From: Candidatus Aenigmatarchaeota archaeon
GTDB taxonomy: Archaea > Aenigmatarchaeota > Aenigmatarchaeia > CG10238-14 > SCSR01
NCBI GenBank assembly: GCA_038999725.1
Contig: JAWBWS010000001.1
Span: forward strand, 41,620 to 105,619
DNA: 64,000 nucleotides
Direction: 5' to 3'
Shown here: positions 1 to 64,000 of the stretch, piece by piece
Position numbering within the stretch: position 1 is the first letter of the stretch
How the letters are laid out: each line of letters starts with the position of its first letter
Made by a program: the position numbers and the translations under genes
Notes under the pieces: generated by a model
Seen by the model: only the letters and a program-made list of their open reading frames with translations
Database searches by the model: none
Told to the model about the DNA's origin: nothing

Positions 1-336
1 GAAATGACTTCTATTGTAGCTGCTATAAAGGCTATAAAAATTTCAAATACACTAAATATACCTGTTCTTGGAATAGTGATTAACAAAGTTACCAAAGGAA
101 AACATGAATTAAAAATTTCTGATGTGGAAGAGTTGTGTGAAGTGAAAGTGATTTCCACCATACCCTATGATAAAAAGATACCTGAAAGTATTAAAAAAAT
201 GACTCCAGTTGTTTTACTATATCCAAACTCACCCTCAAGTCTTGCCTTTAAATCTTTAGCAGCTTACATAATTGGAGAAGCCTATCCTAAGGAAACATTT
301 TGGGATAAATTAAGGAAAATTTTAAGATTGGGTTAA
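1..336 (+). CDS. minD: MinD/ParA-family ATPase, C-terminal part (gene starts before the window)
   Basis: VLGIVINKV...IPYDKKIPES...PVVLLYPNSPSS matches the C-termini of the two complete MinD paralogs here; ends in an amphipathic helix FWDKLRKILRLG. Confidence 0.85.
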   Translation, partial: EMTSIVAAIKAIKISNTLNIPVLGIVINKVTKGKHELKISDVEELCEVKVISTIPYDKKIPESIKKMTPVVLLYPNSPSSLAFKSLAAYIIGEAYPKETFWDKLRKILRLG

Positions 337-984
337 ACTTTTGGCTTCTTCTTTTTCTATCAAAATCTCGTGAGAAAGATCGTGTATTAAGCTAGACAAA
401 TCTTCCAACTCTTTCATAAACATAGATTTATTCGAATCGGCCAAACCTTTACCTAGAGAAGAAATTTTATAAATATTTTTAAATCTACCTTCTAGTCTCT
501 CCAATTTTTCTTTCTTAGCCACATCTACTTTATTTGCTACAAGAAGAAATGGATATCCGTCAAAAAATTTTCTAATATTTTCAAAATTCTTCAATTGATT
601 CTCTATAGGTTCGGAATTTTCAGAGACATCAAAAAGATAAATAAAATATTTTAAATTCATTTTTTTCAATTCTTGTAAAATATTTGGCTGTCCATCAACA
701 AGATGTGGAAGTTCTATGAATTGAAATTTTTGATCACCAAGAGTTGTTGTGGCAACATTCAAATTTTGGAACGGATGAAGTGAAGGATAAGATTTCGTTA
801 CCATGTTTATGAAAGAAGTTTTTCCACTTCCTTTCATACCTAAAACAACTATAGAGGGTAAGGATTTGAATTCCTTTATCAATTTCTCTCTGAACACATA
901 AAATCTCCAGAAGAAAATTGTAATAGAGGCTGCTAAAACTAAAGGGAGAGAGTGAAATATTGGGAAGCTTTCTGGAAGCAACAT
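322..984 (-). CDS. Membrane-anchored NOG1-like P-loop GTPase-like protein with degenerate G3
   Basis: N-terminal TM helix; G1 GMKGSGKT; G4 NKVD; G3 position reads ELPH instead of DxxG. Confidence 0.6.
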   Translation of the reverse strand: MLLPESFPIFHSLPLVLAASITIFFWRFYVFREKLIKEFKSLPSIVVLGMKGSGKTSFINMVTKSYPSLHPFQNLNVATTTLGDQKFQFIELPHLVDGQPNILQELKKMNLKYFIYLFDVSENSEPIENQLKNFENIRKFFDGYPFLLVANKVDVAKKEKLERLEGRFKNIYKISSLGKGLADSNKSMFMKELEDLSSLIHDLSHEILIEKEEAKSLTQS

Positions 985-988
985 TTCA

Positions 989-1432
989 TCACTTCATGAT
1001 AGATAGTAGCTTGTCAATTAATAATATCTCACCATAAATAATTAAGCATAAGCCAAAGAAAAAACTCAAAAATTGAAGGATTGTAAATGGGAAATCCACC
1101 ATAGCTATCGTGAAATTAAAACCCACTCCTATCCAGAATAAATTTTTCTCCAAGAAATCCTTAAAGAGTAAGAAGAGAAAAAGGAAAGGTAAAACTAAAA
1201 CAAATGCCCCTGCTACTGGAAAAAAGATTGAATGTTCTTTTGGACAATTCATCTCGGTATAAGTTCCGAGTTCGGAATCAAGAAGAACTAACTTTATTCC
1301 CTTGCACCCCATACCCATGCCCAGAAAAAAATGACCCATCTCATGCATTAACAAAGTGGAAGAACAAATAAGAAGGTTGAAAAGGGTGACAAAAAGCAGG
1401 GGAAGGATTATATATTTTTTGACTTTTTTCAT
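989..1432 (-). CDS. Small membrane protein with HExxH motif (M50-like metallopeptidase)
   Basis: LMHEMGH after TM1, several further hydrophobic helices. Confidence 0.6.
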   Translation of the reverse strand: MKKVKKYIILPLLFVTLFNLLICSSTLLMHEMGHFFLGMGMGCKGIKLVLLDSELGTYTEMNCPKEHSIFFPVAGAFVLVLPFLFLFLLFKDFLEKNLFWIGVGFNFTIAMVDFPFTILQFLSFFFGLCLIIYGEILLIDKLLSIMK

Positions 1433-1480
1433 AATTCTAATTTCTGTTACAATTAATTAAATCTTCACCAAATTATTATT

Positions 1481-4400
1481 ATGAAAAAATTTGCAGGTTG
1501 GTTATTTTTTGTACTTATTTCTTTATTGATAATCTACATCTTAAGAACAAGGCTTACTGGCTTTTTTGTAGGTTTTGGTCCACCTGCCGGCGAATTTGAG
1601 TGGTGGAATGTATCTTGGAGATACAGGCTTAGGTTAGAAGTGAATTCCACTACATACAACAGAGTTGATTGGCCGATAGAGTATCATATAAATTTTACCG
1701 AGTTATTGCCTTCTGGCACTTTTGATGAAAATTCTATAAGAGTGATAGAATACAGCCCTTCTGGTTCAATTCTATATGAAATACCAAGTCAGTTTGAAAA
1801 AGACGAAAACTTTGACGCTTCTTCCAATGCAGTAGGAACATTAGTTTTCCTTATGAATGGGACTACACAGGCCAACTCTAAAAGGATATATTTTGTTTAC
1901 TATGATACTCAAGAAAATGGACTCAAATCTCCTCCAAATTATCCAATAGGTTTGAGATATAGTTGGGATGGTCGAATTGTTAATGTTAACAACACTATAC
2001 TTAAATTCTATTTTGACACAAATAGAGGAGAGAACACTTCTGGAATTTATCATGTAGAAGATATGGGTGGTACTGTTGTTATAACAGCAAGTCCTTCAAG
2101 TAGAACTGCTGAATATCTTGAATACTCTAATGGTACAACTAACTTAACTTTTGATTTAAGAAACAGCGTGAGTTTTTTTGAAGGACCAATAAGACTAACT
2201 ATCAAACAAGTTGGAGATGAGGTAGTTTTTGGGGATCCTGAAGAAAAAACTGGTGAAGCTAGAGTGATTAAGAAATATCATATTTACAATAAGGTAGGAG
2301 CTCAAGAATATGGAACTTTCATAAAAATAGTACAAAAAATTGAAAACATAGCAGATTTTGCTATAGAAAGAAGATCTACACCAGCAGGAGCTTTAGCTTT
2401 TGACCTCGACAGAACACTCTCTTCAGGCTCTATATACACTCTAGACTTCAATTCTTCTGATCCATATTCTTGGGTGTGGGGCTCGGGATATGGTGGAGAG
2501 ATAGTTGGTATAATCAACCTTTTAGAAGAGGGAACTTCTAAGTATTTTTCAACAAACAGCACAAGTTATGGAAGAATAGGAATCCAGCTTGACACAGAAA
2601 CTATACCTTCTGGCTCTTACATCAAACAAGACTCTTTGATATATTTTGCTGCTTGGGGTGGAAGTGATGCTGTCTCAGAATTTTTAGCAATAAAAGACAG
2701 GTTTGTCAATCCTGTCAATATTGTAGAATATTTGCCTGAAGCTTGGTATGTCACAATATCCCCATCTACAAATGCTACAATCTACAACAGAAATGAAACT
2801 GTTTTAATACTTGGAAATATTTCTCTTGGTGATCCTTACCATTTGATAAAATACATGAATGCGACCTTAGACATGGGTACACCCTCACCAGAAGATGATC
2901 AAACTATAATTTTGTACGATGATGGGACTCATGGTGATTTAGAAGAAGGAGACATGGTATTCACAAATCTTTTCTATCTACCTAATTATGCAACTATTGG
3001 TACATGGACGATTAATTTCACAACTTTCACAGAAAATTTTGAATTCTTGAACTCAACAGTCCTTGCTTTCAATGTTACAAATGTGTTAAATGTTAGTGTT
3101 GTTGTCACAAATAAAAAACCTATGGTCGGCTCAATCGTGATCGCAAACATATACCTAAAAAATTACAGGCAAGACTCTTGGATTGCCGGAGCAACTATAA
3201 ACTGTAGTTTCGATTCAAATGAAGTGATAAATAAGACAGATTACAACAATGGAACTTATTCAGTTAATTTTACTGCTCCCGCCCAAGAGGGAGAATATAT
3301 CTTGGAATGCAATGCAACTAAAAATGGAAATTTCGGAAGTGGTACATATACATTCACAGCAGAACCCGCAAACACAAGCATGATTATAGCTGTTCAACCT
3401 CAAAATCCAATCGTCTCTCATGTAAGTTTGTATGAAAATGACAGCTTTGTGATAGAAGCGAACATGAGCAACATCGGAAATGCCACATCCTATTCCACAA
3501 ACATAACTCTGGAACTTTTGAGTGGATGGTATGCGAATATAACTTTAGAGCAGTGTGGAGATGTGGAAAAGAATAGCTATTGTTTGAAGGGATTCAACAT
3601 AACTGTCCCAAATGGTACCTTACCAGGAGATTATTACATAAATATAAGTGCGAGTTGGAAGAATCCTGACCAAACAATCTCGTCAAACAAAACTGATGTA
3701 AGAGTAACAGTTGAATCAAACCCAAAAGTAGATGTTAAGCAAGAAAGGGTTTCTTCTGAATGTGGAGATGGAATTTGGAGCATAGTAGGAAATTTCACAA
3801 TTTTGTCGATAGGAAATGATGCTTTAGAAGGTATTACATTCTCTTGCGTTTCTGGTGAAGTTTGTGAGAATTTTGTGGTTAAGTTTATACCAGAAAGTAT
3901 ATCTAGCATACCCGTGGGAGCAAATGAAAATGTCTCAATAAATGTTACAATACCCTTAGGCTTTACACCTGGAACTTATGAGGGAATTGTGAATGTTTCT
4001 GCTAGCAATGATGGTTTTGATACTTTTATTCTTGAAGTTCGTGTTCCACCAAAGACCAATGTTTCCATAGTATCAAACATATCAAGCTACACTGCAAGCA
4101 AAATAACGAAAGAGGATAATGAAACTTTTTATTTCGAGATTAATGCAACAAATATAGGAAATGGAAGTGCAAGATTTGTAAATATAAGTGTTTCTCCTCC
4201 TCTTGGTTGGCTTGTAATGCCAAGCTTAGAAGAATGTGGAAATCTTATAAAAGATGCTAGTTGCCAGAAAGAGTTCAATGTAACAATTCCTGGAGCCACG
4301 TCACCAGGAAATTATTTAGTAAATATTTCAATAAACTGGACCCAGTCAGACAATTCCATGGGAACAAATAAAACTTCTATAACAGTAGCTGTAACTTCAA

Positions 4401-7345
4401 ATCCTTTGATAAGTGTAAGTGAAGACGAAATTTCTGGTATAGTTCACGATGGTGCTGAAGAAATAGTAGGAAATTTCACCATTTTGTCGATAGGAAATGA
4501 TGCTTTAGAAGGTATTACATTCTCTTGTGTTTCTGGTGAAGTTTGTGAGAATTTTGTGGTTAAGTTTATACCAGAAAGTATCTTAATTCTTCCTGAAAAC
4601 TCAAACCAATCTATTATGGTTAATGTCACTGTACCATTAAATTATCCAAACGGAACTTATGAGGGAATTGTGAATGTTTCTGCTAGCAATGATGGTTTTG
4701 ATACTTTTATTCTTGAAGTTCGTGTTCCTGAAAACAGGACATGGGACCTACAACCAGAATATTGTGAACGATCAACACAACAACCTGAAGGTGTGGTTTG
4801 TGAGGTTAATGTAACAAATAAAGGAAATGTAAAAATAGGTTTTATTGTTCAGCCGGAAGAAGGCAACTATACAAAAGTCAATGAAACCAGCTTTGAAGTG
4901 GATAGACTGAGTTGGCATGCATTCAAAATAACTTACAATGTTACTGATGTGCCACCTGGAACTTATAATTCAACTTTTGTTGTAGATGCTGTACAAATAG
5001 ATGCAAATCCTGACAATAAAACTGTCGTAGTTTCCTTAGTTCCTTATATCCCACCTGTGATAAACATTTCTGTAACTCCAAATGAAACGGAGCAAAACAT
5101 GAGTGTTTTGATTTCTGCAAATGTCACGGATAGGTCAGGAAGTGGAATTGTTTGGACAAAAGTCAATATAACTAGACCAGATGGTATTATCGACTCTTTT
5201 GACATGTTTCTCTTGGAAACAAGCGGGAACTTAACAAGGTGGGAGATAACCTATCCCAATGGTATAAGCGGAAGCACTCTTGAAAGAGGAATTTACAATA
5301 TAACTGTTTATGCAAGAGATAACATAGGTAATGAAGGAAATTCTAATTCTTCTTTTTCGGTTTACATAAAGCTCAACATCTTGGTGTCCACACTTTCTGA
5401 TAAATATTATCAGGGAGATACAGGCTCTGTTTATTACAGTGTTAGAGATTTCACAAACAACCCAATCGAAAACTCTACTGTAAACTTCAGCATAATTGAT
5501 TCCCAAAGAAATATCACTTACCTTTCTCCAAACTTCCAAACAAATTCTGATGGTACCATAACTCCAATGCCAACTTTTTCTATTCCATCAGATGCTCCCT
5601 TGGGAAATTATACCCTTATCTCTAATTCAAAATTTTTTGATAAGGTTGCTAACAAGATTGTTGAAAAACAAGTCAATCAAACTTTCCAAGTTCTATCAAG
5701 AACGGTTACTGTTACCGGTCTATTTGCTGATATAGAGACTGCTATTGTATGGTATCCTGAAAATATAATGAAGTTTGGGATTTTGGTTTATAATGGTGAA
5801 GGTAAATCTGTTGATCCTACATCCATGAACCTAACAGTTTATGATCCTGCTGGCAATCTATACTTCACTGCCAATTTATCTCAAATGACCAAGCAAGCAA
5901 CAGGCTTCTACATTTATCAGTATGCCATGCCTGTTAACACTCCAAGTGGAATGTTTTTAGCTGTTTTAAATTTGAGTCAAAATGAATTCCAAACCATGAA
6001 GCTCAAAGCTTTTAGAGTTGCTCATGGCGGTCCATATGATGTGAGGATAACTCTTCTTGAAAATGAAGTTGAGCAAGGAAGCTACTTAGATTTTATTCTT
6101 GTGATAGAAAACAAAGGAGAAGTTTCTCAAGATGTTTTTATTCAGTATTGGGTTTCTTCTCAAAATACAACTTACTACACCACATCAGAAGCTGTTTACA
6201 CTCCAGCCTTGACAAATCAAAGTTTTACAAGAAGTGCTTATATTTATTCAAATCAGCCTTTGGGAAATTACTTTTTAAATGTGAAAGTTACTTATGATAC
6301 AGTCCAACCACCAATCTTGGCAAATGCAAGCTTTACTGTTATTGCAAGAACTTTAAACATTACTCCACCATCACCAGTTCATGTAAGTTATCCTTATCTA
6401 ACAGGTGCAATTCCCATCCCAACCCCAACTGAAAAAATAATTGCAAGTATTTTCATCTCCCGCTACAATAGTAACATAAGCTTGACAAGAGGTTTTTCTA
6501 GAATTGAAACTGTTATTATTGAGAACAATGGTCAAATTGATTTGGAAAATGTAAGCCTATTCTTGCTTGGGATACCAACAAGTTGGTTCAATGTGACTCC
6601 TGAAAATTACAAGCAACTTGAAAGGGGAAAATCAACACCCTTCTTAATAACATTCTACATCCCCAGAAATATTAATCCTGGCGAATATCATGCCACATTA
6701 GTAGCAACTTCTGGTGTCGTCAGTGACCAAAGAAAAATAACTCTAACAATCTTTCAATCAATGAAAGAGCTTCTGGCCCAAGAAATGAGTAAGATAGAAG
6801 AAGAACTGCAAGAGCTTATAATTGATACTAAAGTTGCAGAAAAAGAGGGAAAAGACGTCTCTGCCATTCTTTTGCTGATAGATGGGATAAAAACACAAAT
6901 GAAGCTTGCAAAGGAAAATATTGAAAATGAAAATTTTGAAGAAGCGCTAAAAAATATAAACACTGCTAGAGATTTGATTTTAAGAGCTAGGGAAGTGCTT
7001 AGTAAGCTTGAGGTTTTGAAGGCCAAGGCAGTTATTCCTTGGTGGCTCATACTACCAATTTTGCTTCCTGTTTTGATTTTTAGCTTGTATTTCATCTATA
7101 GGAGAAGACCAAACATCGTAAGACCCTGGCTGATTCAACTTGAGAGAGTTGTGAATTTGGCTAAAAAGGGAAGGGAAAGCAAAGAAGAGTTGATAAAGGA
7201 GAGGGAAAAATTGGCAAGAATGCTTGAAATTTTGGAGAAAGAGAGGAGGGAAAAAATAATAAGTCATAGTGCTTACGTTGAGATGAAAAAAGGAATAGAG
7301 AAGAAGATAGAGAGAATAGAGAAGAAAATTTTGAGCTTAAAATAG
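1481..7345 (+). CDS. Giant (1954 aa) cell-surface protein with multiple Ig-like/beta-sandwich domains, C-terminal TM and cytoplasmic coiled coil
   Basis: N-terminal hydrophobic segment; WWNVSWRYR (DUF2341-like start); LYDDGTHGD motif; very many NxS/T sequons; internal 227-aa repeat; TM near the C-terminus. Confidence 0.8.
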   Translation: MKKFAGWLFFVLISLLIIYILRTRLTGFFVGFGPPAGEFEWWNVSWRYRLRLEVNSTTYNRVDWPIEYHINFTELLPSGTFDENSIRVIEYSPSGSILYEIPSQFEKDENFDASSNAVGTLVFLMNGTTQANSKRIYFVYYDTQENGLKSPPNYPIGLRYSWDGRIVNVNNTILKFYFDTNRGENTSGIYHVEDMGGTVVITASPSSRTAEYLEYSNGTTNLTFDLRNSVSFFEGPIRLTIKQVGDEVVFGDPEEKTGEARVIKKYHIYNKVGAQEYGTFIKIVQKIENIADFAIERRSTPAGALAFDLDRTLSSGSIYTLDFNSSDPYSWVWGSGYGGEIVGIINLLEEGTSKYFSTNSTSYGRIGIQLDTETIPSGSYIKQDSLIYFAAWGGSDAVSEFLAIKDRFVNPVNIVEYLPEAWYVTISPSTNATIYNRNETVLILGNISLGDPYHLIKYMNATLDMGTPSPEDDQTIILYDDGTHGDLEEGDMVFTNLFYLPNYATIGTWTINFTTFTENFEFLNSTVLAFNVTNVLNVSVVVTNKKPMVGSIVIANIYLKNYRQDSWIAGATINCSFDSNEVINKTDYNNGTYSVNFTAPAQEGEYILECNATKNGNFGSGTYTFTAEPANTSMIIAVQPQNPIVSHVSLYENDSFVIEANMSNIGNATSYSTNITLELLSGWYANITLEQCGDVEKNSYCLKGFNITVPNGTLPGDYYINISASWKNPDQTISSNKTDVRVTVESNPKVDVKQERVSSECGDGIWSIVGNFTILSIGNDALEGITFSCVSGEVCENFVVKFIPESISSIPVGANENVSINVTIPLGFTPGTYEGIVNVSASNDGFDTFILEVRVPPKTNVSIVSNISSYTASKITKEDNETFYFEINATNIGNGSARFVNISVSPPLGWLVMPSLEECGNLIKDASCQKEFNVTIPGATSPGNYLVNISINWTQSDNSMGTNKTSITVAVTSNPLISVSEDEISGIVHDGAEEIVGNFTILSIGNDALEGITFSCVSGEVCENFVVKFIPESILILPENSNQSIMVNVTVPLNYPNGTYEGIVNVSASNDGFDTFILEVRVPENRTWDLQPEYCERSTQQPEGVVCEVNVTNKGNVKIGFIVQPEEGNYTKVNETSFEVDRLSWHAFKITYNVTDVPPGTYNSTFVVDAVQIDANPDNKTVVVSLVPYIPPVINISVTPNETEQNMSVLISANVTDRSGSGIVWTKVNITRPDGIIDSFDMFLLETSGNLTRWEITYPNGISGSTLERGIYNITVYARDNIGNEGNSNSSFSVYIKLNILVSTLSDKYYQGDTGSVYYSVRDFTNNPIENSTVNFSIIDSQRNITYLSPNFQTNSDGTITPMPTFSIPSDAPLGNYTLISNSKFFDKVANKIVEKQVNQTFQVLSRTVTVTGLFADIETAIVWYPENIMKFGILVYNGEGKSVDPTSMNLTVYDPAGNLYFTANLSQMTKQATGFYIYQYAMPVNTPSGMFLAVLNLSQNEFQTMKLKAFRVAHGGPYDVRITLLENEVEQGSYLDFILVIENKGEVSQDVFIQYWVSSQNTTYYTTSEAVYTPALTNQSFTRSAYIYSNQPLGNYFLNVKVTYDTVQPPILANASFTVIARTLNITPPSPVHVSYPYLTGAIPIPTPTEKIIASIFISRYNSNISLTRGFSRIETVIIENNGQIDLENVSLFLLGIPTSWFNVTPENYKQLERGKSTPFLITFYIPRNINPGEYHATLVATSGVVSDQRKITLTIFQSMKELLAQEMSKIEEELQELIIDTKVAEKEGKDVSAILLLIDGIKTQMKLAKENIENENFEEALKNINTARDLILRAREVLSKLEVLKAKAVIPWWLILPILLPVLIFSLYFIYRRRPNIVRPWLIQLERVVNLAKKGRESKEELIKEREKLARMLEILEKERREKIISHSAYVEMKKGIEKKIERIEKKILSLK
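3782..4728 (+). repeat. Internal direct repeat (period 681 bp) within the giant gene
   Basis: 3782-3900 vs 4463-4581: 119 bp with 2 synonymous mismatches; 3971-4047 vs 4652-4728: 77 bp identical. Confidence 0.9.
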
Positions 7346-7352
7346 CTGACTA

Positions 7353-8222
7353 TTATCCAGATGCGTAGACAGTTAGAGTTGCAACATTGAGGTTGCCACT
7401 TGGAATCCCATAGGGAGCGTAAACATTCAAGGTTAAAGTGTGAATATTGCCAGGAGGAAGACTATACTCTTGTATGTATCTAGAGTTTGCACAAGAAGTA
7501 AAACCACTTCTTTTATCGTATTTGTAAATGTAAATTTTTGTGCAGTCATAGTAGGCGGCAACACAGCTTCCGTAGAGCGGAGCAGTAGCTCGATTTACAC
7601 TGAAGTAACCCCAATTGACATCTCCACTATCAAGTTGTATGTTACTTGTTGTTGGGGTTCTTGTTTCTACAGTACCATTGTCAACATCATCTTCTATTGC
7701 AAATTGTGCTCCGGTATTGTTGCAATAGCCATTTGTACCGTTACCGAGAAGCCATATATACTCAAAACTTGTGTTCTTGAAGAAACCCCATGCTACCGGA
7801 GAATTCACATTATTTTTTTGTAGGTTTGATATTTCTTCTGTCCAGTTCCACTCTATTCTGCCTGCAAAGAAGAATTTGTTATATGTCTCGTTCTTAAGGA
7901 CTATTACTCCACCTGCTGCATACTCTGTTGCATTGCTCGAACCATAAGGTCTTTTAGTTTCGTCTGTTAAAGTGTCTACATAAGCATAGATCTGAGTGAC
8001 ATTCAAAGAGCCGATGTTAATGATGTCTAAAAGCTTGGTACCACCTGTCTGACCGGGCTGCACGTTTGTCCATGAAAGGACACTTGGTACTACAGATATT
8101 TGGGCAACAGTTTTTACACTAACATTTATTGTTGCTGTATCATTCACGTTTTCCGCTCTAACGTTTGTTAAAAATGCTAGAAAAGTTATCAATAGGGATA
8201 AGCACAAGGCTTTTTCATTCAT
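7353..8222 (-). CDS. Secreted pilin/fimbrial-like protein, paralog A
   Basis: Signal peptide, no C-terminal anchor; N-terminal strand TATINVSV then ISVVPSVLSWTNVQPG; C-terminal VYAPYGIPSG...TLTVYASG. Confidence 0.6.
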   Translation of the reverse strand: MNEKALCLSLLITFLAFLTNVRAENVNDTATINVSVKTVAQISVVPSVLSWTNVQPGQTGGTKLLDIINIGSLNVTQIYAYVDTLTDETKRPYGSSNATEYAAGGVIVLKNETYNKFFFAGRIEWNWTEEISNLQKNNVNSPVAWGFFKNTSFEYIWLLGNGTNGYCNNTGAQFAIEDDVDNGTVETRTPTTSNIQLDSGDVNWGYFSVNRATAPLYGSCVAAYYDCTKIYIYKYDKRSGFTSCANSRYIQEYSLPPGNIHTLTLNVYAPYGIPSGNLNVATLTVYASG

Positions 8223-8958
8223 TCTCTCCTATATATTATTGTTAATCATAGCATTTAAACATTAGTATTAAATATTAATTTAAAAGAAAAACAATATAAT
8301 AATGTGAAAAAAGATAAAAAAGAGGCCATACTTAATGTTTTGAAGGCAAACCCGGATGGTTTGACCATCCAGGAAATTTCCAAGCTTACTGGAATGAGTA
8401 GAATTACTACTACAATTTATGTTCATGAGCTTCTTGGGGAAGGAAAAATCACTGAAAGGAAGATTGGAGCCTACAGGCTCTTCTATCTGAAAGATAAGTA
8501 TTTGGAAGTGGTAAAAGAAAAGGAAATTCTAGAAAAAATAAAAGAAAAAATAAAGTAGTCTGGTTCTAGCCAGATGCGTATACTGTGAAGGTTGCTGTAC
8601 TGAGACTACCATCCGGAATTCCATATGGTACGTAAACTCTTAGTGTTAGTGTGTGAGTTTCACCTGGCACTAAGTTTGGTGCTTGTATGTATCTAGAGTT
8701 TGCACAAGAAGTAAAACCACTTCTTTTATCGTATTTGTAAATGTAAATTTTTGTGCAGTCATAGTAGGCGGCAACACAGCTTCCGTAGAGCGGAGCAGTA
8801 GCTCGATTTACACTGAAGTAACCCCAATTGACATCTCCACTATCAAGTTGTATGTTACTTGTTGTTGGGGTTCTTGTTTCTACAGTACCATTGTCAACAT
8901 CATCTTCTATTGCAAATTGTGCTCCGGTATTGTTGCAATAGCCATTTGTACCGTTACC
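7469..8958. repeat. 277-bp identical block shared by paralogs A and B
   Basis: 7469-7745 is identical to 8682-8958 (offset 1213); further identical patches at 7762-7802/8975-9015 and from 7834/9047. Confidence 0.9.
8304..8558 (+). CDS. Small winged-helix (HTH) transcription regulator, divergent from paralog A
   Basis: ILNVLKANPDGLTIQEISKLTGMSRITTTIYVHELLGEGKI plus wing; GTG start. Confidence 0.8.
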   Translation: MKKDKKEAILNVLKANPDGLTIQEISKLTGMSRITTTIYVHELLGEGKITERKIGAYRLFYLKDKYLEVVKEKEILEKIKEKIK

Positions 8959-9789
8959 TAAAGCCCAAAAATATTCAAAACTTGTGTTCTTGAAGAAACC
9001 CCATGCTACCGGAGAGTTTATATTTGAAAGATCTTTATTTCCCACATCTTCTGTCCAGTTCCACTCTATTCTGCCTGCAAAGAAGTAAGTAGAATCAGTC
9101 TCATTTTTGAAGACTATAACCCCACCAGCTGCATATTTTGTTGGGTCATCTTTTCCGTAAGGCCTTTCAGCTTCGTCCGTTAATGTGTCTACATAAGCAT
9201 AGATATTGGTCACATTTACAGAGCCTGTGTTTATTATGTTTAGATATTGTGCTGTTCCAGCACTCCCTGGATTAATATTAGACCAAGATAAGCTCTCGGG
9301 TATTACCGAGATTTGTGCGACAGCTGCAACACTTACGCTAACAGTAACTGTATCTTCTACCGCTAATGTTAATGGGGGAAAGAGGAGAAAGCTGATAATC
9401 ACTAGAAGAATTAGCTTCTCGCAACTTTTGATTTTAACATTACTGTAAACCTTCATATTTAATATTTTTGTTAATACTATTATTTAAATCTAATGTTTCA
9501 AATGATTTTTCGATTGGTATTTATTTAAAGAAGAAAAATTGATGATAAAAGCTAAAGCAACATTAATTTTAAATGCTAAGTTAATAAATACCCTTAAACA
9601 AAAATATTAAATATGGAAGATTTTAAGCAAAAAATTCTTGAAATTCTTAAAAAAGAACCAAGGGGTTTAACAATTCAAGATATTTCAAGGCTCGCTAAGA
9701 TGAATAGATTTAAAGCTACAATTTATGTTCATGAGCTTCTTGGGGAAGGAAAAATCACTGAAAGGAAGATTGGAGCCTACAGGCTCTTC
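8410..9789 (+). repeat. 74-bp identical block shared by the two HTH genes
   Basis: 8410-8483 is identical to 9716-9789. Confidence 0.9.
8566..9456 (-). CDS. Secreted pilin/fimbrial-like protein, paralog B
   Basis: Clear paralog of 7353-8222; signal peptide; TVTVSVSV...ISVIPESLSWSNINPG. Confidence 0.6.
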   Translation of the reverse strand: MKVYSNVKIKSCEKLILLVIISFLLFPPLTLAVEDTVTVSVSVAAVAQISVIPESLSWSNINPGSAGTAQYLNIINTGSVNVTNIYAYVDTLTDEAERPYGKDDPTKYAAGGVIVFKNETDSTYFFAGRIEWNWTEDVGNKDLSNINSPVAWGFFKNTSFEYFWALGNGTNGYCNNTGAQFAIEDDVDNGTVETRTPTTSNIQLDSGDVNWGYFSVNRATAPLYGSCVAAYYDCTKIYIYKYDKRSGFTSCANSRYIQAPNLVPGETHTLTLRVYVPYGIPDGSLSTATFTVYASG

Positions 9790-9807
9790 AAACTGAAAAA
9801 AGATTAA
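9613..9807 (+). CDS. Small winged-helix regulator, divergent from paralog B
   Basis: Paralog of 8304-8558. Confidence 0.8.
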   Translation: MEDFKQKILEILKKEPRGLTIQDISRLAKMNRFKATIYVHELLGEGKITERKIGAYRLFKLKKD

Positions 9808-10076
9808 ATGTAAATTATGAATCCTTCCTTTTCCAATTCCTCTAGAACTGGAGCCAAACCTACTTTTGCCTCTTCTGTTGAAATATTGGCCAACTTTGCC
9901 ACTTCCTCTGCTATTTGATCAAAAGTTTTTTTCCCATCACACATCATTATAAGTTTAACAAGCCATTTTTCTATCTTCCACATTTTACTTCCATCAAAAG
10001 TAGCATAGTAAGTACCTAAGTGATCTATAATCTTCAAATTCTTCGCTTTCAACGGTCTTTTTTCTTCCATAAACAC
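9804..10076 (-). CDS. PqqD-like / winged-helix small protein
   Basis: CDGKKTFDQIAEEVAK...LEELEKEGFI pattern. Confidence 0.5.
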   Translation of the reverse strand: MFMEEKRPLKAKNLKIIDHLGTYYATFDGSKMWKIEKWLVKLIMMCDGKKTFDQIAEEVAKLANISTEEAKVGLAPVLEELEKEGFIIYI

Positions 10077-10106
10077 TTATTTTAATTTTAAATAAATAGT
10101 TTAAAT

Positions 10107-11042
10107 ATGCGATTTGGCTTGGTCATGGTGTTTGTAATTTTGTTGTTTTCGATTCCTCAGGCCCTGGCTGTAGAATTTACTGTTGGTGTTTCTCCTAATA
10201 TTTTAGATTTGGGTGAAATAGAGGCCGGTTCTACAAAGTTGGTAAAATTTTTCCTAGTTACTCCTTCGTCCGAGCCTTTATTGGTTTATCTTGAACCTGA
10301 GAATGGTAATCTAGACTTCTTTTCCAGGGATCAATATAACCAGCTTCTCTTTAATTATTCGGAAGAGGAAGTAACAAGTTGGGTAGAATTTTTATCAAAC
10401 CCTATAGAGCTTAAACCAGCTAACGAGACTTTAAAAACTAGAGGAGGGGAAATAAGGGGATGGAGAGAAATTAGTTTTCTGTTGAATGTGCCAAGAGAAG
10501 CAGAGCCTGGATACCATTTGCTTAAGATAAAACCTTCCCCCTATGTTCCGTCTGAAACACTCGGCCAAGCTGGGGCAAGAGTTGTAGCTATAACTTCTGT
10601 TACCATTTTGTTCAATTTGCCAGGAGAGATTAGAAGGGAGGGTGTAATCCTTGATGTAACCCCAGGAAAACATCTTGGCGACAGGCTTGAAATAAACACA
10701 TATTTCAAAAATAGCGGTACAGTCACAATTTCCGCAAAAGCCTTTCAAGGCGTTTTTAAAGATGGTGAGTTAATAGAAAATCTAACCTCACCGATTCAAT
10801 TTGTTAAACCTGGTGAAGTTGCAATTTTAAAAACATTTCTACCTTCAAGCAAAATCTCATCTGGAGAGTTCTTGATTGCCACGACAGTGAGTTATACTAC
10901 AGGCTCAGCATCAAAAAATTCAACTTTAGTGATAAAAGCTGCTCCGCCTATAATAGAAAAGCCTGTAGAATTTCCTTTATGGATAGTGATAATTATTTTA
11001 ATAGTGTTGATAGCAGTCTTGATATACAAGTGGTATAAATGA
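10107..11042 (+). CDS. Membrane-anchored surface protein with two beta-sandwich domains (DUF916/DUF3324-like or chaperone-like)
   Basis: Signal peptide; VGVSPNILDLGEIEAG; FKNSGTV; VKPGE; C-terminal TM followed by basic residues. Confidence 0.55.
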   Translation: MRFGLVMVFVILLFSIPQALAVEFTVGVSPNILDLGEIEAGSTKLVKFFLVTPSSEPLLVYLEPENGNLDFFSRDQYNQLLFNYSEEEVTSWVEFLSNPIELKPANETLKTRGGEIRGWREISFLLNVPREAEPGYHLLKIKPSPYVPSETLGQAGARVVAITSVTILFNLPGEIRREGVILDVTPGKHLGDRLEINTYFKNSGTVTISAKAFQGVFKDGELIENLTSPIQFVKPGEVAILKTFLPSSKISSGEFLIATTVSYTTGSASKNSTLVIKAAPPIIEKPVEFPLWIVIIILIVLIAVLIYKWYK

Positions 11043-11554
11043 GGAAGAAGATTTGGTTACCGTTATTTATTTCAATTTTTTTAATTTTATTCACCTTGTT
11101 AACCAATCTTCCCTATCAGCCAAAAGGTTTAGTTGAAAACAGAACTTTTGAGAAATATTATGATCTCTTCTTCACATACGAAATAACAAGATATCCAACT
11201 TCAGCACAAGTTCTTCCTGCTCAACCAAATCATGAAAAGCTAACTTTAGGTGTTGTGGTTGATCCTTGGAACTTAAATTTTGGGATTGTTCCTGCTGGCA
11301 AAAATTTTGTTACTAGATTTGTTGATTTAACAAATCTGAAAGAAAAAGATGCTAAAATCATGGTTAGAGTTTATGGCAATATTTCACCTTTCGTCAATTT
11401 CACAAAAAACAATTTTATCCTCAAGCCAAATGAAAATGCCATGATAGAGGTTAAATTTTATGCTGAGAAAGCAGAAATTGGTAATTATTCTGGTGAAATA
11501 GATGTTGTTGTGCAGAGGCCAAGATATGATTTCTTGTATTACTTCTGGAAGTAG
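11039..11554 (+). CDS. Membrane-anchored Ig-like surface protein
   Basis: N-terminal TM; VVVDPWNLNFGIVPAG; GNYSGEI; ATGA overlap with the upstream gene. Confidence 0.55.
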   Translation: MRKKIWLPLFISIFLILFTLLTNLPYQPKGLVENRTFEKYYDLFFTYEITRYPTSAQVLPAQPNHEKLTLGVVVDPWNLNFGIVPAGKNFVTRFVDLTNLKEKDAKIMVRVYGNISPFVNFTKNNFILKPNENAMIEVKFYAEKAEIGNYSGEIDVVVQRPRYDFLYYFWK

Positions 11555-12299
11555 GGGAATTGTAATCTTTCTGCTTTTTTCCCTCTTATTTTTCTTTTCT
11601 CTATCGAGGGCAGCTATAATTGAAGTTGACGTCTCCAGAAATCTTGAAGGAAAAATAAGCTCTTTTTCCTGTGATTCATCTAAGGATTTGATTGCATTCT
11701 ATCTTGAATTTTACAACACTGGCAGCATAGCTTATAGAGCAAGGGTGAGAGTTGATATCATTAACAATTCTAAAATCGCTTTCACTGCATGGAGTGGAGA
11801 AAAAATTTTGATGCCAGGAGATAGAAAAAATTTTGAAGTTTATTTGTATGACAATTCCACAGGCAATATTACAGTGAGAGCAAGGATATACTTTGGAAAT
11901 GAAATTGAGGAAAGAATTTTATCTGTAAAAAAAGAAAGCTATTTTTTGTCGCAAGATATTTTTGAAATAAAAAATTTCAGAACTTATGATAATTTTGTTG
12001 TTTTCGATATCAAAGCTAGAAGAAATGTAAAGGATGTTGTGGTTATACCTCATGGCTTCCCTCAAAGCTGGATATTTGAACAGAAGAAAATTAAGTTCTT
12101 GAAGGAAAATGAAGAAAAAACCGTGGCTCTTAACTATAATCCAGCTGTTTGGAGCGAGGAGAAATTAACTTTAATCGTAGCTTCGGATGGGGGAAAGTAT
12201 AAAACTGAAAAAACTTTTGAAATGAGAAAAGAAGTTGGAATTATCTGGCTCATTCACTACCTCATTGATAAACTCAAGCTATTTTTCAACTCGGCTTGA
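11502..12299 (+). CDS. Secreted Ig-like surface protein (start possibly 11526)
   Basis: Hydrophobic signal; FYNTGS and LMPGD motifs; hydrophobic C-terminus. Confidence 0.55.
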   Translation: MLLCRGQDMISCITSGSRGIVIFLLFSLLFFFSLSRAAIIEVDVSRNLEGKISSFSCDSSKDLIAFYLEFYNTGSIAYRARVRVDIINNSKIAFTAWSGEKILMPGDRKNFEVYLYDNSTGNITVRARIYFGNEIEERILSVKKESYFLSQDIFEIKNFRTYDNFVVFDIKARRNVKDVVVIPHGFPQSWIFEQKKIKFLKENEEKTVALNYNPAVWSEEKLTLIVASDGGKYKTEKTFEMRKEVGIIWLIHYLIDKLKLFFNSA

Positions 12300-12321
12300 T
12301 TAAAGTTCTTAAGATTTTTTC

Positions 12322-12391
12322 ATATTGTAACAATATAGTAACCATAATAAAGTAATATTTAAATATCAATAAAACAATATTGTAACTATAT
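12322..12391. promoter_or_regulatory. Palindromic operator pair flanking a TATA box upstream of an HTH gene
   Basis: Perfect palindrome ATATTGT-A-ACAATAT at 12322-12336; one-mismatch copy at 12377-12391; TTTAAATA at 12358-12365 between them. Confidence 0.6.
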
Positions 12392-12605
12392 GGAAAAAGG
12401 GCTTGTAGACAAAAGTATAGAAGAAAAAATCATCCAAATTCTGAGCAAAAGGATTGTGTCAACTTCTGAGCTTGCGAAAGAGCTTGGGATTAAGAGATAT
12501 GTTCTTGTTGGTTACTTGGAAGCTATGAAGAATCAGGGTAAGCTTGAATTCCACAAGGTTGGTAAGGCTAATGTTTATACTGTTGCCAAAGGTGAGAAAA
12601 AATGA
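12390..12605 (+). CDS. Small winged-helix regulator heading an operon
   Basis: IIQILSKRIVSTSELAKELGIKRYVLVGYLEAMKNQGKL plus wing. Confidence 0.8.
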   Translation: MEKGLVDKSIEEKIIQILSKRIVSTSELAKELGIKRYVLVGYLEAMKNQGKLEFHKVGKANVYTVAKGEKK

Positions 12606-14953
12606 AGAAATTAACTTTAGTCACATTTTTGCTCGGGATTTTGGTTTTTTCCAGTTCGGCTTTAGCTTCTCCTACAATTAATGAAATAAAGTTCAGACCA
12701 TCATCGGAAATTTGGATAGAGGAAGCACTTGGAATTGAAGTGAATTGCACAAATGGTTTGAAAGTTAATGCAACCCTAATTGGAGAAAGTGGTAGCACAA
12801 TTTACATAGAAAATTTCACATACAATCCAACAAATAGTTTATTTACCACGAAAATAGATCCGACTTATTGGGGAGGCCAGCCCAATGTTTTCAGGACAAT
12901 TATCAGTTGCTTGGACGAATTTAACAACATCGCCCAAAATGAAACCAGATTTAGTGTTTCAAGCTTGAATGTAAAGATTAGTGGGATTCATCCAAGTACA
13001 ATATATCTTGGTGATGTAGTAGAAGTTGATATTTTAGTTGAAAGGAACGATGAACCAATTAACTCTACTGATGTTAAGTTTAAAATAATTGTTGATAACA
13101 ATGAAATTGAACAACCAGAAGTAAGGTTATATGACCCGTCTGTTGGTTGGAAAATCTTCTTCAATTCTTCAAAAATTCAAAACCCAATTGGAACGCACAA
13201 TTTACAAATAACTGTGTTTTATGGTAGAGTTAATCTCACAAAAACCGCAAGCTTTACAATTAATGAAACAATACAGTTTTCAATTGTAAATGTGGACAAA
13301 ACTTGGGTGAAGCCAAATGAAACAATTAATCTAAAAATTCAAGCTTTTGAAAAGGGAAATATAATACAATTAACCTCAGAAAATCTTGTAATTAAAATTG
13401 GTAATACTCAAGCAACAATTGTTGCTATATCTCCTCTTGCTAATTTCTTCAGTGTCACTATCCTTGCACCAAGCTTATCTCCTGATAGGTATTCTTTAAC
13501 TGCCTTTCTTTCACATAAGAATTATACTTACACCAGTAGTTCAACTATTTACTACATTGTTCAAATAACTGGAAAATTTGTGGATGAAAATGATAAAGGA
13601 ATTCCAACAAGAATTAGCTTTTTCTCTGATGGAGTAGAAAAACTTAGGATTTATACAGATGCATCAGGATCGTATTCAGGAAACTTATCGCCAGGAACTT
13701 ATGATATCGAGTTTGTTTTTCCACATTCCACTTTGCGCTTATATGAAGCCGAAATAAGCAACTTTGAAGACCCTGTGAAATATTATTATTTTGACTCAAT
13801 TGAGTTAGAAGGCTTAAACGTTGCTAGTTTGTTTGTTTATGAAACCGATTTGAACTATTACAAAGCTTCGATTGAAATGAAATATGATGAAAGAAATGTG
13901 TTGGATGAAAATTTGTTAAAAGTTTATAAATGTGAAAATTGGAACTCTGGCAGAAAGGAATGCTACGGTAAATGGAATGAAATTCCTGCAAGCGTTGACA
14001 AGATGAGAAACACAGTCTATGTGAACACAACAAGCTTGTCTGCCTATGCTATTGGAACTTTGGGAAAACTTTCAATTGATTTCAATTTGAATAAACAAAT
14101 CTTTTATCTTAAAGATTTGGTTAAGGTTAGGGGGATGGTTGTAGATGAGTATAGAAATCCTGTGAAAAATGCTAGCGTAAACATTCAAGTAAAAAACACT
14201 TCTATCAAACAAAAGGTTTTTTCAGATAGCAATGGTTTATTCACAATAGAATTCTTATCACCAGACCAAGAAGGAAATTATTCATTAATTTTAGTTGCAG
14301 AAAAGCATCCTTACATAAGTTTCAATTCCACCTTAACTTTGGGTGTGGTGAAAAGAAAAGAAATCTCAATCGTTTTTCCAGATACTATAAGAGTAAATCA
14401 AGGGGAGAATTTCACTCAAGAGTTTAGTGTGATAAACATAGGTCAAGCTGAACTTTACAATTTAAGTATTTCTTTGGAAGAAATACCAAGCAATTACTAC
14501 AAATTGCAAGAAAAAATAGAAAAGCTTGAAGTTGGTGAAGAGAAAAAGTTGCAAATAGAATTTTTCATTCCAGTTAATGCTTCTGCTGGGACTTCAAGCG
14601 GGAAGATAAAGGTTTTCAATGAAGAGGTTTCTAAAGAAAAATTGTTTGGCTTCACAATAATTGAGAGAAATGAGACTCGGGAAGCAAAAACGATGCCAGT
14701 TGGTTTCTTTGGAAGAATAAGTTTACCACAAATATCCCAAAACTACGCTTATCTTCTGCTTTTTGCTGCAATTTCTTTTTCTTTAGCCTTCTCGCTCAAA
14801 AAAAGGAAAATCAAATCTCAAAGCAGGGAAGAAATCAAAAATTCTCTTCTTGATATCAAAGAATTTTTGGAGGAGAGGAAAAATAGAGCTCAGTCGATGG
14901 AAACCCAACCTTCAGAAGAAATTTTGGAAGCAAATGAAAAAGGGGTTGGTTAA
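12602..14953 (+). CDS. Large membrane-anchored surface protein (Ig-like, carboxypeptidase-regulatory-like and PGF-pre-PGF-like domains)
   Basis: Signal peptide; TDASGSYS and SDSNGLFT repeats; W...VNTTSLSAYAIG; C-terminal TM. Confidence 0.65.
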   Translation: MKKLTLVTFLLGILVFSSSALASPTINEIKFRPSSEIWIEEALGIEVNCTNGLKVNATLIGESGSTIYIENFTYNPTNSLFTTKIDPTYWGGQPNVFRTIISCLDEFNNIAQNETRFSVSSLNVKISGIHPSTIYLGDVVEVDILVERNDEPINSTDVKFKIIVDNNEIEQPEVRLYDPSVGWKIFFNSSKIQNPIGTHNLQITVFYGRVNLTKTASFTINETIQFSIVNVDKTWVKPNETINLKIQAFEKGNIIQLTSENLVIKIGNTQATIVAISPLANFFSVTILAPSLSPDRYSLTAFLSHKNYTYTSSSTIYYIVQITGKFVDENDKGIPTRISFFSDGVEKLRIYTDASGSYSGNLSPGTYDIEFVFPHSTLRLYEAEISNFEDPVKYYYFDSIELEGLNVASLFVYETDLNYYKASIEMKYDERNVLDENLLKVYKCENWNSGRKECYGKWNEIPASVDKMRNTVYVNTTSLSAYAIGTLGKLSIDFNLNKQIFYLKDLVKVRGMVVDEYRNPVKNASVNIQVKNTSIKQKVFSDSNGLFTIEFLSPDQEGNYSLILVAEKHPYISFNSTLTLGVVKRKEISIVFPDTIRVNQGENFTQEFSVINIGQAELYNLSISLEEIPSNYYKLQEKIEKLEVGEEKKLQIEFFIPVNASAGTSSGKIKVFNEEVSKEKLFGFTIIERNETREAKTMPVGFFGRISLPQISQNYAYLLLFAAISFSLAFSLKKRKIKSQSREEIKNSLLDIKEFLEERKNRAQSMETQPSEEILEANEKGVG

Positions 14954-15733
14954 ATGGTGAGAATAATTGATGTTTGCTCTGGAAAGGGTGGTGTGGGTAA
15001 AACAACAATAGTAGCTAATTTAGGTTTAGCTTTAGTTGAGCTTGGAAAAAAAGTTGCTATTGTTGATTGTAACTTAACAACTCCACATTTAAGCTTGTTT
15101 TTTGGAACTTATTCCTATCCCCTGACCCTAAACGATTTTTTGAGGGGAGAAGCAAAATTTGAAGATATAGTTTATACTCATCTTTTTGGTTTAAAAATAG
15201 TACCAGCCTCCCTTGAGTTAAAAGATTTGATTGATATTGATGTTGGCAATTTAAGAGAAAAGTTAAGAGAAAACTTCAAAGATTTTGATATTGTTTTACT
15301 CGATTCTGCCCCAGGTCTGGGAAGAGAGGCCTTAATAGCATTGCAAGCAGCTGATGAAGTTTTATTTGTAGCAAATCCATTAATTACTTCTTTAATTGAT
15401 GTAGTTAAATGCAATCAATTAATTAATTCTTTGCACCCTAAACCAGTAGCTATAGGAGTTGTTTTAAACAGGGTGAAGAAAAAGACTTATGAGATATTGG
15501 TTGATGAAGCTAGACAGTTTACAGAATTGCCTGTTATCGGGACGATTCCTGAAGATGAAAAAGTTCTAGAAAGCACTAACAAAAGAACTCCTGTTTTGAT
15601 TTCACACAAAAATTCTCCTGCAAGTAAATCAATTTTTGAAATTGCCGCAAAGCTGGCTGGGATAGAACACAAGAAGCCCAAGCTTCTAGAAAGGTTTTTT
15701 GAAATTTTCAAAAGGTGGAAAAATGAGAGTTGA
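14954..15733 (+). CDS. minD: MinD-family ATPase
   Basis: Deviant Walker A SGKGGVGKTT; LLDSAPGLG; amphipathic C-terminal helix LLERFFEIFKRW. Confidence 0.9.
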   Translation: MVRIIDVCSGKGGVGKTTIVANLGLALVELGKKVAIVDCNLTTPHLSLFFGTYSYPLTLNDFLRGEAKFEDIVYTHLFGLKIVPASLELKDLIDIDVGNLREKLRENFKDFDIVLLDSAPGLGREALIALQAADEVLFVANPLITSLIDVVKCNQLINSLHPKPVAIGVVLNRVKKKTYEILVDEARQFTELPVIGTIPEDEKVLESTNKRTPVLISHKNSPASKSIFEIAAKLAGIEHKKPKLLERFFEIFKRWKNES

Positions 15734-17621
15734 AGTAAAATTTTTTTTGTTGGCTTTAATTTTCTTCTTTCTTGTCTTTAAATCGGTATCTTTTTCAGAA
15801 GGAATAGACCCAACATCACAATTCAATCAAACTTCTTCTACAAACATCACAGGAAATGCTTCTACTATAGACCAAGCAACAATAGACTCTTACTTGAATT
15901 TCAATGGGGATGGTTTAACTTGGGATGTTACAGAAGCACAAGTTGGAACCAATTATACTTACCCTGTCGCAAATCAAAATTTCACTTCTGGGGCTTATGG
16001 TTGGACTTATGGTGAAGAAAACGATGTTAACAATATGGCAACTGGTGCATGGGATCCAGATTCAGGGAGGATAGACCCAGGGAGTTATAACTTTAGTATT
16101 GTAGATACTTCAGCTACACTTATTGCACAGGTAAATCAATATATAAACTACTCTTTTACAGTTGATAATACAGCTGACCTAGTTTCAGCAACAGCTTATG
16201 CAAGCTTTCGTCTAACTTGCACGGATGACCAACTAGTTTATGCAAAACTCAATTTAATTTTGCCGAATGGTGAAGTTTCAAACCTTTGGACTTCTCAAAC
16301 CTGGCAAACTACCAATCCTTTAGACACAGGTTGGTTAAATGTAAGTGTTAATGTGCTTTCAAACTTTACTTCAAAAGGAATAGGTACTTATCAATTGAGT
16401 TTAATGATTCATACAGAAACAGATGATGCGGGTAAAAACGCTCAAAAAACTACATGCTATCATTACCTGGATGATGCAGGAGTTGAATTAAGTTATCCTG
16501 AATATCAAATTTCAATAGAACACAATGCAACAATAAGCTATTCCGGATCTTTAAACAGTATAAATGTTTCAGTAAACTTTACCTCCACGGTTGACGATGT
16601 ATATCAGTTATACATCTATAATTTTACGGATTCGACCTGGGATTCAAATCCATGTGAATCCCAGGTTGCTATTGCAAATACTTACTATACAAAATGGTGC
16701 AATGTCACAATAAACCCGCAAAACTACATTTCTGAAAATAAGGTGGTAAGGGTAAGACTCAATTCTACTGTTGATAGTGATAAAGGAACTTTAAAGGAAG
16801 AATATGTCCAATTTTATGTTGGTTATTCGGTAGGTTATTTGGAAGTTAGGCTAGTTCTGCCCAGTACAGAAACCATAAATAATGTGATTCAAAACTCTTC
16901 TTTTCTCGTTAACGCGACTGTTTTTTGTAGAAATGCTCCTTGTGGTAATATTTATGGTACTTTGTTGTATAACCTATCTTCTTCCTATCCAGACACGCCA
17001 ATAAATACAAGCTATGGAGATAAACCTTTTTTCGTCAATGAATCTCCAGCTTATGCAATAAAGCCTTGTCCAAACAATCCCTTGAATGCAAACGACTTTT
17101 GTAATTTAACTTGGGTTGTAAACGCTTCTGGTGAAATAAGTACTGATTGGAAAATTGGAGTCTATTTCAATTCTTCTTACACAGAAGTTCAACCAAATTC
17201 TACAAGCAATGCAACCCTCTCAATAGTTTCTTGTACAGTTGATTTCAGCTTAAGTTGGTCTTCCATAGATTTTGGTGAACTTTTGCCCAATACTCACAAC
17301 AATTCAGCTCCTGGGAATGCAAATAATGTTTACAACATAACAGTAAATCCAGGCAGCTGCAACTTAGACCTTTACATAAGAGGCACAGATTTGATTAACT
17401 CAACTTTTGGCTCAGTGATAAAAGTTGGGAACATAAGTTGGAGTAACATAAGCAGTAATTTACAAGACGGTTATTTCCAGTTAACAGAAACAAATTCTGT
17501 GATCAAACTTAATGTCCCAGAAAAAACCAACATTACAACTTGGTATTGGCTGAGTGTTCCTCCTGTGTATGCAGGCTTCTATACAGGAACAATCTACATC
17601 ATGGGGGTAAAACATGAATAA
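15723..17621 (+). CDS. Secreted adhesin-like protein with C-terminal pilin-like domain
   Basis: Signal peptide from ATG 15723; C-terminal domain FSLSWSSIDFGELLPN...YWLSVPPVYAGFYTGTI; no TM anchor. Confidence 0.6.
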   Translation: MRVEVKFFLLALIFFFLVFKSVSFSEGIDPTSQFNQTSSTNITGNASTIDQATIDSYLNFNGDGLTWDVTEAQVGTNYTYPVANQNFTSGAYGWTYGEENDVNNMATGAWDPDSGRIDPGSYNFSIVDTSATLIAQVNQYINYSFTVDNTADLVSATAYASFRLTCTDDQLVYAKLNLILPNGEVSNLWTSQTWQTTNPLDTGWLNVSVNVLSNFTSKGIGTYQLSLMIHTETDDAGKNAQKTTCYHYLDDAGVELSYPEYQISIEHNATISYSGSLNSINVSVNFTSTVDDVYQLYIYNFTDSTWDSNPCESQVAIANTYYTKWCNVTINPQNYISENKVVRVRLNSTVDSDKGTLKEEYVQFYVGYSVGYLEVRLVLPSTETINNVIQNSSFLVNATVFCRNAPCGNIYGTLLYNLSSSYPDTPINTSYGDKPFFVNESPAYAIKPCPNNPLNANDFCNLTWVVNASGEISTDWKIGVYFNSSYTEVQPNSTSNATLSIVSCTVDFSLSWSSIDFGELLPNTHNNSAPGNANNVYNITVNPGSCNLDLYIRGTDLINSTFGSVIKVGNISWSNISSNLQDGYFQLTETNSVIKLNVPEKTNITTWYWLSVPPVYAGFYTGTIYIMGVKHE

Positions 17622-18210
17622 ATTAAAATTAACTACACTCTTGCTTTTCCTCTTGATTTTACCACAGGCAAAAGCAATTAGCTTAGGAACAGTTTTGAAG
17701 AAAGATTATGCAACCATCAAAGCTAATGAGTCAACAAAATTTGAAATTTTATTTTGGAATGTAGAAGAAGAAACTTATGAAATTCAAGTTGAAGTTGATA
17801 AAGCCCTAAAGGATTGGTTCATCAAAATAGAACCTCAAAAATTCTTGCTCAATTCTTCAGCTGGGAAAGAATACATAAACTTGCCCAATTTTGAAAAACC
17901 TGTCAAGGCTTCTGTTGTTAACATTTTTGTGAAACCAGAAAATACAGAACCTGGGGAATATAAGATTTTGGTAAGAGCAAAAGCCGGTCTTCCCTCTCAA
18001 GGTATAGCCTTTTTTCAAGAAAGGGAATTTGAATTGAAAGTGAAGATAGAAGGTAAAACCCAAGAAGTTGAAAATAAAACTTTAGCTATGTCGGAAGAAA
18101 ATTTCTACTTTAAAGGAAAGTCTGTTGGAGAAATTTCTCCTACACTCTCTTACATTTTGGCCATCATCTGCATTTTAGTGATTTCTGCCCTAATATATAA
18201 ATATGCGTAA
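17614..18210 (+). CDS. Membrane-anchored Ig-like surface protein
   Basis: Signal peptide, PGEYKILVRA, C-terminal TM. Confidence 0.6.
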   Translation: MNKLKLTTLLLFLLILPQAKAISLGTVLKKDYATIKANESTKFEILFWNVEEETYEIQVEVDKALKDWFIKIEPQKFLLNSSAGKEYINLPNFEKPVKASVVNIFVKPENTEPGEYKILVRAKAGLPSQGIAFFQEREFELKVKIEGKTQEVENKTLAMSEENFYFKGKSVGEISPTLSYILAIICILVISALIYKYA

Positions 18211-19447
18211 GAATCTTTTAGCTGTAGTTTTAATTCTTCTCTTCATTTCAATCTTTCTTGCAAGGAATTTTCTTACAACTATTGGTCTGGGACTTTTGAG
18301 CATGATAAATGTCTCTATCCAAGAAAAAATAGGAGGAAAACTCCTCTTATCATACAAACAATTTATTGAAATTGGTAATCAGCAAGAAATCTACACAGAA
18401 TTCATAAACATTGGTACTTCTCCTCTAACAGAAAGAATTGAAGTTAAAGTTTACGGTTATGTGAATGGAACTCTTAAACCTTTAGCTTATTATTACGATA
18501 TTTCGGTTCCTCTTCCTTCTGGAGGTAGAAAAGGGTTTCTAAGTATTTTCATGCCACCAGACACAGGTTTATATTACATACAAGCAAAAGCAAGCTATGA
18601 TACAAAAGTCTTGGAAACTTGGGGGGCTTTTTTGGTCCATCTTCCACCCCCTCCCGTAATTTATGTACCAACACCTGTTTCTCTACCCACTCCTCCTACC
18701 CCCATTGTTGGTGTACCAGATTTGAGCTTAGAATACCCGAAGCTTATTGAGTTTTACCCCGGGGAGAAAAAGTTAATAAATATAACAATAAAAAGCGTGG
18801 GAACTGCTTCACTACACAATCTTAGGCTCTACACTTCCACATCTTCTTTGATAAATGTCTCTGTTTTTCCGAAACAAATTCTTGTATTGAGTCCAAATGA
18901 AACTTCAATTTTCATAGTTTCAATTGAGGTACCATCGACAACAGAAGATGGGATTTATCCACTTGAATTTGAAACAATGAACGATGAGGGGATAAAAAAG
19001 AAGGGAGAAATTTCTATCAAAGTTATATCTCTTCCACCTTCAGAAGAAGGAGAAATTTCTGAAAAAATTTTGAATTATGAATTCTTGATATCAGAAATTC
19101 AGAGAGAAATAAATTACGCCTCCTTTCAAGGCTATGATGTTGAGCTTGCAAACAAAAGTTTGAGTATGGCAAGAATTAGCCTTGAAAATGCAAAAGGTTA
19201 TCTTAAATTGAAAAGGATTCAAGATGCTAAATTGGAATTGAAAAAAGTTGAAAAATATATTGAAGATTCTGCACTCCAACTCGCAAGCTCCCTACTTTAC
19301 ATTTACAAACCACCAGCAATACTTTGGTGGTTAATTATCTCCATAATCATCTTGATAGCTTCGATAATTTTAGTTTACTTGTACTTTAAAAAGAGGAGGA
19401 GAAAAAGACCCAGGTTGTTAGAAGGGGTAGAGGAAATAGAAAAATAA
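18203..19447 (+). CDS. Membrane-anchored surface protein (CARDB/NEW3-like domains, Pro-rich linker, coiled coil)
   Basis: Signal/TM; FINIGT; Pro-rich stretch LPPPPVIYVPTPVSLPTPPTP; C-terminal TM followed by KKRRRKRPR. Confidence 0.6.
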   Translation: MRKNLLAVVLILLFISIFLARNFLTTIGLGLLSMINVSIQEKIGGKLLLSYKQFIEIGNQQEIYTEFINIGTSPLTERIEVKVYGYVNGTLKPLAYYYDISVPLPSGGRKGFLSIFMPPDTGLYYIQAKASYDTKVLETWGAFLVHLPPPPVIYVPTPVSLPTPPTPIVGVPDLSLEYPKLIEFYPGEKKLINITIKSVGTASLHNLRLYTSTSSLINVSVFPKQILVLSPNETSIFIVSIEVPSTTEDGIYPLEFETMNDEGIKKKGEISIKVISLPPSEEGEISEKILNYEFLISEIQREINYASFQGYDVELANKSLSMARISLENAKGYLKLKRIQDAKLELKKVEKYIEDSALQLASSLLYIYKPPAILWWLIISIIILIASIILVYLYFKKRRRKRPRLLEGVEEIEK

Positions 19448-19468
19448 TTCAAATGATAAAAATATTTC

Positions 19469-19717
19469 ATGGGACTATTTGGGCCCTTCGTTTACAAGTC
19501 CAAGAAAAATGGCCAAAAATTTTGGCTTCATATGAAGGTTAAAGGGAATGCAAAAATCTATTATTTTTCAAAAGACCCTACTGGAGCTATTTTCGATTTG
19601 CCTCTAGGCTATGAAGTTGTGGAGAATCCAAAAACTGGAATGCCTTTCTTAAGAAAAAAGACTTCTGGATTTTTTTCTTTTTTCAAAATAAAAAAAAGAG
19701 AAGTTGAGAAAAAATAA
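19469..19717 (+). CDS. Small basic hypothetical protein upstream of minD
   Basis: 82-aa ORF; IYYFSK...LPLGYEVVENPKTGMPFLRKK pattern; amphipathic GFFSFFK tail. Confidence 0.6.
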   Translation: MGLFGPFVYKSKKNGQKFWLHMKVKGNAKIYYFSKDPTGAIFDLPLGYEVVENPKTGMPFLRKKTSGFFSFFKIKKREVEKK

Positions 19718-19745
19718 GTAAATAGCAACACAATTATTAAATAGC

Positions 19746-20540
19746 ATGGCAAGAGTAATTGGAATAGTTTCTGGTAAAGGTGGTGTTGGAAAAACAACTT
19801 TAACCATCAATCTAGGTTCAGCCCTTTCCCATTTTTTCAAGAAGAAAGTTACTGTTATTGATTGTAACATAACAACTTCTCATTTAGGCTTATACCTTGG
19901 GATGTATTATTGCCCAATAACTTTAAACAAGGTCTTAAGAGGGGAGTCAACAATAGATGAAGCAGTTTATGATCACTACAGTGGAATGAAAGTTGTGCCA
20001 GCTTCGCTTTCTATTAGTGAGCTTGAAGGGGTGGATGTAACTTTATTAAGGGAAAGTATAAAACCATTAGAAGTGAAAAATGACATAATATTGCTTGATG
20101 GTAGTCCTGGATTGGGAAGAGAGGCTATGGCTTGTCTTAAGGCTTGTGATGAGGTATTATATGTCACAACACCCTATGTGCCATCTGTCATAGATATAGT
20201 AAAATATCAAGAGGTTGTGAGTGAGCTTGGTTTGAAGCCTGTGGGCATTGTTTTGAATGTAGTTGATAGAGCAAGATATGAAATGAATATAAAAGAAGTG
20301 GAAGAATTGACACGTTTACCTGTTCTTGCCTCTATTCCATATGATAAAAATATCAAAAAAGCCCTTTCGCTCAAGATGCCTGTTGTGTTGTTGAACAAAA
20401 ATTCTCCAGCCAGCAGGGAAATGATAAAATTTGCTGCAAGACTTGTAGGTGAAGAATATAAATCAGATAGCTCTTTCTATAGAATAATGGAAAGGTTGAG
20501 AAACTTCATGAAGTTTAGGGCTTCTCTAGGTCCTGTTTAA
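19746..20540 (+). CDS. minD: MinD-family ATPase
   Basis: SGKGGVGKTT; LLDGSPGLG; amphipathic C-terminal helix. Confidence 0.9.
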   Translation: MARVIGIVSGKGGVGKTTLTINLGSALSHFFKKKVTVIDCNITTSHLGLYLGMYYCPITLNKVLRGESTIDEAVYDHYSGMKVVPASLSISELEGVDVTLLRESIKPLEVKNDIILLDGSPGLGREAMACLKACDEVLYVTTPYVPSVIDIVKYQEVVSELGLKPVGIVLNVVDRARYEMNIKEVEELTRLPVLASIPYDKNIKKALSLKMPVVLLNKNSPASREMIKFAARLVGEEYKSDSSFYRIMERLRNFMKFRASLGPV

Positions 20541-20581
20541 CACTTATCTTTAAATATTTTAGTGTTTAAATAATCTAAAAT

Positions 20582-20923
20582 ATGGAAAAGAAAAAAGCTG
20601 TCTTAATAACATTCAGTGTAAACTCTGGAAAATTCGAGAATTATTACGAGAGGAATAAATTTTTCCGCAGTTTATATGGTTGGAAGCAAATCATCAAGAG
20701 AGAAATTTTTGTAAGTAAAAAACCAAAAGAAAAAGTTTATGTTTACCAGAGAGAGGGTTTGCTTAATACAATTCCTCACAAAAAAGTTGATCAAAGCAGC
20801 TTTATAGTTCCAGAAGATGAATTTGATAAAATAGAAAAGTTTATGAGAGAATGGGAAGAAAAAGTTATGTGGAAAGCTTTCAAAATATTATTAGAGGAAG
20901 ATGTTTTTGAAGAGGGAGGTTGA
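20582..20923 (+). CDS. Hypothetical protein, possible Cas2/VapD/PaaX-like ferredoxin fold
   Basis: AVLITFS...ERNKFFRSLYG...KVDQSSFIV pattern, judged by eye. Confidence 0.4.
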   Translation: MEKKKAVLITFSVNSGKFENYYERNKFFRSLYGWKQIIKREIFVSKKPKEKVYVYQREGLLNTIPHKKVDQSSFIVPEDEFDKIEKFMREWEEKVMWKAFKILLEEDVFEEGG

Positions 20924-23221
20924 ATGGTTGAAAAAGAAGAAAAAGAAATAAGGCTGAAAGTTGGTGAGCTTACAGCAAGAGAAGAAGCAGGGAGAGGAAT
21001 TGTTAGAATTGATTCTTCGAACATGAACAAAATTGGAGTGAAAGAAGGCGATGTGGTTGAAATTGAAGGTTCAAGAAAAACTGCTGCAATAGCTGTTAGA
21101 GCCTACCCTGCTGATATTGGTTTGAACATAATAAGAATGGATGGAATAGTGAGGAGAAATGCTGGCTCTGGTGTAGGGGAGTATGTAAAAGTGAGAAAAG
21201 CTGAAACGAAAGAAGCGAAAAGTGTGACAATTGCTCCTGCTGAAAGAGGATTTGTGGTTCATGTTTCCCCAGAGTTGGTTAAACAAAACCTTTACATGAG
21301 GCCTGTGGTGAAGGGTGATATTATTGTCCCCTCTCCTGTGGTAAGAAAGAGGTCTAGGGGAGGAGGTTTCTTTGAAGAATTTTTCGGCACAGACTTTTTT
21401 GAGGAATTCTTTTTCACACCATTTCCAGGAGAAACAAGATTTATAGTTACCAATACAGATCCCCCAGGGATAGTTAGAATTGGTGACATAACTGAGCTAG
21501 AGATTTTGCCAGAGCTTCCTGAAGGCTTGAAGTTGGAGGAAAAAGCAATACCTGCTGTAACTTATGAAGATATTGGTGGTATAAGAGATGTTATTGAGAA
21601 AGTAAGGGAAATGATTGAGTTGCCTTTAAGGCATCCGGAAATTTTTGAAAGACTTGGCATTGAACCTCCAAAAGGAATTTTGCTTTATGGACCTCCGGGT
21701 ACAGGTAAAACTCTGCTTGCAAAGGCTGTTGCAAATGAAAGTGGGGCAAACTTCTTCTCAATTTCCGGCCCAGAAATAATGTCGAAATTTTATGGTGAAT
21801 CTGAACAAAATTTAAGAAAAATTTTTGAAGAAGCTGAAAAAAATGCTCCTTCAATAATTTTCATTGACGAGATTGATGCCATTGCTCCAAAAAGAGAAGA
21901 AACTGCGGGAGAGGTTGAAAGAAGGGTAACAAGTCAACTTCTCACGCTTATGGATGGGTTGAAGAAAAGAGGAAAAGTTGTTGTTATTGCAGCAACAAAC
22001 AGACCGAATGCTATTGATCCTGCTTTGAGAAGGGGAGGAAGATTTGATAGGGAGATAGAACTCCCTGTTCCAGATAGAGATGGGAGACTTGAAATTTTGA
22101 AGATTCACACTAGAAACATGCCTTTAGACAAAGATGTTGATCTCAACTGGCTTGCTGACATAACTTATGGCTATGTTGGTGCAGATCTTATGGCTTTATG
22201 TAAGGAAGCAGCAATGTCAGCCCTAAGAAGAGTTTTACCAGAGATAAAGTGGAAGACTGAAGAGGAACTTCCAAAAGAGGTTATAGAAAAGCTTGTTGTT
22301 AAGAAAGAAGATTTCGAAAATGCTTTAAAGGTTGTCGAGCCTTCTGCAATGAGAGAAGTGCTGGTTGAAATCCCAAAAGTTAAGTGGGAAGACATAGGTG
22401 ATTTGGAAGAAGTGAAGCAACAACTTAAGGAAATGGTGGAATGGCCTTTGAAACATCCAGAAAGTTTTGAGAGACTTGGGATTACCCCTCCAAAAGGAAT
22501 TTTGCTTTATGGACCTCCAGGCTGTGGAAAAACTCTGCTTGCAAAGGCTGTTGCAAATGAAAGTGGGGCAAACTTCATAAGTGTTAAAGGGCCTGAAGTT
22601 TTTACGATGTGGTTTGGAGAATCTGAAAGAAAGATAAGGGATTTGTTCAGAAGAGCAAGACAAGTTGCTCCAGCCATAATTTTCTTGGATGAAGTAGATG
22701 CTTTGGCTCCGAGAAGAGGTTATTATAGGGGGAGCGCCGCAACAGAAACAGTTGTATCTCAACTTTTGACAGAGCTTTCTGGGATAGAAGAAACCAAGGG
22801 AGTTGTTGTTATTGCAGCAACAAACAGACCAGATATGGTCGATCCTGCTCTGCTCAGGCCTGGGAGAATTGATAGATTTGTTCTTATACCACCACCAAAC
22901 TTAAAGGCGAGACTTGAAATTTTGAAGATTCACACTAGAAACATGCCTTTGAAAGGAGTTGATCTTAAAGAAATTGCTGAGAGAACGGAAGGATTTTCCG
23001 GTGCCGACTTAGAAGCACTTTGTAGAGAGGCTGCCATGAATGCATTGAGAGAGGATATAAAAACAAAAGCTGTGGAGAAGAGGCACTTTGAAGAAGCTTT
23101 GAAAAAAATGACGCCAAGCTTGACGAAAGATGTTTTAGCTTATTATGAGAAGTTTGTTGAAAGGGCTAGGAAAGTAAGAAAGCCTGAAGAAGAAAGAGAA
23201 CAATTCGGCTACATAGGATAA
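20924..23221 (+). CDS. cdc48: CDC48/VAT family AAA+ ATPase
   Basis: N-domain plus two AAA domains ([16 protein letters not shown]; DEID, DEVD; [16 protein letters not shown]); C-terminal YIG HbYX-like tail. Confidence 0.97.
21665..22950 (+). repeat. Nucleotide-identical patches between the D1 and D2 domains of cdc48
   Basis: 21665-21696=22487-22518 (32 bp); 21707-21754=22529-22576 (48 bp); 21976-22005=22801-22830 (30 bp); 22084-22125=22909-22950 (42 bp). Confidence 0.9.
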
Positions 23222-23254
23222 AAATTTGAAAATTAAATTATTATAAGGAGAAAA

Positions 23255-23680
23255 ATGTTGATAAAAGACGTGATGAATAGGAGTGTTGTGGTAGTTAAAC
23301 CCAACATTAGCTTGAGGGGAGCTTCTAAACTCATGTGCGAGAAACATATAGGAAGCTTAATAGTTGTTGAAAATGAAGAGATAGTTGGAATCTTAACACA
23401 AACGGATATTTTGAAAGCAGTGGCGGAAGAAAGAGATTTGGATTTAACAACAGTAGAGGAAGTGATGAACAAAAAGGTCTTCACCATAGATTATGAAAAA
23501 ACTATAGAGGATGCTGTGGATCTCATGATGGAAAAGAAGATAAAAAGGCTGCCTGTGACAAAGGATGGTAAACTGGTGGGAATAATAACCGCAAGCGATA
23601 TAATAACGGTTGAGCCAAAACTGATAACAGGGATTGCAAGTTTGCTTTCGATGAAAATTCCTGGATATAAGGGCGGCTAG
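23255..23680 (+). CDS. CBS-domain pair protein
   Basis: IKDVMNR...IGSLIVVE...VGILTQTDI; RLPV...LVGIITASDI. Confidence 0.92.
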   Translation: MLIKDVMNRSVVVVKPNISLRGASKLMCEKHIGSLIVVENEEIVGILTQTDILKAVAEERDLDLTTVEEVMNKKVFTIDYEKTIEDAVDLMMEKKIKRLPVTKDGKLVGIITASDIITVEPKLITGIASLLSMKIPGYKGG

Positions 23681-23836
23681 GTGAGAAAGATTCTGGCAAG
23701 ATGCTTTTGTCCAAAACACGGTAAGCTAACCCTTGAAGAGATAGTGATTAAGAATGGAATTCCTATTTGCTCTAAGTGCTCCAGTGAACTCCAGTTTGGT
23801 AATGTGAGACCTAGATTTAACTTCAAGAAGAGATAA
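23681..23836 (+). CDS. 51-aa Zn-ribbon microprotein (not in ORF track)
   Basis: GTG directly after the CBS stop; MRKILARCFCPKHGKLTLEEIVIKNGIPICSKCSSELQFGNVRPRFNFKKR. Confidence 0.6.
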   Translation: MRKILARCFCPKHGKLTLEEIVIKNGIPICSKCSSELQFGNVRPRFNFKKR

Positions 23837-23837
23837 A

Positions 23838-23978
23838 ATGGTGGAATGCCCAAACTGTAAGTCAAAGAACATAAAGTTTATGCCCTGGCTTGGAATAATT
23901 TACGAGTGTAAAGATTGTGGATACAGAGGACCTATAATAATCAAGAGGAAGACCAAATCCCAATCTTCCTTTCCCTAG
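23838..23978 (+). CDS. 46-aa Zn-ribbon microprotein (not in ORF track)
   Basis: MVECPNCKSKNIKFMPWLGIIYECKDCGYRGPIIIKRKTKSQSSFP; two CxxC motifs. Confidence 0.7.
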   Translation: MVECPNCKSKNIKFMPWLGIIYECKDCGYRGPIIIKRKTKSQSSFP

Positions 23979-24387
23979 CTTCTTGCTCTGCTTTTTGAAG
24001 GCAATTATAATATTTGCTGTTTTCCCTTCCTACATTCTTGGCAAACCCAAGCCTAACCAACTCACAATTGACAAGCTTTCCATCTGAAAAAACATATCTC
24101 AAGAGTCTCCCATACTTATCTCTCTCCAAAAAAGGGTCTTTCTCTAGGACAATTTTTCCTCCCTCAACCATTTCTCTTAAAGCAAGGGTAGCTTCTTGGT
24201 AAAAAGGTTCTGAAGCCTCTGGGGCATCTATATCAAGAAGCCTTATTCTCTCACCGTTTTTCAACTCTATTGTATCCCCATCTATAACTAGAATATATTC
24301 TTCCCCAGCATCTAGGTAAATTGACTTCATTAGCCAAAAAAAGATTAAGAGGATTGTTGGGAGAAAGTAGATTATTCTCCTAAGCAT
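23941..24387 (-). CDS. Thermonuclease (staphylococcal nuclease-like), membrane-anchored
   Basis: VIDGDTI; RIRLLDIDAPE; DKYGRLLRYV; N-terminal TM. Confidence 0.93.
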   Translation of the reverse strand: MLRRIIYFLPTILLIFFWLMKSIYLDAGEEYILVIDGDTIELKNGERIRLLDIDAPEASEPFYQEATLALREMVEGGKIVLEKDPFLERDKYGRLLRYVFSDGKLVNCELVRLGFAKNVGRENSKYYNCLQKAEQEARERKIGIWSSS

Positions 24388-24503
24388 GTTCCATTTCTAT
24401 CTTTTGATGCAATTAATCTTTCTTCACCTACTCTATAAGATAGGAAAAATAACCACTTTACAGTAGAGTCAGAGATAGGTTTTTAAATACAGTCCTACAA
24501 AGT

Positions 24504-24626
24504 ATGGTTAAGATGAGTATGACATTACCACAACTTAAACTATGGCAATGGGCCGTTGTTGCAATAGTAGTAATAGTTCTTCTAGTGCTGCTGGCCCAGT
24601 ATATGGGATGGATAACCCTATTCTAA
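24504..24626 (+). CDS. 40-aa single-TM microprotein (not in ORF track)
   Basis: MVKMSMTLPQLKLWQWAVVAIVVIVLLVLLAQYMGWITLF; TTTTAAATA at 24481-24489 upstream; T-rich tract downstream. Confidence 0.55.
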   Translation: MVKMSMTLPQLKLWQWAVVAIVVIVLLVLLAQYMGWITLF

Positions 24627-24662
24627 ACAAACTTTCCAAACCTTTTCTTTCTTTTTTTAAAA

Positions 24663-24894
24663 CTAGCTAGCTATGTTTTTCTCGAATTTTATTCCCCTCT
24701 CGAAAGCTTTCTCATCTACATGCCCATATTTTTCTATGACTTCAGAAGATCGTGTTTCCCCAAGCTTTTTTGAACAATCCTCACAAACCGTCACAACCCT
24801 TTTTACTATCTTCATCCCCAAGGGTGAAAACCTTCCCATTTCCTCCACATAAGTCACATTTGCCTTCAAAAGTGGCCGAAAGCTTTATTCTCAT
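24663..24894 (-). pseudogene. CxxC...CxxC Zn-finger protein with one frameshift (or sequencing error)
   Basis: MRIKLSATFEGKCDLCGG...DSK in one frame continues as RVVTVCEDCSKK in the next; one extra base in the AAAAAGGG run at 24797-24804. Confidence 0.6.
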
Positions 24895-24925
24895 TATCAC
24901 TATTTGTTCCCCATCCTATTTAAAC

Positions 24926-25393
24926 TCAGAGTCTATCCAGGAGCAAGTGAAGGGAATAGAGGGAGTAAATTAAAGAGAAAGAAAGGAGAGAATCATGAAA
25001 GTTAAAGTTAAAGGTTAGACAAAGGAAAAAAGTTGCTAGGAGTGAAAAGATGAGGGAAAAGGCAAAAGTGTGAGTAATTCCTCTATGTTTGCTTGGCCAG
25101 AGGGTTATTAAGAAGTAGGAGAGAAAAAAATAGGGAAAAGCGTAGTACCATGTGTTTGGAAAAAGGATAAAATAAACTAAGGCAAGAAGTGATGAAAAAA
25201 ATAGGGAAAAGGTTTTTCTTGATTTGGATTTTCTCATATCTATATCTGGAAAAATGCTTACAATTAGAGTAAGTAAAATGAAAACAAGGATTTTTCGGAA
25301 GCTTAGGTTAAAGATGGGAAGAAGTTGATTGAAAGCAATAAAAAGAGAAAATAGAAGGAGACCAAAAATCAAATGAACTTTCCAATCTGGCAT
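24926..25393 (-). CDS. Membrane metal-dependent hydrolase (YdjM-like)
   Basis: H near the N-terminus, PDID, HRGITH, HLLLD motifs; 4 TM segments. Confidence 0.85.
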   Translation of the reverse strand: MPDWKVHLIFGLLLFSLFIAFNQLLPIFNLSFRKILVFILLTLIVSIFPDIDMRKSKSRKTFSLFFSSLLALVYFILFPNTWYYAFPYFFLSYFLITLWPSKHRGITHTFAFSLIFSLLATFFLCLTFNFNFHDSLLSFSLIYSLYSLHLLLDRL

Positions 25394-25406
25394 CCAACCA
25401 CAAAAA

Positions 25407-25518
25407 TAGCCCCGGGCAGATTCGAACTGCCGTGTTCAGGTTTCTTTCTTCATCTTTTATCCGAGCTTTAGACTTTAAGTCCAAAGCCTGACATCCTTGA
25501 CCGCTAGATGACGGGGCT
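25407..25518 (-). tRNA. tRNA-Gln(TTG) with 39-nt intron at 37/38 (25442-25480)
   Basis: Cloverleaf AGCCCCG/CGGGGCT, GTTCGAATC T-loop, strict BHB (CTTT/AAAG helix; GGA and AAA bulges); no encoded CCA. Confidence 0.93.
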
Positions 25519-25554
25519 GTCTAAAAATAATTTAATCTTTTTATAAAATTTATT

Positions 25555-25785
25555 CTATTTATCCATTCCCACGACTTTAATCCCCTTTGTTGTCACCACA
25601 TAACTGCTTGAACCAAGGGGTGAAACTTTAGCTAAATAGCCCTTCTCTTCCAGGGATTTAAGTACATTCTCTAAAACAACAAGATCAGCTTTACCTTCAA
25701 CCAACTTGAAAAGCTCCTCCTTGCTCATCACAAGCTTTTTAGCAATTTCCTCAAGAATTTCTTTTTCTATTCCATCAACTTCCAT
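25555..25785 (-). CDS. Small winged-helix protein
   Basis: LENVLKSLEEKGYL...YVVTTKG pattern. Confidence 0.65.
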   Translation of the reverse strand: MEVDGIEKEILEEIAKKLVMSKEELFKLVEGKADLVVLENVLKSLEEKGYLAKVSPLGSSSYVVTTKGIKVVGMDK

Positions 25786-26319
25786 TCAAGCCACCAGCTG
25801 CTCTTTAAGCTCCCAGGCTTTTTCCCTTCCCAAAAGCTTTTCAACTATAGCTAAAGCGAATTCGAGGGCAGTTCCTGGCCCTTGGGAAGTTATAATATTT
25901 GCATCTACAACAACCCTTTCATCTCTTGGGTATGGTAATTCTTTTTCCATTCCAGGATAAATTGTTGCCTTTTTATTATCTAACAAATGGTATTTTGCTA
26001 AGATTGAGGGAGCAGCGCAAATAGCTGCTATAAGCTTTCCCTTTTCATTCATTTTTTCCAAGAATTCTTTGACTTTGCTTGATTTCAAAAGATTGGCAAC
26101 ACCTTTCGAGCCTCCTGGCAACACAATTCCATCGTATTTTTCCAAATCAACTTCATTCATCTTCTTATCGGCCATTACTCTTATATTATGACTCCCTGTA
26201 ACCCAGCCGGCTGTTATGCCAACTGTATCAACCTCCATACCAGCTCTTCTCAGCACGTCTATTACAGTAATTGCTTCTATCTCTTCAAAACCATCTGCAA
26301 GCAAAACAAGAATTCTCAT
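25786..26319 (-). CDS. DJ-1/PfpI (ThiJ/YajL) family protein
   Basis: GFEEIEA; LPGG; AICAAP nucleophile elbow; TSQGPGT. Confidence 0.95.
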   Translation of the reverse strand: MRILVLLADGFEEIEAITVIDVLRRAGMEVDTVGITAGWVTGSHNIRVMADKKMNEVDLEKYDGIVLPGGSKGVANLLKSSKVKEFLEKMNEKGKLIAAICAAPSILAKYHLLDNKKATIYPGMEKELPYPRDERVVVDANIITSQGPGTALEFALAIVEKLLGREKAWELKEQLVA

Positions 26320-26350
26320 AAATTAATTTTTGTTTTCATTTTATTTATTT

Positions 26351-26698
26351 ATGAGAAAATTCAAGCAGGTGATTCTTGTAAGAACAGATTTGAAAATGGG
26401 AAAGGGAAAGATAGCAACTCAAGTCGCACACGCTGCCATAGGTGCTTTAAAGCTGGTGAATGAAGAAATAATAAAAAAATGGGAAAGAGAGGGGAGCAAA
26501 AAAGTTGTGTTAAAGGTTAAAAATGGGAAAGAATTGGAAGAAATTTGGAAGAAAGTAAAGAAAGAAAGAATTCCTTGTTTTCTTGTGAAAGATGCTGGTT
26601 TAACTCAAGTCGAGTCAGGAACTATAACAGCTTTAGGAATTGGGCCTGTAGAAGAGGAAAAAATTGACAAGATAACTGGTAAATTAAAGTTGCTATAG
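26351..26698 (+). CDS. pth2: Peptidyl-tRNA hydrolase Pth2
   Basis: KQVILVRTDLKMGKGKIATQVAHA; DAGLTQ; TALGIGP. Confidence 0.96.
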   Translation: MRKFKQVILVRTDLKMGKGKIATQVAHAAIGALKLVNEEIIKKWEREGSKKVVLKVKNGKELEEIWKKVKKERIPCFLVKDAGLTQVESGTITALGIGPVEEEKIDKITGKLKLL

Positions 26699-26706
26699 AT
26701 GATTAA

Positions 26707-28182
26707 ATGATAAGTGGAAAATCAGTTGAAAGGGTAAATCTGAGAGAAAATGCAATGATTCTCATTATTTTTTTTCTTTCCACAATTTGGTTTATTTTTC
26801 AGCACCGTGTTTGTGTAGGTTGGGATTTTGCCGCCTATGTTCTTAACGCAAAATATTGGTTTGGTGAAAGAATTTATTTTGAACCTTTAAGGCCACCTCT
26901 CACGCCTTTCATCATTGGTGTTTTTGGTTCTGTTTTTGGTTGGAAGGCATCAGAATATTTATACATAATTTTAACTTCTTCCATTTTTCTTTTCTCAACC
27001 CTCAAATTGGCTAAAAGTTTGAATTTAAACAGACTCTGTTTTTATGCAATTTCCTTAAATATTTATGTTTTATTAACTGGTCTTTTCGTTGGCACCGAAT
27101 TGCTCTCTTTTGCTTTTCTTCAACTCTTTATAGCAGGTTTGATTGAAGGGAAAAATTCTGGCCACTTTCTAGCATTATCTTCCTTGACAAGATATAATCT
27201 TTTGTCAATGCTTCCTTTATTAATTTGCTATAAAAAACCGAGGAAAATTATAAAAAATTTTCTCTTATTCTTTTTTGTTTGGCTTCCTTGGCTCATTTAC
27301 AACTATTTTTCATATGGAAACATTTTAGCTAGTTTCTTTGATAATTACTTGCTTAATATAAAAGAGAGGCAGTATATGTATCAAACATTTAATCCAACTC
27401 ATATTCTACTTGTTACAAATTTTTTAACTCCCTTCTTCTTCCTTAGTTTGTTCCATTTCCTGCTCAGCTTGAGAAGGAAACCCATCACGCTGAAATTTTT
27501 ATTGAGCAAAAAAATTGAATTTTTAATGTTGTTAATTTTTATAATCACAATCCTTCTCTACATTAACACGCCCCTCAAAGATCCTAGATTTTTGTTTAAC
27601 CTAACCCTTCCTGTAGTTTATTTTTCTAGTATTGCCTACCCCTTCAAAAAATTCAGGAAAAGCCTCATGTTATTTTCTATAACAATATTCATATTTTCAT
27701 TGATATCTTCATTGCTTTTGTCTCCCCAAGAAACTGATTCTTGTCTACAACCTTATAAGGCGGCAGTTGAAAGAATAGAAAATTTAAATCTGAAAAACTG
27801 CTCGATGATGTCCAATGGTTGGGTATACCTCAACTATTTAGGTCAAGCTTCTAAACCAAGCCTGAGAAAAGAATTAGTTTTGCCTTTGATTCAAGAAGGA
27901 GAATTGATCCTACTTTTTTACCACATAAGTGAGCCAGAATATACTAAAAACTCCACATTTATTGAAAACCTACCAATAATTTATAAGGACAACAGATATG
28001 TCTTGATTGGGAATTCCAGATGTAAAGAAAAAGAAATTTTCGATATGTCATACTTAAACCAATTGGCCCAAATCATTCAGAAGATTTACAACTATTCTAT
28101 CGATGAAAACTATTGCAAACTTATATTTGATAATGATGTTTTAGCGAAACTTTGCAATCTAGCCACTTACCTAAAAAACTAA
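26707..28182 (+). CDS. GT-C fold polytopic membrane glycosyltransferase (PMT/ArnT-like)
   Basis: WD...EPLRPPL; TRY; KDPRF; many TM helices plus a C-terminal soluble domain. Confidence 0.75.
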   Translation: MISGKSVERVNLRENAMILIIFFLSTIWFIFQHRVCVGWDFAAYVLNAKYWFGERIYFEPLRPPLTPFIIGVFGSVFGWKASEYLYIILTSSIFLFSTLKLAKSLNLNRLCFYAISLNIYVLLTGLFVGTELLSFAFLQLFIAGLIEGKNSGHFLALSSLTRYNLLSMLPLLICYKKPRKIIKNFLLFFFVWLPWLIYNYFSYGNILASFFDNYLLNIKERQYMYQTFNPTHILLVTNFLTPFFFLSLFHFLLSLRRKPITLKFLLSKKIEFLMLLIFIITILLYINTPLKDPRFLFNLTLPVVYFSSIAYPFKKFRKSLMLFSITIFIFSLISSLLLSPQETDSCLQPYKAAVERIENLNLKNCSMMSNGWVYLNYLGQASKPSLRKELVLPLIQEGELILLFYHISEPEYTKNSTFIENLPIIYKDNRYVLIGNSRCKEKEIFDMSYLNQLAQIIQKIYNYSIDENYCKLIFDNDVLAKLCNLATYLKN

Positions 28183-28814
28183 ATTAGCTTCTTTATTTTT
28201 TCCATATCCTGAAATCCTGGATAAACCTTCTCATTGATTACCAATGTAGGCACAAAAGTTATTCCATACTTTTTCTTTAAAGCAGCTATGGCTGGGTTTT
28301 CTATATCAAAATCAAAGGCGTAAATTGTAACTTTTTCTGGATATTTTTCATAAATGTGATCCAACACAAATCCCTGATTCTCGCTTTCTGTGACATTTTC
28401 GCGATTTGAATAGAAAAAAATTATAATCGTGACATTTTTACCACATTTTTCTTTCCATGTTTGTATAAGCAAAAGATGATTAATTAAAAGTAATTCATAC
28501 TCTTCTTTCAACCTCAACACATACACATCGTTTTTTCCTCTCAAGTTTTCTAGCATTGCAACTTCTCTTCCCAATTCAAGTTTTTCTTTACCCATTTCTT
28601 TCAAAACATCATAATTACAAATCTCTCCCTCCAAAATTTTTGCTTGAAGTATAGCACCACTTATCTTGTTTTTTATTTCATCATAGGTCGAAAACATCTC
28701 TTTTATCCTAAAATCTGATATATAATAACCCAAGAAAATTCCTAGGAGGAATATGGAAAGTGTTATTATTAAAGCTTCCACATACCTTCCTGTGCTCAAT
28801 TTTCTTTTTTGCAT
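28179..28814 (-). CDS. Membrane-anchored protein with C-terminal thioredoxin-like fold (no CxxC)
   Basis: N-terminal TM; IIFFYS...QGFVL...KKYGITFVPTLVIN. Confidence 0.6.
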   Translation of the reverse strand: MQKRKLSTGRYVEALIITLSIFLLGIFLGYYISDFRIKEMFSTYDEIKNKISGAILQAKILEGEICNYDVLKEMGKEKLELGREVAMLENLRGKNDVYVLRLKEEYELLLINHLLLIQTWKEKCGKNVTIIIFFYSNRENVTESENQGFVLDHIYEKYPEKVTIYAFDFDIENPAIAALKKKYGITFVPTLVINEKVYPGFQDMEKIKKLI

Positions 28815-28839
28815 ATTATTAATTGTAATTAAAATAAAT

Positions 28840-30051
28840 TTACCATTTTGGTTTTTTCCTGAAGAAGAGTCTAGAAAGAGTTATAATTTCAAATAAAGAC
28901 AAAACCCAAGAATAGAAAAGAATATGGACTAGAAATCTCTTAAACTTAATTTTTCTATTCTTTCCTCTTATTAGAAGAAAAAACAAAATCGAAATCAAGA
29001 ACATGAAAATAAATGCAAAAGTTCTTATGTCAAGTAGTGTGTAAAACAATACTGTGCTTGAGAAAATAGATTTAGTATTGATTTCATAATTCACAAGTTG
29101 TAATAATTCAAGTGATCTCAGAGTGGTGGTAATAGTGTTGAGGATATTTAAGAAAATTACTAGCAAGAGTGCTCCAATGCATATTAAAATTTGGGGTAGG
29201 ATGAAAGCTCCCAAATCACCGTATTCAAGTCCTAGCAACTTTCTATATTTTATCAATTCAACAAAAGTGCCGTACCTCCATCTTACCCTTTGTCTCATCA
29301 AACCTCTGAAATTATTTGGGACTACTGTGTGAACTTTAGCATCATAAGCATGCGCGATGTTGAAACCATGAAGATTTATTCTCAAACCAATCTCAAAATC
29401 TTCCGTGAGACTATTTTCATCAAACCCACCGTATTTTTTGAAAAATTGAGATTTGAAGAGTACTGCGGCCGGTGCAACTGGAATTGAGTAAATTGAGGCT
29501 GTGAGCTTTCTGAAGAAATTCATGATGATGTATTCTGTCTCTTGTATTTTTTCTAAGAGATTTCTAGGCTTATAAACTTCTATTGAAGGCAATACAGCAA
29601 CCGTATCTTTATCTTGAATTTCTGAAACCATTTTAATCAAAGTGTTTTTTTCAAGAAAGCAATCTGCATCCATAGTCAAAACAAACTCACTTTTTACCTT
29701 TTTAAGACCATAATTTAAAGCACTTGCCTTTCCTCCCTTTTCTTTCCTATATACTCTTACACCCTGCTTTCTAAATTTACTTACAATCTCATAAGTTCTA
29801 TCGGTAGAGCCATCATCCACAACAATTATCTCTAGCTTATTTTTGGGATAGTTTGAATTCAAAATGGATTTAATTGCTTTTCCTATGTTTTTTTCTTCAT
29901 TGTAAGCTGGAATTATCACAGAAATCTTTGGAAATTTTCCACTAAATTTCTTACCATCAAAATCACTAGATTTTTGGATAAAAAGAAGAAAAAACCAAAT
30001 TGCTATGTAAGTGTAAATGAAGCAAACTGCTAGTATGATAAACAACATCAC
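28840..30051 (-). CDS. Processive-type GT2 glycosyltransferase (cellulose synthase/PgaC-like)
   Basis: IPAYNEE; VDDGSTD; DADC; TED; RQRVRW; flanking TM helices. Confidence 0.9.
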   Translation of the reverse strand: MMLFIILAVCFIYTYIAIWFFLLFIQKSSDFDGKKFSGKFPKISVIIPAYNEEKNIGKAIKSILNSNYPKNKLEIIVVDDGSTDRTYEIVSKFRKQGVRVYRKEKGGKASALNYGLKKVKSEFVLTMDADCFLEKNTLIKMVSEIQDKDTVAVLPSIEVYKPRNLLEKIQETEYIIMNFFRKLTASIYSIPVAPAAVLFKSQFFKKYGGFDENSLTEDFEIGLRINLHGFNIAHAYDAKVHTVVPNNFRGLMRQRVRWRYGTFVELIKYRKLLGLEYGDLGAFILPQILICIGALLLVIFLNILNTITTTLRSLELLQLVNYEINTKSIFSSTVLFYTLLDIRTFAFIFMFLISILFFLLIRGKNRKIKFKRFLVHILFYSWVLSLFEIITLSRLFFRKKPKW

Positions 30052-30082
30052 TCCAATCTAAATCTTATTTGACTGTAAAAAA

Positions 30083-30661
30083 TTAAACTTTTATCTCAAG
30101 TATAGACATTAAGAATTTAACTACAGCCAAATCAAAATTTTTCAACTGCTCCCTTAGGCTTGTCGCATTCCTGCCTTGAATGTAAACAACATGATCTTCC
30201 AGTTTTACTGAAGTTTCATTTGAAAAGACTGGATGAACGAGGGCAATTATCGGATTTTCTCTTCTTCCTCTTAGATTTTCATAACTTGTAACATTAACAA
30301 CTTTGAAGTTTGGCATGTAGGCAAAATTAAGCTTGTAAGCTATTGCAAGCTTGTTCACTATTTCAAAAACTTCAATTGCATAATGGGCATTGGTTTGGTT
30401 TTCACCTGGTTTAAAAACTATTGTTATGTTTTCTACAAGCTGATTCATAATTTCTTTGCGAATCGTTTCTTCGCTTGGATAAACTACCACATCTTTTACA
30501 TCTCTTAAATTAACTCTGAATCTCATCTTGACTCCCATATAGTTTACGGAATAGATTGGAAATGGTATATAGGGGTATAGTGTTATAAGTAATAAGATTG
30601 CTAGCAAGAAAAATGTCAAAACTATAATCTTTCCTCTTGTTATAATTACCTTAACTTTCAT
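30083..30661 (-). CDS. Membrane-anchored hypothetical protein
   Basis: 192-aa ORF with N-terminal TM. Confidence 0.6.
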   Translation of the reverse strand: MKVKVIITRGKIIVLTFFLLAILLLITLYPYIPFPIYSVNYMGVKMRFRVNLRDVKDVVVYPSEETIRKEIMNQLVENITIVFKPGENQTNAHYAIEVFEIVNKLAIAYKLNFAYMPNFKVVNVTSYENLRGRRENPIIALVHPVFSNETSVKLEDHVVYIQGRNATSLREQLKNFDLAVVKFLMSILEIKV

Positions 30662-30732
30662 AGAATTAGAATTTGTTTTTCAAAAATAAAAAGAAAGGGA
30701 AAGCTGTCAAAGATTCCAGCAAGGCATCAGCC

Positions 30733-32823
30733 TTAAATCGGCGTGATACCTGCTGTTGTGGCTGCAGTGACCTTAACAGCTTTAGCTGTCTGGTCTTTAA
30801 GTAATGTATCGTATTGTTGAACCACAGAGCATGCTGTTCTTGTGTTAGCTGCTTCCCATCCTGCCACAACTATTGTGAACTTGCCTTTGGCAGGATAGTC
30901 TTCAACTACTTTTATTATAGCAGCATTCTCTGGTATTGTTGAAGCTGCTCCACAAGCTGGGAATGTTAGACCCAAAGCTGCGGCAGCTTCCTTGTTGACA
31001 CATGGTCCACCAACTACGACAAGATTCTTTGTCTTGTCTGTAGCAGTAAGCTCAGTGTCAAGTCTTGCTATTGGCATTGTAACTGAGACATATTTCTTGT
31101 AAGTTTGTCCTTCTACTGCTGCTCCCAGCTTACCAACATAGACTTTTGCCTTTTGTTGGTCAGCCGGAAGGCTTATTACAACCTTGTTTGTTACTGAGTT
31201 GGACTTAATTCCCTCTATCACTGTTCCATAGTCAAGAGTTTCTTTCCATTCTTGTGCTCCTTTTTCACTCGTTCCTACTATTACATCTACTCCTTCAGCT
31301 TCTGATTCTTTATAACCAAGGATGAACTTCTTTGCTGTTGCATCGTAAGTGAATAGAGATTTTATGAGGTCTGTGTCTTGTGTATCTATCGTTAATGTAG
31401 CCACAGTTGGTGGTAATGATGCACTTGTAGCATTGTTGTATAGTATGTTGAATGTATGCTTGTCATATTTTCCTGAAAGTGCTATACCATTATCTAGTGA
31501 AGTATTGGTCCAGGCGCTACCACTCACTATCTTACCAAGCGAATCATCATAGTATGCCAATCGTAAGTGTTCAGAACCACTAGTGTAATTGTAAGCAATG
31601 TATGCCTTGCTATATTGCTCTCCATAAAATACTGGCTTGTCAGCTGTAATAACAATAGCCGGCAATTCTGCCTCCAGCTTTGTATCTGGATTAGCTATGT
31701 TGTAAATTCCACCATATGTCTTTCCTGGTGTAATTGTTAACTTGACGAAATCTTTAACTGCTAACTCATGGAAGCCTAAGTCGAAGTAATCATTTGGAAC
31801 AATTACTTTCTCTCCAGCCTTTAGATATTTGTTCGTCTCGTTTATTAGGGAATAAGTCAAAGCTATGTAATCTAGATTTTGTGTTGATTTTGTGGCTTCT
31901 ATGTCAAATGTCCAATAGTCGTTCAATGGGAAGGCGTCTCCGTCACCATATTCCTTGAGGGTCTTGCCTTTTGGTCCTACAACAATATCTGCTTTTACCA
32001 CAACATTGTCACTTGTAGCAATCACGTCCAGGAGCATTACCTCTAAGCCGGTGACCGAACTTGTAGCTGCAGTAGATCCTTTTCTAGGCCAGACTGTGTC
32101 AACTCTACTGTCTCCTTTCATTATGTTTATTTTCGCCCAATCAGTACCACCCATCTCTGCGTAAAATGTGTACTCACCGTATGTTAGTCCAGTTTTTCCA
32201 TCAATCGATCCTGTTACACCTGTCAACACTTTGATTTTATCATCATCTGTAACATTCACGATTGAGAACTCTTGACCAAACAGCTTTACTTTGAACAACT
32301 TGTCATAACTTCCTGCCAATTTTATTGGTGTCGTGAACTTTACCTTGTATGTTAGTAGGGTTGTCGCAGAGGAAAGATCTACATATACAGTTCCATTTAG
32401 CTCTGCATCATGTTTAACTACAGCATTAGGAATTGTAATTTCTTCTACTAGCCAAGAGCTTTGGTCTTCATAGGTTATTGTTTCTCTTCTCAAGAGGGGT
32501 ACTTGAGTTTGTGTCAAAGGATCTGTACCGAATTGGGTTGTTAGATCAGCATCGAATGCTACTGATACCTCTTTTCCTGTCACCGCTGCAGCTGCTCCTG
32601 GTAATGTAACCTCTTCTGTTGATAGCCCTGCCAAAGTTATTGCTATGTCTGCTGCTCCTACAACATCCTCAGGCTTGGCAGTTGCTCCAATTACTATTAG
32701 CCAATCTTCCACTGGCGTACCAAGTGAGGGTATGGCATCGCCAAGGGTTACTGCCAAGACCGGATAAACTGTTGTAAGAGCGGTCAATGCAGCCATAAGG
32801 CCTGCAATCAACTTTTCTTTCAT
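30733..32823 (-). CDS. S-layer protein (Methanococcales/Thermococcales S-layer N/C-type)
   Basis: Signal peptide; IVIGATAKPEDVVGAADIA at the N-terminus and NLVVVGGPCVN...VAGWEA at the C-terminus; distinct codon usage typical of high expression. Confidence 0.88.
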   Translation of the reverse strand: MKEKLIAGLMAALTALTTVYPVLAVTLGDAIPSLGTPVEDWLIVIGATAKPEDVVGAADIAITLAGLSTEEVTLPGAAAAVTGKEVSVAFDADLTTQFGTDPLTQTQVPLLRRETITYEDQSSWLVEEITIPNAVVKHDAELNGTVYVDLSSATTLLTYKVKFTTPIKLAGSYDKLFKVKLFGQEFSIVNVTDDDKIKVLTGVTGSIDGKTGLTYGEYTFYAEMGGTDWAKINIMKGDSRVDTVWPRKGSTAATSSVTGLEVMLLDVIATSDNVVVKADIVVGPKGKTLKEYGDGDAFPLNDYWTFDIEATKSTQNLDYIALTYSLINETNKYLKAGEKVIVPNDYFDLGFHELAVKDFVKLTITPGKTYGGIYNIANPDTKLEAELPAIVITADKPVFYGEQYSKAYIAYNYTSGSEHLRLAYYDDSLGKIVSGSAWTNTSLDNGIALSGKYDKHTFNILYNNATSASLPPTVATLTIDTQDTDLIKSLFTYDATAKKFILGYKESEAEGVDVIVGTSEKGAQEWKETLDYGTVIEGIKSNSVTNKVVISLPADQQKAKVYVGKLGAAVEGQTYKKYVSVTMPIARLDTELTATDKTKNLVVVGGPCVNKEAAAALGLTFPACGAASTIPENAAIIKVVEDYPAKGKFTIVVAGWEAANTRTACSVVQQYDTLLKDQTAKAVKVTAATTAGITPI

Positions 32824-32846
32824 ATTTTTACCTCAATTTTTCCTTT

Positions 32847-32878
32847 CTGTTCAGTACAGCAAGGGCTATACTGAACAG
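32847..32878 (-). promoter_or_regulatory. Stem-loop in the predicted 5' UTR of the S-layer mRNA
   Basis: CTGTTCAGTA/TACTGAACAG perfect inverted repeat, extending to about 14 bp with a 4-nt loop on the minus strand; TTTATATA box at about 32918-32925; GAGGT SD before the ATG. Confidence 0.6.
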
Positions 32879-33067
32879 TCTCGGGATTTTTCTTAAATAA
32901 AAATTAATTTTTGTGGCTATATATAAATTTCCTGAAACAATTTATAAGAAATTGAAACTGTTTCACCAAACCCATAAAAACAGGTTTATAGCCAATTATA
33001 AAATCGCTAATTGTTTCTAGAGTAAAAATATGACAAAAAATATAAAAATAAAGCTTTATTTAGACTT

Positions 33068-33973
33068 TTAGAAAAACTTAAACTTTTTCTTCACAATTTT
33101 CAGCTTGTTTGTCCTCCCAAGTCTCTTGATTTCTATTAACCCACGATCTGCCAAGCTTCTAACAACCCTTGAGACCTTTGCTTTTGATAAGTTTGTGATC
33201 TGAACCACTTTCTTCTGGTTAACTTCTCCACCTGCAGCAATTATAGCGTCCATAACTTTTCTCTCAAATTCATCCAAAACAGAAAGAATTATCTTCTCCG
33301 ACTTCTTGAAAAATCTGAAGTAAATCAAAACTGAAGCGAAAATTGTAACAAAAAGGGAAATGCCCAAGTAAAATAAAGCTTGTGAGAATCGATCTTCCTT
33401 AAATTTTTCATAAATTATCCTAAACCTTAGCTCTTGATCTTCAGAAATATTCAGCAACTTCCAAGTTACTATGTGATGCCTGCCATCACTAAATATTGTC
33501 ACGTTCTGTGGAAAAGAAAGCCTTCCTTTTACTTCCTCACCAACCAAAGAAAATCCCTCTGGGAGTTTGACCGAAATAAAGACGCTTGTTATTTTTCTAC
33601 CCAAACTAAAATCTGCATCAAAGATGTGATTTTTATCAATAACTTTAACAAAGTCACTTGTCTCGAAATTCAGCTCAATTGTTCTTCTCTCTTGTGTTAA
33701 GTTTAGTTTACATTTAACAACACTTATGGCTCCTGAATTTAAACTGCAATCGATTGGCAAACCCATGCTACTTGCATTCAACTTTTCCATTCTCCCTATC
33801 AAACTCAATTCAAATTCTCCTTCGGGTTGAAGGAAAGTTATTGTTAATTTGGTTTTAGTTCTTCCCCTTTCGTCTATTACAGCATCTATACCATAATATT
33901 GAATTTGAGCAAAAACTGTGGAAGAAAGCAAAGCTAAAACCAAAAAAAATGATGTTAAAGCTAAAAGTTTCAC
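33068..33973 (-). CDS. Membrane protein with extracellular domain, TM and cytoplasmic winged HTH (COG2512-like)
   Basis: Signal peptide; TM; C-terminal QKKVVQITNLSKAKVSRVVRSLADRGLI. Confidence 0.75.
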   Translation of the reverse strand: MKLLALTSFFLVLALLSSTVFAQIQYYGIDAVIDERGRTKTKLTITFLQPEGEFELSLIGRMEKLNASSMGLPIDCSLNSGAISVVKCKLNLTQERRTIELNFETSDFVKVIDKNHIFDADFSLGRKITSVFISVKLPEGFSLVGEEVKGRLSFPQNVTIFSDGRHHIVTWKLLNISEDQELRFRIIYEKFKEDRFSQALFYLGISLFVTIFASVLIYFRFFKKSEKIILSVLDEFERKVMDAIIAAGGEVNQKKVVQITNLSKAKVSRVVRSLADRGLIEIKRLGRTNKLKIVKKKFKFF

Positions 33974-34008
33974 AAATAAAATGAGTTTTCTTGTTAATTT
34001 ATATTTTC

Positions 34009-35007
34009 CTATTTCAACACAAGATTAATCCCGAGTCCACACTTTGGGCATCTCCCATCTACCAAGTTTATCTTCTTTGTGGAAAGGTTTTCCCTTATTA
34101 TTAAAGGTTCTTGACAATTGTAACAATAGGTGTTTTGATTTGGATTTTTCGATACATTGCTTATGTAAACGAACCTTAAACCTGCAGCCCTAGCAACATC
34201 GGCACATCTCTCTAAAACACTAATTGGCGTGGCAGGCAAGCCTGGAAATTTTGGACTTGGATGAAATTGCAACACGTGAAAGGGAATTTCTGAACCAAAC
34301 TCCATGTTTATGAGCTCGGCAAGCTTTCTACATTCCTCTAAATCATCCCCCACTTGTGGAATTATTGTATTGGCAATTTCAAGGAATATCCTGTGTTTTT
34401 TCATTTGTTTAAGTGTATCTATAACTGGAGAAATCTCAGGAATCAAACCGTATTGTGTCATGAATTGTTTAGAGCCAGAAGCTTTAAATCTTACGCTTGC
34501 TGCATCAAGATATTTTGCTATTTTCTTTACAGCATCTTCTGTCACATAGCCGTTAGTCACGAAAATATTTTTTATATTGGCTCTGTGAGCATATTTTGCT
34601 ATCTTGAATGTAAACTCAAAAGATATTGTAGGTTCTGTAAAAGAATAGGATATGCTCTTACACCCTTTCTTTTCTGCAGCCTCCGCCACATCTTCTGCTG
34701 AAATCTCCTTGGCTTCTAAATTTTCCAAAGCAGAACCATTTATACAAAAATTATCATTCAGCTCACAACCTGGAAGTGAAACAAAAAGGCTTTTGGACTT
34801 TGGTAAGAAGTGAAATAAAAGGCTTTTTTCTACCCAATCAACATTTAAACCTAAAACTTTCTCGTAGTTAAGGGTGTAAAGTTTATTGTTTTCATTTTTT
34901 CTAACTTGGCAAAGGCCAAATTTTTCTTTAGAGATAAAGCATCTTGCATGGCAAAGGTCGCAACGCACACCATTTCTTTCCTTGTGCCAAAGCATAGCTT
35001 CTTGCAT
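34009..35007 (-). CDS. AmmeMemoRadiSam/PFL-activase-like radical SAM protein with altered cluster motif
   Basis: N-terminal CDLCHARC; GCELNDNFC in place of CxxxCxxC; TEP; VTNG; C-terminal CYNC...CPKC. Confidence 0.8.
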   Translation of the reverse strand: MQEAMLWHKERNGVRCDLCHARCFISKEKFGLCQVRKNENNKLYTLNYEKVLGLNVDWVEKSLLFHFLPKSKSLFVSLPGCELNDNFCINGSALENLEAKEISAEDVAEAAEKKGCKSISYSFTEPTISFEFTFKIAKYAHRANIKNIFVTNGYVTEDAVKKIAKYLDAASVRFKASGSKQFMTQYGLIPEISPVIDTLKQMKKHRIFLEIANTIIPQVGDDLEECRKLAELINMEFGSEIPFHVLQFHPSPKFPGLPATPISVLERCADVARAAGLRFVYISNVSKNPNQNTYCYNCQEPLIIRENLSTKKINLVDGRCPKCGLGINLVLK

Positions 35008-35067
35008 TCTCTTCCCCTTAAAAAATCTACAAATATAATATTAGTCGTGTAAAGAAATATAGATTAG

Positions 35068-35151
35068 GCCCCAGTAGCTCAGCCTGGAAGAGCAACTACC
35101 TCGTAAAGTCGAAAAAGTAGTGGGTCGAGGGTTCAAATCCCTCCTGGGGCT
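35068..35151 (+). tRNA. tRNA-Thr(CGT) with 10-nt intron at 37/38 (35106-35115)
   Basis: GCCCCAG/CTGGGGC acceptor; ACTAC/GTAGT anticodon stem around a 17-nt loop. Confidence 0.88.
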
Positions 35152-35225
35152 TTATTTAATCCAAATCATTAAACCTGCACTAGCAAATAGAATGAATTAA
35201 AGGTTTTATAAGTTAATTCAATCTT

Positions 35226-36167
35226 ATGATAAGAATACTATTTTTCTCCAGTAAAGAATACTTTAGCTATGGTTTTGAAAACCATCCTTTCTCTAGAGAG
35301 AGATATGAAGAAACCATTAAAGAAATGGAAAGAAGGAATTTGTTCGATAGAGAAAATTTAAAAATAATTGAACCGAAAAGAGCAAGCGAAAAAATTTTAA
35401 GGCTGTTTCATTCTCAAGATTACATAAATATAGTGAAAGAGCTTTCTGAAAAGGGGGAAGGTTATTTAGATCCAGACACACCTGCTTTCAAAGGAATGTT
35501 TGAAGTAAGTAGCACAGTCGTAGGGGCTTCTGTGGAGGCTGTTGAAAGAGTTTTAAAAGGCGAAGCTGACAAAAGCTTTAACTTGGTTGGTGGATTACAT
35601 CACGCAAAGAGGCAAGGAAGCTCGGGATTTTGTATTTTTAATGATGTGGCAATTGCAATAAGTTATGCTTTGGATAAGTTAAAAGCCAAAAGAATTTTTT
35701 ATGTTGATGTAGATGCTCACCATGGGGATGGAGTCTTTTATAGTTTTTATGAGGATGAAAGAGTTTGGATTGCTGACATTCACCAAGATGGTACAACTTT
35801 ATTTCCTGGGACAGGATTTGAGTTTGAAGTTGGGGGAGGAAAAGCCTATGGGACAAAGAGGAATTTTTCCCTACCTCCTTATTCTGGAGACAAAGAATTG
35901 ATGGAAGCTTTATGTAAAATTTTAGAGTTCGGTGAAAAAGCTGAACCTGAAATAATCCTGCTTCAAGCAGGAGCTGATGGAATAAAAGGAGATCCTTTAA
36001 CTCAATTGCAATATTCTTTGAAAGCCCACTCAAAGTTTGTGAGAGAAATAAATGAATTGGCAGAAAAAATTTGTGAAGGTAAGCTTATAATTTTTGGAGG
36101 AGGAGGCTATAACATAACCAATTGTAAGAAGGCTTGGTCTAATGCATTAGAGATATTGTTGAAGTGA
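35226..36167 (+). CDS. Histone deacetylase / AcuC family protein
   Basis: GGLHHA; GFCIFND; DVDAHHGDG; QAGAD; GGGGY. Confidence 0.95.
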   Translation: MIRILFFSSKEYFSYGFENHPFSRERYEETIKEMERRNLFDRENLKIIEPKRASEKILRLFHSQDYINIVKELSEKGEGYLDPDTPAFKGMFEVSSTVVGASVEAVERVLKGEADKSFNLVGGLHHAKRQGSSGFCIFNDVAIAISYALDKLKAKRIFYVDVDAHHGDGVFYSFYEDERVWIADIHQDGTTLFPGTGFEFEVGGGKAYGTKRNFSLPPYSGDKELMEALCKILEFGEKAEPEIILLQAGADGIKGDPLTQLQYSLKAHSKFVREINELAEKICEGKLIIFGGGGYNITNCKKAWSNALEILLK

Positions 36168-36226
36168 ATTTAAACTTGCAATCATCAGGCTTAAGAATTA
36201 AAATTGCAAAATAAAAATGAGGTGAA

Positions 36227-36553
36227 ATGATGGAAATCCTGCTTTGGATAGAGCAAAAGAATTTGCAAAAGGTTAAGGATATTTTGCTTAAAGATGATGT
36301 TGTGTCAAGAGCTAGTATAACTTTCAAAGAAGCAAAAATAATGACTAACAAAGAAGGTTACTATTCTTATATTTCTGGTACAGAAGAGCAATGTGTGAGG
36401 GCTTTAGAGATAGTAAAACTTAAAAATGAAAAAACAGGTGAAATAGTTGAATTAGCCAGAGAGGTAAAAGAAGAAGAAAGGAAGGAAGTGATAAATAAAA
36501 TTAAAGAAGAAGAAAGGAAGGCAATGGAAGGATTTGGGGGTATATTTGGATAA
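36227..36553 (+). CDS. Hypothetical protein
   Basis: 108-aa ORF with GAGGTG SD upstream; ends GFGGIFG. Confidence 0.7.
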   Translation: MMEILLWIEQKNLQKVKDILLKDDVVSRASITFKEAKIMTNKEGYYSYISGTEEQCVRALEIVKLKNEKTGEIVELAREVKEEERKEVINKIKEEERKAMEGFGGIFG

Positions 36554-36568
36554 ATTGCATTTCAACTC

Positions 36569-36685
36569 GCGCTGGTAGTCCAGTCGAGAATGACTCTGGA
36601 TTGGTCTAAGACGTCGATTTAAGCGGAACCCTGCCAACCAGAGGACAGAGCGGCGGAGACCCGGGTTCAAATCCCGGCCAGCGCA
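36569..36685 (+). tRNA. tRNA-Gly(GCC) with three introns (36586-36601 in D-loop; 36617-36628 at 29/30; 36637-36650 at 37/38)
   Basis: Removing 16+12+14 nt leaves a 75-nt canonical cloverleaf; each junction forms a BHB-like motif. Confidence 0.85.
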
Positions 36686-36820
36686 TTTAACTTTTTTCTT
36701 CAATTCTCCTTTCTTGGAAGCTTGAGTAGTAAGCCAACTGACGATGTTGCTGGGTTTGGAGGGCTAGAGTGCATTTAAGCTTATATTTCTGAATTCTAAA
36801 TAATTTTATTGTTGATTTCC

Positions 36821-37330
36821 ATGATTTTTGGAAAGAAAAAAGATGAAAAAGAAGAACAAAAAATTTTTTCAAAAATTGAAGAGATTAAGCTCCCTACACT
36901 TGAAGAAATTAAATCACAAGAAACTCTAAAAGAGCAAGAAAGGAAGATTGAATCCAAGCCCTTGATTGAAGAACCTATACATCCTCAGCCATTGCCACAA
37001 AAAAGTGAAATTGTGAGAAAATTGCCCCTTTTTGTAAAACTTGAAAATTACGAAGAACTTATTACAGCGATAAGTGAACTAAAAGAAGTTTTGAGTTTGA
37101 TTAAAACCTCTTTTTCTTTGCTTGAAGAGGGTGAAAGAACAAAAATTGAAGCTATGGGAACAATCAAAGAAAACTTAAGCAAGGTAGAAGAAAAAATTTC
37201 CTATTTGAATTCAAGTTTGCTGGCTTCCGTACAAGAAGAAAAGAAATACCAAACTGAAGAAATCAAGAATTCTCTTTTAGAATTGAAAGCAAAAATTGAA
37301 AAACTTAAACAAGAAATGCAGAGAATTTGA
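36821..37330 (+). CDS. Coiled-coil hypothetical protein
   Basis: LPLFVKLENYEEL motif followed by long heptad-like helices. Confidence 0.7.
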   Translation: MIFGKKKDEKEEQKIFSKIEEIKLPTLEEIKSQETLKEQERKIESKPLIEEPIHPQPLPQKSEIVRKLPLFVKLENYEELITAISELKEVLSLIKTSFSLLEEGERTKIEAMGTIKENLSKVEEKISYLNSSLLASVQEEKKYQTEEIKNSLLELKAKIEKLKQEMQRI

Positions 37331-37368
37331 TAAATTTTTTTCTTTTCTTTTTAAAAATAATTAATTGG

Positions 37369-37486
37369 GCAGGGGTAGCCAAGCGGTTAAAGGCGGCAGG
37401 CTCAAGTTTGGTTGAGCTTTGATCTGAGATGAAAGAAGGAACCTGCTGGCTTAGTGCCTTCGTGGGTTCGAATCCCACCCCCTGCA
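37369..37486 (+). tRNA. tRNA-Leu(CAA) with 34-nt intron at 37/38 (37407-37440)
   Basis: GCAGGGG/CCCCTGC acceptor; long variable arm; GCAGG/CCTGC anticodon stem; 84 nt mature. Confidence 0.92.
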
Positions 37487-37540
37487 TGATTTTTCTAACG
37501 TGCACCAGTCTTAATGAAATCGAAAAACTGAGTACAGAAT

Positions 37541-37700
37541 ATGAGAGTTGATATACACAATTATGAGAAGAGATTACAATATTTTCTAAATAGACTGAAT
37601 GGAATAGACAAAGAAAATAAAGAGGATATTTTTAAAATTTGTTAAGTATCTTTTTGCTGAAGGAATTTCAAAGGGAAGGATTGCCAAGTATGTTTTTTGA
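37541..37700 (+). pseudogene. Truncated, frameshifted N-terminal fragment of an archaeal tyrosine integrase
   Basis: MRVDIHNYEKRL...KENKEDI then (frameshift at T5, 37629-37633) LKFVKYLFAEGISKGRIAKYVF*; lies 55 bp downstream of tRNA-Leu. Confidence 0.6.
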
Positions 37701-37735
37701 TAATAAATAATCAATCTATAAAGCAATATTAAATT

Positions 37736-38446
37736 ATGTTCAATCGGAAATCACTAAGAGAAATAGAAATTGATGCATACAGAAATTGTCAACTCAAAAT
37801 TTTGTCTTTGCTAGATCCTCCAGAGGGAGAGAAAAATTTAAAACTTCTTGACATTGGTTGCGGTGATGGTAGCTTTTCACTTGAAGTAGCTAAAAAATGT
37901 AATGCAAAAGAAATTCATGGATTGGAAATAAATAAAGATGTTTTAGAAAAAGCGAAAAAGAAAGGAATTAAAATACACGAAGGGGATGCAAATAAAAAAT
38001 TTCCTTTTAAAGACAATTTCTTTGATGTGATTATAGCCAATCAAGTTGTTGAACATTTATTAAATCCTGACAATTTTTTTGAAGAAATTCACAGGATATT
38101 GAAACCAAATGGATATTGTATAATATCCACCCCCAATTTATGTTCACTACATAATAGAATTTTTATATTGCTTGGGTGGCAAATCACGAATATTTCACCA
38201 AGCACAAAAGTTGTTTTTGGTAATCCTAACAGAGGTGCCCAAAGTAATATGTGGGGTCCATATAGACATTTAACTATATTCTCCCCACCTGCATTAAAAG
38301 AAATGTCCGAGTTTTATGGACTTAAGGTGGAAAAAATTACTGGAAGTGGGTTCCATCCCTTTAAGTCTCCAATGTCAAATTTCCTATCGACAATTTTTCC
38401 AAAATTGTCTGTCTTTCTCCTCGTAAAAGCGAGAAAACTAAAGTGA
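37736..38446 (+). CDS. Class I SAM-dependent methyltransferase
   Basis: LLDIGCGDG; FPFKDNFFDVI; VVEHL; LKPNG...STPN. Confidence 0.92.
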   Translation: MFNRKSLREIEIDAYRNCQLKILSLLDPPEGEKNLKLLDIGCGDGSFSLEVAKKCNAKEIHGLEINKDVLEKAKKKGIKIHEGDANKKFPFKDNFFDVIIANQVVEHLLNPDNFFEEIHRILKPNGYCIISTPNLCSLHNRIFILLGWQITNISPSTKVVFGNPNRGAQSNMWGPYRHLTIFSPPALKEMSEFYGLKVEKITGSGFHPFKSPMSNFLSTIFPKLSVFLLVKARKLK

Positions 38447-38617
38447 TTTTGTTGATTCTTCTGCTAAAGTCTGTTAAAAATTTTGTTAATATGTGTTATG
38501 GTAATTACTGGAATTTACCGTTGCTTAGCTTTTTAAGCTCCTTAACTATTTCCTCTTTAAACGAAAAGTCTATTGTGGAAAATAAAAAAAAGAAAGAAAT
38601 ACTAAAGTTTGTTCCTT

Positions 38618-38914
38618 CTAGAACACTTCTACCAATGTTTCATAGATTATGAGCAAGGCCCCAAGCAAAGCTAAGAGCCAGGCTACAAGCTCAAAAGCCT
38701 CTTTGATCAATCCAATTTGTGGTGAGACGTACATTGTAACGGCCGGAACTGACCATGCTGCTACAGACAAGAAAAGAGCGGCAGCAACGGCTATGAGTTG
38801 CCATCCTTTTGTCATCTTTATTTTTGCGTACTGTGCCAAAGCTACTGCTAGAAGGAACCCTACACCCAAACCAAGAGCTCCTTCAAATATTACCATAGCT
38901 TCACCTAATTTCAA
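38618..38914 (-). CDS. Small 3-TM membrane protein
   Basis: Three hydrophobic helices; GGTGA SD before an internal ATG. Confidence 0.65.
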   Translation of the reverse strand: MKLGEAMVIFEGALGLGVGFLLAVALAQYAKIKMTKGWQLIAVAAALFLSVAAWSVPAVTMYVSPQIGLIKEAFELVAWLLALLGALLIIYETLVEVF

Positions 38915-39025
38915 TTAAAGTAAGACAAGTATTAAAAGCTTTCTTCATCACCCAACATAAACTATTGTCTAGTGATAAAAACTCTTCAGCTGTTTAATAG
39001 AATTTAAAAACAAGATTTTAATTAG

Positions 39026-39568
39026 ATGAGAATAGAACCTTCAAAGGCTTACAAACTTCTATCTCCAAGGATTGTTGTTTTACTTACAACAATAAACTCA
39101 AGGCATGGAATGAATGTTATACCGATTGATTTCATCAGTCAAGTAAACCATTCTCCTCCCATAATTATGGTGGCAATTCAAATAGGTAGCCAAACTTACA
39201 AGAACATAAAAGAAAATGGAGAGTTTGTAATAAACATTATGAGTAGAAAGCATTTTAATGAAGTGATGAGGTGTGCAACAAGATATCAAGAAGGAATAAA
39301 CAAGATACAACAAGTTGGCTTACACCATTTTTCTTCTCAATTAGTCAAGGCGCCTAGAATAAAAGAAGCAAAAGCTTGGTTGGAATGTAAATTTGTGGAT
39401 GAAATCCTTTTTAAAGATCATGCAGCAATCTTTGCTGAGATAATTTCTGCAGAGGTTTCTGACGAAATTGTGGTTAATGGTGAGATAGAATTCTCAAAAA
39501 TTAATCCAATTCTCTATATTACAAAAGACTACAAAATAGAGTTCAAAGTTATGAAAAAGAAAAAATAA
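39026..39568 (+). CDS. Flavin reductase-like (DIM6/NTAB family) FMN-binding protein
   Basis: VVLLTT; TYKNIKENGEFVIN; KAPRIKEAKAWLEC; DH. Confidence 0.88.
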   Translation: MRIEPSKAYKLLSPRIVVLLTTINSRHGMNVIPIDFISQVNHSPPIIMVAIQIGSQTYKNIKENGEFVINIMSRKHFNEVMRCATRYQEGINKIQQVGLHHFSSQLVKAPRIKEAKAWLECKFVDEILFKDHAAIFAEIISAEVSDEIVVNGEIEFSKINPILYITKDYKIEFKVMKKKK

Positions 39569-39582
39569 AAAATAATGAATCG

Positions 39583-39666
39583 CTACTCTTCTTCTGTTTC
39601 CTCTTCTTCCTCTTCTTCCCACTCTTCCTCTTCATTCCAAGTCTCATCAAATTCTTCAAACTCCAT
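39583..39666 (-). CDS. 27-aa hyper-acidic micropeptide (not in ORF track)
   Basis: MEFEEFDETWNEEEEWEEEEEEETEEE; GGTGA SD 5 nt upstream; TTTAAATA box at about 39705-39712. Confidence 0.6.
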   Translation of the reverse strand: MEFEEFDETWNEEEEWEEEEEEETEEE

Positions 39667-39812
39667 TTTTTTCACCTATATGTCTAAGTAAAGAAACGTC
39701 AAAGTATTTAAATCTTTACTATTTTTTAAAAAATCACCACTTTAGAGTGATTTTTCTGGATTGAAAAAAAAAATATAAAAGCTTAAATTTACTATTTCCT
39801 TATTTCTTTTTT

Positions 39813-40098
39813 GCAGGAGGTCCCTGGTCGGAGAGCTAGGCCCTCTCTACTGGCCTTGCCAGTGGCAAATGGTCTATATGGCCGACCAAAGCTCGAGGGC
39901 GGTGTAGCTCAGTGAACTATTCCAAGCTTGTCGACTGAGAAGTCTTGTCCCACAGGACCGACTTCCCATCAAACCCAGCCAGGCGAGGAATCGAGCAACT
40001 GTAAGATGGGTTGATCGGTGCTTGTGGCAAACAGGATGGAGAAGACGGCTTGGGTTAAATAGTTTGTTGAGTTACATCCACCGAGAGCGACCTCCTGC
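39813..40098 (+). ncRNA. Archaeal signal recognition particle (7S) RNA
   Basis: 10-bp terminal helix GCAGGAGGTC/GACCTCCTGC; helix 8 motif GCCAGG-CGA-GGAA-TCG-AGCA; GC-rich island of about 286 nt. Confidence 0.92.
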
Positions 40099-40130
40099 TT
40101 TTTTATTTTGAAAAAAACAAGTGATTTAAT

Positions 40131-40871
40131 ATGAAACGTTTATCTTTGCTTTTAATTTTTGTTTTTTTGATTAGCCTAATCATCTTGAATTTTTTCACTA
40201 TAAGCTTCATACCAACAAAAACTGAAACAATAACGATAACTCCCGCTGAAAAAAATCTCTCTTCAAAAAATGTAATTAAACTAAAAGTGCCAGCAATTGA
40301 TGAAAATGGAAATGGTGTTTTAACTATTTTGATAGTGGAAGCTGTTCCTGGAAAAGGAAGGGTCCTTACAGATATAGATCACCTCATCTTCTTCATCGAT
40401 ACTCAAAATTCAATTCAAATAGCAAAAGCCGTTGCACAAAATATAACTGGAATAGATACTTCAAAGGTTGATTTGATTTATCAGATAGAGACGAATGCCT
40501 CGGCAATAGGTGGGCCTTCTGCAGGGGCCGCTCTCACTATAGCGACTATAGCAGCTTTGGAAAATAAGACATTGAACGAAAAAGTTGGAATAACTGGAAC
40601 AATAAATCTTGATGGTAGTATTGGCCCTGTGGGGGGAATAGAGGAAAAAGCCAAAGCATCAAAAGAAGCTGGAATAGAAATTTTCTTGGTTCCAAAAGGT
40701 CAAGGTACAGGCATTACATACATACCAAAAAGGGAATGTAGAAAAATAGGACCCATTCTATTTTGCACTACTGAATATTCAATAAAAAAGGTTGATGTAA
40801 GTGAAAGTGTTGGCATCAAGGTTAAAGAGGTTAGCAACATTCAAGAAGCCTTAAAATACTTTTTAGAATAA
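40131..40871 (+). CDS. Membrane-anchored Lon (S16) proteolytic-domain protein lacking AAA+
   Basis: GGPSAGAA catalytic Ser; TGTI...GPVGGIEEKAKA catalytic Lys; N-terminal TM. Confidence 0.88.
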   Translation: MKRLSLLLIFVFLISLIILNFFTISFIPTKTETITITPAEKNLSSKNVIKLKVPAIDENGNGVLTILIVEAVPGKGRVLTDIDHLIFFIDTQNSIQIAKAVAQNITGIDTSKVDLIYQIETNASAIGGPSAGAALTIATIAALENKTLNEKVGITGTINLDGSIGPVGGIEEKAKASKEAGIEIFLVPKGQGTGITYIPKRECRKIGPILFCTTEYSIKKVDVSESVGIKVKEVSNIQEALKYFLE

Positions 40872-40872
40872 A

Positions 40873-41442
40873 GTGATTATCATGAGTTTGATAAAACTTT
40901 TCACAAAAGATGAAATAAAGGATTTAACCATTTCGGTGTTAGCAATTTCTCTGATTTTAGCTTTTCCCAGGTTTGAGCTTTTTTTATTATATCTAATTGT
41001 GGTTGTCATAGCTTTTGTTTTTCATGAACTAGCTCACAAGTTTGTAGCAATGAAATTTCATTGTGCAGCATTTTATGAGATGTGGCCTCTTGGTTTATTC
41101 TTTGGACTTTTACTCATGATCTTTGGAATCAAAATTCTTGCTCCTGGTGCTGTGATGATAATGCCATATAGATTTGGGAGATGGGGATTTAGAATAGCAA
41201 GATTAACTATTCCTGAAATTGGAATAATAGCTTTAGCAGGACCTGCTGTAAACCTTGCTTTTGCTTTAATTTTCTACCCCTTTCCTAGTTTGAGTTTTCT
41301 TTCAGATGTAAATGCTTGGCTCGCTTTTTTCAATCTACTTCCAATTCCTCCCTTGGATGGAAGTAAAGTTGTGCAATGGAAACCTTGGCTTTGGCTTTTG
41401 CTCATAATCTTTGCTTTTATTCTTGTTTCAAGATTCTTTTAA
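40873..41442 (+). CDS. Site-2 protease (M50 family)
   Basis: FHELAH; ALAGP; NLLPIPPLDG. Confidence 0.93.
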   Translation: MIIMSLIKLFTKDEIKDLTISVLAISLILAFPRFELFLLYLIVVVIAFVFHELAHKFVAMKFHCAAFYEMWPLGLFFGLLLMIFGIKILAPGAVMIMPYRFGRWGFRIARLTIPEIGIIALAGPAVNLAFALIFYPFPSLSFLSDVNAWLAFFNLLPIPPLDGSKVVQWKPWLWLLLIIFAFILVSRFF

Positions 41443-41451
41443 GTGAATTGA

Positions 41452-42717
41452 ATGAAAATTGTGACTGACTTCCATTTACATTCATTTTGGAGTAAAGCAA
41501 CAAGCAAAGAGATGAACCTTGATGGAATAGCTAAAGGTGCGAAAATCAAGGGTTTAAATCTCGTGGGCACCGGTGATTTCACACATCCCATGTGGTTGGC
41601 TGAGCTAAAAAGGAAATTGCAACCTGTGGAGGGTAGTGGCCTATTCAAGTATAAGGATATTTGGTTCATGCTTACAACAGAAGTAGGTACAATCTTTGAA
41701 TTTAAAGGAAAAATAAAAAATATTCATCACATCATCCATACATCATCTTTTGAGATTGTAGAACAAATAAATGAAGCTTTATCAAAGTATGGAAACTTGA
41801 AAGCAGACGGAAGACCAAATCTTAATCTTTCTGCACCCGAACTTGTCGAAATTTTGATGAACATTTCAGAAGATATTATGATAACAAGTAGCCATGCATG
41901 GACACCATGGCGGTCTGTTTTAGGAAGCAAGTCAGGATTTAATTCAATAGAAGAATGTTACCAAGATCAAACTAGATATATTTTTTCAATAGAAACAGGT
42001 CTAAGCAGCACTCCTGACATGAACTGGAGATTGTCTTCTTTGGATAAATTCACTTTGGTTTCCAATAGTGATAGCCATTCTCCTCATCCTTGGCGTTTGG
42101 GAAGGGAAGCAAATGTCTTTGATTTAAAAGATGTAAATTATTGGGAAATTATAGATGCGATAAAAAAGAAAGACAAAAAAAGGTTTTTGTACACGATTGA
42201 AGTTGATGCAAATTATGGTAAATATCACTGGGATGGTCATCGTAATTGTGGAATATCTTTGCACCCAAGAGATGCGGTTAAATTGAATAACATTTGCCCA
42301 AAATGTGGGAAAAAATTAACTATTGGAGTTCTGCATAGAGTTGAAGAATTAGCTGATAGGCCAGAAGGCTTTATTCCAAAAGATGCGATACCTTTTAAAA
42401 CTCTTTTACCTTTGTATGAAATAATTTCTTTTGCTTGGGGTATTGGAGAGCTTTATTCAAAAAAAGTTTTGGAAGAGCATGATAAGTTGATAGAAAAATT
42501 TGGGAGTGAGTTGAATGTTTTGCTAAATGTAACAAAAGAAGATTTACTAAAAGTTACGAATGAAAAAATTGCTGAAGCAATAATAAAGGTTAGAGAGGGA
42601 AGAGTTAAATATAAACCTGGTGCAGATGGGGAATATGGCACCCCTATATTTGATGAAAATTTTAAAAGAGAAAAAGAAAGTTTTCAATCTCAAAAGAACT
42701 TAAGACAATTTACCTAG
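41452..42717 (+). CDS. Endonuclease Q family (PHP domain plus Zn ribbon)
   Basis: DFHLHS; GTGDFTHP; ETGLS; SNSDSHS; GKYHWDGHRNC; CPKCG. Confidence 0.9.
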   Translation: MKIVTDFHLHSFWSKATSKEMNLDGIAKGAKIKGLNLVGTGDFTHPMWLAELKRKLQPVEGSGLFKYKDIWFMLTTEVGTIFEFKGKIKNIHHIIHTSSFEIVEQINEALSKYGNLKADGRPNLNLSAPELVEILMNISEDIMITSSHAWTPWRSVLGSKSGFNSIEECYQDQTRYIFSIETGLSSTPDMNWRLSSLDKFTLVSNSDSHSPHPWRLGREANVFDLKDVNYWEIIDAIKKKDKKRFLYTIEVDANYGKYHWDGHRNCGISLHPRDAVKLNNICPKCGKKLTIGVLHRVEELADRPEGFIPKDAIPFKTLLPLYEIISFAWGIGELYSKKVLEEHDKLIEKFGSELNVLLNVTKEDLLKVTNEKIAEAIIKVREGRVKYKPGADGEYGTPIFDENFKREKESFQSQKNLRQFT

Positions 42718-42929
42718 TTTAAATTGATTTAATGAAAGAAATCATGAAATTGAAATTCCATCCTTTTGGACCTTTTGAAATTTGCAATCGGGAATAAGAC
42801 GTGAAAGTTGTGTTAAAACTAAGGAGAAATGAAAAATAGGAAAACCTATTAATTAAAAAGAAATTCATAAATTTTCGTTTAATTTAGAAGCTACTCAAAT
42901 TAAATTTATGAATGTAATAAATTATTAGT

Positions 42930-43011
42930 GGGTCCGTGGTCTAACGGTAGGACGCCAAGAAAGCGGAACCCTCACACGGTGGAGAATTGGGTTCAACTCC
43001 CAACGGACCCA
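42930..43011 (+). tRNA. tRNA-Val(CAC) with 11-nt intron at 29/30 (42958-42968)
   Basis: GGGTCCG/CGGACCC acceptor; CCACC/GGTGG stem restored on intron removal; 71 nt mature. Confidence 0.88.
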
Positions 43012-43043
43012 CAAATTTAAACAAATAAAATAATTTATTCTAT

Positions 43044-43817
43044 ATGTTTGAAATCCTGAAAGAGTTTTTTCATTTCATGTTCCTACCCCAACCAGAATAC
43101 ACTTTTTTGAATACTCTTGTTTATTCAATTGGCTTTGTTATTGCGTCCTATCTTTTCTTCCTATTTTTAAGAAGAATGAAAATTAAAATAGATAAAAAGT
43201 TTGCGATTTCTATCTTTCCCTTCTTGATTCTTGGTAGCAGCTTAAGGGTTTTTGTGGATGATAAAATTTTTGAAAGCATTTTTCTTGTAACTCCATTGAT
43301 CTACCTAACAATTGGCTTCATTTTCACTCTTGTTTTATTATTTTCAATTTTCTTGGAAAGAAAATGTAAAATACCCTACTTTAAAATAGTTTTTTGTACA
43401 GGAATTTTATTATCTCTACCATTTCTCCTAATTCTTTTGATTAAAGCCGTAAATCTCCCTGCTTTCCTTCTTGTATTGCTTTTTCTCTCGCCTTGGCTTA
43501 TCTTGCTAAAAATTATAAAATGGAAAAATGAAAATAAAATTACATTTCTTGCCCAAATTTTTGACGCAACTGTTACCTTTGTTGGCATAACTTTTTTCGG
43601 TTATAAAGAAATGCATGTCCTGCCAAAAATTTTAATTCAATCATTTGGCCCCCTCTCTTTCATATTTTTGAAAGCTCTTGTGATTTTTTCTATTCTAGCT
43701 TTGCTTGAAAAGGTAAAGGGAAAGAAAGAGATCAAAAGCTTCATCAAGCTGATGATAAGTATTCTTGGTGCTTCAACCGGGATTAGAGATTTTTTAAGGA
43801 TTTTACTCTTAGTTTAA
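43044..43817 (+). CDS. DUF63-family polytopic membrane protein
   Basis: YTFLNTLVY; GSSLRVFVD; QIFDATVTF; GIRDFLR. Confidence 0.8.
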   Translation: MFEILKEFFHFMFLPQPEYTFLNTLVYSIGFVIASYLFFLFLRRMKIKIDKKFAISIFPFLILGSSLRVFVDDKIFESIFLVTPLIYLTIGFIFTLVLLFSIFLERKCKIPYFKIVFCTGILLSLPFLLILLIKAVNLPAFLLVLLFLSPWLILLKIIKWKNENKITFLAQIFDATVTFVGITFFGYKEMHVLPKILIQSFGPLSFIFLKALVIFSILALLEKVKGKKEIKSFIKLMISILGASTGIRDFLRILLLV

Positions 43818-44917
43818 TATTGAGAAATCGTTAGAGTGACATCTTCAAGTGAATAGGATCCTCCCTTTTCTGTGGAAAATGAAATTGTGTTTATGCCGGC
43901 TTTAAGCTCAACTTCCTCCCCAAACCTTTTAACAAGGTAGTATGGTGGCACTTCATTGTAAATTATCTTATCATTTATTTTGATGATTAGATTTGTTGAT
44001 TTTGGTGGTGAAATTATTTCATGTGTCTTTGTGAATAGAGAAATTTTCCCTTCTTTGAAATTTTTAACCTCAAAATCTTCGAGAGAAAAATTAAATTCTC
44101 TGAAAATTGTTCCATTGTATTCTACCATGAATTTAACTAAAGGTATTTTGTAAAAAGAGGTTGACCAAAATACAAAACCTGGTGAACCTGCCCTCAAAAC
44201 TATTGAATTAGACTTTTTGATTAAATCTTTTGGAATTTCTACAATCACTTCACCAACTCCAACTTTTTTGTCAAAAATTTTGTTGTTATTAAACTCAACT
44301 ATCAAACTCCCTAAAGAATTTGTTTGGTCGATTACCATTTGCAAGTAAGCATTTAAAATTAAAGGCAACTTCTCTTCAGGAACTATTACTGCAAAACTTG
44401 AATAAAACTCTGAAAAGTAGCCTTTTTCCACTTTGAGATTTTCCACTTCCCTTATAACTTCCTCACCAACGATATAGCCAACATTAAAATCATCAAAAGA
44501 GAATGAAATTTTCTTTTCTTCTGTTTTCATCGAAACATTCACTGAGATTGGAATTACTTTTTTAAAACCAAGCGTTTCAACATAAATTTCTCCCCAATGT
44601 ACACCGTAAGATGCCCAGAATGGGACATTTACAAAAACTCTAACCTTTTCCTCTTTTTCCACGTTAAGTCTATCTCTCTCAAAACTTATCCAATTTGCAA
44701 TTTCTCCAGAACTTCTTAAAGTCACATTAGAAGCTGTGCCATTCATGAAGATGTAAAAAGAGGAAGAAGACCCTCTCTCTATGGTTAAATACTTTGACTC
44801 TGGCATGACTGTTATTTGAGTTGAGGCCTGTGAACTCCAAACAATAACCAAAATACCTATCAATATCAAACCTGCCATGAGAACAAACGCAAATTCATCA
44901 ATTTGAGCTTTCATCAA
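43814..44917 (-). CDS. Class III signal-peptide (type IV pilin-like) surface protein
   Basis: MMKAQIDEF followed by a hydrophobic stretch. Confidence 0.6.
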   Translation of the reverse strand: MMKAQIDEFAFVLMAGLILIGILVIVWSSQASTQITVMPESKYLTIERGSSSSFYIFMNGTASNVTLRSSGEIANWISFERDRLNVEKEEKVRVFVNVPFWASYGVHWGEIYVETLGFKKVIPISVNVSMKTEEKKISFSFDDFNVGYIVGEEVIREVENLKVEKGYFSEFYSSFAVIVPEEKLPLILNAYLQMVIDQTNSLGSLIVEFNNNKIFDKKVGVGEVIVEIPKDLIKKSNSIVLRAGSPGFVFWSTSFYKIPLVKFMVEYNGTIFREFNFSLEDFEVKNFKEGKISLFTKTHEIISPPKSTNLIIKINDKIIYNEVPPYYLVKRFGEEVELKAGINTISFSTEKGGSYSLEDVTLTISQY

Positions 44918-44955
44918 AAGCCCCTTAATTTTAATTATGTTTTAAAAAGAATAAG

Positions 44956-45153
44956 TTATTTTAACTTCTCTTCCCTCTTTTTTATAGAAGTTATATAGCC
45001 TGCAATTATATTCCTTATCCTTTTTGAGTTTATGTCAATAAGTTGACCAACAATTTTCTTGTTTGTCTCAAAATCTGTAGAAAATTTATCTCCATTTTTT
45101 TCAAGTAAATATCTTGCCACTCTCTTGACAAAAGAAGTTTTAATTCTTCCCAT
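44956..45153 (-). CDS. rps17e: 30S ribosomal protein S17e
   Basis: MGRIKT...DFETNKK...RNIIAGYIT. Confidence 0.97.
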   Translation of the reverse strand: MGRIKTSFVKRVARYLLEKNGDKFSTDFETNKKIVGQLIDINSKRIRNIIAGYITSIKKREEKLK

Positions 45154-45168
45154 CGAATCACTGAATCT

Positions 45169-45735
45169 CTATGGAGTAAGGCGCTTAATTTCGTAATAAG
45201 TGCAATCATTCTCTCTGTCTACAACCGCCCACACGAAAGTCGCCCTTATATTATGTGCAAGTCTCACTGCCCTCGACATTTCTGGTAAAGAAAAGGCTGC
45301 TTCTTCTGGAACAGCATGAACTACAAATTTTGTGTGTTCATGTGGGGCTTTTGGTCCTCTTACAAGCTTTACTCCTCTTTCGTAAACTCTGAAATGGGCA
45401 CCAAATTTAAAACCAGTTTTCACCAGATAGCCTCTCTCCCTCAAGTCGCGATAAACTACAAATTGAGGATGAAATTGGTTTACTATTTTTGTTGCAATTT
45501 CTAAAAACTCCTTCAAGTCTACATATCTCCTCTTTTCTCCCTCTTTTAAAAAAACTTTCATTCTCCCTTTCTCTAAAAGATAGGCTGCCTCCACGAGCTC
45601 CAATTCAAGCCTACTGGGATTTTCTTCAGGAACTGGTTTACCAAAACCAGAATCATCATAAAGTCTAACAGCATCCTTATCCCAAATTATTACTCTGTTT
45701 TCCACTAATTCTCCTTCCCAAATTTTCTCTGCCAT
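45169..45735 (-). CDS. endA: tRNA-intron (splicing) endonuclease, single-unit type
   Basis: LELVEAAYL; YRDLRERGY; KTGFKFGAHFRVY; RLAHNIR. Confidence 0.93.
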   Translation of the reverse strand: MAEKIWEGELVENRVIIWDKDAVRLYDDSGFGKPVPEENPSRLELELVEAAYLLEKGRMKVFLKEGEKRRYVDLKEFLEIATKIVNQFHPQFVVYRDLRERGYLVKTGFKFGAHFRVYERGVKLVRGPKAPHEHTKFVVHAVPEEAAFSLPEMSRAVRLAHNIRATFVWAVVDRENDCTYYEIKRLTP

Positions 45736-45780
45736 ACAACTATTTTTATTTTACTAGGTTTTAAAAACTTTTCTTAAAAA

Positions 45781-46293
45781 CTACACCCAAACTTTTTTAC
45801 GACAACTTTGGCAAAGCTCTTTATTTTTCCTGTCCACATCACCAATAGTGTTTGAAAAACTCATCACACATGTTGAAATTGAGCAATGACCTAAACCAAG
45901 CATATGACCAACCTCATGAATTGCTTCTTTGACTGCTCTTTCTATCAGAAGGTTTTTATCTGGTTTTTGTCTATAGAAAGTTGGATCAAGTCTATGGATT
46001 GAAACAACACCATAATTTCCATGATAATAAGCTTGACCAAAAACAAAATTCAAATTTTCGGCATAAAGATCTTTATCTGTAACCCCTAAAGTTTTATTTT
46101 GAAATTTTTCCGATAAAAATTTAAGTACAAGAGGAGCGGGATATTGGTGCCGAATCTCATTGTAAATTTCCTTCGGAATCTCTATTGGTCTTGTTGTCTC
46201 TGTACTCAACTCAAATTTTTCTCTTAATTCCGAAGCTATCGCCGTAAGTACCTCCTCGGGAATTTTTCCAAGCTGAACAATTGTGATTTTCAT
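45781..46293 (-). CDS. amzA: Archaemetzincin Zn-metalloprotease
   Basis: NFVFGQA; HEVGHMLGLGHC...CVMSFS. Confidence 0.93.
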   Translation of the reverse strand: MKITIVQLGKIPEEVLTAIASELREKFELSTETTRPIEIPKEIYNEIRHQYPAPLVLKFLSEKFQNKTLGVTDKDLYAENLNFVFGQAYYHGNYGVVSIHRLDPTFYRQKPDKNLLIERAVKEAIHEVGHMLGLGHCSISTCVMSFSNTIGDVDRKNKELCQSCRKKVWV

Positions 46294-46476
46294 AAAGATA
46301 ATTTAAGTTTAAAAAAAGAAAAAACAAGAGGATACATTAAAATTCAATTAACTCCACATTTTGTATTTTTATCATTCTTTATAGACTTTATTTAACCTTC
46401 TTCTGTGATTGTAAATGTCTATATTTTCGCTTTTTTGATTGCCATTAAAGAAGATGAATTTAAATTGAGTTTCTTG

Positions 46477-46581
46477 TGGGGCGGGTGGGATTTGAACCCA
46501 CAACACATCGCTCTTCAGGCGATCTAGAGCCAAATGGTTGCTCTCCCGGGTTGAGCTTGCGGTAATTAACATTACCGCCCC
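46477..46581 (-). tRNA. tRNA-Phe(GAA) with two non-canonical introns (46557-46572 at 9/10; 46524-46538 at 26/27)
   Basis: Removing 16+15 nt gives a 74-nt cloverleaf with ATCGC-CTGAAGA-GCGAT; both junctions have perfect 4-bp central helices (GCGG/CCGC, AGAG/CTCT). Confidence 0.87.
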
Positions 46582-46697
46582 GCTCCGCCCCATTTTTTAA
46601 TATTTTATTTTTAATAATTTATCTTGTTTATACTTTGAATAATTCTGGATCAAATCTCTGTAATTTCCAATAAAATTATAAAGATTAATTCTACACT

Positions 46698-47384
46698 TCA
46701 ATTTATTCTTAACCTATATTTTATTCCTTCTTTAATCACAAAAATCAAAACCCCAAAAACCATCCTGATTCCTCTTAAAAATCCTGATTTTTTCTTGTAA
46801 GTTATTGTTACAGGGACTTGAGCAATTTTAATTTTATTTTTCACTGATGAAATCAACATTTGATCTTCGAGGATATACCCCCCATGGATGTCATCTTTAA
46901 TCTTTTCCATGGCTTTTCTAGAAAATGCAACAAAACCGCAATTCGTGTCTTCCAATTTTTGCTTAAACAAGAGATTAAAACTTGTCTTCCAGATAAAATT
47001 ACCAAGCCTGTGCCTCAATGGCACTTTTGACCAATCTCTCTTCCCCATGACAAAATCCGCCTTTCCCTCTTTTAGAGGCTTAAGAAGATTTATCGCTTCA
47101 TCTGGTAAATATTGCATGTCGGCATCAACAATAACAACATTCTCAGTAGAAGGATATTTTTTGATTAAAAAATTGATGCCTGTTTTGATAGCTTCACCTT
47201 TCCCTTTATTTTTCTCATGTCTCAAAACAAGTGCTCCAGCTTTCTTTGCCAACTCAAATGTTCTATCTTTTGAGCAATCGTCAATTACAATCACCTTTAA
47301 GCCAATTTTTTTCAATCTATAAACAACCTCACAAATAGTTTTTTCTTCATTATAGGCTGGTACGAGTGCTATTTGCATAATCAA
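46698..47384 (-). CDS. GT2 glycosyltransferase (dolichol-phosphate mannosyltransferase-like)
   Basis: VPAYNEE; IDDCSKD; NKGKG; DADMQ; DTNCGF. Confidence 0.9.
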   Translation of the reverse strand: MIMQIALVPAYNEEKTICEVVYRLKKIGLKVIVIDDCSKDRTFELAKKAGALVLRHEKNKGKGEAIKTGINFLIKKYPSTENVVIVDADMQYLPDEAINLLKPLKEGKADFVMGKRDWSKVPLRHRLGNFIWKTSFNLLFKQKLEDTNCGFVAFSRKAMEKIKDDIHGGYILEDQMLISSVKNKIKIAQVPVTITYKKKSGFLRGIRMVFGVLIFVIKEGIKYRLRIN

Positions 47385-47437
47385 TCTTTGAAATTTAAAA
47401 TTATTTAAAAACAGCTAAAACCTTTCAATTTCTAACA

Positions 47438-48523
47438 CTAATCGAGGAAGTCCTTATTTTTGATTTTTTCTGGAATGTATTTATCTGAAATGAATGTTAT
47501 ACCTTTAGAGGAAAGTGCAGCCAATTCTACTTTCCCATTTAATTCTTTTAACATTTTGAATTGCCTTTGCCAATCTTTGTTATTTTTAAACCATGGGTAT
47601 TGTTCTACCTGTTTCATTCTTTTGATATCAGCTTCTTCAAATTTTATCAAATGTCTCTTCAACTCATATTTTATCACATCATCAACAGTAAGACCCAAGA
47701 ATTTTGCATTTGGTATAGCCAACTTTTCTGATATATGAGATAAACTTATACTCCCATACTTTATCACAGAATAAATATAGAAACCCCAAACATCAAGATC
47801 CGTTAAAACATAAATCGGCAATTTGTGTTCCAAATGAAGCCTTTGTAAAAGTCTTCTAACCCCTCTTGTAGCCTGACCTTGAGAACTAACTATCACACAA
47901 TTCAATTTTTCCCAGACTCGATCTTCATGTAACCTTTCCCACTCAGCAGCTTTCTCCATATATATCACAAATTTTGCATCCACCTTCTTGAAAATTATAT
48001 CTTCGACATTGGAAGGAATGCTCCAACCTCCGGAACCAAGCTTGCTCCAGTCAATCACATCACCCTTATCTTCAATCACAACCTTTCCAGCAACGGAACC
48101 CATCTTGTTTGCATTTATGTGGAGCTGCTCTCTAGAAGCATTTGCTATAAGCTCCAAATCTTCTATAGCTTCATTCGATTCTGTTTGCTCATCAACAAGA
48201 TTTATGTTCGAATTTGGTAAAGTCCTCTTCATCCTATAGAAAGCTTCTCTCAAGCTCAAATGCTTATCCATCTCAATTAATTCTTTTGAAAGTGCGGCCG
48301 CCTCTATTGTTTGAACAAACTTCCTCACATGTGCTATGTTGAAGAAATACCTTTTTGCTGTAGCATTTCCCAAAACGAGCATTTTTGTTTGTTCATCAAA
48401 CCTGACGTTACTTAAAGCTCTTATAGGTATCTCTAAGCATGGGTTTCTCATGGCTTTTATATCCTCCAAGATCTTTTCCCCTATTTTCTCAAGATTCCTC
48501 TTTACTTCCTTCTTCTTTTCCAC
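47438..48523 (-). CDS. top6A: DNA topoisomerase VI subunit A (probable GTG start 48523)
   Basis: SLREAFY catalytic Tyr; EK; TDLDVWG Toprim motif; KVELAAL. Confidence 0.96.
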   Translation of the reverse strand: MEKKKEVKRNLEKIGEKILEDIKAMRNPCLEIPIRALSNVRFDEQTKMLVLGNATAKRYFFNIAHVRKFVQTIEAAALSKELIEMDKHLSLREAFYRMKRTLPNSNINLVDEQTESNEAIEDLELIANASREQLHINANKMGSVAGKVVIEDKGDVIDWSKLGSGGWSIPSNVEDIIFKKVDAKFVIYMEKAAEWERLHEDRVWEKLNCVIVSSQGQATRGVRRLLQRLHLEHKLPIYVLTDLDVWGFYIYSVIKYGSISLSHISEKLAIPNAKFLGLTVDDVIKYELKRHLIKFEEADIKRMKQVEQYPWFKNNKDWQRQFKMLKELNGKVELAALSSKGITFISDKYIPEKIKNKDFLD

Positions 48524-50072
48524 CCACACCACCCTTCTCCAATATTTTTTCCAAACCTTCAATTATTTTTTGCTTTTTCTCATTTGTTAGCTTTTCTAGA
48601 GATTCAGCAAACTCTGGTATATACTTCTCAAATAACTCCCTCCTTAATCGAGATTCTCTTGCTTTCTTTATTTGTCTCACATAGCTAGCAAGCCTCCTTC
48701 CAGCCTCTTGTAAAGCAAGTTTTACCTCACGCAGGATCTCTGGGTATTTTGCTATTGCTTGTTTTCCTTCAGAAGTGAAAGGAACCCAAACTGAAGCAAA
48801 ATGAATGAAGATTACCAATGGTCCAACGGGAAGTTGACCTTGAGATTGTGATAAACCATAACGACGAAAATCTGTTTCTATCGTAGCTTCAGTCAAAGCA
48901 CAATCACCTTGGTGATATAGCAAAGGAACTTTATTAGCAAACCTCAACAGCTCAGCTGTTTGATCTTCTGGTAAATTTCCCCCATAAGCTAAACCCACTT
49001 CCACCAAAAATGGGTTGCCACGATAAACTGCAGGTGACCTGGTGACTGCAACCACGTATTCGGCACCTGTCTCTTTTTCCAGCCCTTCCCTTATCAGTTT
49101 TTCACCAAGAGGGGAAAGACAATCTGTGGGCGGTGCTTTTAGTTTAACAAGCTGCATAGCTTTATGTAACCTCTCAGACTCTTCATGAGTAAGTTGACTT
49201 GGCTTTTTGTTCGGTTCAAGCTTTGCAAGCCTACAAATTTGCTCAGCAGACCTTTTTCCAACTCTAGAAAATTCAGAAGTCAAAAATTGTAAAATATTTC
49301 TTGTTTTAGTTGAAGAGAGCATTCTTCTGAGCAAACCAATTTCAACACCGTAAGGATGTGGTTTGATTTCCCTTGGTTCTCTTGGCATCTCTTCAACAGC
49401 TCTTTCAAAAGTTGTTTTACCACTTGGTCCGTCAAAGATTATTTTAGCATATGGATTTGCTATTGCTGTTTGCCTTAGATATTCAGTTATTGATTGTGCC
49501 CTTTCCACATATTTACCTTCGATTTCCATTTCTACTTTAACACCATGCCACTTACTTGGATTTTTTTCTACTGTATGGGAAACAATTATAGGCTCATTTT
49601 TAACTACATCAATCATAAGTTCAAAGATGTGAATATCTTTGCCTATGCTTGTTGTGATTTTTGTTGGTTTTCCTGTTGTGAGTTGAGAATAAAGAACTGC
49701 ACCATGAATTCCCAGGCCCTGGATTCCTCGAGACTGTTTTAGCCTATGGAATTTTGAGCCATACAAAAATTTACCAAAAGCATAAGGCACTTTCGATTCA
49801 ACAACCCCAGGACCATTGTCTTCAACCATAACTCTAAATCTTTCCCCACTTGTCGGTTTAACAACAACTTTTATTTCTGGTAAAATTCCGGCTTCACAGC
49901 AAGCATCTAGAGAATTGTCAACCGCTTCTTTAACTACAGTCAACAAAGCTTTTGTTGGATTCTCGTATCCAAGCAAATGCCTGTTCTTCTCGAAAAATTC
50001 GGCTACCGAAACTTCTTTCATCTCTTTTGCCATTTTTTCAGCTATACTTTCTTCAACCATACCTACCCTCAA
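48489..50072 (-). CDS. top6B: DNA topoisomerase VI subunit B (probable start 50060)
   Basis: KEAVDNSLDA; EDNGPG; SRGIQGLG; RFANKVPLL; VPFTSEGK. Confidence 0.97.
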   Translation of the reverse strand: MRVGMVEESIAEKMAKEMKEVSVAEFFEKNRHLLGYENPTKALLTVVKEAVDNSLDACCEAGILPEIKVVVKPTSGERFRVMVEDNGPGVVESKVPYAFGKFLYGSKFHRLKQSRGIQGLGIHGAVLYSQLTTGKPTKITTSIGKDIHIFELMIDVVKNEPIIVSHTVEKNPSKWHGVKVEMEIEGKYVERAQSITEYLRQTAIANPYAKIIFDGPSGKTTFERAVEEMPREPREIKPHPYGVEIGLLRRMLSSTKTRNILQFLTSEFSRVGKRSAEQICRLAKLEPNKKPSQLTHEESERLHKAMQLVKLKAPPTDCLSPLGEKLIREGLEKETGAEYVVAVTRSPAVYRGNPFLVEVGLAYGGNLPEDQTAELLRFANKVPLLYHQGDCALTEATIETDFRRYGLSQSQGQLPVGPLVIFIHFASVWVPFTSEGKQAIAKYPEILREVKLALQEAGRRLASYVRQIKKARESRLRRELFEKYIPEFAESLEKLTNEKKQKIIEGLEKILEKGGVGGKEEGSKEES

Positions 50073-50541
50073 TCAAGGCCTTGAAGACCGTTGAATGTTT
50101 TCTCCCTTGAATCAAACTTTCTATGGCTCTCCTTGCTTTTTGAACCTCGTCCCACTTACCTATCATTGAAACTGTTTTACCATAAATTGCAATTTTAACA
50201 TTTGTATATTTCTCTATTAATTTTTTTGCTTTACCTTCTCTCCCAATTACTCTACCTTTTACCACAATCATTCTTTTCCTCGATTTACCCAAAATTTGTT
50301 GGAGATTTATGGTCTCTAAGCAATATTCCTCATCCAACAAATTTAATGCAACGTCCAAATCAAAACCTCTTCCAAAAGCATTCACCACTTCTTTTATTCT
50401 CATCAGTAACAGCGAATTCTCTGCTTCAATTGAAATTTCTTCATTTATTTTGATTTTGCAACCCAAAAGCTTTTCTAATTTATCTACATAATTCCTAAAA
50501 ATTTTCAACCTTTCTTCAGGAATTTTCACAAAATCTATCAT
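50053..50541 (-). CDS. KH-domain rRNA-processing protein (Pno1/Dim2-like)
   Basis: AFGRGF; GRVIGREGKAK; GRKHSTVF. Confidence 0.9.
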   Translation of the reverse strand: MIDFVKIPEERLKIFRNYVDKLEKLLGCKIKINEEISIEAENSLLLMRIKEVVNAFGRGFDLDVALNLLDEEYCLETINLQQILGKSRKRMIVVKGRVIGREGKAKKLIEKYTNVKIAIYGKTVSMIGKWDEVQKARRAIESLIQGRKHSTVFKALIEGRYG

Positions 50542-50542
50542 A

Positions 50543-50878
50543 CTACTCTATCTGAATGTTTTTAATAAACCCCTTTTTCTTGAGCCAACCAGCTTGGGTT
50601 GGGGTGTACTTGAAGATTACATCCCCTTTCTCATTGCTTTGAACTTTCCATGGTTGTATGAGAACCAAATCGCCTGCACCTATCCAAACCTTCTTCCTCA
50701 GTCTGCCAGGAATCCTGCATATTCTTGTATTTCCATCATCACATACAACCTTGAGCTTATCCCCTCCCAGCATCATTTCAACCGCACCTAAGACTTCACC
50801 TTCTCTTGGAATTCTAATTCTAGCTATCTCAAGTTCTTCTTGTGTTGGCTCATATTTTTTTGTCATGTTACCACTCAT
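50543..50878 (-). CDS. eif1a: Translation initiation factor aIF-1A
   Basis: MLGG...CDDG...CRIPGRLRKKVWI...DLVLIQPW. Confidence 0.96.
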   Translation of the reverse strand: MSGNMTKKYEPTQEELEIARIRIPREGEVLGAVEMMLGGDKLKVVCDDGNTRICRIPGRLRKKVWIGAGDLVLIQPWKVQSNEKGDVIFKYTPTQAGWLKKKGFIKNIQIE

Positions 50879-50890
50879 TTAATTTTTCAT

Positions 50891-51565
50891 TCAAGAAATA
50901 GAAATTAGTATCGTATCTCTATAAACTTTTTTCCCTCTAACTCTTCCTCCTATTTTTCTGGTGATCTTGACTTTAGCCATAAACTTAGATTTGAGGATTC
51001 TTGCTATTTGGTGAGCAGAATTTTTAGAACCTATAAAAACATCGAAGCCATTTTTAGTTTCTTTTAGACTTGAAATAAACGCTAACCTATCATATTGATT
51101 TAGATAATTGATTTGACTTTCAATCTCATCTTTAATTTTTTCTAACAAATCTTTAGGTGCTCTCACTTGAAGAACTGCTTGAAAATATCCGGAGCTCTTC
51201 ATGAAGCAAGCTTGGCAAGTTATCTTCTTTATCTTCAAATCTATTACCTTCTCCTCACTTTTTTCCAAATCATTTGTTTTTAAATTAAGCGTTAGGTAAA
51301 TTTTACCGTCAGCTATCCTGTAGAAAAGAGAGTTTAATTCTTCTTCCCTAAAAAGCTGTTGGAAAAACCCTTCAATCAACTCTTCTATATTTGAAGAAGA
51401 ATAGCTTCTAAAGAAAAATCTTCCACATGATACACATTCTTTAACTTCCAATCTTTCTGACAGTTTACCCAAAAAAGAAAATTTTGAGAGGAAACATACT
51501 TCACAAAGTCCTTCATACAACTTTTCAGTTTTCTTTCCACATTTTGGACAAAACTTTTCTCTCAC
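50891..51565 (-). CDS. nmd3: NMD3-family ribosome biogenesis protein
   Basis: CPKC...CEVC...CVSC...CQAC; YFQAVLQVR; GFDVFIGS; YRDTILI. Confidence 0.9.
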   Translation of the reverse strand: MREKFCPKCGKKTEKLYEGLCEVCFLSKFSFLGKLSERLEVKECVSCGRFFFRSYSSSNIEELIEGFFQQLFREEELNSLFYRIADGKIYLTLNLKTNDLEKSEEKVIDLKIKKITCQACFMKSSGYFQAVLQVRAPKDLLEKIKDEIESQINYLNQYDRLAFISSLKETKNGFDVFIGSKNSAHQIARILKSKFMAKVKITRKIGGRVRGKKVYRDTILISIS

Positions 51566-51615
51566 AAAAAGAAAATTATTTTTAAATTAGTTAAGCTTAA
51601 ATAAAATTTTAGGAA

Positions 51616-51709
51616 GCCTCGTTAGCTCAGTTGGTAGAGCATCCGAAGAGTTAAAACTCTGGTGAACCTTGTAAGCGGAGGGTCGTGGGTTCAAATCCCA
51701 CACGAGGCT
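51616..51709 (+). tRNA. tRNA-Thr(TGT) with 21-nt intron at 30/31 (51646-51666)
   Basis: GCCTCGT/ACGAGGC acceptor; strict BHB with CATC/GGTG helix and inner AGAG/CTCT stem; 73 nt mature. Confidence 0.92.
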
Positions 51710-51721
51710 TTCAAGCAAATT

Positions 51722-52756
51722 TTACAATAGATCTATGTCTAGTAATCTCGCCAAGTTTGAGAGATTTAAATTTTTTATTAGAGAAAAAAGGAATGGTTTA
51801 TCAGAAATTTTTGATAAAAACCATTTCACCAACAATCCTTTTTTTATGGGCCAGGCAAGTCTTCCTTTCCATTTTTTATCATAATTCTCCATCAAAAAAT
51901 CTCTTGAGAAATTGTTTGTTTCTATAGCTTTTACTATAGCATCTCCAGCAATCTCTGCGCAAATCTTATTGTACACCAGACCACCTGCAGAAAAAGGTTT
52001 AACCTGACAAGCAGCATCTCCTACAAGCAAAACATTATCAGAAACTGACTCTTCAATTAAACCATATCTTATCACATCACCTATCCTATTAGAAAAAATT
52101 TTTTTATCAAACCTTAATTTTAGGAAATTTTCCAAATAGTTGTTTGGGTTTTTGTTTGTCATTAAACCAACTCTAGCGATTTTTTCATTTTCGGGAACAA
52201 CCCAAGCAAAGGAGCCTGGAGCAATTTTGGAACCAAAATGGAGTTCAACACTCCTAGCTTCAAAATTTGACTCCACCTTCACTTGTAAAGCAAATAGAAA
52301 ATTTTTGGGCTGGTTTATTCCAGCTTTTTTGGCAACAGTTGAATTTGGGCCATCTGCACCTACTAGAACCTTACATTTAAATTTTCCCTTGTTAGTAAAA
52401 ATTGTGTTGCCTTTGAAATCTAAAAATCTTGTTGATGTTTTAATTTCAGCTCCAGCTTTTTCAGCCCTTCTTGCAAGCCATAAATCATATTTTCTCCTAT
52501 CTAAAACAAACATTCTTTCTCTTGAGTTAATTTCAAAAAATTTATCTCCAGAGAAAAATCTTGCTTTATCAATTTTGTTTAAAATCATATCTTTTGGAAT
52601 TTTACCTATCCTTTTACTAACCAAGCCTGTGCATTGAACAGGCTCTCCAATTTTTGAGTGCTCTTCTAATATTAAGACTGTGTACCCTTTTCTGGCAACA
52701 TTCTCACCTGTGATACAACCAGCAGGGCCTGCGCCAACAATAATACAATCGAACAA
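51722..52756 (-). CDS. Geranylgeranyl reductase family FAD oxidoreductase
   Basis: GAGPAG; CTG; VGADG; FAWVVP; VGDAA...GG. Confidence 0.9.
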   Translation of the reverse strand: MFDCIIVGAGPAGCITGENVARKGYTVLILEEHSKIGEPVQCTGLVSKRIGKIPKDMILNKIDKARFFSGDKFFEINSRERMFVLDRRKYDLWLARRAEKAGAEIKTSTRFLDFKGNTIFTNKGKFKCKVLVGADGPNSTVAKKAGINQPKNFLFALQVKVESNFEARSVELHFGSKIAPGSFAWVVPENEKIARVGLMTNKNPNNYLENFLKLRFDKKIFSNRIGDVIRYGLIEESVSDNVLLVGDAACQVKPFSAGGLVYNKICAEIAGDAIVKAIETNNFSRDFLMENYDKKWKGRLAWPIKKGLLVKWFLSKISDKPFLFSLIKNLNLSNLARLLDIDLL

Positions 52757-52901
52757 ATCAATCCCCTAAACAAATATAATATCCAAAAATTAAAATCCAT
52801 CTAGAAGATCTTGGCATAACGAAACATTAGAATAAAAGATGATTGGAAACATTCACTAAAATAATAGTTGATTAATTTTACTCTGTTCAATAATTCTCAT
52901 C

Positions 52902-53647
52902 TTACCTACCAAAATTCCTTTGTATAGAGTTATACCATTTAATTGCCTTAATCAAATCTTTTTTGGAGAAATCTGGCCAAAGCTTTTTGGTAACATAAAT
53001 TTCTGCATAAGATGCTTGTATCAACATGAAGTTTGAAAGTCTGGAAAAGCCCCCAGTCCTTATCACAAGGTCAAGAGGAGCAGGAACAAGCAAATTAGCT
53101 TCTATGTCTTTTTCTGTTACTTCTACTTTACCAATTTTTATCGCTTTTTCTACAATTTTTTTTATCGCTTGAGTTAATTCAAATTTGCTTCCGTAGGCTA
53201 TCATTATGTTTAAAACCCTTTCCTGATATTTTGCGGTATTTTGCATTATTTTCCCCATAAGCTTAACGAGCTTTGGTGGTAATTTTTCAAGGTCGCCAAT
53301 AAACCTAACTTTGACTTGATATTTATCCAAAAATCCCCCTTCCTTCTTTTTCCCCCTCTCCCACTTTTTCAAATAATTGTAGAAAATCTTGAAAATTTCT
53401 TCCAATTCCCTTTTTGGTCTATTCAAGTTTTCTGTAGATAAAACATATGCCGAAACTTGTGGTATTCCTAACTCTAGACACCAGTTCAAAAACTCTTCAA
53501 ACTTTTTTGTGCTTGTGAGAGTTTATCCTCTCAACAATTTGCACCATATTTATGTCCTTCCCAAGGTTGTAAACCATGAAGTCTTGCCCATCTTCTGTTT
53601 CCATCCAAAATTATTCCTAGATGATTTGGGAGTGTCAACTCGTTCAT
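52902..53647 (-). CDS. uppS: cis-prenyltransferase UppS, split by a 32-nt BHB intron (exons 53647-53539 and 53506-52902; 237 aa spliced)
   Basis: Exon 1 carries PNHLGIILDGNRRWA...GH with GGAGGTG SD; exon 2 carries LSTEN, LDLVIRTGG, RLSNF, RNFGR; exon lengths sum to 714 nt. Confidence 0.92.
53507..53538 (-). other. Predicted archaeal BHB intron in uppS pre-mRNA
   Basis: GTGC-AA|A-[TTGT T GAGAG GATAAA CTCTC ACAA]-GCAC-AA|A; contains an in-frame TGA; excision restores GGT GCA AAA AAG TTT. Confidence 0.85.
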
Positions 53648-53716
53648 CGATACACCTCCATTTTTTCATAAATTTTAAATAATATAAATATTTTTAAAAA
53701 CAAAAAAGTTTGAAAT

Positions 53717-53820
53717 GGGGTCGTCGTCTAACCAGGTAGGACAGCAGGCTCCAGGTTCAATGGAGCTCTGACAAAAGATGAAGAAACCTGTATGTGAGGG
53801 TTCAAATCCCTCCGACCCCA
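53717..53820 (+). tRNA. tRNA-Trp(CCA) with 31-nt intron at 37/38 (53755-53785)
   Basis: GGGGTCG/CGACCCC acceptor; GCAGG/CCTGT stem; 73 nt mature. Confidence 0.92.
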
Positions 53821-53873
53821 TCTACTTTCATTTTTCAATTATTGATAAAAATTCTAATTGATAAACACTATTT

Positions 53874-54842
53874 ATGTCAATAGATGTGATTGGAGGGGGA
53901 CCAGCTGGTTCTGCTGCTTCGATTTTCTTAGCTAAAAGAGGATTTGATGATATAAGGCTATATGAAAAATCTCCTAAATTAAGAAAACCATGCGGTGGTG
54001 GTTTAACTTGGAGAGTTTTTGAAAGATATGGCTATCTCTTAGAGGGTTTGAAAACAAATCCAATCAAAACAATTATTGTTGATCTTGAGAATACTATGGT
54101 GAAATTTGAGTTCAAAAAAGCGGTGTTAAAAATAGTAGATCGCCTAAGACTCGACAAACATTTAAGAAAAATTGCCAAGAGCTTTGGTGTTAAAATAATT
54201 AAAAAAATGTTGAACCAAAAGAATTGAACAGTAAACTTGTGATTGATGCTAGAGGATTTGATTCAGAACAAGATTTTTCAATCGCAAAGGTTGCCATTTG
54301 TAAAATAAAGAATTCTGTCGCTACTTTTGTCTTTAGGGAAAAAACTCATAAGTAGAGGTTACTTTTGGATTTTTCCAATAAATAGAAAATTAGCTAACAT
54401 TGGTTGTGCTGGAACTAGAAATGGTCTTAAAACCACCTTAGATAAAGCTTTTGAATGGTTTCTTGAGGAAACTGGTGCTAAACCCTTAGTCATCATGAAG
54501 TATCCTGTGACTATGTACAATAAAATCAGCAATTTGATTTACAGAGATGGAGATAAAATTGTGGTTAAAGTTGGGGAGAGGGCTGGTCTTGTTAACCCGC
54601 TGACCGGAGAGGGAATTTATCATGCGATAAGAAGTTCAGAAATATTGAGTGAATGTATAGGGGACGATATTTTTTCATACCAGAAAAAGGTTGAGGATGA
54701 ATTTAGAAAAGAACTCACGATTTCCAAATTCTTGGTCGGTTCTTTTCCAATAATACCAAATTCTCTAAAAATTTTTTTATTAAAACACACCGTGAAAATT
54801 ATGTTCCCGTCTACTAAAATCATTGAAGAGTCTAGAAATTAA
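53874..54842 (+). pseudogene. Second geranylgeranyl reductase family gene with two compensating homopolymer frameshifts (or sequencing errors)
   Basis: GGGPAG and KPCGGG in ORF1; LVIDARG in the -1 frame between A7 (54201-54207) and A6 (54339-54344); GYFWIFP and GERAGLVNPLTGEGI in ORF2. Confidence 0.75.
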
Positions 54843-54843
54843 A

Positions 54844-55518
54844 TTATTTTTCTATCAATTCAACAAAAACCACTGGTCCCAAATTTTTCTTGATTATTCT
54901 TCCGTCTTTAGCTTTTTCCAGACAAATCAAATCTTGTTTGTAAGTTGGCCCCAAAGGTGTGACTAAAATTCCTCCCGGCTTAAGCTGATCAATCCAAGCT
55001 TTTGGTATTCTTTCCTTGGGAGCAGCACTTGAAACTATTTTATCAAATGGAGCATACTTTGGTAAGCCTTTTGAACCATCTCCCAAGATAAGCTTGACTT
55101 TGTCCCAATATCCTGTTCTCTTCAAATTTTTCTTTGCAAACTCGTAGGTTTCTGGGATTATTTCTATTCCATAAACTTCCCCCTTTTCACCAACAATTTC
55201 TTTCATGTAAGCTAATAAAATTCCTGAACCAGCACCAATCTCAAGGACTTTTTCTCCAGGCTTGAGCTTTAAGGCCGAAAGGAAGATTGCATGTATATGC
55301 TCTGCCGAAATTGTAACATTCCCCGGAATTGGTAGAGGTGTGTTTGAATAGGTTTGATCTCTATATTCTGGAGGAACAAAATCTTCCCTTTTAACCTTAA
55401 GCATTGCCCTCTTAACAGCAGGATATTTTATGTAGCCACAATTCTCCAAGAATTGAATCATCTCCTTTCTCTGTTTATCCAAGTCCACATTTATTATTTG
55501 GAAAAAAATAAATTTCAT
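54844..55518 (-). CDS. pcm: Protein-L-isoaspartate O-methyltransferase
   Basis: VKREDFVP; TISA; VLEIGAGSG; GDGSKG...APFDKI. Confidence 0.93.
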   Translation of the reverse strand: MKFIFFQIINVDLDKQRKEMIQFLENCGYIKYPAVKRAMLKVKREDFVPPEYRDQTYSNTPLPIPGNVTISAEHIHAIFLSALKLKPGEKVLEIGAGSGILLAYMKEIVGEKGEVYGIEIIPETYEFAKKNLKRTGYWDKVKLILGDGSKGLPKYAPFDKIVSSAAPKERIPKAWIDQLKPGGILVTPLGPTYKQDLICLEKAKDGRIIKKNLGPVVFVELIEK

Positions 55519-55520
55519 TT

Positions 55521-56339
55521 ATGCAGAGCCCTGAGCAAGTTGTTAACAGAATAAAGTCTGTCCAAGTTCAAGGTGCAAAAGAAATAGCTCTTTATTCTTT
55601 AAGATATTTAAGAAAGTTTTGTGAAAAATATGGTTTTGGATTGAAGTTTGAAGTCGTTGCTATGATGCTTGAAAATGCTAGACCAACCGCTGTTGTTTTA
55701 CACAATTGCTTAGAAATTCTCAAAAAAGAGAGGAAACTTAGAACAATCGACAAGCTTATAAAAGAATTACAAGAATCCACAAAAAAAATAGCAAAGATTG
55801 GACAAAAAATAGTAAAGAATAATCAAAAAATTTTGACTCATTGCCACTCGGGAGAAGCCTTATCTATAATAAAAGAAGCTGCAAGACTTGGTAAAAAAAT
55901 CTCTGTTTATGCAACAATTACAGAACCTTTAAAGCAAGGTATCAAAACAGCCCGAGAGCTGGCAAGAGAAAAAATTCCTGTAACTTTGGGTGAAGACATA
56001 GCTGTAGGTCATTTGATGTATTATGCTGATATTATAATCGTGGGCTCTGACGCCATCAGGAAAGAAGGTTTTGTCAATAAAGTTGGTACTTGGTTAATAG
56101 CAGAAGAAGCTAAAAGACATAAAAAACCTTTTTATGTGGTCGGGAGCCATTTCAAGTTCGACTCTAGAAAGAAGCTTGTACTTGAAGAAAGACCTGCTTC
56201 TGAAATTTTACCAAAACCGATAAGAGGGGTGAAGGTTAGAAATCCTGCTTTTGATCTTGTACCTTGGAGTTATGTCACAGCTGTAATAACTGATAAAGGG
56301 ATTTTTAAACCGGAAAAAATAAAAGAGATGATAAGATGA
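55521..56339 (+). CDS. Ribose-1,5-bisphosphate isomerase (eIF-2B family)
   Basis: VQGA; RPTAV; THCHS; VGSD; NKVGT; NPAFD; directly upstream of rbcL. Confidence 0.9.
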   Translation: MQSPEQVVNRIKSVQVQGAKEIALYSLRYLRKFCEKYGFGLKFEVVAMMLENARPTAVVLHNCLEILKKERKLRTIDKLIKELQESTKKIAKIGQKIVKNNQKILTHCHSGEALSIIKEAARLGKKISVYATITEPLKQGIKTARELAREKIPVTLGEDIAVGHLMYYADIIIVGSDAIRKEGFVNKVGTWLIAEEAKRHKKPFYVVGSHFKFDSRKKLVLEERPASEILPKPIRGVKVRNPAFDLVPWSYVTAVITDKGIFKPEKIKEMIR

Positions 56340-57556
56340 AATATTCAGACTATCTGGACTTCAAATATAAGCCTGGAAAAAATGATTTGATTTGTTGTTT
56401 TAGAGTTGAACCTGAAAAGGGAGAAAGTATAAAAGAGGTGGCAGGAGCTATTGCTGCTGAAAGTAGCATAGGAACTTGGACTGAAGTTTCAACAAAACCA
56501 TATGTAAAGAAATTAGCTGCAAGAGTTTTTGAAATAAAAGAAGATTTTGTGAAAATAGCTTACCCGCTTGACTTGTTTGAACCAGGAAACTTACCAAGCA
56601 TCTTGAGTGGAATTGCTGGGAATATTTTTGGTATGAAGCATCTGAAAAATTTAAAGTTGGTTGATGTGAAATTTCCAGAAAAAATTTTAAAAAGTTTTAA
56701 AGGACCTAAGTATGGGATAGAAGGAATAAGAAAGATTTTAAAAGTGAGGGGAAGACCATTGATAGGAACTATAATCAAGCCTAAGATTGGTCTTAAAAGT
56801 GACGATCATGCAAAAGTTGCTTACGAAGCTTGGGTTGGTGGTTGTGATCTTGTCAAGGATGATGAAAATTTGAGCTCTCAAAAATTCAATAAATTTGAAG
56901 AGAGGTTGAAAAAGACTTTTAAGATGAAGGAAAAAGCAGAAAGAGAAACTGGAGAAAAGAAGGCTTACATGATAAACATAACAGCTGAAACTGAAGAAAT
57001 GATCAAAAGGGCAAAAATTGTTGAAGAAATTGGAAATGAATATGTGATGATTGACGTTATTACAGTTGGGTGGTCTGCCTTACAGACTTTAAGAAATAAA
57101 GATTTTGATCTTGTGCTTCACGGTCATAGAGCTGGACATGCTATCATAACAAAAAACCCAAAACATGGGATTTCTATGAAGGTTTTGGCAAAGCTTATGA
57201 GGATTATTGGCATTGATCAATTACATGTTGGTACTGGAGTTGGAAAGATGTTTGAAAGTAAAGAAGAAGTGTTGGAAAATTGTAGGGTTTTGAAAGAAAA
57301 GATGTGGAAATTTAAGCCTGTGATGCCTGTTGCTTCTGGTGGTCTTCATCCTGCCTTAATTCCAAAAATTGTTGAAATTTTTGGAAAAAATGTTGTTATT
57401 CAAGCTGGTGGTGGAATACATGGTCACAAGCTCGGTACAAGAGCAGGGGCGATTGCCATGAGACAAGCAATTGATGCTGTAGAAAGAGGAATTCCTTTGA
57501 AAAAATATGCGGCAAGCCATAAAGAGCTTAAAGTTGCCTTAGAGGGGTTTAAATGA
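56336..57556 (+). CDS. rbcL: RubisCO form III
   Basis: AESSIGTW; GTIIKPKIGL; KDDEN; HRAGH; HVGT; GKM; SGG; QAGGG - all catalytic motifs present. Confidence 0.96.
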   Translation: MKYSDYLDFKYKPGKNDLICCFRVEPEKGESIKEVAGAIAAESSIGTWTEVSTKPYVKKLAARVFEIKEDFVKIAYPLDLFEPGNLPSILSGIAGNIFGMKHLKNLKLVDVKFPEKILKSFKGPKYGIEGIRKILKVRGRPLIGTIIKPKIGLKSDDHAKVAYEAWVGGCDLVKDDENLSSQKFNKFEERLKKTFKMKEKAERETGEKKAYMINITAETEEMIKRAKIVEEIGNEYVMIDVITVGWSALQTLRNKDFDLVLHGHRAGHAIITKNPKHGISMKVLAKLMRIIGIDQLHVGTGVGKMFESKEEVLENCRVLKEKMWKFKPVMPVASGGLHPALIPKIVEIFGKNVVIQAGGGIHGHKLGTRAGAIAMRQAIDAVERGIPLKKYAASHKELKVALEGFK

Positions 57557-57831
57557 AAAAACATCTATTTATATTGGTGTTACTTTTTGTGTCGGCTTTT
57601 TCAGTTATAGTTTTCCATAAACTAACAAAAAATATTTGTGTTTTTGACTTGGAGTGTAAGTGGAAAATAACAAATTGCTGCCCTGAGAGTATGGGAGCAA
57701 AATGGGAATGTGTAAACATAAAATCTTTTAATGAACTTGAATGCCCAAAATATGTGATTTGCCCGCAATTTTTATCTCCAAAACCAAATTTATCTTGTAA
57801 GTGTGAAAGGGGAGGTTGTGTGGTAAGATGA
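57553..57831 (+). CDS. Small secreted 10-Cys protein
   Basis: Signal/TM followed by 10 Cys in about 65 aa; ATGA overlaps at both ends. Confidence 0.75.
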   Translation: MKKHLFILVLLFVSAFSVIVFHKLTKNICVFDLECKWKITNCCPESMGAKWECVNIKSFNELECPKYVICPQFLSPKPNLSCKCERGGCVVR

Positions 57832-59369
57832 AAGTGAAGGTAAAAATCTTGGAGCTTGAAACAGGTGGCAAACCCATACTCATAGTTAACAAGGAAGATG
57901 CTGAAGAGTTGGGGATAAGAAGCTTGTCTAGAGTTGTGATAAAAAAGGGGGGAAGAAAGTTAACTGGAATAGTCAACATAACCACAAAACTTGTTGATCA
58001 AGGGAAGATTGGTGTTAGTGAAAGTGTTGCCAAAAATTTGAATTTAACCAACAGGGATGAAGTAGAAATTGAAGTTGCAAGATTTCCCTCTTCCCTCCAA
58101 CACATTAAAAATAAACTCAAGGGAAAAAAGTTGAGTTATGAAGAAATTTTTGAAATAGTTAGGGATGTTGTTGAAGGAAATTTGAGTGAAGCTGAAATTG
58201 CCTCTTTTGTTGTTGCTTTGGAAACAAAAGGTTTAGATTTGGATGAAGCAGCAAGCTTATCTTTAGCAATGGTTGAAACTGGAAGAAAGCTTGAACTTAA
58301 GAAGAAAGTTATAGTTGATAAACATAGCATAGGGGGGATTGCTGGGGATAAAACTACTCTGCTTGTTGTGCCTATTGTTGCAGCTGCTGGCTTAACTATA
58401 CCGAAGACTTCCTCTCGAGCTATAACAGGAGCTGCTGGAACTGCTGATAGGGCTGAATGTTTGATGCCTGTCAATTTAAGCATAGAGGAGATGAAGAAGG
58501 TTATCGAAAAAACAAATGGTTGTATAGCTTGGGGTGGAGCTCTGCATTTAGCTCCTGCTGATGATGTGTTCATCCAAGCAGAATATTCTTTAACCATAGA
58601 CCCATTACTTTTACCTTCTATAATGGCAAAGAAAAAGGCTGTTGGCGCCAAATTCTTGGTTGTTGACATACCAACAGGAAGAGGAGCAAAGATGAAAACC
58701 ATAGGGGATGCTAGCTTGCTTGCAAAAGACTTCATCGAGCTTGGTAAACGATTGGAAATAAAAACTAGATGTGCTATAACAGATGGTGAGCAACCTCTAG
58801 GCTATGCAATTGGTCCTGCCTTGGAAGCAAAAGAAGCTCTAGAAGTTTTAATGGGAAGAAAAGTTCAAGATCTTGTAGATAAAGCTGCTCACCTAGCAGG
58901 AATTTTGTTTGAGATGGTTGGGAAGAAAAATGGTTATAAGTTAGCTCTTGAAATCTTGAAATCTGGAAAAGCTGAAAGAAAGATGAGGGAAATAATTGCA
59001 GTTCAAGGAGGGAATGAAAATATAAAACCAGAGGAAATTCAGGTAGGAGCAAACAAACTTGATATAATAGCTGAAAAAAGTGGTATAGTCCTTTGGCTTA
59101 ATAATGCTGGAATAAATGAAGTTGCAAGAGCTGCAGGATCACCAAAAGATAAAGGTGCTGGCATATTGCTTTATAAGAAGCTGAATGACAAAGTCTCTAA
59201 AGGCGAAAAATTGTTGACAATATATGCAGAAAAATCAAGAAAGCTGGAGAGGGCGAGAGAAGTTTTTGAAGAGGGGAATGTAATTGGTATTGGTGATAGG
59301 AGAGAAATGTTAATTCAACAAATAGAAGAAATTCCAGTACACAAAAAGACTTTCATCCTTGAAAGATAA
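57828..59369 (+). CDS. AMP phosphorylase (thymidine phosphorylase family)
   Basis: DKHSIGGIAGDKT; KTSSRAITGAAGTAD; QPLGYAIGPALEA; N-terminal double-psi-barrel-like extension. Confidence 0.95.
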   Translation: MKVKVKILELETGGKPILIVNKEDAEELGIRSLSRVVIKKGGRKLTGIVNITTKLVDQGKIGVSESVAKNLNLTNRDEVEIEVARFPSSLQHIKNKLKGKKLSYEEIFEIVRDVVEGNLSEAEIASFVVALETKGLDLDEAASLSLAMVETGRKLELKKKVIVDKHSIGGIAGDKTTLLVVPIVAAAGLTIPKTSSRAITGAAGTADRAECLMPVNLSIEEMKKVIEKTNGCIAWGGALHLAPADDVFIQAEYSLTIDPLLLPSIMAKKKAVGAKFLVVDIPTGRGAKMKTIGDASLLAKDFIELGKRLEIKTRCAITDGEQPLGYAIGPALEAKEALEVLMGRKVQDLVDKAAHLAGILFEMVGKKNGYKLALEILKSGKAERKMREIIAVQGGNENIKPEEIQVGANKLDIIAEKSGIVLWLNNAGINEVARAAGSPKDKGAGILLYKKLNDKVSKGEKLLTIYAEKSRKLERAREVFEEGNVIGIGDRREMLIQQIEEIPVHKKTFILER

Positions 59370-59387
59370 AAAAAGAAAGGGAAAAGC

Positions 59388-59669
59388 TTACTTTGCAAGA
59401 GTTATTGTTATTGTTGAAACATTGATCTTCGTCTTGTCTTCAAGCTCCTTTTCTTCAGTCCCTATTTCAATGTGTTTGACTTTTGCATCTGGAACAAATC
59501 TCTTGGTAACAATCTCTGCTACATCCACTGCTCTAGAAATAGCCTTTCCTCTTGCTTTTACCTGTACTTCCTTCTTGCCGTTGTTGAACTGGGTTATCAC
59601 AGCCAACACATAAGCCATGGAAGGCTTCTTACCGACGAAGATCACATTGTCTTCTGACTTTTCTGCCAT
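59388..59669 (-). CDS. albA: DNA/RNA-binding protein Alba
   Basis: [11 protein letters not shown]; [15 protein letters not shown]; NVSTITI. Confidence 0.97.
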
Positions 59670-59741
59670 TCAATCACACCTCCTGTTTTTGAGAGTTGTT
59701 TATTTAGGTTAATTAAATTTAGTTTAGAAATATTTAAAAGC

Positions 59742-60989
59742 TTATTCACAACCTGTACACCAATCTCCATGTGGGCATATACAATTACCATTGGACTCTA
59801 TGCAAGATGTTTCCTTATAACAGTTACTTGACTTTAGCTTAACCATAGCGTGAACGCTGAAAGTCAAATGTCTGTCACCTGAAACTGAAAGCAAATATTT
59901 ATTATCGGTGCAAGAGAAAACTGCCTCCATTGAGCCTTTTGTCTCGGCCCAAGCTTTACACTTTTTGTTCGAACAAATGTCAGAAAAATAAATTTGGCTT
60001 TTCGGTTTTTGGAAGAAAGAAATTGATAATGGGATATAACCTAAGCTCTTACTCTCCCTCATTCCAAAGAGAATGGATTTAGAGCATAGTTCTCCTGATG
60101 CTTCTACAAAACAATTGTTGCAAGCAGGTGCATCTTCCCAATTCATGCATCCAAATGTGGTAGAACAAGGTACAAGCTCATGATAGCAACCTATCAGATT
60201 TGTTGTACATTTAACATACTCATCAAAAGAATCTTGCAAAATTTTTCTCGCATCTTCAATCACATTCTCCAAACATAACTGAAATTCTGGGCAAGTTGAT
60301 GAGCAAAATGCACAACCTCCAATATAATTAGAATTTCCACAAGCACATATTTCTGAAAGACAGTTACACACACCTCTAACCAAAATTTCTGACCCAAGAG
60401 GTAACCACTCCCTAAATTTCCTGTACATGTACCAAAACCTGTTCTGTGCTATTTGCTCATAAACCTCATTTGAAGATGTGACAGAATTTTCTTCAAGTGT
60501 TATGTTAATTTTACTGCCGTAAGCACCAACACTAAATTTTTCATCATTATCTCCAGAAAGCACAGAAATTTCATTTACATCATAATCAACACAAGTTGAG
60601 CTTGTTATGTTTATGACTGGTAAATCTTGAAGCTTAAAATTTCTCAGGTATTCATTTAAACTCCTCCTTGTTTCTTCTGAAAGGAAAAATCTTACTTCAT
60701 CCACTTTTGGCGAAACATCACCATTGCAGATCCAACTTCTTGGAAAGCCTGAACTGCTTGTCTGTCCACCTTGACCTGCAACATATTTTGTCTCAGCATA
60801 GACAGCAAAGATAAGGGCATTTCTCGTGAATCCCTTAACATAATCCAGATATTTTGAAATTTTGGAAAGTATTGTCTCTTGAATAATCCTTTGGGATGAA
60901 GTTGTGGTAGAAAATGTTGATATCAACCAAAAGATGAAAAAAACTGCTACAAGAAAAACCAAAACTAACAGACTCGATTGAGATTTCAT
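59742..60989 (-). CDS. Cys-rich class III signal-peptide (pilin-like) protein
   Basis: MKSQ followed by a hydrophobic stretch; numerous Cys in the C-terminal half. Confidence 0.65.
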   Translation of the reverse strand: MKSQSSLLVLVFLVAVFFIFWLISTFSTTTSSQRIIQETILSKISKYLDYVKGFTRNALIFAVYAETKYVAGQGGQTSSSGFPRSWICNGDVSPKVDEVRFFLSEETRRSLNEYLRNFKLQDLPVINITSSTCVDYDVNEISVLSGDNDEKFSVGAYGSKINITLEENSVTSSNEVYEQIAQNRFWYMYRKFREWLPLGSEILVRGVCNCLSEICACGNSNYIGGCAFCSSTCPEFQLCLENVIEDARKILQDSFDEYVKCTTNLIGCYHELVPCSTTFGCMNWEDAPACNNCFVEASGELCSKSILFGMRESKSLGYIPLSISFFQKPKSQIYFSDICSNKKCKAWAETKGSMEAVFSCTDNKYLLSVSGDRHLTFSVHAMVKLKSSNCYKETSCIESNGNCICPHGDWCTGCE

Positions 60990-60990
60990 C

Positions 60991-62523
60991 TCACCACACC
61001 TTTAAATGTAAGTAAATTATTTCTCCTCTCCAACTTGGTATTGGGATTGGGGCGAAAAATGTTGTAATCCTGTCTGTAGGCTTTGGTTTATAGCCAAACT
61101 CAACACTCTTTCCTGTTGTTATTGGAGGAGTATTGTAACTAGTGAAAAAGTTGTAAACATAGTGCCCTGAACCAAATTTATTACTTATTTCAAGTTTAAG
61201 GTTCCTATCAAATCTTTGAATCTCGGTATTTAAACATGTAACCCAAATTTTGCCCAAGATGTCTATCCCCACCCCCGTTGGTTCTCTGCAAGTTTTGCTC
61301 CTGTCCAATTCATTACCATCTTTATCATATTTCACTATCAAGTCTTTTTCTGAAGAAACTGCATAGATGTTTTCCTCACCATCTACCATTACTCCTCTAC
61401 CTTTCCTTAATTCTGGTTTTTCTAGATTAAAGATGACTGAGCCTGTAGTTGTGTTGAGTTTTATTAGTCTTGAATCAGTCCAAGAATTAATTACAATACA
61501 ATCTTCAGAATAGCATGGTGCTATTCCATACACCATATACCCTATATCTATTGGCTTAAAAATCTCAGTTGAAGGATTAAACCCAAGTAATTTTTTTTGG
61601 TTAACAGCAGAAATCCAAACTATTCCATCTTTATCAACAAAACAACCATAAGGATTGACCCAAAGCTGAGCTAAATCCCATTCATCTAAAATTTTACCGT
61701 CAATCGAAACTTTGAAGAATTTTTTCTCTCTATACAAACCAACATAAACAACATTTTCTTTTTCACTGAAACAAACTGCTCTAACACCTTCTGCCCCGAA
61801 ATTTCCATAATCATTGCCCCCTAAAAAAACTTCTGCCAAAAGACATTCGTCCTCACCAAAGGGAAGAACCTCATTATCATCTATGATGCCATTGTTATTC
61901 AAATCTTCTGAAGTTTCAATTTTTCCATCACCATTCCTATCAACACATTGACCATTCTCTTTTAGACCAATCTTCACCAAAGTTCTTGTTCCTCTGTTAC
62001 CAACCCACACATTCCCCTCTTTGTCTATAGATACTCTAGAGGGATTGCCATTTTTACCTTTTGGTACAGTATAATATCTCCCAAGCTCTCTTCCGTCAAG
62101 AATAGAAACTTTTGAAACAGAGTTACCAGAATCGGAATTTGGTATCCAGAGTACATGAAAAACTTCGGTCTTTGCTGTAAGATTTAAGTTCCACTTATCT
62201 TGAAAGTGGAAATCGAAATACTCGTAAATCAATTTTGTCACATTTATTCCACCGTATTTTTCCCCGTAATTCACAATATCTTCTCCACCGTTAACAATCA
62301 TATCACCAAGCATTTGGCCATAAGTTTTGTCGAATTTTGGAATTTTTATGTAAAAGAAGTTTCTTACAGCTTCAACCACCCTTTCATATTGGTATTGGGC
62401 GGAAACCATAGCCATAGATTCTTGACTCCTTGAAGAAGAAAAAAAGTAAGTGATGAAAAATAAGATTGAAACACCAACAACTAAAATTAATAGATCCATT
62501 AATTCTGTGGTCTGGGCTTTCAC
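60991..62523 (-). CDS. Pilin-like protein with inserted beta-propeller (Vgb/NHL-like) and Ca-binding loops; GTG start 62523
   Basis: MKAQTTE plus hydrophobic stretch; repeats IDKEGNVWV, VDKDGIVWI, VDGEENIY, IDILGKIWV; DRNGDG and DLNNNG loops; GGTGA SD. Confidence 0.7.
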   Translation of the reverse strand: MKAQTTELMDLLILVVGVSILFFITYFFSSSRSQESMAMVSAQYQYERVVEAVRNFFYIKIPKFDKTYGQMLGDMIVNGGEDIVNYGEKYGGINVTKLIYEYFDFHFQDKWNLNLTAKTEVFHVLWIPNSDSGNSVSKVSILDGRELGRYYTVPKGKNGNPSRVSIDKEGNVWVGNRGTRTLVKIGLKENGQCVDRNGDGKIETSEDLNNNGIIDDNEVLPFGEDECLLAEVFLGGNDYGNFGAEGVRAVCFSEKENVVYVGLYREKKFFKVSIDGKILDEWDLAQLWVNPYGCFVDKDGIVWISAVNQKKLLGFNPSTEIFKPIDIGYMVYGIAPCYSEDCIVINSWTDSRLIKLNTTTGSVIFNLEKPELRKGRGVMVDGEENIYAVSSEKDLIVKYDKDGNELDRSKTCREPTGVGIDILGKIWVTCLNTEIQRFDRNLKLEISNKFGSGHYVYNFFTSYNTPPITTGKSVEFGYKPKPTDRITTFFAPIPIPSWRGEIIYLHLKVW

Positions 62524-63917
62524 ACAATCACCTTTAAAGTATCGTCTTGATTTTTGGTGTAAACCTTGTATTTCCCAGGCGAAAGATTGAAAGATTCTAT
62601 TTTTTTGTTGCAACCAAGTCTTTGGCAAATTTTCTTTCCCCCAATTTCTAGACATATTTTATTTACAGAAGATTCAAAAGAAAGTGGATAATGAAAGGTG
62701 AATGTATCTTGAAAATCTGTGTTTGTTAAACAACTCTTGTCTAAGAAACCTCTGAACTCTTCTAGCTCTCCGTCCACAATTGTTATAGTTATCTTTCCGG
62801 GGATTATCGTTGTTTCATCGACTAGAACATTTATTGGAGAGGAAATCGAAATAACTTGCCTTAAAGCTTCCTTTTCTGAAAATTCCTCATCACCAAAACT
62901 CCATATCATGGGGGGAATTTCCACATCAAGATATTCTTTTGATTTTGAGACAAGCTCTTCACATGTTCTTGCATCAAAGAATTGGCCATTGGTTAGTGAT
63001 GCTATTTCTTCTAGTATTACCACATCCGCATCTGAACCATATGCAACTGTGTAAACTGGAATACCTGTGAATATATAGCTCTTCGAAACTTGGATGCTCG
63101 AGCCACATATGTTTTCTATTCCGTCAGTGAGCAAAACTATGGCTTGACCGCCATTTGATGTAGCATATTCGAACCCCTTTTTAAGGCCAGAAGCCATGGG
63201 CGTGGAATCGAGGGGATTGAGTGAAGAAATTTTAGCTTTAAGACTATTCCTTATTTGCAAGTTATTCAATTTTGTGAAGGGGAAAAGCAATTTTGGATTA
63301 CAACTATTTTCATCTCCATAAGGAATTACGGCAATTTCACTTTCATCACTCATTTTTTCAATAAAGCCATACATGAAAAGTTTTAAACAACAGATTTTTG
63401 TGTCTTTAAGCACATCAGCATCACATTTACCACCAAAGTCAAACATACTTCCCGAGACATCTAGAACAAAAACCACTTTTTTACCATCTATTAGAGAAAA
63501 TAATTTTTTGAAGACAGCTCCCTCGAAATTACTCCCTCTTATAAGTTCAAAAGAACTTATGTTTAAAGGAAGTGTCTCTATTTTAACCTTATACCCAAAC
63601 TCAAAATCCCTTGCACATGTGGGTTGCATGTCTTTGAATTTCAAGAAGTAGTCGAGTTTTTCCTTATCTAAAATTCTATGGGAACTAAGGTTTATTGCTC
63701 TTTTCTCCACACCACCTTTTTCCTTGTAGGCTAAGCAATTGATATTGCCTGTAAGAATATCCAACAATCTATTTGCCCTTTCTGTGAGCAACAGGCTCTT
63801 TTCTTGTTTAACAGAAATGAGGTTGGAGTAAAAAATTTCGTTGAGAAAAATTGCTATGGTAACTAAAACCAAAATAATGTAAATTCCCTTTATGAGCAAA
63901 CTTGTTTGACCCCTCAT
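62520..63917 (-). CDS. Pilin-like protein with von Willebrand A domain
   Basis: MRGQ plus hydrophobic stretch; MIDAS DVSGS...TP...LLTDG. Confidence 0.85.
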   Translation of the reverse strand: MRGQTSLLIKGIYIILVLVTIAIFLNEIFYSNLISVKQEKSLLLTERANRLLDILTGNINCLAYKEKGGVEKRAINLSSHRILDKEKLDYFLKFKDMQPTCARDFEFGYKVKIETLPLNISSFELIRGSNFEGAVFKKLFSLIDGKKVVFVLDVSGSMFDFGGKCDADVLKDTKICCLKLFMYGFIEKMSDESEIAVIPYGDENSCNPKLLFPFTKLNNLQIRNSLKAKISSLNPLDSTPMASGLKKGFEYATSNGGQAIVLLTDGIENICGSSIQVSKSYIFTGIPVYTVAYGSDADVVILEEIASLTNGQFFDARTCEELVSKSKEYLDVEIPPMIWSFGDEEFSEKEALRQVISISSPINVLVDETTIIPGKITITIVDGELEEFRGFLDKSCLTNTDFQDTFTFHYPLSFESSVNKICLEIGGKKICQRLGCNKKIESFNLSPGKYKVYTKNQDDTLKVIV

Positions 63918-64000
63918 CTCACAACCTTTATCTTATACATAAGAAAAATTATTAGCACAGCCATACTGCCAATAAGAATCAAGTATAGGTAAGTTGGAGT
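63914..64000 (-). CDS. 3' end of a membrane-anchored protein (starts beyond the window)
   Basis: TPTYLYLILIGSMAVLIIFLMYKIKVVR*; ATGA overlap with the vWA gene. Confidence 0.6.
   Translation of the reverse strand, partial: TPTYLYLILIGSMAVLIIFLMYKIKVVR

Follow-up and report, generated by a model that had tools for sequence, protein, structure and literature searches.

In euryarchaea, the intron of tRNA-Trp holds a full box C/D RNA that guides Cm34 and Um39 formation (PMC4090602, PMC11408192), a background that the preliminary description of the DNA analysed here had given correctly. These introns, among them the pre-tRNA-Trp intron sRNA of H. volcanii and sR50 of Pyrococcus, have a median length of ~65 nt and carry boxes C, D', C' and D with two guides (PMC4090602). 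The only intron-nested guide named in reviews to 2024 is that of tRNA-Trp (PMC4090602, PMC11408192). A candidate in a tRNA-Met intron was added by the primary paper on N. equitans (PMC3491384), and the guides in both hosts are full-size four-box RNAs of ~65 nt (PMC4090602, PMC3491384). Position 34 is also targeted by separate genes: in Pyrococcus, four C/D sRNAs are directed at position 34 of tRNA-Leu(CAA), Leu(UAA), Met and Trp, and natural archaeal guides are 10-12 nt long (PMC7994747). With L7Ae, Nop5 and fibrillarin, synthetic half-mer or hemi box C/D RNPs built from one K motif and one guide show catalytic activity in vitro (Hardin and Batey 2006, PMC1635284). Site specificity in vitro nevertheless depends on the presence of C/D as well as C'/D', and hemi-RNPs methylate non-specifically (PMC1635284).

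We analysed a stretch of Aenigmatarchaeota DNA of 64 kb (the window, by which we mean the whole stretch; G+C 34.9%). Rfam placed an archaeal SRP RNA and six tRNA matches in it, each tRNA match longer than 76 nt. A PfpI-family protein encoded in the window is 93% identical to homologs named Candidatus Aenigmatarchaeota. Default ARAGORN reported only two odd tRNAs and ARAGORN -i reported six, with misplaced introns; therefore, the cloverleaves were parsed by hand. Some intron boundaries and anticodons were miscalled by ARAGORN -i, which named tRNA-Gln 'Stop(tta)' and gave tRNA-Leu(CAA) the anticodon 'cag' because it had put the intron at the wrong place. With ARAGORN -i and manual parsing combined, all seven tRNA genes of the window proved to be interrupted by introns. 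These lie at position 37/38 in tRNA-Gln(UUG), Leu(CAA), Trp(CCA) and Thr(CGU), at 29/30 in Val(CAC), at 30/31 in Thr(UGU) and at 31/32 in Gly(GCC). The Val and Gly introns have the sequence AAGCGGAAC in common. For Trp, Leu(CAA) and Gln the boundaries come from the manual parse, backed by Rfam tRNA matches and ARAGORN -i, and the intron sequences and coordinates first reported for them were exact. All three host tRNAs have C32, U33, G37 and A38 and an anticodon stem xCAGG/CCUGx; the tRNA-Gln(UUG) has A1-U72, as in archaeal tRNA-Gln. Judging from the gene content, the EndA encoded in the window must be the enzyme that excises the three introns. The genes are as follows:

53717..53820, forward strand: tRNA-Trp(CCA) gene with a 31-nt intron at 37/38 (Rfam 53.1 bits, ARAGORN -i, manual cloverleaf)
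37369..37486, forward strand: tRNA-Leu(CAA) gene with a 34-nt intron (37407-37440) at 37/38 (Rfam 49.5 bits, manual parse)
25407..25518, reverse strand: tRNA-Gln(UUG) gene with a 39-nt intron (25442-25480) at 37/38 (Rfam 46 bits, manual parse)
45169..45735, reverse strand: EndA, tRNA-splicing endonuclease, a single subunit of the alpha type (188 aa) that comprises N-terminal and catalytic domains (Pfam PF02778, 6.6e-18; PF01974, 9.4e-27)

The introns of tRNA-Trp, Leu(CAA) and Gln share one order of elements: a variable 5' stretch, a complement of positions 31-36, one U, YNGA, six nt, AUGA and a purine-rich tail that ends in GAAG-NA or AAAG-AA. The complements of 31-36 are exact, being UGGAGC in Trp, UUGAGC in Leu and (GUC)UAAAGC, with one G.U pair, in Gln. 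We refer to the antisense segment as the guide and to the two GA-containing elements as the D' and C' boxes:

53755..53785, forward strand: Trp intron, GUUCAA-UGGAGC-U-CUGA-CAAAAG-AUGAAGA-A
53761..53766, forward strand: Trp guide UGGAGC, complementary to G31-A36; the G at 53763 is the 5th nt upstream of D' and pairs with C34
53768..53771, forward strand: Trp D' box CUGA; N1 pairs with N6 of C', and N2 with N5
53778..53784, forward strand: Trp C' box AUGAAGA (corrected register)
37412..37417, forward strand: Leu guide UUGAGC, complementary to G31-A36
37419..37422, forward strand: Leu D' box UUGA
37429..37435, forward strand: Leu C' box AUGAAAG; N5 and N6 (A, A) pair with U, U of D'
25465..25473, reverse strand: Gln guide GUCUAAAGC, 9 bp (one G.U) with G31-G37 and the first two intron nt
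25460..25463, reverse strand: Gln D' box CGGA (CUGA in the L031 ortholog)
25447..25453, reverse strand: Gln C' box AUGAAGA

The 19-nt degenerate pattern AGCTNNGANNNNAGATGAA matched without mismatch at three places only in the 64 kb, and these are the Trp, Leu and Gln introns. The shorter and looser 9-base pattern AGCNNNGANNNNNNATGA found the same three places only, compared to 0.48 matches expected by chance. All three matches lie inside tRNA introns, at one constant offset from the anticodon complement. The order NNGA, 5-7 nt, AUGANN is that of the internal D'/C' K-loop of an archaeal box C/D sRNA. A terminal box C (RUGAUGA) upstream of the guide was absent from the introns and flanking exons of Trp, Leu and Gln, as was a conserved box D CUGA downstream of C', and hence the sequences for a terminal C/D K-turn. 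Of the 3' exons, only that of Gln contains CCUGA, which is replaced by CCUGG in L056. The Trp intron does not hold a four-box sRNA of ~60-100 nt with two guides (for C34 and U39); it is 31 nt long with one guide and one K motif. By this comparison, it would work like half of the euryarchaeal tRNA-Trp intron guide, without being a member of that class as defined.

The likeness to the euryarchaeal Trp intron sRNA extends to the host gene, the 37/38 position, an antisense upstream of a D-type box whose +5 nucleotide falls on C34, and a guide fold that alternates with the BHB. Unlike the euryarchaeal type, the Aenigmatarchaeota introns are 29-43 nt long in all motif carriers, combine D'/C' alone with a single guide of 6-9 nt, and are found in Trp, Leu(CAA), Leu(UAA), Gln(UUG) and possibly Thr(UGU). 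The C/D-box-like sRNA in the 66-nt intron of the N. equitans elongator tRNA-Met (PMC3491384) is likewise intron-nested in a non-Trp tRNA of a DPANN host, but it is full-size and stable, whereas the module described here has half its size and no terminal C/D motif. The Pyrococcus C/D sRNAs (PMC7994747) share the position 34 target and largely the same set of tRNAs; they are separate four-box genes that act in trans, whereas here the guide sits in the substrate. The hemi box C/D RNPs (PMC1635284) are artificial, contain a K-turn with a terminal stem and have lost site specificity; in a natural cis version, the site would have to be fixed by other means. In the account of the archaeal sRNA C'/D' K-loop by Nolivos et al. 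2005 that is given in PMC7994747, D' is followed by C' across a short loop, the G.A pairs are sheared, the RU of RUGA is kept and the non-canonical stem points toward the guide, all of which is seen here. Unlike the K-loop of that account, 3b.3n here is mostly U-A or U.G, not U.U, and the motif stands alone, without a partner C/D K-turn.

A motif-based scan of a genome collection returned 52 loci, of which 10 were real, all from Aenigmatarchaeota, and added a tRNA-Leu(UAA) with the guide UUAAGC. The other loci were chance matches in bacterial coding DNA, and the matches in Nanoarchaeota (L002) and Methanobrevibacter (L015) were not tRNAs. Since a pattern scan forces the motif to be present, homologs were then gathered by gene synteny: with the PfpI gene for tRNA-Gln, with a conserved small ORF for tRNA-Leu, and with undecaprenyl-diphosphate synthase, at 18 metagenome loci, for tRNA-Trp. 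The comparison set contains 25 distinct motif-bearing introns, 18 of which come from synteny without use of the motif.

The GA of D' and the AUGA of C' were invariant in all 25 introns. The pair between D' position 1 and the 6th nt of AUGANN (N1-N6) was Watson-Crick in every intron, as C-G in 14, U-A in 10 and A-U in 1, and all three types occur among the tRNA-Trp orthologs alone. N2-N5 was U-A, U.G or C-G in 19 introns and G.A, A.A or U.U in the remaining 6; the 5 introns with G.A or A.A at this pair count against the guide reading. A formal covariation count was made on a gap-free alignment of 16 sequences. Here 96.1% of the cells were paired, a value reached in 0 of 500 shuffles, and four pairs had changed on both sides. 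The covariation score was 0.514 compared to 0.220, and pairing fell to 31-55% when the partners were slid by 1-3 columns. The architecture that we read from these sequences is that of a K-loop, with tandem sheared G.A pairs, as first suggested, 3b.3n and 4b.4n pairs, and a conserved R-U of RUGAUGA. The tandem G.A/A.G pairs stand beside a short flanking helix, and A-U precedes the GA of C' in 25/25. Invariance and covariation together make a genuine C'/D'-type K-loop well supported, with L7Ae as its putative ligand.

These comparisons also set the register of the boxes. The D' box stands as originally defined, and with it the +5 count, but C' had been placed 3 nt too far upstream, as AAGAUGA instead of AUGAAGA. 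In that earlier register, which uses the first GA, the G before AUGA is replaced by A or U in 5 of the 18 unbiased introns (L061, L063, L065, and the Gln and Leu introns of the L056 organism). Only the shifted register has the GA of AUGA in 18/18 unbiased introns and fits the N1-N6 covariation. The loop between D' and C', once given as 3 nt, is 5-7 nt in the relatives and variable in sequence. Co-evolution with a trans factor, considered for the AUAUGA of both L056 introns, was rejected, as the tRNA-Trp intron on the same contig (L066) keeps AGAUGA.

The guide held a fixed distance from the K-loop. The spacer between guide and D' was always 1 nt, with variable identity (U in 19, G in 3, A in 2 and C in 1), and the 5th nt upstream of D' paired with position 34 in all three window introns and in 23/23 Trp, Leu and Gln introns of the homolog set, in line with the original observation. 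This spacing was kept even in L074, in which the nt opposite G31 is mismatched. The guide tracked the anticodon in four tRNA species (guide/anticodon UGG/CCA, UUG/CAA, UUA/UAA, and CAA or UAA/UUG), as had been claimed from three, so that guide pairs covary across tRNA species, and it always ended in AG(C), opposite G31-C32-U33. One tRNA-Trp relative (L072) has kept the guide and D' (UUGA) and lost the C' box, which weighs against the guide reading.

The carriers are thus tRNA-Trp(CCA), Leu(CAA), Leu(UAA) and Gln(UUG). Um34 is known in S. acidocaldarius tRNA-Gln(UUG), and several archaea have been shown to carry Cm34 in tRNA-Trp (PMC7668247). Taken with the Pyrococcus targets, this comparison indicates that all four carriers are known or predicted Nm34 tRNAs in other archaea. 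A check on whether all intron-containing U34/C34 tRNAs share the motif gave a negative answer: it is absent from the Thr(CGU) (10-nt 37/38 intron) and Thr(UGU) (30/31 intron) of the window. In L066 and L069, tRNA-Thr(UGU) has 37/38 introns with a K-loop (UCGA..AUGAGA and UUGA..AUGAAA). There, the 5' strand of the anticodon stem is duplicated upstream of D', and this copy pairs with 38-43, which puts D'+5 on U39. The classical tRNA-Trp intron RNP has U39 as its other methylation site (PMC4090602, PMC11408192), and the Thr(UGU) 37/38 type is possibly a second guide type aimed at U39; it comprises two sequences only, and the L066 segment can also form an ordinary hairpin. The Thr(UGU) orthologs of L019 and L021 have no intron. 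The tRNA-Gln of L053 has an extra intron in the D-arm, with a K-turn-like hairpin that leaves no room for a guide. This suggests that K motifs in these introns need not be guides and may have a purely structural, L7Ae-binding role.

The guide has to be distinguished from the helix used in splicing. The canonical archaeal BHB has two 3-nt bulges at the exon-intron borders with a 4-bp helix between them. In the introns studied here, this central helix is formed by the 3'-terminal NAAG of the intron with C32-U33-N34-N35, that is, by positions 32-35 with intron nt n-5 to n-2. The short motif-less 37/38 introns of tRNA-Thr(CGU), in the window and in L058, use their 3' ends for the central helix and contain no further antisense. 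The same terminal GAAG/AAAG element is retained in the K-loop introns, where it makes 4/4 pairs in Gln, 3/4 in Trp and 2/4 in Leu(CAA), a relaxed BHB form; the motif-less introns also make 3/4. As motif-less introns build their splicing helix from an element that the K-loop introns have kept, the upstream guide is a second, extra antisense. Taking the guide helix itself as the BHB central helix, in a bulge-helix-loop variant, was rejected since the 3' cut would then fall 2 nt after the guide and not at the exon border. As splicing helix it also fails in Gln, in which it covers and buries the 5' splice site while the intron 3' end gives a perfect canonical BHB. The splicing endonuclease that BHB introns require is encoded in the window.

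In RNAfold predictions, the guide helix was part of the MFE structure in all three window introns, Trp included, and the enforced BHB fold was 6-9 kcal/mol less stable. The competition between guide duplex and BHB that had been proposed is therefore also seen in the folding energies, and the two folds are predicted to be mutually exclusive, with the guide fold as the default. In short Trp introns the 3' strand of the K-loop (GAAG) and the BHB helix strand are the same nucleotides; in the window Trp intron these are 53780-53783, within the C' box. The Leu introns and the longer Trp introns of L019, L070 and L074 have a separate GAAG after the C' box.

We believe, at roughly even odds (probability about 0.5), that these introns are a minimal single-motif relative of the box C/D guide RNA, carried in the pre-tRNA and guiding methylation of its wobble base in cis. 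The RNA side of this reading consists of the architecture, its conservation and the fold competition described above; the protein steps, which we infer from known C/D RNPs, would run as follows. L7Ae would bind the intron K-loop, and Nop5-fibrillarin would dock on the L7Ae-bound K-loop. The D'+5 ruler would then bring the wobble 2'-OH into the active site in cis, and the product would be Cm34 in tRNA-Trp and tRNA-Leu(CAA) and Um34 in tRNA-Gln(UUG). Departure or remodelling of the RNP would allow the 3'-terminal GAAG to pair with C32-U33-N34-N35 and form the BHB, and the EndA encoded in the same window would then excise the intron. The fixed cis geometry may replace the second K motif that normally sets specificity. 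Alternatively, and more speculatively, pairing of two pre-tRNAs mediated by Nop5 might supply it.

Other observations count against guided methylation. There is one K motif per intron, and this weighs against site-specific methylation, although single-motif hemi-RNPs are catalytically active. With 6 bp in Trp and Leu, and 9 bp at most in Gln, the guide duplex falls short of the length of natural guides. The labels JZ, DRTY and HHBFW of the MAGs and metagenomes that gave related contigs presumably denote hot-spring sites, and the origin of many source MAGs at such sites was also counted against the guide reading. In H. volcanii, intron-guided methylation is dispensable (PMC4090602).

The companion components were searched for in the window and in sampled related DNA. 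An L7Ae homolog was found by tblastn in the Aenigmatarchaeota MAG L038. This L7Ae gene has as its neighbour an odd Ala(UGC)-like tRNA gene (G3:U70), whose non-canonical intron lacks a K-loop. Searches of the window and of 321 kb of sampled DNA from relatives yielded neither fibrillarin nor Nop5, which also weighs against the guide reading; the fibrillarin tblastn, run with an approximate query sequence, gave no match in sampled loci in which L7Ae did match. To our knowledge, fibrillarin and Nop5 are near-universal in archaea. The DPANN archaeon N. equitans has fibrillarin, Nop56 and 27 C/D sRNAs, one of them in the tRNA-Met intron (PMC3491384). Canonical four-box C/D sRNAs gave no strict match in the 321 kb of Aenigmatarchaeota DNA, and the loose four-box matches there lie in purine-rich coding regions. 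Rfam, run at relaxed thresholds on the Trp and Gln genes, reported the tRNA model only, apart from an sR17 match at E=1.5 that we regard as noise, and has no family matching the intron module.

The K-loop could also bind L7Ae as a structural or regulatory module with no role in methylation, one that chaperones pre-tRNA folding or that times or gates splicing through a non-BHB fold of the anticodon arm. The K-loop is the well supported part of the module and fibrillarin recruitment the inferred one, the guide fold blocks the BHB, the D-arm hairpin of the L053 tRNA-Gln has no guide, and the GAAG common to K-loop and BHB helix in short Trp introns would make a natural protein-controlled switch. 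We nonetheless consider such a role by itself unlikely. It leaves unexplained the constant 1-nt distance between K-loop and antisense with D'+5 = N34 in 23/23, the coincidence of the carriers with known Nm34 tRNAs, and the second type pointing at U39 in Thr(UGU); moreover, motif-less introns splice without such a module. Short boxes in an AT-rich genome, in which purine-rich GA motifs are common and coding DNA often matches loose box patterns, raise the question of whether an ordinary anticodon-intron helix and an A-rich hairpin merely resemble C'/D' by chance and have no special function. Six invariant nt and one covarying pair in 25 introns of five tRNA species, including Thr(UGU), next to a loop that varies, together with a pairing level that none of 500 shuffles reached and a fixed guide offset, speak against it; this explanation is already disfavoured, and we give it the lowest probability of those considered.

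Two further readings concern the intron as a separate entity. Intron content is very fluid in this lineage: 7/7 tRNA genes of the window have introns, introns are gained and lost among orthologs, and the Val and Gly introns have AAGCGGAAC in common. The introns could thus form a mobile or duplicated family in which the K-loop protects the excised, possibly circular, intron RNA or helps its propagation, and intron-nested, mobile C/D sRNAs have been discussed for N. equitans (PMC3491384). However, orthologous introns are more alike than paralogous ones, and the antisense exactly fits the host anticodon, so that each spread would need re-tailoring. Descent would explain the similarity and leave the constraint unexplained, namely purifying selection on GA and AUGA and compensatory change in the stem while the loops drift; we judge this reading improbable. 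The unspliced pre-tRNA or the excised, circularised intron might also act in trans, as a mini guide for other tRNA copies or RNAs, just as the intron RNP of H. volcanii pre-tRNA-Trp acts in trans (PMC4090602, PMC11408192), and circular forms are common among archaeal tRNA introns and C/D sRNAs (PMC7994747). A 6-bp guide is, however, very unlikely to hold a trans target, and the second guide and second motif are absent, which makes action in trans highly improbable.

Literature searches for K-turns or K-loops in tRNA introns and for Aenigmatarchaeota introns found nothing comparable, and the small single-K-loop form of an intron-encoded C/D guide has not been described. Tentatively, and with more doubt than for guidance in cis as such, we suggest that RNA-guided modification may here use the smallest unit known in nature: one K-loop and a 6-9 nt antisense in the substrate's own intron, present in at least 4-5 tRNA species in two types (N34 in Trp, Leu(CAA), Leu(UAA) and Gln(UUG); U39 in Thr(UGU)), with splicing gated by methylation.

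Why archaeal tRNA introns persist is an old question, and the one accepted functional case is the full C/D RNA of tRNA-Trp, to which the N. equitans tRNA-Met candidate may be added. The module would provide a compact (~110 nt), easily mutated substrate for tests of ordered methylation and splicing, and it gives an annotation signature for introns that are miscalled by standard tRNA and sRNA finders. If guidance in cis is true, the in vitro rule that two K motifs are required for site-specific methylation would be challenged, and site specificity in vivo would be within reach of a hemi C/D RNP that has its guide and target in cis. The introns would then offer a model for the rise or decay of bipartite C/D RNAs in reduced genomes, and intron retention in these archaea would be driven by wobble-base methylation across a set of tRNAs.

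The register of the C' box was recognised from one organism (JGI contig Ga0315282_10000006), in which AUAUGA replaces AGAUGA in the Gln and Leu(CAA) introns, with AGAUGA retained by the tRNA-Trp intron of that contig (L066). It was because of this parallel G-to-U change that the correct C' register, AUGANN, could be placed 3 nt downstream of that in the preliminary description. In the tRNA-Trp intron of a further relative, L072, anticodon antisense and UUGA are retained and the C' box is missing; the K-loop has been naturally lost in this intron.

L056 10795-10910 (+), tRNA-Gln with AUAUGA in its intron, contig Ga0315282_10000006
L056 about 1150-1310 (-), tRNA-Leu(CAA) with AUAUGA in its intron, same contig
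L072 199-320 (-), tRNA-Trp with intron UAAAGCAAUUGGAGCUUUGACGAU

Two tRNA-Thr(UGU) genes of relatives carry introns of another type at 37/38, with the same K-loop. Upstream of D', these introns repeat the 5' side of the anticodon stem, and this segment has nucleotides 38-43 as its pairing partner, so that D'+5 falls on U39. The orthologous tRNA-Thr(UGU) of L019 and L021 is intronless.

L066 5622-5729 (-), tRNA-Thr(UGU), UCGA..AUGAGA
L069 4189-4294 (-), tRNA-Thr(UGU), UUGA..AUGAAA

An extra intron is found in several K-loop-bearing tRNAs, either within the 5' side of the anticodon stem or around position 26. The L072 tRNA-Trp gene has a second intron near position 26 as well. The D-arm intron of the L053 tRNA-Gln resembles a K-turn hairpin, with AGGAUGA ... 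UUGA set on a GAG/CUC stem, and has no space for a guide. Among the relatives we also noted intein/LAGLIDADG insertions, two in a CDC48-type AAA ATPase and one in a radical-SAM gene.

L053 4600-4650, second intron of tRNA-Gln, D-arm region, GAGAGGAUGAUUCUUUGACCUCGCGGA
L038 2486-2634 (-), tRNA-Leu(UAA), second intron at about 30/31
L058 10960-11080 (+), tRNA-Gln, second intron at about 29/30
L062, near the GCUCCAG match (-), tRNA-Trp, second intron
L053 6920-12364 (-), CDC48-type AAA ATPase gene with insertions
L058 390-2780 (+), radical-SAM gene with insertion

The remaining tRNA genes of the window are all interrupted. A common AAGCGGAAC is found in the Gly and Val introns. Orthologs in relatives have other introns or none at all (Val in L006 and Thr in L016 are intronless).

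35068-35151, tRNA-Thr(CGU), 10-nt intron at 37/38
36569-36685, tRNA-Gly(GCC), intron at 31/32
42930-43011, tRNA-Val(CAC), intron at 29/30
51616-51709, tRNA-Thr(UGU), intron at 30/31

Elsewhere in the window (55521-57556, +), a RuBisCO large-subunit gene lies directly downstream of an IF-2B-family gene, the latter probably encoding ribose-1,5-bisphosphate isomerase; such a pair is typical for the AMP salvage pathway of archaea. At 1481-7345 (+) lies a very large ORF of 1954 aa.

Despite non-canonical intron positions in the genome, EndA, the splicing endonuclease, consists of one alpha-type subunit only; an 'L3' insertion has been described for DPANN (PMC5829648). In L038, the gene of an L7Ae homolog (56% identity to the L7Ae of M. 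jannaschii) has two tRNA genes in its vicinity. One, at a distance of about 400 nt, is Ala(UGC)-like and contains a non-canonical intron; the other, about 2.6 kb away, is the tRNA-Leu(UAA) that carries the K-loop.

Window 45169-45735 (-), EndA, 188 aa
L038 5237-5590 (-), ribosomal protein L7Ae homolog
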